Under the pieces are notes generated by a model. That model was not told where the DNA came from, did not search any database, and saw only the letters and a list, made by a program, of their open reading frames with translations. DNA of 64,000 nucleotides from Malacoraja senta (taxonomy: Eukaryota). The DNA is taken from assembly GCA_038087875.1 (NCBI GenBank), contig JAXLNO010004340.1, forward strand, positions 124,001-188,000, in the 5' to 3' direction. The translations under genes and the position numbers were made by a program. Shown in pieces: positions 1 to 64,000 of this stretch; the stretch's first letter is position 1; every line of letters begins with the position of its first letter.

Positions 1-69
1 TCCATCCTGGACTTAGTGATGTGATTTCACCTTGTCTCTCCTCAGATATTATAAGGTTACCATTAACGT

Positions 70-450
70 TATGGACAGTCATGGAGTCACGCAACAAGCT
101 AATGAGCCCTTCAGTCAATTGAGTCCAAGATGACCATCGAACACCCATTTACACTATCCTAGTCTAATCCCACTTTTATTTTCTCCTCATTCCTATCAAC
201 ACACCAATACATCATGAACAATTTACAATGGCCAATTAACCTATCAATCTGAAGACAGACACAAAAAACTGGAGTAATTCAGCGGGACAGGCAGCATCTC
301 TGGAGAAAAGGAATGGGTGAAGTTTCGGGTCGAGACCTTTCTTCAGATGAAGGAGGAAATCGGAGCACTCAGATGAAACCCACACTTATAGAAGGGGAAT
401 GTATAAACTCAACACAGACAGCAGTTTAGATCAAGACACAACCTGGATCT
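70..450 (-). mobile_element. Degraded tRNA-derived V-SINE (HE1-like) with a Penelope terminal-repeat/hammerhead fragment inserted at ~250-348
   Basis: Matches the reverse complement of the SINE at 6091-6413. Positions 318-347 are the reverse complement of CTGAAGA..GAAA. Confidence 0.55.
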
Positions 451-1095
451 TTAATCTGAATGGTTTTCTTCACTGTCACACACAAAGATTGTAATCTCTA
501 TGAATTTATGAGAATTTCTCATTATTCTTCACAAAATAATTACTGGAACCATTCATCTCCTTTATTTCCTTGGTATCCCATCTTCTTATCTCTGACCTTC
601 CAGGAATCCTCTATGCACTGTCTGCACCTCTTCTCAGAGCAGGCTTGTACTGTTGCTGACTTTGCAAAGCCTTTCCTTCACCATTTCATTCCCACTCAAG
701 ATGATTTAAATTTAACCCCACCCCAGGTCTTCACTTCATAATCATATCCACCAGAAGCAGATCCAGTTGAAAAAATGTTCTGTCGCTTTGAAGAAATGTG
801 AAAAAATCAATGCTTATGTTGGTGTTTGTTTGATCTTCCCCAATCTGTTTCTTCAATGCCTCTTTTACCACGAAAATTGATCTTGTAACCTCCCCAAGTG
901 AAGCTGGATGGGTTGGAGGTGAAATGGTGCTTTATTTCATTGATCTTCAGGAATGATCTAAACAATGGCATCTTTCTTGAAAGGGCTTCTTTCAGAAAAC
1001 TATGTGTGGCAAAAACAAGCCTTAATTCCCCTCATGTACATTCTGCAGTATCCTGTTCATTGTTCCCTGGATATTTGGCACCATTTTTGGTGTAG

Positions 1096-1590
1096 GTCTA
1101 GGTTTAGGTTTATTATTGTCACATGTACTGAGGTAGAGTGAAATGCGTTTATTTGCATGCTATCCAATCAAATTGGATGCCAATATACAATAAATGTAAT
1201 CAAGTCAAACTTAAGTACAATAGGTAGAGCAAAGAAGAAGATACAGAGTGTAGAATATAGTTCCAATCATGGTAGTGTACCAGTTCTACAGACAAAGACC
1301 AATCCCCACAATGGGGTAGAGGTGAATCAGACAGTACCCTACCGTATGTAAGAATCATTCAGAAATCAGATATCAGGGTGAGGAAGCTGTACATGAATCT
1401 GGTGGTGTGTGCTTTTAAGCTTCTGTATCTTTTGCCTGATAGGAATGGGAATAAAAAGGAATGACCAGGGTGGGGCAGGTCTTTGATTATGTTGGTTGCT
1501 TTTCTAAGGCAGCGTGAAGTGTAGATGGAGTCAATGATGGGGAGCCTGGTTTGTGTGATAGACTCAGCAAAATCTGCATTTCTTTGCACT
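1096..1590 (-). mobile_element. Rex1/Babar-type LINE 3' end
   Basis: SITQTRLPIIDSIYTSRCLRKATNIIKD..HPGHS...SGKRYRSLKA, followed by the 3' tail acatgtgacaataa(taaac)n. Confidence 0.8.
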
Positions 1591-2761
1591 TTTGTGCTTG
1601 TGGGCATTAATTGTGAAATAATGTTGTATTTCTTCATCGTCATTATGCTGGGCATAGACTTGAGACAGATCAATTTAGCAAATACTTTTATTCTTGCTAT
1701 TGTGGCAGACAAACCTTTGGCAGATGTTGTTATTTATCATTCATCTCACTTGATAATCTCCAAAGAGTTGAATATTCGTATCTGCCTTGATGGGTGTCAC
1801 CAGTCTGTTGCATTTTCAGTAATATTGCTTCATTTTGTTCTTCTACCTATACTTACGGGAAATATTTTGGCTTATAATATATATGTGTTTTCAGTTGGCA
1901 TAATATGTATATGGACTTGGCATGCTTTAATATCCTTGTATGAGTCCATAAACATATATTCATTATGTTCCAGAATTTTAAACCTGTTTGTAATATTTTC
2001 ATGCCAAGCACATTTTCCCAACTGATTTTCAATTCTCTTGGCTAATTTCTTCTGAAGGAATAGTTTGTTCTCATAATCTGCTACTTTAATTGGAAGCATT
2101 GCTGTTTACTACGTAATTATTGGGAACCACACTTCTTGTGCCCTTAACATCCTCAGTGTCTTGGCAGAATATGTTCCCATCTTTAATGTTCTTCCTGTTA
2201 ATGGCACTTTATAAGCAATGATCATTCGTGTCCAGTTGAAAAATGAAACATTCTGCAACTTTCTCAATATCCTCACGGATGACTTGATCATTAATATTTA
2301 TTTCAGTTTTAATATAATTGTTTTTTTTTAAAGATAACTCTGGTATATATTTTGGTTCAAATGCATTCATCACATTGCACATCCTCCTAAATGCTCTACG
2401 TTGCTTACTCTTGCATGTAAAGGCCACGTCTCCTTGCTTTCCACAATTAAATTATCGGACTGACACATTTGTGATGGATTGTTCTCGTTGACAATGTTTC
2501 CTGGGAATCCTGATTTTTGGATTTTAAAGATATCGAGAGATATGGTTAGTTAAAGATATATGTATTGAGCTAAATATGGCACAGACATACCACTACATTT
2601 ATTTCTTGAAATGTTATCATTCACTCTCAGATGACCCAGACACTATGTTAAAGTTCCCACCATTACCTCTGCAGTTAGTTGGTACACTGACTTTCTACAC
2701 CAGCTGAAATTCTTTCTTGCATTTCCACGCATTAACTCTTTTTCATTCCAATTGGAGCATT

Positions 2762-2895
2762 AGTGTCTGAAGAAGGGTTCCGACCCGAAACATCACCTAT
2801 TCCTTTTCTCCAGAATTGGTGCCTAACCAGCAGAGCTACTCCAACATTTTGTGTCCATCTCTAGTATAAACCAGCATCTGCAGTTCATTCATACA
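2762..2895 (+). mobile_element. Penelope terminal-repeat fragment with minimal hammerhead motif
   Basis: gtCTGAAGAagggttccgacccGAAAcatcacc, followed by the conserved repeat tail. Confidence 0.8.
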
Positions 2896-4226
2896 TGTAA
2901 CTTAAGCTTGTCTGCTCAACAGTTAGTCTACAAAACCTATCATGCAGTGTACAATCGGGCATCATGCTGAAGATTTAATGCCCTGGAACTTTTTTTTAAA
3001 CAAATAAGCAATTGCTAATCATTTCTCCTGATCTGATTATCAAATCCAAAGTGAGAGACCTCCATCTTGCAGTTATTCCATCTGATATTTTAACAAGGTG
3101 AATTTGTCAATGTCCCAGAGATAACTTATCTTGGTTTTACCAACAAGCCAACCTCTTCAGTTTACATGCAACTTCAGTCCCAGTATTTCTCCCCTACCCC
3201 TTACATCAACAAAGTTATTCATCCTAAATTAATGCACTAAACCCCCAAGCTTTGTCAAAACTATCAAGATTTTTAGTCTGGGACTGAACTGCAATATTGG
3301 GCTTGTTTTCACTTCAAAAATTACTTGACTTGCCTTTTCTATTTTCATTAGTTTTTGCAGGTGATATCTTCGTCATTGTATTCAATACTGCACCTTCAAT
3401 TCTCCCCCTGAATCAAGGTGCACAGATTGATACATATGAGAGACAAGGAGCAATATATGTGTGTAGTTTATTTAAAGGTCCTCAGAGACCGACTCCCAAA
3501 CTTTGCATATTGTTGCAGCCTGCAGAACAGTTTGCTACATGACAAACTATTTGTGGAGAATAAAAAAGCCTTCAAGCAATAATTATTGTTCACATCAATA
3601 ATGCATAAATAAAAGTCATGGTATGTGAAGGAAAAATATTGGTTAGAAAAATGACAGAATCCCACCTAGAACATTTCCTTAGTTTGTAAAATTATTGCCC
3701 TCTGTTGTAAATGCAAGTTTTAGCGTGATTTATAAGCATTAAACTCTGGTCCTGATGGTCAACTCCTATGAATTCATTTTGTGTTTAGCACATACAACAA
3801 GTTATGAATTTTGATACTCTCAAGATCTTTACCACTCCATCCTTGGCGGAGGGAGGTCATGGGTTTAATATAATGATGGCAGACACATGGGAACACTACC
3901 ACCTGCAGGATCCTTCTCAAGTCACAGACTTGGGGAATTTTTACCATTGCTTTATCAGCAATCAATGTAAATATTGGAACACTTTTCCAGGAACAGTGGT
4001 GCAGCTGGTAGAATCACGGGTTCGATCCTGGCCACGGGTGCCGTCTATGTGAAGCGTGCACGTTCTCCCTGCGACCGCACGAGTTTTCTCCGGGTGCTCC
4101 GGTTTCCTTCCACATCCCAAAAGACGTGCAGGTTTCTCTGTTAAGTGGCCTCTGTAAATTGCCGTCAGTGACTAGGGAGTGGATGAGAAAGTGGGATAAT
4201 ATATAACTAGTGTGAACAGGAGATTG

Positions 4227-5607
4227 TGTAAGAAGGAACTGCAGATGCTGGTTTAAACTGGAGATATACACCTCTCAGACAACTTCTCCTACTTATCCTT
4301 GGACCATGATCCCACAGATGAACACTCGGCCTTAATTTCAAACACCGTTACTGCTGGATGTCTGCCTTCCACAGCCTTCAACCTTATCGTTTCCCAGCCC
4401 CGCACAGCCCGTTTTTACCTTCTCCCCAAAATCCACAAAAACAACTGCCATGGCAGACCCATTGTTTCTGCCTGCTCCTGTCCTACGGAAATGATTTCCA
4501 CGTACCTCGACTCCATCCTATCCCCCCTGGTCCAATCTCTCTCGACCTATGTCCAAGATACCTCACATGCCCTTCGTCTCTTTAATGACTACCGCTTTCT
4601 GAGCCCCCACTCCCTCATCTTTACAATGGACATTCAGTCACTCTACACCTACATCCCCCACCAGTAAGGCCTTAAAGCCCTGTTTATTCCTCGACCGCAG
4701 AACCATCCAATTTCCCTCTACTAACCTAACGGAGCCAGTCCTCATCCTCAACAAATTCTCCTTTGACTCCTCCCACTTCCTCCATGTCCAAGGCTTTGCT
4801 ATGGGCACCCGCATGGGCCCCAGCTATGCCTGCCTCTTTGTAGGGTGCATTGAACAATCCCTGTTCCAGGCGAACACTGTCCCTATCCCCAAACTCTATC
4901 TCCGTTACATTGATGAATGCATCGGCGCTACCTCCTGCACCCATGCAGCACTCATGGACTTCATCAACGTCACCACCAATTTTCATCCTGCACTCAAATT
5001 TAATTGGACCATCTCCGATACCTCCCTCGCCTTTCCGGATCTCACAGTCTCCATTACAGAAAATAGACTATTGACTGACATCTATTACAAACCCACTGAC
5101 TGGGTGATCGTGTCGCGGATCACCTATGCTCAGCCTGCCTGAACCTACATAATCTCCCGATTGCTGGACACTTTAATTCTCCTTCCCATTGCTGCATAGA
5201 CCTTTCTGTCCTCAGTCTCCTCTATTGTCAGACTGAGGCTAAACACAAATTGGAGGAACAGCATCTCATATTTCGCTTGGGCTGCTTACAGCCCAGTGGT
5301 ATGAATATTGATTTCTCTCACTTCAGGTAGTCCCGGCACTCCCTCTCTCTCTATCCCTCCCCCATCCAAGTTGCACTCGCTTCTCATTTTCACCCTACAA
5401 ACAGCTAACAATGGCCTGTTTCCTTTATCATTGTTACTTTTTTGCATATCTTTCCTTCATTGTTCTTTATCTCTCCACATCGCGTCTATATTTCTCATTT
5501 CCCGTATCTCTAACCAGTCTGAAGAAGGGTATCGACCCGAAACGTCACCCATTCCTTCTCTCCAGAGATGCTGCCTGTCCCGCTGAGTTACTCTAGCTTT
5601 TTGTGTC
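4227..5607 (+). mobile_element. Penelope-like element, 5'-truncated and internally deleted (RT, C-terminal GIY-YIG remnant, terminal repeat with hammerhead)
   Basis: ARFYLLPKIHK..GRPIVSAC; FTMDIQSLYTYIPH; AMGTRMGPSYACLF; YLRYIDECI; YYKPTD joined at ~5100 to the endonuclease C-terminus (EEQHLIFRLG). Hammerhead at 5519-5546. Short inverted terminal-repeat piece at the 5' end. Confidence 0.9.
5515..5550 (+). ncRNA. Minimal type-I hammerhead ribozyme motif (representative copy)
   Basis: cagt CTGAAGA a gggt atcg accc GAA ACGT C acc: conserved core, stem II, palindromic ACGT in place of stem III, GUC cleavage triplet. Confidence 0.75.
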
Positions 5608-6090
5608 AGTGAAAGGGAGATTGCTGGACGGCATGGGCTCAGTGGGCGAAAGTACATGTTTCGAAGCTGTATCGCTAGACTATGTTAAGCTAAACATTGT
5701 GGGAGTACTTTCACCAGCAGCAATTATTCAGGGAAATGGCATACCATCAAATTTTCAACGTCAATGAAAGATGGGCAATAAATATGATTGATTGCGTCCC
5801 CACAAAAAAAGAATTAAAAAAAAATTGCTTGTTACATGTGAGCTGTCATAACGTGCAGGCAGTCTCAACTTTGATCCAAAGGATGAATGTTTCGATAAGG
5901 TCTTGGTCTTGCGCAAACAAACTTTTGCGAGATGAAGCATAGACTAGAAAACTGTCTCAATGAAAATTTGCACCCTGTCCACCAAGGCCCCTGGATTTTC
6001 CATTTGCTATCCATTTTAACTCCCCTTCCAATTCCCATACCAACCTTTCTGTCATGGCCTCCTCCATTGCCATTCCATCAATTTGAAGCA

Positions 6091-6413
6091 GGGCGGCCAT
6101 TGTGGCACAGCGGTAGAGTTGCTGCCTTACAGAGCTTGCAGCGCCGGAAACCCGGGTTCGATCCTGATTACGGGTGCTGTCTGTATGGAGTTTGTACATT
6201 CTCCCCGTGACCGCGTGAGTTTGCTCCGAGATCTTCAATTTCCTCCCACACTCCAAAGATGTACAGGGTTGTAGGTGAATTGGCTCATTATAAATGTAAA
6301 TTGGCCCTAGTGTGTGAAGGATAGTGTTAATGTGTGGGGATCGCTGGTGGGTGCAGACTCGGTGAACCGAAGAGCCTATTTCCACGCTGTATCTCTGAAC
6401 TAAACTAAACTAA
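6091..6413 (+). mobile_element. Full-length V-SINE (HE1-like)
   Basis: Pol III A box (tggcacagcgg) and B box (ggttcgatcc), V-domain, CR1-like 3' end with (taaac)n. Confidence 0.9.
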
Positions 6414-6889
6414 TCCCGACTTAAAATGTTCTCTGTTCTGTTCCTTCTACGGATGTTGCAGAGCCCACTGTTTGTCCAACACTTTCACTTTTACTCAAGA
6501 ATTCAGAACCTGCAGTCTCTTGTGTCTCTATTCCTTCATCTTGCATTAAGTTGTCATTATGCACTCTGATCCTAGGAGGGTTGTGGCGCTCTTATCTTTG
6601 AATAATCTTAAAGCCAGAATTGCTGCCAGCTAGCTGAGAAAGCGTGACCCACACAAACCTTTGACGGAGGTTACCTGGGGCAAGAATTCTCCCTTTCATC
6701 ATTTATAGTTCACGAACAAGATGCAAACTGATTTTTTTTTTTAAATCACAAATGTAAACTCGCATGTTTCTTTTTACTACAATGAATGAAGAAAATATTT
6801 TTGATGCCTCTGAATACTTCATGCCTACTTCATAACTCATGAACTCAGTGTCTCCAGCTCATCGGTACAGAGAAGGGAAATAAATCAGA

Positions 6890-7080
6890 AGATAGGCACA
6901 AAAAGCTTGAGTAACTCAGGGGGACAGGCAGCATCTCTGGAGAGAAGGATACCAGAAGGCTCTCGACCCCAAACGTCACCCATTCCTTCTATCCAGAGAG
7001 GCTGCCTGTCCCACTGAGTTACTCCAGCTTTTTGTGTCCACCTTTAGTTTTAAATTAGCATCTGCAGTTTCTTCCTGCAC
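6890..7080. mobile_element. Fold-back Penelope terminal-repeat mini-element with 14-bp TSD
   Basis: Inverted and direct copies of the terminal repeat, flanked by ggaaataaatcaga at 6876-6889 and 7081-7094. Confidence 0.85.
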
Positions 7081-7387
7081 GGAAATAAATCAGACACAGG
7101 TCAGGGTTGTCAGCAATCAGACAATGTGGGGAACATGTTGTGGTGCTGCAACATTGTATGCCATTATTGTTTTTATTTCATTCTGACACTTAATTAGTTA
7201 CCAAATTAGTTAACACGCTCGGGGGCAGAACGTCCTGTTTCACTTATGTTCATAAAATAATTGAATGAATTAATCAGATCTGAATTTCATTCATTAACTT
7301 GAGGAGCTCGGAATTTCCTGCATATTTGTGCATAGTTGTACATGCAATCTGGGGACAATTAAATAAATAATGTAAACAACCGTGGAG

Positions 7388-7830
7388 AGTGGCATGGTAG
7401 CACAGTGGTACAGTTCAAGTTAATAAGTGAACTCATTCGGCCCATCATGTCTATTCCACCATTCAATCATGGCTGATCTTTCTTTCCCTCTTAACCCCAT
7501 TCTCATGTCTTTTCCCCATAACCCCTGACACCTGTACTAATCAAGAATCTATCCATCTATGCCTTATAAATATCCATTGAGTTGCTGCCTTACAGTGCGT
7601 GAGACCCAGGTTCGGCATTTGTATGTTCTCCCTGTGACTGTGTGTGTTTCCTCTGGTGCTCCGGTTTCCTCCCACATTCCAAAGACATAGAGGTTTGGCT
7701 TCGGTAAATATTGTAAATTTTCTCTAGTTTGTAGAATAGTACAAGTGTATGGGGATAACATGTCAGCGTGGACTCGGTGGGCCGAAGGGCCTGTTTCTGT
7801 GCTGTGTCATAATACTAAACTGAACTAAAA
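7388..7830 (+). mobile_element. V-SINE interrupted by a minus-strand CR1 3' fragment (~7415-7579)
   Basis: SINE head resumes at gagttgctgccttacag (7579). The insert is the reverse complement of the CR1 tail. Confidence 0.75.
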
Positions 7831-8194
7831 TTTGGGACAGAGTTACATGTGCACGTGGCATGTGCCAAAATCTTTTCGATCATCTCCGCCTATAGTAACT
7901 TTTGGTCCTAAAGATTATTCTGATGAACTCTTCAATTAATTGAGTTGGGGAACAAGCAAAATACTTCATGAAAAGAATAAAACTGCTGCAATTGCTGGAA
8001 ATCTGAAATCAAATGGAAAATACTGGAAGTCCTCAACTGGTTTGATGGGATTTTTGGAGAGAGGTAAGAAAAGCAGAGTGAAACTAAATAATATGATCTG
8101 CTTTATTAAGTCAATCTTTTGGGTGTTTTTTAAAATTAGTTATCCTTATTGATTTTCTTGATATGCTTGTTGCCACTCTTCCATGCAAGCAATT

Positions 8195-8450
8195 CAGTTT
8201 AGTTTATTGTCACATGTACCGAGGTCCAGTGAAAAGCTTTTTGTTGCGTGCTATCCAGTCAGCAGAGAGACAATACACAATTACAATCGATCCATTTACA
8301 GTGTATAGCTACATGGTAAGGGAATAGCGTTTAGTGCAAGGTAAAGCCAGCAAAGTCTGGTCAAGGATAGTCCGAGGGACATCAAAGAGGCAGATAGTAG
8401 TTCAGCACTGCTCTCTGGTTGAGGTAGGATGATTCAGTTGCCTGATAACA
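8195..8450 (-). mobile_element. Rex/Babar LINE 3' UTR fragment
   Basis: Reverse complement of the family tail also seen at 57130-57348 (aaaagcttttcactg...gtgacaataaac). Confidence 0.7.
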
Positions 8451-8629
8451 GCATTTATGCAAGTTACACTAAAATTTACATTTTATGTTACTTCAATTCT
8501 TAACTGTGCTAATCCTGATGTATACACTGGGCCATGGAAGCAGCAATAATATGAGGACAGGGCAAATTACAGTGGCAGTACTGAGGAATATGGAACATTA
8601 TACTGTGGAAGCAGAGGATTCCCAAGTAT

Positions 8630-8968
8630 AGGCGGCACAGTGGCGCAGCAGTAGAGTTGCTGCCTTACAGCGCTTACAGCCTGGGTTCGATCCTGACCAT
8701 GGGTGCTGTCTGTACGGAGTTTGTACTGAGGGCACGTGGGTTTTCCCCGTGGCCACGTGGGTTTTCTCCGAGATCTTCAATTTCCTCCCACACTCCAAAG
8801 ACGTACAGGTTTATTGTCTATTGTCTATTGTTTGTAGTATAATTGGCTTGGTATAAATGTAAATTGTCCCTAGTGTGTGTAGGATAGTGTTAATGTACGG
8901 GCATTGCTGGTCGGTGCAGACTCGGTGGGCCGAACGGCCTGTTTCCACGCTGTATCTCGAAACTGAAA
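8630..8968 (+). mobile_element. V-SINE (HE1-like)
   Basis: Same head, V-domain and tail as 6091-6413. Contains a lone (attgtct)n CR1-tail insert at ~8811-8830. Confidence 0.9.
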
Positions 8969-10766
8969 AGCTAAATAATCACTAGGAGAACGTGCATGCT
9001 CCACAAAGACAGCTTTGGAGGTTTGGGTCAAGCTGTGGCTGTGTGGCAGAAGCACTAACTGCTGTGCCATCTATCCAACAACATGATTCAAACTGCCTGA
9101 GGTTACAGCTTGGTGAGTCATAGACTGGGACTTTTACAAATAACTTATTAAAATGCATGTGGACAACAACCACCGCCCTACCATCATCGATCACCTTAGT
9201 CACCTCCTCAAAAAAACCCAATCAAGTTCACGACCTGCCACCAACAATGCCTTGCTGACTGTCCCTTATTAAGATGCACTGATCACATATAGTTAAGCTG
9301 CACCCTATGAGGCAGAGCAGGCTTCCCGGGCAAACAGACTTAGGTCAGATCTACAGCCCATGCCCTTGTTGGACTTATCAACTATTCTTAAACATTTCCC
9401 ATAGTATTCCAGACATGTTCAATTAGTTTAAAAGTGTTATTTTAAAAAATAGTGAAAAATGTTAAAAGATAATGTTAAGTAACATTTAGACAGGTACATG
9501 GATGGGACAGGTTTAGAGGGATCTGGGCCAAATGCAGGCAGGTGGGACTAGTGTAGATGGGGCATGTTGGCTGGAGTGGGCAAGTTGGATGGAAGGGGCC
9601 ACTTTCCATGCTATAAGACTATGACTATGAATTTATCTGAAATGGCTTCAAAATGAAACAATTTTTAAAATGCCCTCAGATTTTTGAGTGTGCACGTGCC
9701 TAATTCTAGGTGGTGCTGAGTGGGTGAGCAGTAGGTAGCTTGTAGTTCTCAATGGAACTGCCACTGAAGGAAGGCATGATTTGACTCATTTTCTCTGATA
9801 ATCATTAACTTGAAATGTTTCTCTCTCCATCGATGGCGCCTGACCGCCCGTGCATTTCCATCATTCTTGGTGGGCTCAAGGAAAGAGCGTTCATGTCGCG
9901 GCCCTGTTTCCACCAATCTTTCTACCACCACGCACAAGAAGCACAAGAAGCGAAGACAGACACCATTGTATGCAGATGCCGAGAAGTGTGTTCAGCTCTG
10001 GCTGAACAACTTCTAATCTTGTGTGTGGACTCGATAAGAAGAAGATCATTCTTGGTTTTATTTAATATTTGCTAGACACCTCAGGACATCCATTTCAGAG
10101 CGTTGAAAGCTTTTAGAAACTCTCCCATAGTTAAATATGACAAAGTATCCACGAGGTCTGTTTTTCCCAACAGTTGAGGGGCAACTCATGATAGAGTGGG
10201 TAGTGGGAGGCTGGCCCAGTTCATGGAAGGGTTGAGATATATCAGTCATAGAGGTAAAATAAATCAGAAGAGAACTGAGAGGTAAGGGAACAAAATAAAT
10301 ATGTTTTATGCAGTGTGGTTGGAATATGCTATGCACTGCCTGCAGATATGATGGAAGCAAGTTCCACTGTGGCCTTCAAATGGGACTTGGATAAATATAG
10401 AGTGGTGCAAGATTACAGGCTGTGGAGAAGGAGCCATGAGATGGAACTAGTGAGTTGCTCTGGTAAGGAGCTGGCATGGACATGATGGGCCGATTGGCTT
10501 CCTGGTGTGCAAAATGTGCTTCTGTGCTTCTTTGATTCGATGTGCTGGATATATTTGGATGAGAAAATAATGTTGGGCTGCAATTAAAATACTTATTTGC
10601 TGCACATAGTTCCCCGATAGAATGGCAGCTTTTAATAATAATGACCGGAATGCACTGAAGGATTGTGCACTTAAATTATGTGCTGCATCCTGAATATTAC
10701 AGATGCTGTGCAATTGGAACATGATCAGACGTCACTAAAAATGTTGCTGGAGTTTTGTCTTGCAGC

Positions 10767-10897
10767 TGAAGATAAACACAAAATGCTGGAGTAACTCAGC
10801 GGGTCAGGCAGCATCTCTGGAGAGAAGGAATGGGTGACGTTTCGGGTCAAGACCCTTCTTCAAACTGATGTTTCGGGTCAAGTCCCTTCTTCGGACC
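10767..10897 (-). mobile_element. Penelope terminal-repeat insertion carrying two tandem hammerhead motifs
   Basis: gtgacgtttcgggtcaagacccttcttcaaac, then tgatgtttcgggtcaagtcccttcttcggac. Flanked by cttgcagc on both sides. Confidence 0.8.
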
Positions 10898-11039
10898 CTT
10901 GCAGCCTGCGGCCACCAGCTGTTTGACATTCTGTTCTCTGCATTGGAACTGAGGTTGGCTATTTGTCCCAGCTGTTTGCTAAGTTGTGGTAGTTGAGAAA
11001 ACCCTCATAAAATTATATTTATTTTGTCTCATCGCAGCT

Positions 11040-11275
11040 TATAAGTTCATAAGGAACAGAATTAGGCCATTCGGCCCATCAAGTCTACTCGGCCATTAAA
11101 TCATGGTTGATCTCTCTTTCCCCCTCAACCCCATTCTCCTGACTTCTCCTCAAAACCCCTAACACCTGTACTAATCAAGAATCTATCTATCTCTGCCTTA
11201 AAAATATCCATTGACGGCCTCCACAGCCTTCTGTGGCAATGAATTCTGCAAATTCCCCACCCTCTGACTACAGAA
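11040..11275 (-). mobile_element. CR1 LINE 3' end fragment
   Basis: Reverse complement of the tail also at 33565-33835 and 62040-62245. Confidence 0.8.
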
Positions 11276-12386
11276 TGTCTAACTTCTTCCCCTGAAATTG
11301 AAATTAAACTCTATCAAGCCAGCCATCTTTCCATACTATTCTCTTAACAAGTTAGTTGTCGGGCTAATGTCTCTGTGTAAATACTAAGCAAAGCTTCTCT
11401 GATTGCAAAGCTCCCTGTGACGCTGTGTATTTTGGAGACATTGGTTATTGTCAGGAAGTGCGCCATGTGCCAAGCTACAAGCAGTGTGGCAGAAATGCAG
11501 AGCCAGCCTGCTTCCAGCAGCAGCCAAGGAGCTATCCCTCCAAAGTCCTTTAAGGGCAACTGTTTTGCAATTGAAAGTTTGAACATTAATGTTCACTGTC
11601 TGGAGCCATTGAGGTGTACAGAAATATGCACACGTCAGATTTAAAAAGCAGCTGTCAGTTTTAGTACTGCCATGCAATTAGATGTTATTTAAAAAAAAGC
11701 CAAAATATTCTTTGTCACATGAATTTTCATCTCATTGGTTAGTATGTCTGTTACAACAATGTTGAAAGAAAGTCATAATTAGAGAGTAATTATGGAATTT
11801 GAGTTTTAATATTATAGTTTTTAGTGTAATTATTACCTCCAGGTTTGTTTGCAGAACAAACTATACAGTAATTGCCCTGACTACACGTGTGAGTAATGTT
11901 TGACTCAGCAAAATACCCAGGTTGTATAGTAAATGTCATATTTTGTATGTGACTCCGCAGTGGAAAAATCTTACTTTTTAAAAAACAGGCCTGAAGCCCA
12001 CTTGGAATTTCTTTCATTTTAAAGTTTATACTGACCAATCTGCCAAATTTAACCATGCAAGTTTGATATCTAATAGGATGCAGGATACACCGAATGCAGT
12101 CACTTAGTTAAGTTTGATATCTAACGTAATATAGGATAACATAGAATGCACTTAATTAGCCCAGGCCTGAGATCACTTCCATCATGAGTTATCTGCTAGT
12201 TTGGATTTACTGATGGAGAAACAGGGAACTGCAGATGCTGGAATCTTGATCAAAACAAGATTCAAGAGAGTTTATTGTCATGTATCCCAGATAGGACAAT
12301 GTAATTCTTGCTTTGCTTCAGCACAACAGAATATAGTAGGCATAAATAAATACAGAACAGAACAGATCAGTGTGACCATATACCAA

Positions 12387-12388
<2 letters not shown>

Positions 12389-12442
<54 letters not shown>
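12389..12442. repeat. (TA)n microsatellite
   Basis: Pure AT dinucleotide run within the LINE 3' UTR. Confidence 0.95.
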
Positions 12443-12450
<8 letters not shown>

Positions 12451-12679
12451 AATAGTAAGATTAAACGAGAACTTATCAGTTTGAAGTTTGATCTTTACTT
12501 TATGAGGAGTTACGTTGGTGATTACGTGAAGAACCCCGTCAGGGCGCATGCGTGTCAATCTTCAAAGCAGCGGTATGAAATCACAGACAACACCATAATT
12601 GAAGTAACATATTAAGATGATCAACATGAGAACTACCATTATGACCTTTTTTCTATGAGAGAGGGTTGGGCGTGGCGGG

Positions 12680-12789
12680 CACGTAATCACCAACGTAACT
12701 CCTCATAAAATAAAGATCAAACTTCAAACTGGTAAGTTCTCGTTTAATCTTACTATTCTACTTCGGAGTCACGTGTGACTACGTGAAGA
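12680..12789. repeat. DIRS internal complementary region (ICR)
   Basis: 12680-12757 is the reverse complement of 12451-12528. 12754-12789 is the reverse complement of 17227-17263. The two parts overlap at TATT. Confidence 0.95.
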
Positions 12790-13000
12790 TTTTAAAGCTC
12801 TGTGATTTTTATGCCGCAGATCAAAATCCCGGCTTCTCACTGCATCGATTGACTCCGAGTATCATCAATAATGCTGTAAACATGACATTGCATATCATGC
12901 AAAAACAAAACAGTTTTATTTTTGGTCATAAAACCACCAATAAACCCTCTTAATGTAGGGCAACAAACGAAACAGAATGAAACAGTATTGAAAACAGACT

Positions 13001-13990
13001 TTAAACAATAGCAACAGCACTCAATATTGAGTTGGCAAACAGCCCACCATGGGAAATCGGCCGATGGTAGTATTGCTGAAACACAAGTTCATTTTTCCAA
13101 CCTGCGGCTTTTAATATATGGTCGATGGGAACGTCCATCGCCCTGGCTACTGCGCTAGTGGAATGAGATGTAAACACATAAATGTTAATTCCTGCCTGAA
13201 CCAACTCTTGCTTTAACCACCTTGAGATAGTCTGAACTGCCACTCTTTTATGTTGGCTTCTTGTAACTGAGAAATAATCCTGTTCCTTCTTGTCTTAAAG
13301 CCCTTGCGGCTTCAATGTAATGTAACAAATGTGTCCTTACACATAAACATGGAGCTGTAGGATATGCTGAGAACACAATCTTAAGACCTGTCACACCTGG
13401 CCTGCTTTGTTTGAGCAGGTCAGAAATATAAAACAGAACATTCTCTGTATTCACTTCCATTCTCTCGAACTGAAGTTTTTGGAAAGTCTGCACTCTCTGT
13501 ACTGACACTAATGCCATTAGCATAGCCAATTTCATGGTTAATTTTAACAAAGTTATAGCCGTGACAGGGACCCAATGACGAAGTATGTTACAAACAACAC
13601 TTACCTCGCAGATTACCATATACCTAGGCTTAGGCGGTTTGGAATTAAAGATTCCCTTCATCAACCTAGATATGAGAGGGTGAGAACCTATACTTTGTGT
13701 CCGTGTACCTATTACAAGATATGCCGACCAAGCACTTCTAGCTGTATTGATAGCAGTATAGCTAAGACCCTCATCATAATAAAGTGTAGATAAACTCTAA
13801 CACATTTTCAATAACTACAGTATCATATTGAATATTCTTTTGAACACAATATTGTTCCCATTTAAAAAAAAAAAAATTTTCATAAGTCATATACTGTTTT
13901 TGAGTACTGTTTCTCCAGGCTGCAGTGAGTATATCCACCGTTGGCCTAGAAAGTCCTCGACCAATGTAAGGCATTCTTAAAACCTGCAAA
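13001..13990 (-). pseudogene. DIRS tyrosine recombinase (frameshifted)
   Basis: ILTAAWRNSTQKQY; MKGIFNSKPPKPRY; KLAMLMALVSVQRVQ; LKQSRPG; TISRWLKQEL; FTSHST; ILKAAGWKNELVFQQYY. Confidence 0.9.
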
Positions 13991-14059
13991 TTAACAGATC
14001 CATACCATCACATAACGGATGAACTTAATGCGTTACTGGATGCTCCAGCAAATTCCTAC

Positions 14060-14330
14060 TGTTTGGAATCAGCAAAAAGAGGTTGGATCGCTATCTGTAA
14101 CATCAAAGGAAACCATGGTTGAATCAGGCAATTTGGTATCACCAAAACCCCTGAAGCGGCATCCTGCTTGATTTTCTCAAACACCGACCTATGAGGCAGA
14201 ATGGTGGGAAAATGTACACAAACATATCATCCCAATTTAGTGAAAAAGCATCAATTGTCACTGCCCCTGGATCTGGTGCCTATGAAACATATTTTGGCCT
14301 TCCATATAGAAGTACTATGTTCTTGAACAC
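14060..14330 (-). pseudogene. DIRS DNA N6-adenine methyltransferase-like domain
   Basis: PDPGAVTIDAFSLNWDDMFVYIFPPFCLIGRCLRK..GVLVIPN..IQPWFP. Confidence 0.8.
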
Positions 14331-14349
14331 ATCCTGGTTCCACATCCAC

Positions 14350-15750
14350 TCTGTGTTATGATGGAATTTTCGTGAGCTGCCATCTGGTACTACATTAAGT
14401 TTCCCTGGCAGATAGATAGCTCCAATCCAAATCTCTGTATCCCTACTCCAGGTCCAATTGTATTTGCCAACCTGTCACATGATAACGATTTGATTCCACC
14501 CATGTGATTCATATCAGCAACTGCTGTAGTGTTGTCTATTTTGCACTGCACATGCAAACTAGTTTAGTTAGTGCCATAAGCCTCGAGTCCATAAAATACT
14601 CTTGGTTAATTCCCCATGTTTGCAGAAGCAATGTTCATCTGTCTCCACCACTGAATCTTGTATCAGTAGCACCCTACCCAAGTGCTCTGACATCTGTCTG
14701 CAAATCATGGAAGCTTGGTCCAATAACACTTTGGAACTACTAGTGGACACATGCTGAATCCACCATTGTACATCAGCAACAGCCTCTATTGATAGAAGCA
14801 TAGGTCTATTATAATGACCCCAATGTATCCTCAATGCTTGTTCCTTTGACCTTTGTAATTGTAGATAATAAAGTGGCCATATTGAACTGCTGGAAATGCT
14901 GCCAGCCATTACCACAGCAGACTTGTCACCTGGCTAATTGAAGGCTGTGTGTTAGCAATTAACTTGATATAGCTCTTAATTAGCTCTACCCTTTTTTGCC
15001 TGGGCAAGGTCACAATGATGTTGATTAAGTCCATTGTGAACCCAACTAGTCAATTTGTGTAACAGGTATAATTTTAGATTTCTCTGGATAGCTTATAAAG
15101 CCCAATTAAAAAATGTTTTTTACCAACAGCCACTGATGCTTCAGCTGTTTCCTTTGATTGTCCTACAATCAAGATATTATCTAGTTAAGCCATGAACACA
15201 TGACCTTAACTTCTCATCATGCCTAGAATAGGTTTTAACAACTTTGTAATCCCTCTAGGAGCTGAAGAGAAACCATTAGGCAGTGGATTGTATTGGCATA
15301 ATTGCCCCATCCAGCTGAATTTTAAATCTTCTATCCTGCAAATGAACAGACACTGAATCCGCATCTTTAAGATCTCCTTCACAAACGTTTATATCTTAAA
15401 ATGTCTATACCGTACAAAAGGGTTAAGACTATTCAGGTCTGTATAATTCTGCAACCCCCCATCCTTTTTTGGTCTGGGAAAGATATTGGACACAAACTGA
15501 TGGCTTTGGTAAACTGCCTTAGCAATTACACCTTTATTACATAAGCTTGCAAGTTCCAGCTGAACTTCCAATTGTTCAGTGATACTGAAGTCAAACTCCT
15601 TTTTTGGAACATGTTGCATGGGTAAATCAGAATTTGCATTAAGCTTTATTTGATGCCCTTGAATAACCTTCAGTATAAACATATCTGAGGTAAACATTTA
15701 ATTGTATCACATTAGATCTGTCTACATGAGAACCAGACCCTCTTACCTCC
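14350..15750 (-). pseudogene. DIRS reverse transcriptase / RNase H (multiple frameshifts)
   Basis: FTSDMFILKVIQGHQI; FVSNIFPRPKKDGG; LNPFVRYRHFKI; LPNGFSSAPR; LYYLQLQR..DVQWW. Confidence 0.85.
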
Positions 15751-15799
15751 TTACCACCTGGCATTCTTCCCCGGCCTTGAGCTGGATATCTCACCTCCG

Positions 15800-16730
15800 T
15801 GGCGGTGCTACAGCCGAATGCCAACTGCGCTGCATCGTAGCTGGACTCGTCCCTTGCCCGGACCAGTCTGCACCCTTATAGGGATACTTCCGCTTTGGTG
15901 AATATGTGGCTGCCGTCTTAGCCTCCTCCTCCAGCTCCTTCACCTGCCGTGCGAAATCCTCGCCAAACAGCTGTGCCGGTTGCACTGTGCCAGGGTGGCA
16001 GAGTGAAGCATATTTAGCATTGATGGTTGGTCTAATCGCATCTTGCGGAGGCAGTTGATCTCAAAGTGGGCACTCCACAATAGCGCCTTTTGTTGTAATT
16101 TGTCATGGCCTCTCCATCTACCATCCTGGCAAAGCTCGTTATACCAGATGCCAGCAACTTTAAAAATATGCTGGAGCTTCACATGATCCTGGGCTTTCAT
16201 TAGTATGCCCATCTTGCCCCAATTCTTCCTGTTCCCAACAGGAACTTTTAACAGTCCACAGTTGATTGGGGCTTCATACTTCGTTACTGTCTCATCCATT
16301 GTCAGCTCCTGTAGCTGATGTGAGACTTGGTAATTTATGCTGGTGGCAAGTTCCTCACCCAGAGCCTCACCAGCGTCCGACGACATGGCAAACCGTGCGG
16401 CACACGGTGTTAGCTCTGGCAGCTGCCTGCCCTCCCTTTGGAAGTCGTCGGACTCAGGGTCAGAGCGTATCTGCCCTTCTGCACTCACCTCTTGCAAAGA
16501 GGGTGCTTTCAAGCAGGCCTCTACTAGGCACTGCCAGCGGAGCCGTCCCCACGGCCTCCCGCCTGCACAACTCCTCCTGGAGTATGGCTTTATGAAGCAG
16601 ACCTCTCCTAGGCACTGCCAGCGGAGCCTTCCCTAAGGCTTCCCGCCTGCACAACTCCTCCTGGAGTATGGCTTTATGAAGCAGACCTCTCCTAGGCACT
16701 GCCAGCGGAGCCTTCTCTGTGGCTTCCCTC
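15800..16730 (-). pseudogene. DIRS gag-like ORF1 (frameshifted)
   Basis: KYEAPINCGLLKVP...WGKM...KAQD..KLQ and LFGEDFARQVKEL, both typical of DIRS ORF1. Confidence 0.7.
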
Positions 16731-16750
16731 CTGCATTACTCCCCTGGAGC
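16517..16750. repeat. 84-bp tandem repeat, ~2.7 copies
   Basis: taggcactgccagcggagcc recurs at 16525, 16609 and 16693. Confidence 0.95.
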
Positions 16751-18739
16751 GTCTCTGTGGAGCAGCCCCTGTATGAGCTGCTCCTTTTGGATAACCGCTG
16801 GGGAACGGTATCCTGTCCCCGACGGGACTCTCGTGGCCCGACTCTGCGGAGTCTATAGCCCTGACAGACTTGGCTTATGCCGACCGCCCGACTGGCTTTG
16901 GCTGTGTACCCGGCTGGGCACTTTGCCAAGTCTGTCGCCGCACCGCTACCGGCTTGCGACTCCCCCGAGGTGACAGGCTGCCTTTCAGAGACTGCGTCCC
17001 GCAGCTCTCTCTCTCCTTGTCGGCAGCAGCCTGCACCTTTTCCTTGTTCCTGTATGTGGGGGAAAAAACACACAGAAACACTTTCTTTACTTTTCTCTAA
17101 CTCCTCCAAAGTCTCCCCGACTTTGGTGGAGCTGTAATTACTCACCTGCAGCAAGAGCTCCGTGCTCCCGCTGCCGTTCGCACCAATGCGTCAGACGTAA
17201 TGACGCGCATGCGCCCTGACGGGGTTCTTCACGTAGTCACTCACGTGACTCCGAAGTAAAATAACAGATAAAGTGCAATGGGCTATTTAACGATCAGAGT
17301 TTTGTTTGAGTTGAGTTTAATAGCCTGATGGCTGTGGGGAAGTAGCTATTCCTGAACCTGGATGTTGCAGATTTCAGGCTCCTGTACCTTCTACCTGAAG
17401 GCAGTGGGGAGATGAGTGAGTGGCTAGGATGGTATGGGTCTTTGATGATGCTGGCAGCCTTTTGAGGCAACGACTGCGATAGATCCCCTTGATGGTGGGG
17501 AGGTCAGAGCCGATGATGGACTGGGCAGTGTTTACAACTTTTTGCAATCTTTTACGCTCCTGGGCACACAAGTTGCCGAACCAAGCCACGATGCAACCGG
17601 TCAGCATGCTCTCTACTGTGCACCTGTAGAAGTTCGAGAGAGACCTCCTTGACATACCGACTAACGTAATCTTCTCAGGAAGTAGAGGCGCTGATGTGCT
17701 TTCTTTATAATTGCATCTGTGTTCTCGGACCAGGAGAGATCTTCAGAGATATGCACGCCCAGGAATTTGAAGCTCTTGACCCTCTTCACCATCGACCCGT
17801 TGATATAAGCGGGACTATGGGTCCCCATACTACCCCTTCCAAAGTCCACAATCAGTTCTTTGGTTTTGCTGGTGTTGAGAGCCAGGTTATTGTTGTTAAA
17901 GTGCTGGAGTAACTCAGCAGGTCAGGCAGCACCTCTTGAGGACAAGATGCTGCCTGACCCTGATTAGTATGGGTGTCAGAGGTTGTGGGGAGAAGGCAGG
18001 TGAATGGGGTTTGGAGGGAGAGATAGATCAGCCATGATTGAATGACGGAGTAGACATAATGGGCCAAATAGCCTAATTCTAAGATTGCTTATGATCTAAT
18101 GACCTTATGATCCCGTTGGTTTATTCTGGCATGTTGTGTTTTGGTTTTGCTTATGAGAAATGAACCCTCAAACTTGACTTGGCTACACTGCCAGTCTCAG
18201 CATTGGTTCCATCGACACTTGAGATTTTATGTTTAATCTGCAGGGGGGAAAAAAATACTTCAAAGTACACGGAACAGCAGCAAAACCCTCATTGCTATGA
18301 ACGAGTTAGTGAGGTAATTTTCATTGGGCATGCATTCCACGTCTCCCAGTTCCTCACTAGTAATGCAGTTAACATAAATGGCATTAATTCTTCTGATAAT
18401 ATGTTTTTGGCACTCTTACAAATACCAAGGAATTACTTAGATTTTTTTTCCAATGGGAGACTATATTTGTGGGCCGATTTTCAATAAAAAAAACCCCAAT
18501 TTCACAGGAACAGTTAGTTTCGGGTTAAAAGGTACTTAGCAGGAGTATCAAGTTATAGTTAGGGTGAGAGAACTGAAAAATCGGTCTTGTGTTTCACACG
18601 TTAAGGCAGTTAAAAATGATGTGTTACTAGATCTTAAGATTCTGAAGTGTTATAAAATGAAAGCACAGTTACAAAGAATGGAACGGAAAAACTGTAAAGA
18701 TACATTAGTCTAGTAGAGAACCTTGGTTGGAGAGACAAG

Positions 18740-18910
18740 CAGTGGCGGACTGTGTCTAAAAATATTGGTTGCCAGGAGACAAAGGGGGCCCACCTCATCA
18801 GGGGCCCACTTGATTTAGGGGGCCCACTTCATCAGGGGCCCACTTGATTTAGGGGGCCCACTTCATCAGGGGCCCACTTGCCAGCTGACACCCTGGCCAG
18901 TCTGCCACTG
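18740..18910. mobile_element. hAT-type MITE with internal GGGCCC array
   Basis: TIR cagtggcggactg / cagtctgccactg; 8-bp TSD gagacaag / gacacaag. Confidence 0.8.
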
Positions 18911-19305
18911 GACACAAGGAACTGCAGGTGCTGGAATCTTGCATAGAACACTAAGTGTTGGAGTAACTCAACGAGTCAGGCAACATCTCAGGAGGAAGTG
19001 GATATGTGTGGTTTTGGGTCGGGGTCCTTCTTCAGATTGATTGGGTCAGGACCTTTACCCAGATTTTCATCTCTGGCCTTTGCTCCAACCATCTGCCTAT
19101 CAAACTCCCCCCACCCCCCACCCCCGCCTATGTGAACATATTACCTGTTGCGCTTTATCCTGCCTCTCCCCTCTGAGCTTTCTCCCCCCCCTCCCTACAA
19201 TCAGTCTGAAGAATGGTCTTCATCCGAAACATTATTTATCCATGTTCTCCAGAGATGCTGCCTGACCTGTTAAGTTACTCAAGCTCTTTGTATCCTTTTG
19301 TGTAT
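18911..19305. mobile_element. Fold-back Penelope 3'-end element (inverted and direct hammerhead-bearing repeats)
   Basis: Minus motif at ~19010-19036, plus motif at 19206-19232. Confidence 0.75.
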
Positions 19306-19794
19306 TAACCTTGTTTCAACATTTCATTCATTGCTCTTTGCAGATCTGGGCTGAAACCGTTCAGCATTCCCCTTTGTGAAGGAACTTCAATTCCCCACTG
19401 ACTTCACCATCCTAATGTACTTCCATTTATTGGTGTTGAATGTTCTGGGTTGCTGCTGATATGCAGTATTGAGATTGGGGCATACATAGTGATAGGTTTG
19501 GCTGTTTATCAAGAAAGGGTAATTTTATTTTCCAATACAGCCCTGGGGATTTGAAAAGACACCCATCCTGCACCAATACAGACCTATGTAGAAAGAGCAG
19601 TCCAGTACATGCTCACTATAATAGTTTGATAGCCTACATAACACCAAAATGAGCTTGCATTACTAACATGATCTTACAATCTCACTTCATATATTATTTG
19701 TTCCCAGTTTACATGTGCCTCTTATGGAAAGGACGGAAGGAGAGAAAAAAAGATAGGAAGATAAAAAGATTTTAAAAAGGTAGGAAGGGAGGAA

Positions 19795-20110
19795 ACAGTG
19801 GTGCGGCTGAAAGAGTTGGTGCCTCACAGAGCCAGACACCCTTTTCGACCCTGACCACGGATGCTGTCTGTGTGGAGTTTGCACATTCTCCCTGTGACCT
19901 CATAGATTTCCTCGTGTGCTTTGGTTCCCTCCCACATCCCAAAGACGTGCGTCTTTGTAGGTTAATTGGTCTCTTTAAATTGCCCCTAGTGTTTAGGGAG
20001 TGGTTGTGAAAGTAGGATAACATAGAACTAGTGTGAATGGGTTCGATGGTTGGCATGGACCCAGTGGGCCAAAGGGCCTGCTTTCATGCTGTATCTTTCA
20101 ATTAATCAAT
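19795..20110 (+). mobile_element. V-SINE (HE1-like)
   Basis: Head, V-domain and tail as in the other copies. Confidence 0.8.
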
Positions 20111-20173
20111 CTTTCAACAAAAAAGGTAGCACGGAAGGAGTTGAGAGAATACAAAGTTCAAGATTTTGATATG

Positions 20174-21462
20174 CAAAATATGTTATTTTTTATTTTTATT
20201 TTTAAAATTTTTTATTTATATTTATTAGAAGTACATTACATTACAACCAATTACATTAGTACTCGTCACGTATATCTTATTACAATTAATGTACTCAGTC
20301 ATTTTTTACACAAATAAAAGGGAAAGGATGAGATTGAGAGAAAGGAGAAAGTGAAGGAAAATAGTGGTGTAAAAACGTGACAACAAGAAAGAACAAAGAC
20401 CCTGTAAGAAAGAAATTAAAAAAAAGAATTAAGAGATAGACCCTAAAGAAGAAGAAGTAAGAGAAAGAGGGAAAAGAGAAAAACAAATACTTTATTATAA
20501 GCATCACGCAAATGGGATATACCAACTCTCCAGCTTTCATCCCCCCTTACCTGACCTCCGTTTTTTTTTAAAGTACTTTTGCACCCTATACTTGTAATAA
20601 TTCTATAAATGCAGACCACGTCAGGTGGAAGTGATCTGGTTTACCTGCCAGGAGGAGTCTTATCTCTTCAAGGTGTAATGTTTCGAACATATTTGAAATC
20701 CAGATGTTTATAGTTGGTATTGGAGCGTTTTTCCAGAATTTTAGGATTAACTTTTTTCCAGTTATTAACCCATAGTCTATTAATTTCTTTTGAAACACAT
20801 TTAGTTCTGGACTATCTTCCGTTGTTCCGAAGATAATCCATTCTTCCAGGATAGACTAGGAATTAAAATGTTCAGTGACTTGTATGAAACTGGAAAATTA
20901 TTATCATTCCAACAATTACAAATAAAATATAAACTGGGAAATAATCAATATTTTAAATATTTTCAAATATGTGACTATTTGAAAAAATATACAAAAGATC
21001 ATTATAATATCCCAGCAGATGTACTGGATGAAGCAATGCAGATAAAAGCTGATTCAGCAAACTTAATATCATATTTGTATAATATTATCTTAAATGTAGA
21101 AATACCATCTACGGAAGGTATTAGAAGAGACTGGGAACAATAATTAGCTATTAAAATCTCAAAGGAAAGGTGGAATGAACATTTACTAAACGTGCATAAA
21201 TGTTCGATTAATGTAAGACACACTTTAATACAATTTAAAATTTTACATAGATTATATTATTCCAAAACTAAAATTAATAAAATTTTCCCAAATGTATCAT
21301 CCATTTGTGATAAATGTCAATCTCAAGAAGCTACTATAGCGCATTCATTTGTTTTCTGTACAAAAATTCAAACATTTTGGATTGACATTTTTGAAATCTT
21401 TACAAAATTATTTAAAATAAAACTGATACCTAAAGCAGAATGGATTATCTTCAAAAGATGTT
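20174..21462 (-). mobile_element. L1-clade LINE 3' fragment with 5' inversion
   Basis: Minus part 20844-20185 carries the ORF2 C-terminus (KKLILKFWK..PTINIWI), 3' UTR and polyA. Plus part ~20850-21452 carries upstream ORF2 (LIQFKILHRLYYS..CDKC...HSFVFC). TSD caaaa(t/g)atgtt at 20174-20184 and 21452-21462. Confidence 0.9.
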
Positions 21463-22074
21463 TTTTGATTGTGAAAAAACTTAGGTGCTAAACTGTCATG
21501 TGACAGTGATGGAATAATCTAATCACACTGGATAGATTAAGGACTTGTTGGTCAACCTTTTGGTTCGCTATGCAAAGGAATCTGTCTCATAGAATCATAG
21601 ACTCTATGAATAAATTTAGTCAGGCATCCTGATCATTATACTTGAATGAATAAATGCTGTGTGAATCAAGTAGGTCACAAAACATAATCGGATTCTTTGA
21701 GAATTTGGTCCTGCACATGTAAAGTAACATCACAAAAGTATGACATGAGTTTTGACATCACATCCCAAATTCATTAGTTTTCTCTTTCATTTGCCCAACT
21801 TAAAGTGGCCCAACCTGACTCCATCTGTGGCCATGGAGTATGGTGCAATCGTTCTGCAATTTGTACTATCCCTTAATTCCAGCACCACACCAACCACAGA
21901 TCAATTTAAAGCTCCCATGAGTCCACAACATGAGATCTGAGTGACTGAATTGCTGATGCTCCCCCCTAACCACCCTCCCCCCCCGATCCCACCACTCCGC
22001 ATTCACACACACATCTGTCAACTCTATCTCAGCATCCTGATACTCCGACCTGATCTGATTGTCACAAAGTAAAA

Positions 22075-22500
22075 AATATAGGTGCAGGAGTAGGCCATTC
22101 TGTCCTGTAGGCCATTCAATATGATCATGGCTGATCATGCAAAATCAGTACCCTGTTCCTACTTTTGCCCCGTATCCTTTGATCCCTTGATTAGCCCTAA
22201 GAGCCAAATCTAACTCTTTCTTGAAAACATCCAGTGAATTGGCCTCCATGCCTTCTGTGGCAGAGAATTCCACAGATTCACAACTCTCTGGGTAGAAACA
22301 TTTTTCCTCATCTCGGTCCTAAATTACCTACACCTTATTCTTAAACTGTGACCCCTGGTTCTGGACTCCCCCAACATTGGGAGCATTTTTCCTACATCTA
22401 GAATGTCCAATCCCTTAAGAATTTGTTTGGTTCTATAAGATCCCCTCCCATGTAAATTCCAGTGAATAAAGGCCCAGTCGACCCAATTTTTCATCACATG
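22075..22500 (-). mobile_element. CR1 LINE 3' fragment
   Basis: ILKGLDILDVGKMLPMLGESRTRGHSLRI, plus 3' UTR. Confidence 0.85.
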
Positions 22501-23379
22501 TAAGACCTTGAAGACCATGTTAAGGGCCATCCACAACACTATGCTGAAGGGTGCAGATCTTTTCACAAAACCTGATTGTCCAATGCACATCACTACAGTC
22601 CAATTTCTAGCCCAATGTACCTGAACGAATTGCACGGAGGTTGCCAAGTATATCAATTCCATCCATGATTCACAAAGTGAAAAATAAGAGAATATTAACA
22701 GAAGTTACATCTTTTCCAAACCCTCACCAAACAGATTAGATCCCCACGGAATATAAAAGCAACATTTATTCTTATTTCCATGCAACTAAATAAAAATAAG
22801 ATATCATTCAGTATTCTACATGGAAATGCAAGTCTATTCTCCACCTTGTCTAGTTCAGAAATGGTGAAGATAAAAGATTTATAACTTCTGCTGGGACACT
22901 TATGTAATGTATATGGCTCACGTCCTGAAAGTTTCCATTTACTAGATGTATTCATGTTTCAAGGTGGAGTCCAGAGTCTAGAAGACATGTTTGAGTTTGT
23001 AACACAAATGCAATGTAATTTTTGTCTATTTTACATAATGCGAGGAGTGCTTTTAAAATGTTTATCTTGAGATCCAACAACAGCTGACATATCCAGCCAG
23101 ATAATTTCAAACCAATATAGCAGTGTTGCTGCTACAAACATGAATAAGAATATTGATGTATTCAAAGGGGGTAAAGATACTGCAGTCAAATGCACCAAAT
23201 GCATATTTATGTTATGTTACACTCTGTAGCAGCATCTTAAGCTTATGAATATCCTCAGAATTATCCTCTGAATAAAAGGACGTACCTTTAGAAAGGAGAT
23301 GAGAAGACATTTATTTAGTCAGAGGGTGGTGAATCTGTGGAATTCATTGTCACGGATGGCTGTTGGGGGAAGGGGAGTG

Positions 23380-24486
23380 ACGGATAGAAAATTGGTTGGC
23401 AGACAGGAAACAAAGAGTAGGGATTAACATGTCCCTTTCAGAATGGCAGGCAGTGACTAGTGGGGTACCACAAGGCTTAGTGCTGGGACTGCAACTATTT
23501 ACAATATACATTAATGATTTAGATGAAGGAATTAAAAGTAACATTAGCAAATTTGCAGATGACACAGAGCTGGGTGGCAGTGTGAACTGTGAGGAGGATG
23601 CTATGCGGATTCAGGGTGACTTGGACAGGTTGGGTGAATGGGCAGATGCATGGTAGATGCAGTTTAATGTGGATAAATGTGAGGTTATCCACTTTGGTCA
23701 CAAGAACAGAAAGGCAGATTGTTATCTGAATGGTGTCAAGTTCGGAAAAGGCGAAGTACAACAAGATCTGGGTACATCAGTCACTGAAAGTAAACATGCA
23801 GGTACAGCAGGCAGTGAAGAAAGCTAATGCATGTTGGCCTTCATAACAAGAGGAGTTGAGTATAGGAACAAAGAGGTCCTTCTGCAGTTGTACAGGGCCC
23901 TAGTGAGACCACACCTATAGTATTGTGTGCAGTTTTGGTCTCCAAATTTGAGGAAGGGCATTCTTGCTATTGATGGAGTGCAGAGTAGGTTCACGAGGTT
24001 AATACCCGGGATGGCGGGACTGTCATATGTTGAAAGAATGGAGCGACTGGGCTTGTATACATTTGAATTTAGAAGGATAAGAGGGGATCTTATTGAAACA
24101 TATAAGATTATTAAGGGGTTAGGCACGCTAGAAGTAGGAAACATGATCCCGATGTTGGGGGAGTCCAGAACCAGGGACCACAGCTTAAGAATAAGGGGTT
24201 CGCCATTTAGAGCAGAGATGAGGAAAAACATTTTCACCCAGAGAGTTGTGAATTTGTGGAATTCTCTGCCTCAGACGGCAGTGGAGGCCGATTCTCTGGA
24301 TGTTTTCAAGAGAGAGCTGGATAGAGCTCTTAAAAATAGCGAAGTCAAGGGATATGGGGAGAATGCAGGAACGGGGCACTGATTGGGGATGATCAGCCAT
24401 GATCACAGTGAATGGCAGTGTTGGCTCAAAGGGCTGAATGGCCTGCTCCTGCACCTATTGTCTATTGTCTATTGTCTATTGTCTAT
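23380..24486 (+). mobile_element. CR1 LINE (HER1-type), 5'-truncated RT, frameshifted
   Basis: SGVPQGLVLG..LFTIYINDLD...SKFADDT; QFWSPNLRK; (attgtct)n tail. Confidence 0.95.
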
Positions 24487-25054
24487 GTCAAGCTCAGGGG
24501 CTTGAGGCAGAGGCTTTAGATTTTCCAGTTGTTATGGCTAATTTAGGAGATTCAATTCAACTTTATTATTAGGTGGTGACATGCCCTTAAATCCATGACC
24601 GTTTTCACACCTAAAGGTCAATGTAACACATTTATGAAGATGCCAGACCTGTTGAATTGGGATGAAGATTCGCAGGGTCTGAAATGTCTAGGGAATATAG
24701 AAGAACACCTTTATGTTTATGACATAAGCTTCTTCCATATGCCGGAAGGAGAAATCTTAACATTTGTCAAATATTCAGGAGGAACATATGTCCTGAAAAT
24801 GGGTAAAACGGAGTTACGTATAAGAAGCGTCTTTGCATTTAAATCTTTCTTCATTCAGTCAATAAAATACCCTTTTTACATTGCTGGAGTACTCTGCAAT
24901 TTTACAGATGAGGTGGTCACTTGGCTTCTCTTTATCTCAGACCCCAAAATTCTTAAAGTTGCCCTCATATCATCCATTTGTTTTTGCAAAGATCTCACTT
25001 CCAGGAAGTGTAACCTATATATTGATTATTATTGATCCTGCACATATCTTAACA

Positions 25055-25800
25055 CATATAGGCCATTCGACCCATCAAGTCTACTCTGCCATTCAATCAT
25101 GGCTGGTCTATCTTTCTCTCTCAGCCCCTTTCTTAAATAGTGGGATAACATTAGCTACCCTCCAATCCACAGGAACTGGTCCTGAATCTATAGAACATTG
25201 GGAAATGATCACCAATGCATCCATGATTTCTAGAGCCACCTCCTTAAGTACCCTGGGATGCAGACTATCAAGCCCTGTGGATTTATCAGCTTTTAGTCCC
25301 ATCAGTCTACCCTACACCATTTCCTGCCTAATGTGAATTTCCTTCAGTTCCTCCATCACCCTAGGTCCTCTGACCACTAGTACATCTGGGAGATTGTTTG
25401 TGTCTTCCTTAGTGAAGACAGATCCAAAGTACCTGTTCAACTCTGCCATTTCCTTGTTCCCCATAATAAATTCACTTGTTTCTGTCTTCAAGGGACCCAC
25501 ATTTGTCTTAACTAATTTTTTTCATCTTGATATACCCAAAGAAGCTTTTACTATCCTCCTTTATATTCTTGGCTAGCTTAATTTTGTACCTCATCTTTTC
25601 TCCCCGTATTGCCTTTTTAGTTATCTTCTGTTGCTCTTTAAAAGTTTCCCAATCCACTGGCTTCCGCTCATCTTTACTATGTTATACTTCTCTTTTATTT
25701 TTATACTGTCCTTGACTTCCCTTGTCAGCCATGGTCGCCCCTTACTCCCCTTTGAATCGTTCTTCCTCTTTGGAATGAACTGATCCTGCACCTTCTATAT
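25055..25800 (-). mobile_element. Chimeric or internally deleted CR1 fragment
   Basis: Pre-RT ORF2 (GLKADKSTGLDSLHPRVLKEVA...VIPLFKKG) fused at ~25120 to a CR1 3' tail. Confidence 0.85.
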
Positions 25801-27424
25801 TATTACCATGGAGGTAATGTCCCCACTATCTGCTCTGCGATGCATTCTCTTTTTACAAAACCCCCATAAAAAAGAACATCACTGCACAGAAACAGGCAGA
25901 AGCAGGCATGGCAGTCTAAAAGGAATCCTGTGCCACGTCAATAATGCCTCAGGACACATAAGCACTCTCCACAGTGCGATGCAACAGAAAGTTGTCCAAT
26001 TATAGAATGCTAGCGGCTCCAACTATCTGGCAAGGGAAGGGAGTTACCAGCTTGGATAAAATGGTCCTTCCATATTCAATCACGTCTTTTCAATAACTGG
26101 CTGAGAAATGTCTAATCAGCCAGCATGACTTTTTCTGTCTTCTTCAGTTCACTTCATTCAGGACTGTGTCATGATTTGCATCGTGATCTTTATATGGAAG
26201 AAGCTGAGAACCTCATTGCCGGGGAATTCTTCATAGTGGTTCTTCATAGAATTCCGGCAGCAGTGTCGTGGAAACTTTATTGTCATGAGTATATGTATAC
26301 CCTCCTGATCTGTGGATGTTGTGTGTGCTATTTCAGTTATCACACTGGATTAGTTCCAAGCAAACAAATGTCACTGTTGCTATGTAGTTCGTGATGCAAA
26401 TGAGTGTTTCTAGGCAACAGCAAAGAGGATGCTAGATAGATGATTCTGGTGTCGTGTTTAAAGCGGCCAACTTGTAATGATTGCGTGTCGACTACAGTAG
26501 GAAATATACTTACGTGAGACACATATGGAGAATTAGGCATTCCACAAACTTCAAATTAAAATATAGCTAATTTATAAATCAGGATTTAAAAAAACACGAT
26601 TTCGAAAATGGGCAGAGCTATTGCCAGCTGATTTTTACCCGCTGCAAGTGTTGGTGGTGTGGGGGGGGGGGGGGGCAAAGGAGTGGGTGGAGAGTGGGAG
26701 TCATGACTGCTGTGGCATTAAGGGAAGTGTACAATCAAGATGCGGAAATGATCTTGGGGCGACGGTAATGATTCAGAATTGGTGGCACACTATCTCCTTT
26801 CTTCCAAAGATTTCTTCCCGTGACTGTGCCCAGCATAGCTTGGAGAGAAAAAACTTTACTCATGTCTTTTGATGATGATTAATAGAACTGATAAAGAAAG
26901 CTATATAAAATATCCCCTCAAGTTCTGTGATATTTTTATTTCACCAGCGATAATTCAAACACGGTGAAGTTCTGTCAGTCTATTATATATTATACCAGGA
27001 GACTGAACATCTTGGAGAGAATCTACAAATGAACAAACTGTACTGAGTGAGCAAGAAATTAATTTAATGGGCTTCATAATCTTTTCATTCCAAGTGCCTA
27101 CTTTCCATGAAAATTGCATTAAAAATAGTCAGACATATCTATTATTATTATATTAGAATAAGAAACCTGCCATCTATTAGAATATGATTTATCTTATATT
27201 TACTGGATGCAGATTGTTGAATTTGTGTTATAGACTGATTCAAATATTACATGCAAAAGATGAAGCAGATAAAAAAATACAATAAAAAGTAATTTTGCGA
27301 TCTATAGGTCTATAGGTAAAAGGAAGGACAAGTGTGTCAACTTTAAGGCAGGGTAATTTCTTGTAATTAATTCATTGTATTCATTAGGTATCACTGAAAT
27401 ATTGTTCACTCCCATTTATGGTGT

Positions 27425-27618
27425 TTAGAGTTTAAAGATACAGCATGGAAACAGGCTCTGCAGCCCACTGAGTCCATGGCGATCATTGATCACCTGCTCA
27501 TAAAGGCTTGATTTAATCCCACTTTCTCATCCCACTCTCCACACTAGGTGCAATTTACAGAGGCCAATTAACCTGCAAACCCACTTGTCTTTTGGATGTG
27601 GGAAGAAACCAGAGAAAC
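27425..27618 (-). mobile_element. V-SINE 3' half
   Basis: Reverse complement of the V-domain and tail. Confidence 0.75.
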
Positions 27619-28139
27619 AGCGGTCGAGGACACCAACGGCTACACTTGGCCAGGCCGACCCTGCAACGCCACCAGGACAATTGACCTTCAAGGCGAGGTT
27701 AAGAACTCTACACCTACAATGACCGGGAAGGTTGTTTGACGCCATTTTCAAAACTACAATGTTTTGGCACCATCTATTACAATATGACATATCTCATATT
27801 TACTGAATACAAATTGTTGAATTTTTATTATAGACTGATTCAAACATTACATGCAAAGGATGAAGTGGACCAAATAATATAATAAAAAAGGCATATTTAT
27901 GATCTTAAGATCTATAGGTAATAGGAAAACTGTGCCAAATCTGTTGACTGTACACTGTCAGTTTATTATTCCTGTACACTTGTACTGTATCTAAAATGTG
28001 CTCATGTAGTAATACTTGAACTGAACTGTATACAGAAATGAACATCACTGTACTTTGGTACATGTAACAATAAACCAATGAGCGTCTGGGAACCCTTGCC
28101 TTATGACCAATCAAAGTGAAGAACAATGATACAGGATGG

Positions 28140-28920
28140 TACTGAGAACCCTAAGGTCACACACTGGACTCACATGGAAGTCCTGTGTAAGTGGTGGACG
28201 GAGCGCACCGTCTCAGAAACTATCCACCCTCCTGCCCCATTTGAGGTCCAATCTGCGGTTCCCACATTGGATTTAATTGGCATCTCAAAAACCACTGGAA
28301 GCAAGTTATACCCAATCTCAAGGCACTTTCTTCTATGAAAATTATGTTTATGTCGTTGATCACTTCCAGACCATAAGATGATGAGTTCATAGTATTGGTG
28401 CTCAGTCAGATGGAATGTCTCTCAGAGCTACGGTCAGTGGCAGTTCCCACCATGTTCTACTGTGTCCATCGCAATTACCATCACCTGATGTGCTGGCCAT
28501 GGAAGAGGAATCTCCTACGCTGGTACAGCATATGCTATTGCAATAGCACAGAGCAGAGGCAGTCTGAAACTGATCTGTTAAGTTTTATGAGGCAGCACCT
28601 ACAAAGAACATCCCACTTCCCAGATGCAGCAGCTAAGGCGTTGCTGCAGAAAGTGGTCAGAAGAGGAATCAGCCCATTGGTATTCAAACAGGAGGAGCAC
28701 ATTGTGTGAAAGGAGGTGACAGAAAGAGTTCTGTCACTGTTGCCAACACCCAGAGAATGTGCAGCAGATGAGGGAACAGCTTGATAATCTACTCATCAAT
28801 GCTTTACTGTACATTCAGCAGAGATATAAAATATGCACACCAAAGATTGTCTTCTCACAGTCTGGTGCACGTTGGCTACACACATGAGCTTTGGCCAACT
28901 GAGGGAAAGAGGGGTTCGAA
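28140..28920 (+). mobile_element. Possible very old Tx1/L1-clade LINE 3' fossil
   Basis: HFPDAAAKALLQKVVRRGISP loosely resembles Tx1-type ORF2 C-termini as I recall them; weak. Confidence 0.3.
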
Positions 28921-28954
28921 GACTAAGACCTCCAAATGGACATTGTCAATAGTC

Positions 28955-30660
28955 CGAAGATAGACACAAAGTGCTGGACTAATTCAACAGGTCAGGCAGT
29001 GAACCTGGAGTATGTGGATAGGCAACGTTTCAGGTTGGGACCCTTCTTCAGACTGATTCTAGTAGGGGAAGAAAGCTGGAAGAGAGGCAGGGGGTGAGAC
29101 AAAGCCAGGGAAGTAAAAGGTGGATACAGGAGAGAAGGGTTTTTGATTGGAATATAGGTGGGCAAAGGCCAGAGATGGGATGAAGACAAAAGGTTGTGAG
29201 ATCAGGGGAGAAGAGGCACAAAATGTCAAGCCATAGAAAGGGATATGGGTGGGAGATGAAGGAAAGGGAAAGGGGAGATGGAATGATGGGAGAAATGGGT
29301 GTGCATTCAGCTGGGGCACATAAGAGGAAGGGGTTAGCAGAATGGGGGGAGAGGGGGGGGGAGGTGTTGTTGGTAGGTTGCCTAAAGTTGAAGAATTCAG
29401 TGTTCACACCATTTAGCAGAGTTACAAAATTTTGAGATTTTAAAAATCAAGTCTGCAATTTACCCCATCAGATAAAGCATAAAAATAAGTTTAATTTGAC
29501 ACCTAATTCACTTTCATATCTTCAGTATTAAAAAAGTTGTGGCCATTTTCATACTCGGAAATTAGCATCTTGTTCCCTATTGCTTTTCCATTGACTTAAC
29601 TCAAAAGCTGTGATCAAGGACAGTCAAAAGCCCATAACTTTCTTAAAAGTTAAGAGAACTGAATGAAATTTTCAGTTATTATAGATTGAAGCATTCTGAA
29701 ACAAATATGAAACAATCTTACTTGGATGACCTGAAATTAAAGCATATAATTAGTTAGTTACCTAATTGTAGCTAATTACAAAATTCAATTACTAGATCTA
29801 AACATCTATCCATTTCTTAAGAAAAGGTTAACATTTTTTAAATAGCCTAAGTGTCCAAATAACATTCACACAAGAATTCACAATATAACATGATTTTTAA
29901 ATCTCATTGTCATGAATTTATAGGCCAAATGGAAGGAATTTAGTGTTTAATTCCCGTAAATTAATGGTCATTTTAATAATCTTGCGAGTGAGATTTTGTG
30001 GAACGCGATCGATTGGAACGTTGCATTTGCGGTGAATTTAAACCCCATATCGGCAGGAAAAACACTGCCGGTTCGTATGGGGCCTTAATCACATTTTCGC
30101 AACTAGAAATTTTGATTAAAGGCATCCTAAGAAGCACGTTTATATGTAAATTTAAACGGCGTACCTTGCTTTGTCCCGTACGTGAGATCCGTCTCGTTGT
30201 CAGCGTTGACAGCTTTAGAAGACGATTTTAATTTTACTCCTGCTATTAAATTATCCAGCGCTATTTTTAACAAACTTGATAAAACAGCAGTCGGAGCGAT
30301 TTTTCTTCAGCAACTAAACAGCCTGACAAAAATTGATTTCAACAGGCTGGAGAAAACGGCATTTTAAACCCGCCCCCTTCTCAAAGGCGCCAAAGTCGCG
30401 CACAAGGCCAGTGACAGAACTGCAGCGCCGCTGAAGGTAAGTTTTGTTACATACCTACACCATTAGATTGTAAGCTACCCAAGTGCAATATGAGGTGCTG
30501 TTCCATCAGTTTTTGTGCGGCTTCACCCTTGCAATGGAGGATTCACAGGACAGAAAGGCAGTAGGGACCTCCTCCAATGCTAGAGTGAAAACATACACAA
30601 ACTAAAGGAACAGCACCTCATGTTCAGCTAGGGTAGCTTACAACCTAATAGTATGAACAT
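28955..30660 (-). mobile_element. Penelope 3' end (endonuclease C-terminus plus terminal repeat), split by the TIR element
   Basis: Hammerhead reverse complement at 29022-29053; ttgcctaaagttgaagaattcagtgttca..gtaagctacccaag is the reverse complement of the endonuclease end. Confidence 0.75.
29414..30457. mobile_element. Non-autonomous TIR DNA transposon, 1044 bp, copy 1
   Basis: Imperfect TIR tagcagagttacaaaa / ttttgttacataccta; TSD caccatt at 29407-29413 and 30458-30464. Confidence 0.9.
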
Positions 30661-30828
30661 TTTCTTTAAAAGTGTATAACAAGTGGCTGATCCATAATCA
30701 CATCTTTTATACACAATTGGCATCATTCTGAGGTGGAGTCCAGATAAGGGCATTTGATATTTTATCTAATTGTCCCCATTGAAACTTACCGAATAGTAAA
30801 AGGCTGGGACAGAATGGATGTGGAGAGG

Positions 30829-32659
30829 ATAGACAATAGACAATAGACAATAGACAATAGGTGCAGGAGTAGGCCATTCGGCCCTTCGTGCCAGCACCGC
30901 CATTCAATGTGATCATGGCTGATCATCCCCAATCAGTACCCCGTTCCTGCCTTCTCCCCACATACCCTGACACCGCTATTTTAAGAGCCCTATCTAGCTC
31001 TCTCTTGAAAGCATCCAGAGAACCTGCCTCCACCACCCTCTGAGGTAGAGAATTCCACAGACTCACCACTCTCTGTGAGAAAAAGTGTTTCTTCGTCTCC
31101 GTTCTAAATGGCTTACTCCTTATTCTTAAACTGTGGCCCCTGGTTCTGGACTTCCCCAACATCGGGAACATGTTTCCTGCCTCTAGCGTGTCCAAACCCT
31201 TAACAATCTTATATGTCTCAATGAGATTCCCTCTCATCCTTCTAAACTCCAGAGTGTACAAGCCCAGCTGCTCCATTCTATCAGCATATGATAGTTCCGC
31301 CATCCCGGGAATTAACCTTGTAAACCTACGCTGCACTCCCTCAAAAGCAAGAATGTCCTTCCTCAAATTAGGGGACCAAAACTGCACACAATATTCCAGG
31401 TGTGGTCTCACTAGGGCTCTGTACAACTGCAGAAGGACATCTTTGCTCTTATATTCGATTCCTCTTGTTATAAAGGCCAACATGCCATTCGCTTTCTTCA
31501 CTGCCTGCTGTACCTGCATGCTTACTTTCATAGACTGTTGTACAAGGACCCCCAGATCTCATTGTACTTCCCCTTTTCCCAACTTGACACCATTTAGATA
31601 GTAATCTGCCTTCCTGTTTTTGCTACCAAAGTGGATAACCTCACATTTATCCACATTAAACTTCATTTGCCATGCATCTGCCCACTGCCCCAATCTGTCC
31701 AAGTCACCCTGCATTCTCATAGCATCCTCCTCACAGTTCACACTGCCACCCAGCTTTGTGTCAAGTGCAAATTTGCTAATGTTACTTTGAATCCCTTCAT
31801 CCAAATCATTGATGTATATTGTAAATAGCTGCGGTCCCAGCACCGAGCCTTGCGGTACCCCACTAGTCACTGCCTGCCATTCTGAAAGGGACCCGTTAAT
31901 TCCTACTCTTTGTTTCCTGTCTGCCAACCACTTCTCTATCCATGTCAGCACTCTACCCCCAATACCATGTGCCCTAATTTTGCCCACTAATCTCCTATGT
32001 GGGACCTTATCAAATGCTTTCTGAAAGTCCAGGTACACTACATCCACTGGCTCTCCCTTGTCCATTTTCCTAGTTACATCTTCAAAAAATTCCAGAAGAT
32101 TAGTCAAGCATGATTTCCCCTTCGTAAATCCATGCTGACTCGGACCGATCCTGTTACTGCTATCCAAATGTTCGGCTATCTCATCTTTTATAATTGACTC
32201 CAGCATCTTCCCCACCACCGATGTCAGGCTAACTGGTCTATAATTCCCTGTTTTCTCTCCCCCGCCTTTTTTAAAAAGTGGGATAACATTAGTTACCCTC
32301 CAATCCACAGGAACTGATCCTGAGTCTATAGAACATTGGAAAATTATCACCAATGCATCCACGATTTCTAGAGCCACTTCCTTAAGTACCCTGGGATGCA
32401 GACCATCAGGCCCTGGGGATTTATAAGCCTTCAGTCCCATCAGGCTATTCAACACCATTTCCTGCCTAATGTGGATTTCCTTCAGTTCCTCTGTCACCCC
32501 AGATCCTCTGGCCACTACTATATCGGGTAGATTGTTTGTGTCTTCCTTAGTGAAGACAGATCCAAAGTACCTGTTCAACTCATCTGCCATTTCATTGTTC
32601 CCCATAATAAATTCACCTTTTTCGGTCTTCAAGGGATTCACCTTTTTCGGTCTTCAAGG
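30829..32659 (-). mobile_element. Young 5'-truncated CR1 LINE; RT nearly intact (360-aa and 202-aa frames), catalytic motif mutated to FALD
   Basis: KSPGPDGLHPRVLKE; NYRPVSLTSV; QHGFTKGKSCLTNL; YLDFQKAFDKVPH; SGVPQGSVLGP; (attgtct)n tail. Inserted into an older plus-strand CR1 (~30775-33835). Confidence 0.95.
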
Positions 32660-32705
32660 ATGATTCCACTAGTGGGCGGGTCAAGGACCAGAGGTGTTAG
32701 GACTT

Positions 32706-33562
32706 AAAGTAAAGTAAAGTAAAGTAAATTTATTTATATAGCACTTTTCAATCAATTTCAATCACTGAAGCCAAAGTGCTTTACAGAGAAAATTATCCAT
32801 ATAAATGAAAAAAAAACAGGTAGAAAAAAAAGACACGACACACTATTAGAGATTCAACACGAACATCCCCCCACAGCAGAGTCGACATTCTCCACTGTGA
32901 GGGAAAGGCACCAAAATGTCCAGTCCTCCTCCTAGTCCACCCGAGGTCGGGGCAAGTTCGAGGCCTCCGCAGCCAGTCGCCGCAACGGCAGCCCGATGTT
33001 GTAGGCCCACCTGCCGGGAAGCTGGAACACCGGCATCGGGTGGAAGGTCCTCAGCGGCTTGGAAGGGTCTGGAGAGGCCGCTCCCTCCCCGGAGACTGCG
33101 ACGCCCGTGGACTTCAGCTTCGACTCTGACTCCGCGGTGTTTTCGATCCAGCACCGCCCGCCCGCGGCAGGGTGCCCTCAGACCGCAGACCGCAGACCGC
33201 AGACCGCGGCTGCTCGATGTTGGTGGTCGGCGGTCACAGCACTCCGGAGCGGCGACCCGGCAAGGCATCGCCCGCTCCTTGTTGGTGTCCCAGCGCTGCG
33301 CCGCCGAAGCTGTGGTCCCGGCAGGAATGCCGCTCCAGCCCGATGGAAGGCCGCATGGGGAGAGCGAAGATGCGATTTGGAGGAAAACCGCATCTCCGAC
33401 CAGGTAGAACTGGGGTTGAAACAGTTTCCCCACCTCCCACCCCCCACATAGAAAGAATAGACCTCCAAATAAAAGTTATAGACAATAAAAAGGGTTAGAG
33501 GACGGACTGCAGGCAGGCGCCCGTACAAACGGTGCCCACTCCTGCACATCCGCCATCTTGGA
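32706..33562 (-). mobile_element. Non-autonomous GC-rich retroposon with L2-type 3' tail
   Basis: Minus strand starts ccaagatggcgg and ends tgtaaagcactttg...aaaagtgctatataaataaa(tttac)n; interrupts an older CR1. Confidence 0.75.
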
Positions 33563-33564
33563 AT

Positions 33565-33840
33565 TAGAATAAAAGGACGTACCTTTAGGTAGCAGATGAG
33601 GAAGAATTTCTTCAGTCAGAGGGTGGTGAAACTGTGGAATGAATTGCCTCAGAGGGCTGTGGAGGCAAAGTCAGTGGATATATTTAAGGCAGAGATAGAT
33701 AGATTCTTGATTAGTACAGATATCAGGGGTTATGGGTAGGGCAGGAGAATAAGGTTGAGAGGGAGAGATAGACTAGACATGATTGAATGGCGGAGTAGAC
33801 TCGATAGGCCAAATGGCCTAATTCTGCTCAAATCACATGA
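33565..33840 (+). mobile_element. CR1 3' end (continuation of the older copy)
   Basis: ttcttcagtcagagggtggtgaaactgtggaat..., plus 3' UTR. Confidence 0.85.
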
Positions 33841-34094
33841 ACATAAATTAACCAAGTTAATGCAAAGTCCTGAAGGCAGAATCAGGTCCCACTGTAATCC
33901 AGATGGAAGCTATTTTCTTCTGTAATTGTTGGTATTGGTGGTGATTCACTGGAAGTTGAATAGTAGAAAATATACTTCAATATGTGAATGCTTGAAATGC
34001 ATACCTGTATGCTAGGATTCCATCATAAAGCATGGCTCGAACATTTTTTTCTTATTTCTAATTTTGACAATATTTGAATTTCATTATGGGTGGT

Positions 34095-34660
34095 GGGTGA
34101 AGCAGAGGGTGATGATGGAAGGTTGTTTTACAGACTGGAGGGATCTGCGCTAGGTCCATTGCTGCTTGTGATTTGTATCAATGATTTGGATGAGCATGTA
34201 CAAGGCATGATTAATAAGTTTGCAGATGACACTAAAGTGAGTGGTATCGTAGATAGCAAATATGGTTATCAAAAATTACAGCAGGATCTTGATCAGCTGG
34301 GCAAGTGGGCTGAAGAATGGTTAATGGAGTTTAATGTGGATAAGTGTGAGGTTGCATTTTGCGAAGTCAAACCAGGGCAGGACCTTCACAGGTTCCTGGA
34401 GAGTGTTGTAGAGCAGTGGGATCTAGAAGTACAGGCACATAGTTCCTTGAAAGTTTCATCATAGGTAGATAGGGCTTTCGGTAGATGATATAAGTGCTAT
34501 AACAACATTTAAAAGACACTTGGACATGTATGTGGATTAGAAAGGTTGAGAGGGATATGGGCCAAATGCAGGGGTGCGACTAGTGTAGATGGAGCACCTT
34601 GATCGGCATAGGCAAGTTGAGCCAAAGGACCTGTTTCCATGCTCTATGACCTTATGACTG
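34095..34660 (+). mobile_element. Older CR1 fragment with internal deletions
   Basis: GSALGPLLLVICINDLD...NKFADDTKV; (tatgac)n tail. Confidence 0.85.
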
Positions 34661-36118
34661 CTATCTTAATTAGTTTTAATTCCTTCTCAGCTGAATGGCA
34701 TTGTATAACAGAAAGAGAAAGCAAGAAAAGTTTTTATAGATGTATGAGGCATCTAAGAGGAAGAAAATGAGATTGGATCATTATATAACAGTCTGTTATA
34801 TGTGGAAACATTGTTAAGAATACCAAAGAATTGCACTTGAAATGCGGCATAATATACAGGAGAATGTATCAACAGATCCAAACAGTTGTGGCAGGTTACA
34901 GATCGATCTTGTCATAAAAAGGCAAGAGGGATGCTGGGAAAAAGATAATCTTATAAATTACAGTCGTAAGGGACGGAGATTTAATTGGGTATACACAGAT
35001 CGTGTTCAAAAACCATAATTATACACTAACTAGATAAAATCTTTCAGTTCACCAATCTGTACATTGCTTCAGTTTCTCAAAAGACTCCTGCCTGACATTT
35101 TTATATTAGAAATTCACTTGGTAAAATTGAGTGTCACCCCTACCCCAGCAGTCTCTGAATTACCATGAAATGTCATGAATGTTTATGCCACATTTATTAT
35201 GGGATGTGTATAAAACATCCTGCCTAGAATGGTCTACTCTTTGTGGTATCAATTTTATGGCTTATAAATGCTAATAATACAAAGATCCTGCAGTTTATTC
35301 AATATTCTTGTGGTTATGTGACTTGCTACAATTTAACCGCATACCTTCAAATTCTTATTTATACAATTGAATTCTTAAAGAACTTTAGAAACTTGGTAAG
35401 GTAGAATAAAAAATAACTGGGCATAATTGACTTTGTTGATATTAGTGACAAGCACTATAAACATTTGGATAAGATACCAAGGTTAAACCATTTATTTAAC
35501 ATTGGATGATACCATTGAATCGTAGAGTTTAACAGCTGATAAAGAGAAATACTTACATCTTTAAAGCATATTCTACATCACTTTTACAATGAGCCATACA
35601 ACTTTATAGTCAATGAAATGCACACAGTTGTAATGTAGAAACATGGTAGCTTATTAAATAGATACAGCAACCTAATAATGTGCATGATCAAACTTATGGA
35701 GATTGATTGATGTTGAACAGGATACTGAGGGTAATTCCCTTGTTCTTCTGCAGAACATGCCCCCTATGGTCTTTCCAACTCTCCCAAGTGGGTAGATTTG
35801 GTGTAGGAATGAACACAGAGGGGGGGGGAGCAGCGAGAGAAGATGTTGCAGAACTCTCGTCGATTCTGTTTTATTCCCTTTTGAATGATTCCTCGTCTGG
35901 CAGAGAACACTCACTCAGTACTCCACTGATCATCAGCTTAAGGAGACCATTTGGCCCACAATGTTTCTGCTGGCTCTTTGAATTAATTAGTCCATCAGTT
36001 TAGTTCTACCGCTCATACCCAAGGTATTTTTGAACATTTCCTTCACCAACCAAATATCTAATTTGCCTTTGAATACCACTGCTAAGTGAGCAACTGATGG
36101 GTTTCATACAAACAGTAA

Positions 36119-36435
36119 AGGGCCTGTCCCACTGTACGAGCTAATTCAAGAGCTCTCCCGAGTTTTAAAAAAAATCAAACTCGTGGTAAGCACATAGAAT
36201 GTACGTAGCGGGTACATCGGAGCTCGGGACGTCTCTTAGTAGCTCGTAACGCTAACGGCAGGTACTCGGGAAACGCGGTAAGCTCATGAAGACTCATGAA
36301 GATTTTTCAACATGTTGATAAATTTCCACGAGAGCCCCGAGTAACTACAAGCGGCTATTACCGTAATTCTCCGAGTTCGAATCAGGAGAAACTCGGGAGA
36401 ACTCTTGAATTAGCTCGTACAGTGGGACAGGCCCT
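36119..36435. mobile_element. PIF/Harbinger-type palindromic MITE
   Basis: Long TIR agggcctgtcccactgtacgagctaattcaagag; TSD TAA. Confidence 0.9.
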
Positions 36436-36534
36436 TAAGTCTAACAATATCATCAAGAGTAAATTTTTATTTGTTTCTTTACAAATCCTCTTTAATTTGA
36501 CTTGTGGTCATCGTCAAACATCACCTTTCAGACA

Positions 36535-36626
36535 GTCTGAAGAAGGGTTTCAGCCCGAAAGGTTGCCTATTTCCTTCGCTCCATAGATGCTGCTGCACCC
36601 GCTGAGTTTCTCCAGCATTTTTGTGT
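36535..36626 (+). mobile_element. 92-bp hammerhead-bearing Penelope terminal-repeat insertion, 12-bp TSD
   Basis: acctttcagaca at 36523-36534 and 36627-36638. Confidence 0.85.
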
Positions 36627-38564
36627 ACCTTTCAGACAATATCTTCCAAGGCACAGGTTAGAAATCCATTAATAGTAGATTAATAACTTAATAACTGTTA
36701 TTAATAAATGTTGTCCATTAAGACTGGTGTGGCCAGACTTAACACTGCAGCACGAGCCCTTCTCTCTGCTCTTGCTGTGCTTACATTTGTTCTTCTTTCT
36801 GGCTCCTTATCTGGATTGTGGTCATTTCCATAATTATTTATCTTTTGAAAACAGTAAAGACAATACTTTTTCTCGACCTGAACGTCACCCATTCCTTCTC
36901 TCCAGAGATGCTGCCTGTCCCACTGAGTTACTCCAGCTTGTTGTGTCTTTCTTCGAAGACAATACTGCCCCGTGCACAACATAAGACAATTGATATTTAA
37001 AAAAAACCATATATGGGATATCTGGTGTGCTACATCTGAGCTGCAAATAGCCCCGTAACCGTCTCTATCCACATAAAAGCCGACCCTTGCTTTACCAATC
37101 ATTTAATTTCACGGTAATGTGTCCTCACTTGCAGGAAATATAGGGAACAACTTGGATTACAACTGTATTCAGCTTTCTCAATGGACAGCTTCCTGTTTTT
37201 ACTCGTGCCCATTGATAAAGAAAAGATCTCTCTTATGCAAGAGCCACATGGCTTACTGTTTCTCTTGCTTCTTCCCCGAAGTTATTTGTGAAATATTTCT
37301 TCTGTTTCCGCAATTGTCTGATCAACAGTTTGTGCCAGCTGCACAGGGTTTCACATCATAAAGGAAGTTGGAATTACCACAAGACTGGGATTTCATCGAG
37401 ACACCTTGTGTTTGCTGGAACTGACGTAGATGGATATTGTGCAAGTCAAACAGAAACATTTTGTACTGTGAACCGGGACTCACATCACACTGCTTTCCTG
37501 ACTATCTCACAACCAATTGTCATACTTTTTCTGCACTTTGCATAGTTTTTTTTTTTTTTAAACACGCTGCTCTGATTTTGTGGAAGATATATTTTTGAAT
37601 ATTACACCTGATTACTAAAATTATTTTGTGTTGATTTGTGCATTTTGATTCAACATATTCTGACACATTTCTTTACACCTTTCTTGTTCATTACGTTGAT
37701 GCTGTGTATTATATTTTAAAGAATATGAGGGGTTATGTCTGGTTGTGATAATTTAAGATACAACTGACATGAGAAAATAGATGCATCTCTATTTTTTCCC
37801 ATGATCAGACACATTTGAGGTTAATTTTAACTTTTTGCCAATAGTGTAAAGCAGGTGATAGCGTTCGGCTTCACGTTGTGCTACTGCTCTGATTTATCAT
37901 TTGATTTAATTCAGATTCTCATCGATTTAATATTTCTAATCATTTAACAACAATTCTCTTGCATTTGTGGCAATAAATTAGTTGGTAAATTTGCTGATGG
38001 GGATGAAGCTGTGCTGAGTTTGATCTAAAACAGAGGTTAGGTGGAGAGTATAAATACACGGATAAAACTGGATTCACAGGCTGAATATATCTCTCTGAAT
38101 GAAGGTCTCCCATTCACTAGGCAAGGCTGACAGAAGCCCGCGAGAAATGTCATAATTGGTGGTTTATGTAATTTCTCCAGAGATCCCCTTGAAGAAGGGT
38201 CTCGACCAGAAACAGGAAGGGTCTCAAACCAAAACATCACCCATTCCTTCTCTCCAGAGATGCTGCCTGTCCTGCTGAGTTACTCCAGCTATTTGTCTCT
38301 ATCCCCTTGAAGTTATGGTCCTACAGTGGATGAAATCTCCAGGGAATTCATATTCTACAATCATTTGCTTGTATTAATTTTTTTTTTAAGGAAACAATGT
38401 TTAATTCATTATACTAAAATAGAATGAAACCGATGACTGACATAGGACTCATACCTCAAATCAAAACTAACTTCCACATTTTGATAAAAGAATGTTTGTT
38501 TCGAACAAAAGAAAAGTTGTTTCGAATCCGTTTGAAAACGGAAGGCTCTTCCAGTTTCGACTTT

Positions 38565-38856
38565 GGACTTTAGAGATACAGTGCGGAAACTGGCCCTTCC
38601 GCCCCCTGAGTCTGGGCTGACCGGCAATCACCCCATACACTAATACTATCTTACACACTAGGGACAATGACATTTATTTTATGGAAGCCAATCAACCTAT
38701 AAACCTATTCGCCTTTGAAGTGTGGGAGGAAACCAGAGCAACCGGAGAAAACCCACACAGTCACGGGGAGAAAGTACAAACTTTGTACAGCGAGCACCCG
38801 TAGTCAGGATTGAAACCTGGTGTTTGGCGCTGGTGCAACTCTACCACTGTGCCGCA
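38565..38856 (-). mobile_element. V-SINE (HE1-like)
   Basis: Reverse complement of the 6091-type copy. Confidence 0.85.
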
Positions 38857-39644
38857 TTCTACAGGACTGTTCTATAATACAACATAGTTACCCTGGCTCT
38901 CTCTGATCTTCATATTATTTGTGACCTGGAATGTGGATGAGTGATTATCCACAATTGGTTGATGTCAGCAAACATGTACACATATGGATGCACACACAAG
39001 CACACACACAGATGCAGACATGCTTGCATCCGCTCACCCTCACACACACATGCACAAAATCACACACATCTTGTCACACATTTTCTTTTCAAGAAGCTCT
39101 TTATAAATGTATATTTTTAATATTATTATTTATTATAACCCTGTAAACTGAAATGACCTGATAAAATAATGTTATTACTGCATCGGTTGCTGTGGCTGAT
39201 CTCAAATAATTGACTAGATTAGCTCCTTATGTTTGATGGGTTAATTGGGGATAGAACATACTGCAGAAGATGAATTGCTAACACAGTGTTTAAATTGCTG
39301 GCAGTGTCTTGTTTGCAAAAAAAATCACATCTAAAAATAATCTTGTACTATTTCAAAATGACAGGCTGTATGGCGCTGGTATCAGCCTGCTACCTGAATT
39401 CACCAGCCACGCTGTTCGCAAGTCCCACTGCACACCTAGTTATGGGATATGTGTAGAAGGAACTGCAGATGCTGGTTTACGCCAAAAATAGACACAAAAT
39501 GCTGGAGTAACTCAGCGGGTCAGCATCTCTGAAGAAAAGGAATAGGTGACGTTTCAGATCGAGTGGGTTCAGTCTGAAGAAGGTTCTCGATCCAAAACAT
39601 GCCCTATTCCTTCTCTCCAGAGATGCTGCTAGACCCGCTGAGTA

Positions 39645-40687
39645 TAGGTATGTTACAATACTTACCTTCAGCGGTGCTGTAATTCTGCCACTGGCCGTGT
39701 GCGCGATTTTGGCGCCTTTAAGGGGGGGGCTGGGTTAAAACGCGGGTTTCTCCTACCTTGTCCTGTATTATATATCGTTGGAGTACAAGCGTTTGCTGAA
39801 AAATCGTTCCTAGGGGCGTTTTGTGTATTTTTTATTTTTATTAAATCGACAATGTCAGCGCTGGAGTCATTTTAAAAGCAGCTCCTAAAGCCGTCAACGC
39901 CGACAACGGGGACGGATTTCACATATGGGACAGGTAAATGAAAGTGGTTTATTTTAATGTATAAAAGTGCTTCTTAAGAAGCCTTTAATTCACATTTTTT
40001 CATGCGAAACGGTGATTTTATTCCCCGAACTAACGGCAGTATTTTTCATGCCAATACGGGGTTAAATTCACCGCAAATGAACGTTCCAAAAGATCGCGTT
40101 CCAGAAAACTTCACTCGCAAGATGATTTAAATGCCCATTAATTTACAGGTATTAAACATTCAATTCCTTCCATTTGGCCTGTAAATCCATGACAATGAGA
40201 TTTAAAAATTATGTTATATTGTGAATTCTTGTGTGAATGTTATTTGGACACTTAGGCTATTTAAAAATGTTAATCTATTCTTAAGAAATTGATAGATGTT
40301 TAGATCTATTAATTGCATTTTGTAATTAGCTACAATTAGGTAACTAACTAATTATATGTTTTAATTTCATGTCTTCTAAGTAAGATTGTTTCATATTTGT
40401 TTCAGAATGCTTCAATCTATAATAACTGAAAAATTCTTTCAGTTCTCTTAATTTTTAAGAAAGTTATGGGCTTTTGACTGTCCTCGATCACAGCTTTTGA
40501 GTTAAGTCAATGGAAAAGCAATAGGGAACAAGATGCTAATTTCCGAGTATGAAAATGGCCATAACTTTTTTAATACTGAAGATATGAAAGTGAATTAGGT
40601 GTCAAATTAAACTTCTTTTTATGCTTTATCTGATGGGATAAATTGTAGACTTTATTTTTAAAATCTCAAAATTTTGTAACATTGCTA
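39645..40687. mobile_element. Non-autonomous TIR DNA transposon, 1043 bp, copy 2 (inverted relative to copy 1)
   Basis: taggtatgttacaa / ttgtaacattgcta; TSD ctgagt(a/t) at 39638-39644 and 40688-40694; inside a fold-back Penelope repeat (~39455-40710). Confidence 0.9.
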
Positions 40688-40869
40688 CTGAGTTATTGTG
40701 TCTATCTTCTATGGGATGTGGTCTTCTGGATCCTGGCAGTATCCAGTAGCAAAGTCTCAGCAGACATTTGGTCTCATGTGACAGACCAGTGAGTCTATGT
40801 CCTAGGACATGTGAACAATTTAGACAAAAGGCACAGCTGCGTGGGCCCTGTGTCAAAGCTGTCCAGGGA

Positions 40870-41095
40870 CTAGGCAAAAGCAGAAAATGCTGGAAACACT
40901 CAGCAAAGTCAGGCAGCATCTGTGGAAAGAAAAACATAGTTAACGATTCTGGCCCAAGACCCTTTGTCAGAATCAGTTCTGATGAAGGGCCTACAACCTG
41001 AAACATTGTCAGTTTCTGCTTCAACAGATGTTGCCAGACGTGCTGAGAATCTCCACCATTCCCTGTTGTTGCTTAAGACTTCCAGCATCTGTTTT
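40870..41095. mobile_element. Older-family fold-back Penelope terminal repeat with hammerhead (CTGATGA variant)
   Basis: ttCTGATGAagggcctacaacctGAAAcattg at ~40977-41010, with an inverted copy upstream. Confidence 0.7.
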
Positions 41096-41132
41096 TTTTA
41101 AAGTTTTCATTTTCAAGGATTTTGACAGTTTT

Positions 41133-41812
41133 CCGCAGAGACCGCTCCCTCCGTGACTCCCTGGTCAATTCGGCCCTTCCCACCCAAACTATCCCCTCCC
41201 CTGGTACTTTCCCTTGCAATTGCAGGAAATGCTACACTTGTCGCTTTACTTCCCCCCTTCACTCCATCCAAGGACCTAAGCCGTCTTTCCAGGAGCAACA
41301 GAGGTTCACCTGCACCTCCTCCAACCTCATCTATTGCATCTGCTGCTCTAGGTGTCAGCTGATGTACATCGGTGAGACCAAGCGGAGGCTTGGCGATCGT
41401 TTCGCCCAACACCTTCGCTCAGTTCACAATAACCAACCTCATCTCCGGGTGGCTCAACACTTCAACTCCCCCTCCCATTCTGAATCCGACCTTTCTGTCC
41501 TGGGCCTCCTCCATGGCCAGAGTGAGTCCTACCGTATATTGGAGGAGCAGCACCTCATATTTCGCTTGGGAAGTTTACACCCCAGCGGTATGAACATTGA
41601 CTTCTCCAATTTTAGGTAGTCCTTGCTTTCGCCCTCTTTCCCCTCCCCTTCCCAGCTCTCCCACAGCCCACTCTCAGCCTCTTCCTTTCTTCTTCCTGGC
41701 CCCAACATCCCCACATCAGTCCGAAGAAGGGTCTCGACCCGAAACGTCAACCATTCCTTCGCTCCATAGATGCTGCCTCACCCACTGAGTTTCTCCAGCA
41801 TTTTTATCTACC
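41133..41812 (+). mobile_element. Penelope-like element 3' end with an open GIY-YIG endonuclease frame (to 41619)
   Basis: CNCRKCYTC; NLIYCICCSRCQLMYIGETKRRLGDRFAQH; EEQHLIFRLGSLHPSGMN. Hammerhead ~41720-41750. TSD tttgacagtttt at 41121-41132 and 41813-41824. Confidence 0.95.
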
Positions 41813-42214
41813 TTTGACAGTTTTAAATGTCTCTGGCATTAAAATAGCTGGAAGTAATTTAAAAACAGTTTTAAAATCAAAGATAAAGTCAATTGAAATC
41901 ATGAAATCACTTTAAAATCATTAAAAACATAAAAGTAAGACAAATGAATTTAAGGGGTCACTTCCTTTTACTATTTTTCAGGGTGAAAATAATCATTTAA
42001 AACATTCAATTTCTGAAGAAGGGTCCAGACCCGAAACATTGTTTGTAAATCTTCTCCACAGATGCTGCCGAACTTGCTGAGGTCCTCCAGCATTTTGTGT
42101 TTGCATTAGCCTGCAGTTCAATAATAAACTATGGAGATAGATGTGAGCACATATGTCAGGCAGTAAATCTCAGACCCAGAGCAGGCGTGTGTAAGCTCAG
42201 GTATAACGTGAAGT

Positions 42215-42635
42215 TGTATGGCATGGAAATGGGCCCATCAGCCCACTGAATCCACGCCGATCATTGCACACCCATTTTATCAGACGCCATTTTATTCTTA
42301 TTACATTCCCGCAAATTTTCCCTGTATTCCGCCACTCATCTATATACCGGGGGCTATTCACAGTGGCCAATTAATCTTGCAACCCACACACTTTGTACAC
42401 TTGGCACCTAATCTAGGATTGTGTTTAATGTATAGTAATATTCTGTTGAACAACATGCTAAAAAAAAACACTGTTCCTCAGTACATGTGACAATAAAGAT
42501 CCATTGAACCTTTGGGACTTGGGACGAAACTGATGGACTCAAGGGAAAATCCACGCAGTCATGGAAAGAACATGCAAACTCCACACAGGCAGAACCAGAT
42601 ATTACAAATGAATCTGACTGTGCCACCATGCCACC
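42215..42635 (-). mobile_element. Degraded V-SINE with internal LINE-tail insert
   Basis: Reverse-complement SINE tail and head remnants. Confidence 0.55.
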
Positions 42636-42904
42636 CTATCTTCTGTATGAATAGTTCATTTTTAACAGCCAAGCACAGCCAGCACATTTCATCTCACTAA
42701 GCCAATTATTCATTCCAAAAGGAGAAAGTAAATATATGCCTTTTACATTCAATGTCATCATTATTGCTGAGACTCTGCTATCAGCATCTGATGAGTCACC
42801 ATTGACCCGAAACTCAGCTGGACTAGCCCCATAAATATCATGCTTGCAACAGATCAACAGAGGCTGGATATCCACTGGCAAGTGACTCCTGATACCCAAA
42901 AGTT

Positions 42905-43230
42905 CATGTCTATAAGTTCTAGGAGCAGAATTAGGCCATTTGGCCCATCAAGTCTACTCTGCCATTCAATCATGGCTGATCTATCCTCCCTTCTCAACCT
43001 CATTATCCAGCCTTCTTCCCATAACTGCTGACATCCGTACTAATCAAGAATCTATCTATCTCTGCCTTAAATGCACTATTAAAAATATCCAATGACTTGG
43101 CCTCCACCACCCTCTGACTAAAGAAATTGCTCCTCATCTCTTTCCTAAAGAAACGTCCTTTTATTCTGAGGCTATAACCTCTGGTCCTAGATTCTCCCAA
43201 GAGTGGAAACATTTTTTTCACATCCAAAAG
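42905..43230 (-). mobile_element. CR1 3' fragment
   Basis: LDVKKMFPLLGESRTRGYSLRIKG. Confidence 0.85.
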
Positions 43231-44869
43231 CCTCTCATTTTCAATTATGCACAAGTTAGTTGTGTGGTGGAACGCTTCCCTGGAAGAGTGCGACTCCGAT
43301 AACGTTGAAGAACATGACAAAGCCGTGACTCCCTTCACCACAATCACACAATGGCTACATGATGCACCAGCTACAAATTGCTCTGCCGATTACTTCCCTC
43401 AGCTGCTCCAACTTCCCAACCACTGTACCAAAGAGGACAAGAGCAGCAGGCACTGAGAATCCCATGACTTGCAGGCTCCCCTACTTCCCCAAGTACAGGT
43501 GTCTGGGGTTATGGGGAGAAGGCAGGAGAATGGGGTTGGGAGGGAGAGATAGATCAGCCATTATTGAATGGCAGAGTAGACTTGATGGGCCAAATAGCCT
43601 AATTCTGCTTCTATCATTTATGATCTTATATGTAACACATCATTTTAACTTGGAAATATATCACTGCCCTTCATCTCCAATTTTCATACAGAGGGTGGTG
43701 AGTGCCTGAAACGTGCTGCTAGGGTTGGTGGTTGAGGCAGATTCAATAGTGCATTTAAGAGGCTTTTGGATAGATACATGGATATGCAGGGTATGGAGAG
43801 ATGTGGATTTAGCACAGGTAGATCAGAGATGGTCTTGGCATCATGTTTGGTATAGACATTATGAACAGTGCTTGTTCTTTGTTCAATGCATCTAAATCCT
43901 GAAACCCCCTCACCAACAGCACTGTTTGAGTACCTACATTACGAGATTTACAATAAGGCACGGGCAGTAAATGCTGGCCTTACTAGTGATTCCTGCCATA
44001 AAAAAATGAATACAAGACAAATAACACAACAAATCATAAAGGGAAATTTGTTGAATGTGAATAGCTATTACCCAAGCTACATGAATGGAATGAACCAATT
44101 GTTCTGTTATCAGCATAATATAAATGGTATTGCATTTGTATTTCATATTAAAAGTAATTAAAATCAAAATATGAAAAGCTGTGAAAGTCAAGAAATTGGA
44201 TCTGCAAGAGACCAGTTTTATGTATAAAACATTCACAAAAGTAGTTTTGCCCAGGTCAGATTGCAAGAGCAATTCTTCCTGAATGAAATTACACCCACTG
44301 GGAAATTGGCCCAGGCACAAATCAATTTAGCAAGGCTGACATTTCTCTGGCACTGGCCGTGCATCTAATGACATTACATTTCCTTCCTTGCTGGCATAAA
44401 GTGGAGCTTTTGAGCGCAACCCATGACCTTGGCTGAACAGTCACTAAAAACTGAGAGGCAACTCCTGCTTATGTGTTGCATGTGTGTCCACTGCTGACGA
44501 CGGGATACCTGACCGGACACCTTCACAGCCGATTGTAGTTCCTAGAGAGCGAGGCAACACATGAGGCTGATTTGGTCACAGCATTTAGCTGCTAAGGTAC
44601 TCGTAAAGGTTGACCTCAGTGATCGCTGAGCTGGCAGTTTTCCACTATTTTCCCTAGAATGACGGAGGCTGAGGGGAGACTTGATACAAATGTTTTAAAT
44701 TGTGAGAGGCACAGATAGGGTAGACCTTTTTTGCAGAGGGGGGGGATATCAAATATTCCAGGGTGTAGCTTCAAGGTCATTGGGGAAAGTCTAAAGGATT
44801 GGCATCATGTTTGGTGCAAACATTGAGGGTCAGAGGGCCCATTCCTGTTCTGTACTGATCTATGTTCTA

Positions 44870-45220
44870 AAAGGCTGCCAGCATCATCAAGGATTCACAC
44901 CATCCTGGCCATTCACTCATCTCCCCGCTGCCTTCAGGTAGAAGGTACAGGAGCCTGAAATCTGCAACATCCAGGTTCAGGAATAGCTACTTCCCCACAG
45001 CCATCAGGCTATTAAACTCAACTCAAACAAAACTCTGATCATTAATAGCCCATTTCACTTTATCTGTTTATTTATGTGTGTATATATATATTCATTGGTA
45101 TATGGTCACACTGATTTGTTCTGTTCTGTATTTATTTATGCCTACAATATTCTGTTGTGCTGAAGCAAAGCAAGAATTACATTGTCCTAGCTGGGATACA
45201 TGACTATAAACTCTCTTGAG
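44870..45220 (+). mobile_element. Rex1/Babar LINE 3' end; empty-site paralogue of the DIRS target
   Basis: Near-identical to the reverse complement of 17264-17460 plus 12258-12450; nested in an older CR1 (~44645-45475). Confidence 0.9.
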
Positions 45221-45550
45221 ATGTTCAGGATGGGATTTTTTACACGGAGAGTGGTGGGTATCTGGAGCGTGTAGCCCGGGGAATGATAGTGGAAGTAGAT
45301 ATGATCATGCTGTTTAAGAGACTTTTAGATTGGCTCAAGGATGTGCGGGGAATGGAGGGATATGGGTCACATGAAGGCAGAAGGGATTAGTTTAATTTGA
45401 CATCATGGTCGTGCACAGACATTGTTTGCCGAAGGCTTGTTCCTGTGCTGTACTGTTCTATGTTCTGTGTTCTATTACTGGCGGCTTTAGTAAAATATTT
45501 TTTTATTTAAGTACTTTAAATTTACATATCAACTGAACAGTAGCAAGCGC

Positions 45551-45860
45551 TGGGTGGCACAGTGATGCAGTGGTAGAGCTGCTGCCTCATAGCACCAGAG
45601 ACCCAGGTTTGATCCCGACCTTGGGAGCTGTCTGTGGGGAGTTTGTAAGTTCATCCCGTGAACTCATGGGTTTTCTCCGTTTGCTCCGGGTTCCTCTCAC
45701 GTTCCAAAGAGGTGCAAGATTGGCTTCTGTAAATAACCCTTAGTATGTAGGATGTGAATGTGGGATCACATAGAATAGTGTACGGGTGATCGATGGTCGG
45801 CCTGGGCTCAGTGGGCTGAAGGGCCTGTTTCCAGGCTCTATCTCTAAACTAAACTAAACA
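45551..45860 (+). mobile_element. V-SINE (HE1-like)
   Basis: Head, V-domain, (taaac)n. Confidence 0.85.
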
Positions 45861-47249
45861 CAATGTGACTGATGTCAGTACCAACAATGTCTCTCCTGAA
45901 TTTAAGATTCTTATGCCAGAAACAATCCAGGTCACGATGCAGCAGCTGTTTGCCAAACACTGAGGCCTCAGCATTAACTGCTGCACTCTGCACAACCTAG
46001 CAGGCAACACTCATGGTGTGGAGATAAACAGCCCAACGTGCTTGAAGTGTAGGCTGAAGAACAACAGGAATAAGAGGAGCAGGAGGATGAGCGGAGGAGC
46101 AGAAGGCCACTGAGGTATGTCCCAGCAGAACAAGTCCAACCTTATTTCTCAAGGGGACACAAGGAACTGCAGATGCAGGTTTACAAAAAAAAAAGACCCA
46201 TTGAGTTACTCCAGCATTTTGTGTCATTTTTTACTTTCCAAGGCAGCACTGGTAGGTTACTATTGTAATAAGTGACAAAAGATACCAAATGGGGAGTTTA
46301 TGGGCATGTGAGCGACAATAAATTGCATGTCTGTAGGAAAATACTGTGGCAGGATTAGCAGTGTGAATAATAGAAGTTCTCTGCTGGGAGCTGGTTTGGA
46401 CCCAGTGGGCTGAATGGCTTGTTATCAAAGTGATAACAAAGTGAAAAGGAAAGCAACAACTGGTGGGCAATTAGGGACTTCCACATACATAGACATTTTT
46501 CATAAGAAGCCTGCTAAATAATACTTCTCAATCCTAAAATGTGACTTTGTACCTCACTTAAATCCTCAACACCAATAAAGCTTGCCAGTAATTAGCTGTG
46601 AGCAACTTCTTGACACATATTAATCCTTTATTACCTGATTTGCTGGATTATTTATTCCAATTGTTATGCATCAATGAATGAAACCAGGATAGAAGGAATT
46701 GGTGATGTTTCGGGTTGAGACCCTTCTTCAACCCGAAACGTCACCCATTCCTTCTCTCCAGAGATGCTGCCTGTCCCGCTGAGTTACTCCAGCATTTTGT
46801 GCCTATCTTCGGTGTTATATTTTAACATTAAATTTATATGTGCATTGTTTAAATGAGTGGGAATTCTCACATCTTGAATTATTCTTCTTATTATTTAATT
46901 ATTATTTGGAGTCACCCCTTGCCACATCTTTCCAAGTTGATCCTTGGAGATATACCGGCCTAGTGGGCACACAGAGCCACCCTGCAGGTACTTACACCAC
47001 AGTTGGGAATTCCAGATCCCTTTCACTGAAACCTGTGGTATTTTTCCAGGAGTTTCTCTCTCCTCCATTGCAACCTTAGTGTGTGCTGCAGGGGGGTTAG
47101 CTGTAATGGGCAGTATCCAATCTACAAAATCTCTCCAAACATGCCAGCTGTCTCTTTCCAGGAATCAATTTGGCAATTTGTCATCCCAACATATCTGAAA
47201 TAAGTGTATCCTTCTACACGGATGAGAAAACCAAAACTATACGGGGAAA

Positions 47250-47520
47250 ACGGGGAGGGAAAATATTTAACAGGAATCTGTGGGGTGACTTTTTCGTACA
47301 AAGGGCTGTGGGGTGTATGGAACGACCTGCCAGAGGAGGTAGTTGAGGCAGGGACTATCACAACGTTTAAGAAACAATCAGACGGGTACATGGATAGGAC
47401 AGGTTTAGAGGGATATGAGCCAAATGCAGGCAGGTGGGACAAATGTAGCTGGGGCGTGTGGGCAAATTGGGCTGAAGGGCCTGTTTCCACACTGTATCAC
47501 TCTATGATTATATGACTATA
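47250..47520 (+). mobile_element. CR1 3' fragment
   Basis: GVWNDLPEEVVEAGTITTFKK; (tatgac) tail. Confidence 0.85.
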
Positions 47521-48347
47521 CCCAGGTATGGTTTCATGAGCACTTTGTATGTCTTGTTAGACATTTTTGAATGGTCAGCAGCAGAAAACCTATTTCCGAA
47601 CAGCATCAGTGCTTTGTATTCTGCTCTCAAAGTCAATCAAGTAAAATTCAGAAGCAGGGAACAATGTGCTGATGTTACCATACACACATTTAGCACTGCA
47701 GATCAGGGATGAATTTCGAGACAACCCTCTCTTATTCCACTGCCATTTGCAGTGGAAGATAACATTTCATATGCATTCCTAATTTCCAGCTATATCAGCA
47801 TGTTCATTCTTAGCTCCAGTAAAAGTCACTGGGAAGCAATTTTTCATACTGTCATCTAAATCATTTTCAATTTTCAATGTATTTCACCGAGTTCACGTCT
47901 TCAAGTGTGACAAAAATAACCTGTGATGCCCTGTGAATATTAAGAGGTCACAATCGAACAACCACAGGCGCATCGGAGCAAATGTGTGAGCTGACCTGTG
48001 GAGTTGAGCTCTTGCCTGGGATGAGCCTGGGACGTGTTTACACACATGCATTTGTATTTATGTATAACTTCAATCAAATGAAGCATCCCCATCACAATCC
48101 CAAAAATGTCAGTAAGCGTTTCAGAATACTATTTACAATAAATAGTGTTTGCTTAATTCAGTGGCTGTAAATAGTCTTCTCTGCTTTTTTCCCCCCTAAA
48201 ATGTCTTCTATGATTGTTAAAAAACAACATGAGTGTCTTAGATGGACCAATTACTGGGACACTTCTTTATCCTACAATTATATCTAGAGCTGTTTTGTAT
48301 ATCATATACAACATACTTATTGAATAGATGAGAAGGCCTAATGCGAT

Positions 48348-48636
48348 GTTTAGTTTAGTTTAGTTTAGATACAGCGCGGAATCAGGTCCTTCGGCCCACC
48401 AAGTCCACACTGACCAACAATCCCCGCACACTAATGCTATCCTACACACGCTAGGGACAATTTACATTTATACCAAGCCAATTGACTTACAAATCTGTTT
48501 ATCTTTGGAATGTGGGAGAAAACCAAAGAACTCGGGAGAAAATAACGTAAAACTCTGTACAAACAAGCACCCATAGTCAGGATCGAACCCGGGCCACTGC
48601 AAGGCCATTGCTCTACCGCTCTGCCACCATGCCGCT
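48348..48636 (-). mobile_element. V-SINE (HE1-like)
   Basis: Reverse complement with (gttta)n. Confidence 0.85.
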
Positions 48637-49169
48637 TGTTATTTAATTGAAGGGACCTTTTATTTTTGCCCAGATGGTATTTATTTTCTGAGGCTCATAG
48701 CTATCTGGTTTGGTGAACATTTCTACTCAATCATTTAGGGATTTCCTGAACACGATCCAATTTTGCAAGGATAAAGAAGATGCATACAGATGTTACTTGC
48801 CTGTTTGTGTACAGATAAATGAGAACCCACAATAGCCTTTACCCCAAACTGCCTCCAGAAGAATTGCTGCACAGTTAATCTTCCTTAAGTGCAAAGTTGC
48901 TTGGACAAGTTCCATTAAAACCAACCACTAAAGATATAAATTAAAACGAAAAGTGCTGGAATTACTCGGTAGGTCAGGTGGCATCTGTGGAAAGAGAAGC
49001 AGAGTTAATGTTTCAAGTCAAAAACCTTTTATCAGAACCATTGAAGAGAGAAAAGAAGAAATGCTGTGGGAATACCTTATGATTATTCCGGTTAACTCTG
49101 GCCTTACACTATCAGAAACATAACATTTGTCTTGTCTGTCCACTCCCTTACCTTCTTTGCAACTTTAAC

Positions 49170-49484
49170 TAGTTTAGTTTAGTTTAGTTTAGAATACAGC
49201 ACATAAACAAGCCCTTCGGCCCAACGAGTCCATGCCGACCAGCGATCCCTGCACATTAAACTATCCTACATACACCAGGGACAATTCACAATTATACCAA
49301 GTCAATTAACCTGCAAACCTGTACGTCTTTGGACTGTGGGAAGAAACCAGTGAACCCGGAGAAAACCAACATAGGTCATGGGGAGAATGTACAAACAATG
49401 TACAGACAAGCACCCGTAGCCAGGATCGAACCTGGGTCTCTGGCATTGTAAGGCAGCGATTCTTCCGGTGTTTCACTGTGCCGA
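49170..49484 (-). mobile_element. V-SINE (HE1-like), inside an old fold-back Penelope repeat (~48940-49605)
   Basis: Reverse-complement SINE flanked by actagttt on both sides. Confidence 0.85.
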
Positions 49485-50324
49485 CTAGTTTTTCATTCTT
49501 TCCCAGTTTTTGATCTAAAAGATTAATTCTGTTTCTCATTCCACAGACGTTCCTTGACCTGCTGCTTGTCTCCAGCACTTTCAGATTTCTAGCATCTACA
49601 GCTTATTTTAAATCCCACTTATTATTGAACATTTTAAATACAGCGGCATAATAATTCTCTGATTGTGTTGCATTATTGATTGGGATATGAACATTTGAAG
49701 GTAACAAAGCTGATTTTTCAGGGAAATATTGGCATTTCCCAGCCTAACTGAACAACTTCAGGGATTTCCCAGCAAACACAAAAGTGCTGAAATTGCAGTC
49801 AATTGTTTGCTGATCCTATCCTCTGACTCTGGAATATGCGTGGAGTCAAGAGACAGATTTCAAAGTTGCAGCAATTCCCACATCATTTACATCTGCATGG
49901 TTCAGCATTGATTTTAATGGAGCAAAACAGCTCTGAAGGGCCATGGTAAGTATTGGCTAATTTAGACATTTTTTAATAGTTTCTTGAAATATTTGGGGAA
50001 TTAAGATGTTTTAAGTGATTTTCCAGTGTTTTTCATTGTTTTTATTGAGCTTTAATTAAAAATATATATTATTTCAGAATCTTCCATCTTTTGCCTTTTT
50101 CCAATGGTTTTAAATGTCAAACACTTTCAGTGTTTTAACAGCCATGTGATTAGTTAAACTAAGGGGTATGATTTACAGCTTTGAAAATCTTTCAGTTGAG
50201 CAAGACTTATTCCACCAACCCACAGATATCACCCACCAACCCTTTCCTAATGTAGCCCTAGTCACAGTTACCTCCAACACTATCCCATACTACATCATGG
50301 AAATCTCTGCACTGGTGCAATGGT

Positions 50325-50880
50325 TCAATGTGCTTTATTGTCACATGTGCAAAATACGGTGAAATTCTTTATCGAGTCGCCAGATTTAGAGCCATTTCCA
50401 AAGTCGCTAGGACTTATGGAGCACACTAGGACTTATGGAGCGGCATTGAACCAGGCGAGCTCCAGGCTGCTGCAGGGCCTCCATCAGATGCGTTCCTCTG
50501 GATCATTCAGCTAACAGACCGTCCCTCTCCTCGCCTGGTTACCTTTGCACCACGGGGCCACCTCCCCTACCTAACCTTGAGGGCTAGGAAGGTACGACAG
50601 TTCACTTTCCTTCCAGCCCCTTGGGACCTTTGTTGCCAGCTCCCTGCTCTTTGGTTCTCTGGTCTTCGGCGGACGGGCTGGGGTCGGGCGCGGTGGTTTT
50701 CTCCCTACAGGCTGAAGCCCGCTAGGTCTTTCTGCATATGTCTGCGTGGTCCGCCGAATCTTTCCAGGTGGGTTCCCGCTTCCATGGCAGGCGAGCCAGG
50801 CTTGCTGTCAAGCATGGCTGCAATTCACCGGGATCCTTCTGCCACGTGGCAGAATTTAGCTGTGAGACATAGAGCCAGGT
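50325..50880 (-). mobile_element. GC-rich non-autonomous retroposon-like segment with Rex/Babar-type tail
   Basis: ctttattgtcacatgt tail followed by CpG-rich non-coding sequence. Confidence 0.45.
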
Positions 50881-52619
50881 CTGACCAATAACTGCATTAA
50901 ATAAGTGTGATCATTGTCCATCGGTCAGCAGAGAGCGGAGGACTCACTGCTGTCAGCAAATTGTGTAAATTGTAGGTTTCCAACAAGATAGTAAATTAAC
51001 AGTTTAAGAAAGTCATCTCCTTTCAATCTTCACACCCATTAAGTTCATACCAAATAATTCACATCCAATGTTGAATACTGAGCTTTGGTTACTGTCTTTG
51101 GATGTACATTTCCAGATGTTGATATTACTTCTGCCATTTGACAAGCACTTATACCCGTTGCTCTCATTGCGGTTTACCTTTTCTGTATCTTTAACTAACT
51201 TATCCAATCCACACTTGGCTCTCTAATTTATGATAATCGTTGCCCTGAACGTTATCATAATACAGTCTCTGATGCAAAGTTTCGTCCATTCACCCTTCTG
51301 AACACTCTTGAGGACCAGCGAAAACAAGGTCTTGTCTAATCAGAGAATGTTACTGCTCCAACAATGCTTCTGATGACTAATCCTCCACTGGTAATAACAG
51401 AGTTGAACATACTTTTGCTTTGTACTTTGTAGCACCATAGTTGAACCTATTAACATTCCTCAATCTCTTTGGGTTAGTTTGTACAGTGCATTAGTTGACC
51501 ATTTGTTCCCTCTGCAATATAACTCACGTGTACATGTACCAATTGTATTTCTCTTGGGGCATCTTGGTCGGTGCGGGCAAGTTGGGCCGAAGGGCCAGTT
51601 TCCATGCTGTATGACCCTTTGACTTTATGACTCTTGCTATTCTGCCTACTATAAAAATAGGAAAAGAGCAAATGGCAAAATAAATGCTCTGCTTTCCCTT
51701 GCTTGATATAACAAACTCATGAGTCAAACTGGTTGCAGATTATCCTTTAAAAGGAGAAAGAACTTTGCCTGAAAGTTCAGTTTTGTGATGAATTTACATC
51801 ATATTTTTTCCACGATCAAACTGCCTGGGATTTGGGATATGCGTGTCATTTTTCAATGTATAGTCCGTGGATCCATTGCTATTTGCCAGCTGCTGACTCA
51901 GGTTTTACCCTGATAGAGTTTCTGTTTACACGGGGAATTTTTAGCTGACGGGGCTGCCCCACAACATGTGCAAATCTATCTGCGGAAGGCTTTGCAACAT
52001 ATGTCAACTTGGCACGGACTGAAAAGGATAAAAAAAAATAGAAAACCTGTACCAGCTGGGCTCCATGCATAGCTACCATTTTTGGTCAGCATGGCAACTA
52101 GATAGATCCATGACACATGTAGTTTTGAAATCTGAAGCCAGAGTTTTAAGTTTACAATAACTCATGACATTAAGGACTTGGGCTTTGAAGGATTCAATAA
52201 AACTGGGATAACAGAAGCTTGACGTGCCAAAGAATGGCTTTGATGTTAAAGGTCTAGTGAACCTGTGCTATATGAAGACATGAAAACTTAAATCCTTAAA
52301 ACAAACCAGCCTTGCCATGTTTTTTGCTTGTTTTAAAAAAAACGGAAAATGGGCATAATTGGCATGTCTGGCATTTACTGTCCATCCTTAATTGGTCCCT
52401 GACACGAGTGGCATATTGGACTATTTCAGACTGCAGTTAAGAATCTATAGATTTATCAGGGTGAGGTGATTATATGTCTGGAATGCCATGCCGACCATTC
52501 TAAGTAAGGACAGCAGATTTGTTTTCCTGAAGTACGTTAATGATTTGGAATCTACAGTTCCATAATACTATTCCTGATACTAGGTTATATTCCATGTTTT
52601 GCATTGACGATAAATTGAA

Positions 52620-53182
52620 TGTCCAGGAGCGGAAAAGACAGCAAAAAGTTTTGTAAACACTGCCCAGTCCATCACCAGCTCTGACCTCCCCACCATCAAA
52701 GGGATTTATCGGAGTCGACACCTCAAGAAGGCAGCCAACATCATCAGAAACCCACACCATCCTGGCCACACACTCATTTCACCACTGCTATCGGGAAGAA
52801 GGTTCAGGAGCCTGAAAACTGTAACATCCAGGTTCAGGAACAGCTTCTTCCCTACAGCCATCAGGCTATTAAACACTACAACCTCATAAGCTCTGAACTA
52901 CAATAGACTATTATTATTATTATTGCACTGTTATTGTTTTTACTACTGTTTTTTGAGTATGTACGCAAGTGTATATCTATATATTTATATACATAGAGAT
53001 ATATATAAACATATGTAAGTATGTGTATATATACACACTGAACTTTTTTTTCTCTCTCTCTCGTTTATCATATTATTTATTATGATTACATATTCTGTTG
53101 TGCTGCAGTAAGTAAGAAATTAATTGTTCTATCTTGGACATATGACAATAAAACACTCTGTCTCTTGACTCTTGACTCTTGA
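52620..53182 (+). mobile_element. Rex1/Babar LINE 3' end
   Basis: NTAQSITSSDLPTIKGIYRS..., 3' UTR, (tcttgac)n. Confidence 0.85.
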
Positions 53183-53254
53183 ATTTAAATTTGTCAACTG
53201 CTTCGGCTAACGACTAATGTGAAGGCCTGTAGATCCTAGCCTTCATATAAGCAT

Positions 53255-54240
53255 TGATTTATTATGGTCATGTGTACCAAGTTACGGTGATGACCTTTGC
53301 TTTGCATGCTATCCAGGCAAATCATGCCATACATGAGTAAATAAGGTGGAGCAAAAGAGAAAGTAATTAGAGTGCAGAATGCGGTGTTTCAGCTTTAGAG
53401 AAAGTGTAGGTTAAAAAAAAACTTCAATGGCAGCAAAGAGATTGATTGGAAAATTGGGAAATTCATCCCTAGCATGTAAGAGGTCCATTTAAGAGTATGA
53501 TTACAGCAGGGAAGAAGCTGGTACAGAATCTAGTGGTACATGGTTTTGTGTTTTCATATCTAATCCCGGACGAGGGAAGGGAGAAGAGAGATTGTCCAGG
53601 GTATAACTGATCCTGGATTACGTTAGCTGCTTTCCCAAGGAAGCTTGCAATGTAGATGTTGATGGGGCTGGGGCTAGTTTGTGTGATGGATGGTGTCTTG
53701 TGGTCATGGGAGACAGCAGTTGCCATTGCAAGCTGTGTTTGCATATGGATGGGTTGCTTTCTATGATGCCTCTGTGGAACTTGGTAAGAGGCACAGGAGA
53801 TATGCTAAATTTCTGCTAGCCTTCTGTACAAAATCATGAGAGGAACAGTCTTTTGCCTAGAGTAGGGGAATTGGGAATGAGGACATAGGTTTAAAGTGAG
53901 GGGGGGAGATTTAATAGGAACCTGAGGGGTAACCTTTTTACACAAAGTGTGGAAGGTGTATGGAACAAGCTGCTGGAGGAGGTAGTTGAGGCAGGTACTG
54001 TCATAATGCTTAAGAAGCACTTAGGTAGGTATATGGATAGGATAGGTTTAGAGGGAAATAGGCCAAATGCAGGCAGATGTGACTAATGTAGATGGAATAT
54101 GTTAGTCGGCATGGACAAGTTGGGCTGAATTACTTGTTTCTGCACTGTATGACTCTATGACTTCTGAGGAAGTAGAGGCACTGGTTTCTTGGCCACACCA
54201 TCAATATGGTTAGACCAGGACTAGGACAGTTGGTGATGTG
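53255..54240 (-). mobile_element. Older Rex/Babar LINE split by a plus-strand CR1 3' fragment (~53830-54162)
   Basis: SITQTSPSPINIYIASFLGKAANVIQD..PGQSLFSLPSSGIRY. Confidence 0.75.
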
Positions 54241-55074
54241 CGTGGTTGCCGATGAACCATACAGCAGGATCACAAACATATTATCTTCTTTTGTACTTTA
54301 GCTTCCACCCAGCTGTTGGGCTGGATTTCTGGTGTCAGGAGTCAATGGTGGGGACTCTTATGAAGATTCTCAAGAAAGTTAGAGCGTGTAGGTGAAAATG
54401 GGGAGTGGGGTAATAGCTGGAAGATGCATCAATATCAATGAATTGAGAAAGATGTATTGGTGCTTGTCGCAAGAGTAGTGGGAAGCCATAGGTGGGGTCA
54501 ATCGCTTTCTTGAAATGTCCAAGGAGAGCATTCCTGCTCCTAGCCTACCAGAAGAGATGTCAAGAATATTCATTAATATGGTTCTGGCAGCGCCAGTGTT
54601 TTCCCTGTCACGTTTTGTGCCCAAGCTAAACCAATGGAGTAGCATTACATTTTAAACTGAATTGTGGGAGCCCAATTTCAATACGTTGATGGAGAATACT
54701 TCCCTCCTCCCTCCTCCACTTCATGATGAGAGCACAGGGACTGAGATGCCAAAAAAAATGTATTATTAAAATGATAACAGATTAGGTCACTGTCATTTAT
54801 TAATCACCTCAGAGAAACAGAAGCAATGGCCAAGCTATGTCATCTGTAAAGGAGGATGAAATTGCTGACTTCTGTCTCTTAATGCCTAATTTGCGAAAAT
54901 TGTGTTTCACCTAATCCCACAAAGATTGAATCTAAATCTCTCTATTTTGGTCACTGTGAATATGACAGGCTGAATGGCCTCCTTTTTTTACTATAAATTT
55001 GAAGCATTCCATGATTATATGATGTCTGGTTGCATTTTGGGCAAGCTGGCTGAAAAACAGTTTCCATCCCTCGG

Positions 55075-55900
55075 GACTGATGATAACTTGTTTCCATTGC
55101 GCTTTTGTGGCCTATGAGACCAGTGTGGGAACAGCAGACTTCTCTGTGGATGGGGCAGGTGGTGATTCCTTTGCACGTTGGCAAGTCTTGAGGTTTGCAG
55201 CAGAAGTTATTGCACTTCTTCAAGGAAGTTTAAAGACATTGTTGATCTTCTTTCTACCCCACTGTTTCCATGGTCAATGTTGTACAGCCATACACCACAG
55301 GCCATTTAGCCCACAAAGAGCACACAGGCTATCAAGCACACGTTTACATTAATCACACGCTAATTCCATTTCATTCTCTCCACATTCTCATCAACTTCCC
55401 CTTCCCCCCAGATTCCATCACTTGCCTACACACTGGGGACAATTGACAGTAGTCAATCTATCCACCAGCCTACACACCTTTGGAATATGGGAGGAAACCC
55501 AAGCACGCAGGGGAAACTCATGCAGTCGCAAGGAGAATATTCAAACTTCACGCAGACTGCACCGTAGGTCAACGTTGAACCTTGATCACTGGAGATGTAA
55601 AGCAACAGCTCTACTAGCTGGGCTATTGTTTTGTACCCCAACAGAGCTCAGGGTAGAGAGCCTGCTGTCAGGCAGCCAACATTGCGATTTGCCCAATGTA
55701 GTTGCTGGAGCATAACTAGGGCATCAGTGCTGGATATGTTAGCTTGTGAGTGGATGCCAATATAAATTTGCTTATTCTGCAAGTGAATCTGGAAAATTTT
55801 GCAGAGACATGCTTTTCCATGCAGTTGGTAATCCGTGTATTTAAGGCCATTTTGCATTTTATCATTGACGCCTGTGTTTACCAAAAATGGAGTTTATGCT
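55075..55900 (-). mobile_element. Decayed RTE-clade LINE 3' end, split by a V-SINE (~55275-55625)
   Basis: CLCKIFQIHLQ...SQANISSTDALVMLQQLHWA resembles the RTE QLRWAGH region; terminal CPIHREVCCSHTGLIGH resembles the RTE CxxC..SRIGLxSH finger. Confidence 0.7.
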
Positions 55901-57129
55901 TTCCAGGATCTTGCATGCATCTTTTTCTGTCGGAGGGTAGTGCAATGCAGTGGGGTCAAATCAGTGGAGGAGACGTAATGGATTACGCAAGGAATGGAAA
56001 GTAGGGTTAATGTTTTAGCTCAATAATCTGGTGATTGTGCAATGGCCGAGGTGACCAACGCTTTGTGCCAACTAGTTAGCATTAACGAACAAGTCATGAT
56101 ATGCTACTTGTGAAATGTCCCAATGCCAAAGTGTATGCTTCACGGTGAAGTGCATTTTCATGCTAAATGGATAGCTATACATTAGTGGAGAAGAACACTG
56201 CAATCAGTCAATCTGGTTGTCCAACAGAATTATTGCTAAATCAAAAGAAAAAGCCTTAAGAAAGGCATGGTAGATCAAAAGATCTGCCCCACAATTTCTT
56301 AACCTGCTTAATTGGCTCCTGCTTTCTGTTATCTTTTCTGCTAATGAATAAATAATTACAGTAATGTATCTTCTGTCAGATTAGTGGATTTTTCAAGAAG
56401 AAAACATACTTGTCTCAGCCGTTTATACAGATTATTGCACGGGAAAACTTTTAATTTAAAATATTGATCCCTACATTTAAAAAAAATGGAACCTGTTTTT
56501 CACATTAACTAGTTCAAGCCAAATCCTGCCTTTCTAGTGAATTGGAGTATATACTTTAAAAAAGCCACATTGTGCTGGAATCACAAAGCATCTCTGTAGG
56601 AGCGCAGGCAACAAGCCAGATTAAACACAAGGAAAGATACAAAAATGCTGGAGTAATTTAGCAGGTGGATAGGTGACTTCTCGGGTCGGGTTGCTTCTTG
56701 AGATGTTCTGTCTATGTCCTCCAGAGATGCTGGCTGACATGCTGAATTACTACAGCACTTTGTATCTTTTTTAGTAAACCAGAATATGCAGTTCCTTGTG
56801 TCTAGGACTATAGTTTAACTCGGTGATAACATTATGAAACACTTGTTCTTACCCAGCAGTATCTGTTTCTCCACAATGTCTGAAATTGACGTACAGATAA
56901 ACAGCAGCTTCCTATTTGATAGGGGTAAAAGAAACCCTTTCCCCTATATTTGAATGGATTGCTGACCTCAATTTAGAAGCTAAATGCAGCTAGGTGGTTT
57001 GTGTATTTTTTAATATTTTATTTCATGTTTATAATTAACTACAAGTGGTCAAATACATTTCAAAGTATTTCTATATGTATAGTTTTAATTATTTACATTT
57101 ATTTCAACAGTTTTTTTGATCATTCTAAT

Positions 57130-57348
57130 TGGAGAGCCTCAGACGATCTTTGATCGGACTTTACTAGATTTAACTTGCACTAATCGTTATTCATGTCATT
57201 CCCTTTATCATGTATCTGTACACTGTGAATGGCTCGATTGTAACCATGCGTTGTCTGCCCGCTGAATGGTTAGCACGCGGCAAAAGCTTTTCACTGTACC
57301 TACGTTTACGTGACAATAAAGTAAACTAATCTAAACTAAACTAAACTA
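57130..57348 (+). mobile_element. Rex/Babar LINE 3' UTR fragment
   Basis: aaaagcttttcactgtacct..gtgacaataaa(ctaaa)n. Confidence 0.75.
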
Positions 57349-57366
57349 GTCCTGCAAAGTTCTTTG

Positions 57367-57569
57367 TAGGACAGAACTGCAGTTGCTGGTTTAAACCGAA
57401 GATAGACACAAAATGCTGGAGTAACTCAGCGGGACAGGCAGCATCTCTGGAGAGAAGGAATGGTTGACATTTCGGGTTGAAAGAAGGTTCTCGATCCGAA
57501 ACGTCACCTATTCCTTCTCTCCAGAGATGCTGCCTGTCCCAGTGAGTTACTCCAGCATGTTGGGTCTAT
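57367..57569. mobile_element. Fold-back Penelope terminal-repeat mini-element, 15-bp TSD
   Basis: ctgcaaagttctttg at 57352-57366 and 57570-57584. Confidence 0.85.
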
Positions 57570-58458
57570 CTGCAAAGTTCTTTGACAGCAATGAGTTATC
57601 AAAAGGGCGTCAAGGAGGATCAGGGGTGGCCTCAGTGAGACCTCGTTGTCTCTTGCAGCTTGCTCTGCCCAATGACACAGCAATGGTAACCAGGCCATAA
57701 GATTGATTGAGGAATTCAAAAGGTGGTTAACAGCTGGTGAGCGCAGGCAACAAGCCAGATTAAACACAAGGAAAGATACAAAAATGCTGGAGTAATTTAG
57801 CAGGTCAGGCAGAACCTGGAGAACAGGGATAGGTGATGTTTCAGGATCTTTCTTCAGTCTGCTTCCACAGATCAAACACAATCTGTCCAATTATTACAAG
57901 AATTGTAATGTAGATCTGCTGGTTTGCATATGATGGGCCTAATGGCCATCTATGTGTCTTTATTTTTCTGTGATTTTTCTATGATGGTTTGGGAATGTGG
58001 GATTGATGCGCTGGTATAACGCATAGTGATTCCGCTTTGATTTGATTGGAGCTTGAGGTTATGCTACTTTCAACCATTAGCTAATAGGTGTTATTGGTTT
58101 GCTGTCCTCATCTTGGCCTTCAAAGCACATTTGGTCACTGAAGAAACCAATGCCAGTGTTGAATGAGTGTGTACGAAGGAACTGCAGATAGACACAAAAA
58201 GCTGGAGTAACTCAGCTGGACAGGCAGCATCTCTGAAGAGAAGGAATGGGTGACGTTTTGGATTGAGACTCTTCTTCAGACTGAGTATCTGATGAAAAAA
58301 CCTGCTTATTTCCAGCACCTTGCCACTGCTCATGGACAAATCTATCGGCAATCAATTACTCTTTTGATACAGAGGTAAAAAGAGAAAAAAGTGAAAAGAT
58401 AGAAAGAGAAATAAGGAAGGCATCTAAACACCAAGGATGAGTGTCGAAAAAAAGATTA

Positions 58459-58675
58459 AGGGCCTGTCCCACTTTCACGACCTAATTCACAACCTCTGCC
58501 GAGTTTGCCCTTGACTCATACTCGCAGCATGGACGTCATGAGGTCGTAGGTAGGTCGTAGCAGGCCGTGAAGCTACTCGTGGCATCAAGTAGGTCGGGGC
58601 GATTGTTTAGCATGATGAAAAATGTCCACGAGTAAAAAAGGTCGTGAATTAGGTCGTGAAAGTGGGACAGGCCCT
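58459..58675. mobile_element. PIF/Harbinger-type MITE
   Basis: TIR agggcctgtcccactttcacgacctaattcac; TSD TTA; same outer 14 bp as 36119-36435. Confidence 0.9.
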
Positions 58676-59062
58676 TTACAAATTCAAACAATGCCACTTT
58701 GAGAAGCATCTGTGAAGTAAACCTTTGTTTTTTTTAATAATTAACTTGAAAACTCACATCATCACATACATCCTTGCATATTCAGTTTGATGAAAAAAGA
58801 TGAAACAGAATGAAACTAGGAATCTTGGTTGTGTTCATTATGTCCAAATAATACAAAGCATCACTCAACCAAGGAAATGGAGATGTGCATCTATATGGCA
58901 TCTTGCTCTCATATTCATCATAAAATTCATAGATCTTGTCACTGTTGGGCATAAAGCAAAGCTCGTAAGTTAAACTCAGCATGATCCCAAACCTGTGTGG
59001 CCCATCCTTGAGCTGTGGCCAACTAAAACATGCCACATTGGTCGTCTGTCATTGTAGTCTCA

Positions 59063-59361
59063 TGGGCAGCTCAGTGATGCAGCTGGTTGAGCTGCTGCCT
59101 CACAGCTCCAAAAACCTTGGTTCGATCCTGACCTCGGGTGCTGTCGGTGTGGGGTTTTCATGTTTTATCTGTGAGCGCGTGGGTTTCCTCCGGTTTCCTC
59201 CCACATCCCAAGGATGTGCAGGTTAATTGGCTTCCATAAATTGCCCCTAGTAAGTAGGGAGTGGATGGGATAGCATTGAACTGATCTGGACAGATGGTCG
59301 GCTTGGCTCGGTGGGCTAAAGGGCCTGTTTCCATGCTGTATCTCCAAACAAACTAAACTAA
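59063..59361 (+). mobile_element. V-SINE (HE1-like)
   Basis: Head, V-domain, tail. Confidence 0.85.
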
Positions 59362-61021
59362 CCTTGTGTAACTTCACCTTACCTGGTTGATTCTAAACTG
59401 GATGATTTTGATATGGATGCAATCTGCAGATTATTTTTCATCTGCCCTTGCAGGGAGGTTCAGTTGCCTAGACTGCCTATGCTGATTTCACCTTTCTGTT
59501 CACCTCTCAGTTGTTAGGCTAAAGTTAAAGTAATATGAGAATAGAGAGGGGTAAATTATGAAGGCAGCTCATGTAGACTAAGCTTCTATTTAGTTTGTGT
59601 GATCAAAGTGTGGAGTTTAACATTAAGAGCTGAACAGGGGAATTATTTCCTTTGGCGAGGGTAGCGCTTTGTAACTTACCCTCATAATATTGTTGATGTG
59701 AAAAATTGGAAAATTCAAAGTCAAGAATTATGGCAGCCTGCTCAGGCAAGGGTCTTCAGGTACAATGAGTCAAAGGAGATGAATGGAGTTTAGATACAAA
59801 TCAGATGTGAATTAATTGAATGATGCAAGAGGCTTGAGGAATCAAATGGCTTATCCATGTTCCAATCTTCCTTTAAAAGTTGAATATAGATCAATACAGA
59901 TCCTTATCCGGCTGATTTGTGCTCTGGTCTGATGACACCTTGAGTATTATACCCAGTTCTATTTCGATTTAAACATTGGACACAGTGAAATTGAGGCTGA
60001 AACCCCTAAAGAAACCTTTTGAGCCAGAAGATAAAATTGGAAAATATTTTCTGGTAAAGACAGGTTATATTTTCAAGTGACTAAGCATATTAGATTGTGT
60101 TGGAAGGAACTCAATGAGTCAGGTAGCATCTCTGGAGAAAAGGAATCGGTGACGCTTTGTGACAAGACCCTTCTTCAGACTGAAAGTCGGGGAGAGGGAA
60201 ACTGTAGATATGAAGAGGTATATTAGATTGCCTGGGGTTCCGACACATTGAACAATTGGATGCTGGAGGTTTGTGTGTGGTGAGGGAGAGTTGCTGGCTT
60301 CCATGTTCCTTGGGGAACCTACTAATGTAAAGAAGTTCAAAGGGCTTGTAGGCTCATAATATGTTTGCCTTCTTATTTCTTCTCATTATCCTGCTCTCAG
60401 TAAAACCAAAGTGCCTTGGTGCCAGAATAAAAATATCTTCTCTGATGCCTCCAGTTTCAATATTTTGCAGGATTTTTTTTTGGTCTGCTTTTCCTGCATC
60501 TTGTGTTCTGGCCCATTTGTTTCTTCATCCTGTACTCACAACACCACACACCCACTACTGGTACTTGCTACTTCTCTCCTACACTGTCTCTCGCTCTCTC
60601 CAAATGGTGTGTGATGTACTGCAAGTCACGATCACACCGAGCCATGCAAGAACACCGCATAATGATCTTTGTTAAAAAGTAAGATAGTTGGAGGAGTGAA
60701 AGATTTATTTTGAAGCATTTCTGTTAGTTATTGGTCCAGTAGTAATACCATTTATCGAGAACAACTGCATCAATATATTCATCTTTATCCAATTATCCTT
60801 CATTTACTCTTCATCTGCCTATATATTTCCAGCTGACCTATTATTTTCTTTCATGTATTCATTACTGAATGAAACCATTCAGGTTTTATATGTTTTATCA
60901 TCCTGCAGCAGAAGGTATTTTATAATCATAGTTCCCTCATTCCGCCAGTGAGAGTAATCCCATTATTACTCATCAACAAAACCTTCACCCTGCAATAGAG
61001 AAAAAGAGGTGGGCATTGTCC

Positions 61022-61651
61022 TGTTAGAATTGTTGTGGTTCAGTACTCTTAAACGGACAAAAACGCAAATAAAATCAGTGATCAAGCAGTACAATCTTTA
61101 TTTCGCCAGGTGGGTGTGGTAAAACTCTTAACAGTATGCAGATTACAGACTATACAGAGTTCTCATCCCCACACAAAGGGACAGTGATCTCAGGACATGT
61201 ATATATACCCCAATAATTGATGATTCAGCAATACCTTATCTACAAAGCATAGTACAGCCTCTTGCTTCTTAAGATTGACAGATCCTTAAGATTGACAGCT
61301 TCTTAAGATTGACAGGTTCTTCTGACAGAGGAAGGGTTAGCCATATATGGTTATATGAGAAGGCTATATTTCTGCAGAACAAGCATTTTGGTTTTTCTAC
61401 TTTTGACGCACATTATAATCTTATAATCTGAATTCTCTCTCAATGTTTATATTATAGAGGAGACATTCATGAAGCTGTGCTTGTTATCTCGCTTATGTTA
61501 TTGGAAAGGGAACATCAACTTTTTTCTAGCTTTGTTACTGAAAGCCAAGATTAGTGCATTTCGCTGGGTTTGCAATTTAATAGGAGAAGGTGGCAGCTTC
61601 TTAATTTCAGCTGAATCCATTTTGTAAGTTTAAATCTTTTTAACTTCAACG
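61022..61651 (-). mobile_element. Probable solo LTR
   Basis: tgtt...aac(g) termini; minus-strand AATAAA at ~61097-61102; TATA-like run at ~61200; three tandem cttaagattgacag at ~61269-61315. No clean TSD found. Confidence 0.55.
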
Positions 61652-61704
61652 GAATAAGGTAAGAAAAATTCCCGGCTATGCAATATATTAGCGAAAAGTC
61701 CTTG

Positions 61705-62245
61705 GGACGTACCTATAGAAAGGAAATGAGGAAGAATTTCTTTAGTCAGAGGGTGGTGAACCTGTAGAATTCATTTAGAATGGAGATAAGGAAACACTTT
61801 TTCTCACAGAGAGTTGTGAGTCTGTGGAATTCTCTGCCTCAAAGGGCGGTGGAGGCCGGTTCTCTGGATACTTTCAAGAGAGAGCTAGATAGCGCTCTTA
61901 AAGATAGCAAAGTCAGGGGATATGGGGAGAAAGCAAGAACGGGGGATGATCAGCCATGATCACATTGAATGGTGGTGCTGGCTCGAAGGACTGAATGGCC
62001 TACTCCTGCACGTATTGTCTGTTGTCTATTGTTTATTGTCATTGTCACAGACAGCTGTGAAGGCCAAGTCATTTAGTATTTTTAAGGTGGATGACAGATT
62101 CTTGATTAGTACTGGTGTCAAGGGTTATGGGGAGAAGGCAGGAGAATGCGGTTGAGAGGGAAAGATAGATCAGCCATGACTGGATGCCGGAGTAGACCGA
62201 ATGGGCCGAATGGCCCAATTCTGCTTCTATGACATGAACTTATGA
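61705..62245 (+). mobile_element. CR1 3' fragment with a second CR1 subfamily (61776-62040) nested inside
   Basis: ...gaattcatt | insert ending attgtc | attgtcacagacagctgtg... Confidence 0.85.
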
Positions 62246-62469
62246 ATTGAATATAGGGTGGGGTTTTAAGAATTGGGGAATCCTCAAAATCCCTGATGAA
62301 TCCCAGCCAATCACTTACTGACTACCTCCCTCTTGAATGTGAGAGAACAAAGCCAGATGTTAATCCTAATATAATCCTACCCAGATCACCTTGTACCACT
62401 TACCCTCATGTCAACGCATTCTGTGTTCATATCTTATTCCCTCTTAATCTGAGGTGATCCTTCTCCGCA

Positions 62470-62755
62470 GTCTGCTATATTGTAGGAGGTGTTATCTTTC
62501 AATTGAGACACTGAACATTAGCTTCCTTAAATGGACAGAAAATATGTTGGGGTACAATTGATAAAGAAAAACAATGCTCATATCTAAGCAAGCATCCTTC
62601 CTCAATCCTCACCATGAATATATTTGGCATTTCCTTAATTTGCTGTTTGTGTGACCTTTGTTGCAGGCAGATTGGTTGCCACATTGTCAAAACAACATTG
62701 ACTTCTCTTCAAAAGTGATTTCATTGCCACAAAGTGCTATGAGATGCCACAAAGA
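62470..62755 (+). mobile_element. Decayed Deu-domain SINE (SacSINE1/AmnSINE1-like)
   Basis: ggaggtgttatctttcaattgagac...ttgctgtttgtgtgacc...attggttgcc...cttcaaaagtgatttcattg. Confidence 0.65.
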
Positions 62756-62756
62756 T

Positions 62757-63047
62757 GGGGCACAGCGATACGGTGGTAGAGTTGCTGCCTTACAGAGCCA
62801 AAGACCCAGGTTCGATCCTGACTATGAATGCCTTCTATATGAAGTTTGTACCTTCTCCCTGTGACCACCTGGGTTTTCTCCGGCATCTCTGGCTTCCACC
62901 CACACTCCAAAATATTCAGGTTTGTAGGTTAATTGGCTTTGGTAAGTTGTAGTATGTAGGACAGTGCTAGTGTATGGGGTGATAGCTGGTCAGTGTGGAC
63001 TCGGTGGGCCGAAGGGCCTGTTTCCACACTGTATCTCTAAAGTCTAA
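62757..63047 (+). mobile_element. V-SINE (HE1-like)
   Basis: Head, V-domain, tail. Confidence 0.85.
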
Positions 63048-64000
63048 AAATGGGAGAAATTGCAAGTTCTTTCCTTGTAAATCCATTGAATTGGAGGATA
63101 AAATGTGGTGATATCTTCTTAGAAATCTCCCTCCTCTTTCATATCTCCTGAAGACTTCCATTTGAGGGACAAGGTTACCCCTAAGTATGGTCTGGCTGAT
63201 GACAACCATATGGCAGCCAAATCTAGGGATAGCTTGTTTTGAAGTGAGGAAATGGGGAATGGAGAGAACTGCTAACTTGTGCAAGAAATTAATTCTGCAC
63301 ATATGCCCCTCATGTTAACTAGGAAACATGTTCAGTGAAAATACATAAGAATCCATGGTTGCCAATTGCCTGTATACATTTACATTCAGTGTTTGCCACT
63401 GTGTAAACTGGATGTGTTGTTTACATCAGTTTTATAGCCTTTGGAAAGTTGAACATTTTTCACAAATTGGATAAGTAATAGACCTATAGATTTCCCATTT
63501 GAGGTGCTCTTCACCCATTCAACTCCTGTCATGGGTCTAACAGATCAGGTGATCTATCCTCGTAAGTCAATCAGGTACAACAGTCCTGCAGAACTCTCCA
63601 TGGTCTAGTATCAAATTAACTTTACTATCTATTGCTTCCAGTGCTGTAACCAGTGTTAGTCCAGCTAACCTGAGAAATTGCTTTCCTCACTATAGCTCAT
63701 CTGTCAGACTGGTGTTTGATCTTGGTTTAACAAGTCCACTGCTTCTATGCCTAGCAGTTGATCAGTCTGAAGCCTCCCAAGCCTTGTATCTCTGTAAGAC
63801 AAGTCTAATCTCTGTAAAGCCATTGATATAGTAGCTGAATACATTTACTGCTGGCTCCCTTCTCCTTGAGCAGCTGAAGCTTCTGATCTCCTTCTGATCT
63901 CGCTGGTTTTGTTGCAGTGAATACTGGCTCTTTTTGTTCACCGTTCCTCATACTCACATAGTTTAGCATTGTTCCAATTTTTTTCTGACTATTGTGATTT

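What the first reader, a model, noticed from the sequence alone, without database searches (positions are those of the whole stretch)
58080..64000. Ancient retroviral pol fossil scattered between at least eight younger insertions
Reading only the gaps on the minus strand gives motifs in retroviral order: RDQKEIRSF..YYINGFTEI (RT thumb, ~63900-63805); KQFLRL...ALEAIDSKVNLIL and YRSITY (tether, cf. AF..LK..L..APAL and RPVAY, ~63690-63470); LHKLAVLSIPH...TILRG...MDLQGKNLQ (cf. PH.V...TI.RC...PDL.D.PL, 63290-63060); ANILHSREFF (cf. ANIYTDSRYAF, ~61690-61660); TGPITNRNA (cf. GN..AD, ~60740-60715); HCVQCLNRN (integrase CxxC, ~59990-59965); a frameshifted L.ID.YIQL (~59900-59880); CK...I.CRLH..HP...GKVK (cf. 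LH..YHPQSSGKVER, ~59450-59375); SWPQL...PHR..LS..YELCF (~59025-58955). A tether plus a separate RNase H is a Retroviridae feature, and IDYIQL suggests the epsilon/class-I group. Each motif alone is weak; the evidence is their order and spacing. An apparent Deu-SINE insertion inside it implies great age, so it may be a datable, very old chondrichthyan ERV.
Basis: partly seen in the sequence, partly recalled or inferred. Interest (0 to 1): 0.7.

Follow-up and report, generated by a model that had tools for sequence, protein, structure and literature searches.

The report
Faint ancient retrovirus fossil in skate
A heavily decayed stretch of skate DNA, broken up by younger jumping genes, is likely the dead remnant of an ancient retrovirus's reverse-transcriptase and integrase genes, and could be among the oldest such relics if it can be dated.

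Summary
The 'integrase' CxxC and ID.YIQL motifs are the antisense of an old CR1-type LINE; GKNLQ overlaps the end of an old SINE; nothing in 58600-61705 scores above chance. Standard searches (Pfam, PDB, phmmer, tblastn, HMM) find nothing. A frameshift- and insertion-aware profile alignment does find two faint collinear signals on the minus strand. Both fit class I retroviral profiles better than Gypsy. Tether, second RNase H, env and LTRs are not shown, so Retroviridae membership is likely, not proven. The locus is single-copy, shared by four other organisms at about 97% identity, and evolves without coding constraint. The old SINE abuts the integrase and is not shown to lie inside the element. 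The signal is near the detection limit and emerged after several analysis choices.

The parts
63060..63590 (-). Decayed integrase, zinc-finger region to catalytic core (likely); includes IPRFG at about 63230-63216; 6 stops in the 138 codons of the main frame, frameshifted after about 63195
   Evidence: Class I IN profile 1/1000 Markov, 0/754 reversed, 3/754 real nulls; all-IN profile 3/1000; pairwise BLASTP to P0080 22% over 145 columns, E 5e-4 for that one comparison, P0080 picked as one of the best of 130
63595..64000 (-). Unassigned middle stretch where tether and RNase H would lie; no signal. It runs on past the window end, and beyond it (L003:483-1924; G000:C4340:188483-189924) lies the likely decayed RT domain, profile positions 147-398, split by three younger insertions
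   Evidence: Middle: tether 440/500, RNase H 290/500, RNase H plus linker 122/500, Gypsy RNase H 226/500 nulls reach the observed score. RT: class I profile 0/1000 Markov, 1/392 reversed, 3/392 real nulls at d=0.25; Gypsy profile 331/1000
62343..62755 (-). Old SINE (Deu-type; name recalled), near full length, with its terminal piece at about 63058-63080 on the far side of a younger SINE; abuts the end of the integrase signal
   Evidence: nhmmer E 7e-14 with a profile of 31 own-genome loci; 279 of 381 aligned columns identical to copy L158
62755..63049 (+). Younger SINE inserted in the old SINE
   Evidence: best match 82%; its edge is also seen in two of four other organisms (loose ends)
61705..62250 (+). 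Three adjacent 3' fragments of CR1-type LINEs
   Evidence: 84-90% to other copies
61031..61650 (-). Solo LTR of an unrelated, younger family; ATTC on both sides (one base off on one side)
   Evidence: 519 candidates, 40 scored, near full-length copies elsewhere 83-93% identical with the same ends; flanks
59878..60000 (+).
59751..59873 (+). Old CR1-type LINE 3' end
   Evidence: 61-68% identity, best nhmmer E 2e-4
58166..60220 (.). Further short insertions: 58166-58290, 58456-58676 (palindromic), 59060-59367, 60087-60220; the tested gaps between them carry no pol signal

Best explanation
This is likely the dead remnant of one class I-like (gamma/epsilon-related) endogenous retrovirus pol gene, whose likely RT lies just beyond the window end and whose likely integrase lies at 63590-63060, now full of stops and frameshifts and cut by younger SINE and LINE insertions. 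Inferred history: a provirus entered the germ line of a skate ancestor and lost coding constraint. About half of the stretch between RT and integrase was then deleted or decayed beyond recognition (547 nt remain where about 390 profile positions, some 1,170 nt, are expected). SINEs and LINE pieces inserted later. Shown: stops, insertions, single copy, presence in four other organisms, even spread of substitutions over codon positions. Inferred: homology to pol, that RT and integrase are one element, the retroviral class, the age. It makes no protein; no function is indicated.
For: RT at the place and strand predicted before the DNA was seen: 0/1000 Markov, 1/392 reversed-genome nulls; 0-4 of 366-392 under standard and strict penalties, two masks, four decay settings. 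The alignment runs through profile positions 147-398 and resumes at the next position across all three insertions. Integrase: 1/1000 Markov, 0/754 reversed; 0/400 under standard and loose penalties. Whole chain (window numbering extended to 66110): 0/400 Markov, 0/202 reversed, 3/202 real; those 3 real segments read as genuine retroelement remains on inspection. The upstream signal holds when the integrase is kept fixed (2/150) or left out (1/150). The plus strand scores below the null mean. The Gypsy profile gives no RT signal (331-435/1000) and a lower IN score (8.8 against 11.0). Neutral decay: 14 stops in 330 codons; substitutions 7/6/7 by codon position among 20 listed sites.
Against: No standard search sees it: Pfam, no retroelement family in 18 and 11 frames at E<=10; PDB, no RT or RNase H; phmmer, 0 hits in 1.84e9 proteins; word search, 0 of 12 candidates; tblastn and single-frame HMM nothing. 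My first scoring scheme found no excess (z -1.3 to 1.3); the signal appeared only with composition-neutral scoring and after splitting the region and the profile, so the null counts are optimistic. The RT signal is lost under loose penalties (37-227 of 366-392) and the IN signal weakens under strict ones (2-10 of 400). The same DNA fits rival registers: thumb in some best paths, RT core 14/1000, and different references align incompatibly. Only 1 of 11 IN subfamily profiles reached about 1%. No tether, RNase H or downstream continuation.
Confidence: 0.62

Rival explanations
1. Chance: the gaps are unrecognisable old DNA and both signals are tail events picked out by repeated analysis.
For: All standard searches are blank; the first scoring scheme was blank; several incompatible registers look plausible by eye; results depend on penalties.
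Against: Two separate segments each at about 0.1-0.3% of nulls, in the right order and on the same strand, one at a predicted place; 0 of 202 reversed segments reach the chain score.
Confidence: 0.16
2. Real fossil of another LTR element: a Gypsy clade missing from my panel, a lokiretrovirus or Odin-like element, or a foamy-like/class III ERV; or RT and integrase come from two unrelated neighbours.
For: The Gypsy IN profile also scores (4/1000); the RT-IN gap is closer to a single-RNase H layout; the Gypsy panel had only 21 sequences and no loki, Odin or foamy sequences were knowingly held.
Against: RT scores with class I profiles and not with Gypsy; in pairwise tests the gamma-like panel has mean z 1.5 against 0.05 for Gypsy.
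Confidence: 0.19
3. One reading: thumb, tether, RNase H and integrase spread over 63900-58950.
For: The strings are present; RDQKEIRSF and 63611-63364 are placed as thumb in some best paths, and ANILHSREFF and TGPITNRNA appear in one path.
Against: Two integrase motifs are LINE antisense; 58600-61705 is at or below the null; tether register 385/1000; all four other organisms carry extra bases inside the RDQKEIRSF codons.
Confidence: 0.03

Closest known systems
Class I (gamma/epsilon-related) ERVs of this skate genome and of birds, reptiles and fish (L058, L059, L073 families; P0080 cluster)
   Same: RT then integrase on one strand; RT and IN score best on class I profiles; the clearest single integrase match is P0080, from a cluster that includes bird ERV proteins
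   Different: Only about 22% identical, no detectable DNA match to any sampled family, single copy, no tether, RNase H, env or LTR detectable
CmiERVs of the elephant shark (PMC4422223, part 1 of 2 of the text read)
   Same: Cartilaginous-fish ERVs, two of three lineages epsilon-related
   Different: Those have LTRs 2.4-3.3% apart and were dated to 54.5 and 75 My on an assumed rate; this one is far more decayed. Not compared by sequence.
Ancient TE protein fossils (PMC9004415, passages read)
   Same: Degraded protein-coding relics that BLAST-type searches miss
   Different: That study found pre-amniote Gypsy fossils but no pre-amniote ERV fossil in human, and its oldest fossils are conserved; this one shows no coding constraint
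Ty3/Gypsy, lokiretroviruses and Odin elements (PMC9040795, passages read)
   Same: RT-RNase H-IN order
   Different: The Gypsy profile does not detect the RT. Loki and Odin also have a dual RNase H, so tether plus RNase H is not unique to Retroviridae; they were not in my panel.

Membership tests
Retroviridae, class I ERV | RT closer to class I retroviruses than to Gypsy | tested here: met
   0/1000 against 331/1000 nulls at d=0.25; faint, penalty-dependent, limited outgroup panel
Retroviridae, class I ERV | Integrase downstream of RT on the same strand | tested here: met
   63590-63060, 1/1000 Markov and 0/754 reversed; Gypsy IN profile also scores 4/1000
Retroviridae, class I ERV | Tether plus separate RNase H | tested here: inconclusive
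   No signal for either in 547 nt; about half the expected length is missing
Retroviridae, class I ERV | env downstream of pol | tested here: inconclusive
   Only Pfam scans of some downstream gaps, blank; no env profile was run
Retroviridae, class I ERV | gag and protease upstream | tested here: inconclusive
   tblastn with own-genome ORFs over 56001-68000 showed no such hit in the part of the output that was displayed; best path upstream of RT has only low-scoring blocks
Retroviridae, class I ERV | Paired LTRs, primer-binding site, target-site duplication | not tested
   Ends of the element are unknown; the solo LTR at 61031-61650 is a younger, separate insertion
Epsilon-like subgroup | IDYIQL-type integrase motif; best fit to epsilon-like references | tested here: not met
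   Motif is LINE antisense; epsilon-like panel mean z 0.06 in pairwise tests
Ty3/Gypsy | RT fits the Gypsy profile; single RNase H | tested here: not met
   RT 331-435/1000; RNase H 226/500; panel of 21 sequences only
Lokiretrovirus, Odin, foamy-like or class III ERV | RT/IN placement with those lineages | not tested
CR1-type LINE (59878-60000) | Match to ORF2 C-terminal region of own-genome LINE copies | tested here: met
   the name CR1 is recalled

The most novel reading that the evidence does not exclude
A single-copy retroviral insertion well over 100 million years old, possibly predating the split of skates from other batoids or sharks: a locus-level fossil older than the roughly 100 My orthologous ERVs that PMC5512871 (2017) called the oldest known, and a sign that slowly evolving cartilaginous-fish genomes hold a layer of such ERVs below the reach of BLAST and HMMER.
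Probability: 0.35. Interest if true: 0.68.

Novelty: new member of a known kind. Interest (0 to 1): 0.4.

Why it matters
The early history of retroviruses rests mostly on co-speciation inference; direct, locus-level fossils are scarce beyond about 100 My (PMC5512871, passages), and a sensitive survey found no pre-amniote ERV fossil in human (PMC9004415, passages). A datable ERV insertion shared across batoids or sharks would be a hard minimum age for class I retroviruses in cartilaginous fish. As it stands the locus is undated, inert and at the limit of detection. It is also a clear example of how motif chains read by eye can be mostly wrong in register while pointing at a real relic.

Tried and rejected
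Pfam on 18 window frames and 11 further frames: no retroelement family. PDB phmmer: only leucine-rich-repeat proteins, E>=0.012. phmmer on 1.84e9 representatives: 0. Word-based homologue search with the integrase frame: 0 of 12 candidates at E<=10. tblastn with own-genome ERV/Gypsy ORFs and single-frame hmmsearch: nothing on the minus strand of 57-70 kb above 0 bits. Own-genome DNA and protein searches: only the locus and its C9 twin, plus one E=3.4 match. Rfam: nothing at a gathering score. The shuffle null and the power test were discarded because CpG content biased them. The corrected power test (Gypsy decay, leave-family-out profile) detects 20/20 at d=0.3, 17/20 at 0.4 and 6/20 at 0.5 with all pieces kept, and 14/20, 6/20 and 3/20 with half kept. 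My by-eye idea that the integrase continues through 62343-62250, 61705-61651 and 61030-60700 was rejected. No RNA holder listed. No language-model look-alike search was obtained for the integrase frame, so that check is open. The larger insertions were not compared across species. Two look-ups of earlier findings returned nothing. Papers PMC9604959 and PMC13568524 (passages) held nothing relevant.
Full report
Setting. The window is G000:C4340:124001-188000 of a 1.94 Gb genome. Own-genome ERV proteins are 93-96% identical to proteins labelled Leucoraja erinacea and Amblyraja radiata, so the host is a skate or close relative. The neighbourhood has a 98-100% identical twin on C9, probably a second haplotype; no other copy of 63050-64000 was found by DNA or protein search. 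Coordinates above 64000 extend the window numbering along the contig (L003 position plus 64000).

Observation. All 17 quoted strings are present. Twelve insertions were mapped in 58080-64000 against 0.4-0.7 Mb of own-genome DNA and by genome search. They include a solo LTR at 61031-61650 (519 candidates, 40 scored) and an old SINE at 62343-62755 (E 7e-14; 279 of 381 columns identical to L158). The names CR1, Deu-type and DIRS are recalled, not from a call; PMC4824008 (passages) lists a shark DeuSINE, SacSINE1.

The CxxC and ID.YIQL motifs sit on the opposite strand of an old LINE ORF2 fragment at 59878-60000 (tblastn 50% over 28 aa, E 4e-4; blastn 64% over 122 nt; nhmmer E 8e-4). GKNLQ overlaps the terminal piece of the old SINE, separated from its body by a younger SINE. 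With ERV profiles, 58600-61705 scores at or below the null (109-146 of 150), as do its three main gaps taken singly. The tether reading of 63060-63620 is at chance (385 of 1000). All four other organisms laid have extra bases inside the RDQKEIRSF codons.

Standard tools are blank: Pfam, PDB, phmmer over 1.84e9 proteins, the word-based search, tblastn (output of 15 partly cut) and single-frame hmmsearch with gamma-like (49 sequences), epsilon-like (67) and Gypsy (21) profiles. The same profiles do find a Gypsy integrase at 71272-71694 (50.9 bits) and RT pieces at 15110-15970.

Sensitive test. I wrote a profile-to-DNA alignment that allows frameshifts, skips masked insertions and scores codons under neutral decay. 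With genome-background odds it found no excess (z -1.3 to 1.3 over 18 settings and 24). That scoring was sensitive to CpG content, so I made it composition-neutral. The whole region then reached 3 of 100 for both ERV profiles and 51 of 100 for Gypsy. Splitting into five regions placed the excess in 63079-64075 and 64075-66100. These choices were made after seeing data, so the counts below are optimistic.

Integrase, 63590-63060. Of 130 single references, P0020 (z 10.7) and P0080 (z 6.4) scored best; the largest null value over all queries was 5.4. Their alignments disagree in part, but P0080 gives a compact chain from the zinc-finger region to IPRFG (BLASTP 22% over 145 columns, E 5e-4 for the single comparison). 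A profile of 202 integrases gives 3 of 1000 Markov and 2 of 416 real nulls; 1 of 11 subfamily profiles came near that. The class I IN profile on 63060-63620 gives 1 of 1000 Markov, 0 of 754 reversed and 3 of 754 real; Gypsy IN gives 4 of 1000 and an RT-core register 14 of 1000. It holds under standard and loose penalties (0 of 400) and weakens under strict ones (2-10 of 400). No continuation past the old SINE is supported (283 and 293 of 300).

RT, 65924-64483, beyond the window. The upstream stretch alone scores 1 of 150, 2 of 200 Markov and 8 of 370 real. The RT part of the merged class I profile gives 0 of 1000 Markov, 3 of 392 real and 1 of 392 reversed at d=0.25 (7, 4 and 6 at d=0.1). The two sub-panels give 7-90 of 1000 and Gypsy 331-435 of 1000. 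The best path covers profile positions 147-398 and resumes at the next position across each of three insertions (64917-65212, 65400-65592, 65650-65775). The signal stays at 0-4 of 366-392 under standard and strict penalties with two masks, and is lost under loose penalties (37-227). The core 64420-64915 alone is weaker (12-28 of 300). The whole chain 63060-66110 scores 17.3 against 0 of 400 Markov, 0 of 202 reversed and 3 of 202 real segments; those three read as genuine retroelement remains.

Middle. The 547 unmasked nt between RT and integrase match neither tether, retroviral RNase H nor Gypsy RNase H (122-440 of 500), where about 390 profile positions are expected. The dual-RNase H argument is therefore not shown, and PMC9040795 (passages) reports that lokiretroviruses and Odin elements share that feature anyway.

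Decay, distribution and age. There are 14 stops in 330 codons of four aligned frames (4.2%); my model expects 3.0% at d=0.3 and 4.0% at d=0.5, with a background of 5.3%. The power test puts the detection limit at about d=0.4-0.5, consistent with a signal this faint. Twenty listed runs from 8 organism labels and 8 studies hold part of 63060-64000. I laid 4 of them (organisms E, F, G, H): each has one contig across the whole 946 nt, with 26-28 substitutions and 25-35 gap bases, including lengths not divisible by three. Twenty listed substitutions in the integrase frame fall 7/6/7 on the codon positions (11 of 51 rows not shown), so there is no sign of coding constraint. The three insertions inside RT are 79-87% identical to their best sampled copies. 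No measured skate rate was available; PMC4422223 (part 1 of 2 read) assumed 2.2e-10 per site per year for elephant shark, and even at a fivefold higher rate (my assumption) the older nested insertions would be of the order of 100 My old. The old SINE touches the integrase end but is not shown to be inside the element, so it does not date it.

Comparison and novelty. It works like nothing now; it is likely a dead class I-like provirus fragment. Cartilaginous-fish ERVs are well known (PMC4422223; search listing). PMC5512871 (passages) gives about 100 My for the oldest orthologous ERVs as of 2017, and PMC9004415 (passages) found no pre-amniote ERV fossil in human. Six literature searches listed no report of this locus, but they were general, the library is partial and no supplements were read.

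Noticed in passing
L003:7272-7694 (+), 7 kb beyond the window end: Decayed Gypsy-type integrase fragment, 50.9 bits on the Gypsy profile; used as a positive control.
   Followed up: partly
window 15110-15970 (-), with ORFs at 15940-17190 and an 84-bp tandem repeat at 16511-16749: Decayed RT fragments (11.9 bits, E 0.003; forward score 42.7), DIRS-like by recalled motif, next to a GC-rich stretch. A similar RT start lies in L136.
   Followed up: partly
G000:C4340 against C9:19164383-19194382: The compared 30 kb neighbourhood occurs twice at 98-100% identity with one length difference of about 210 nt: probably an uncollapsed haplotype.
   Followed up: partly
window 61031-61650: Solo LTR of a family with hundreds of candidates in the genome; its internal region was not looked for.
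   Followed up: no
window 63089-63535: Cross-species substitutions are uneven: 20 of 40 listed sites in 63089-63273 (185 nt) but 4 in 63274-63535 (262 nt); 11 rows were not shown. Chance or local constraint.
   Followed up: no
genome-wide: At least three class I ERV families and one Gypsy family with long open pol frames are present in many copies.
   Followed up: partly
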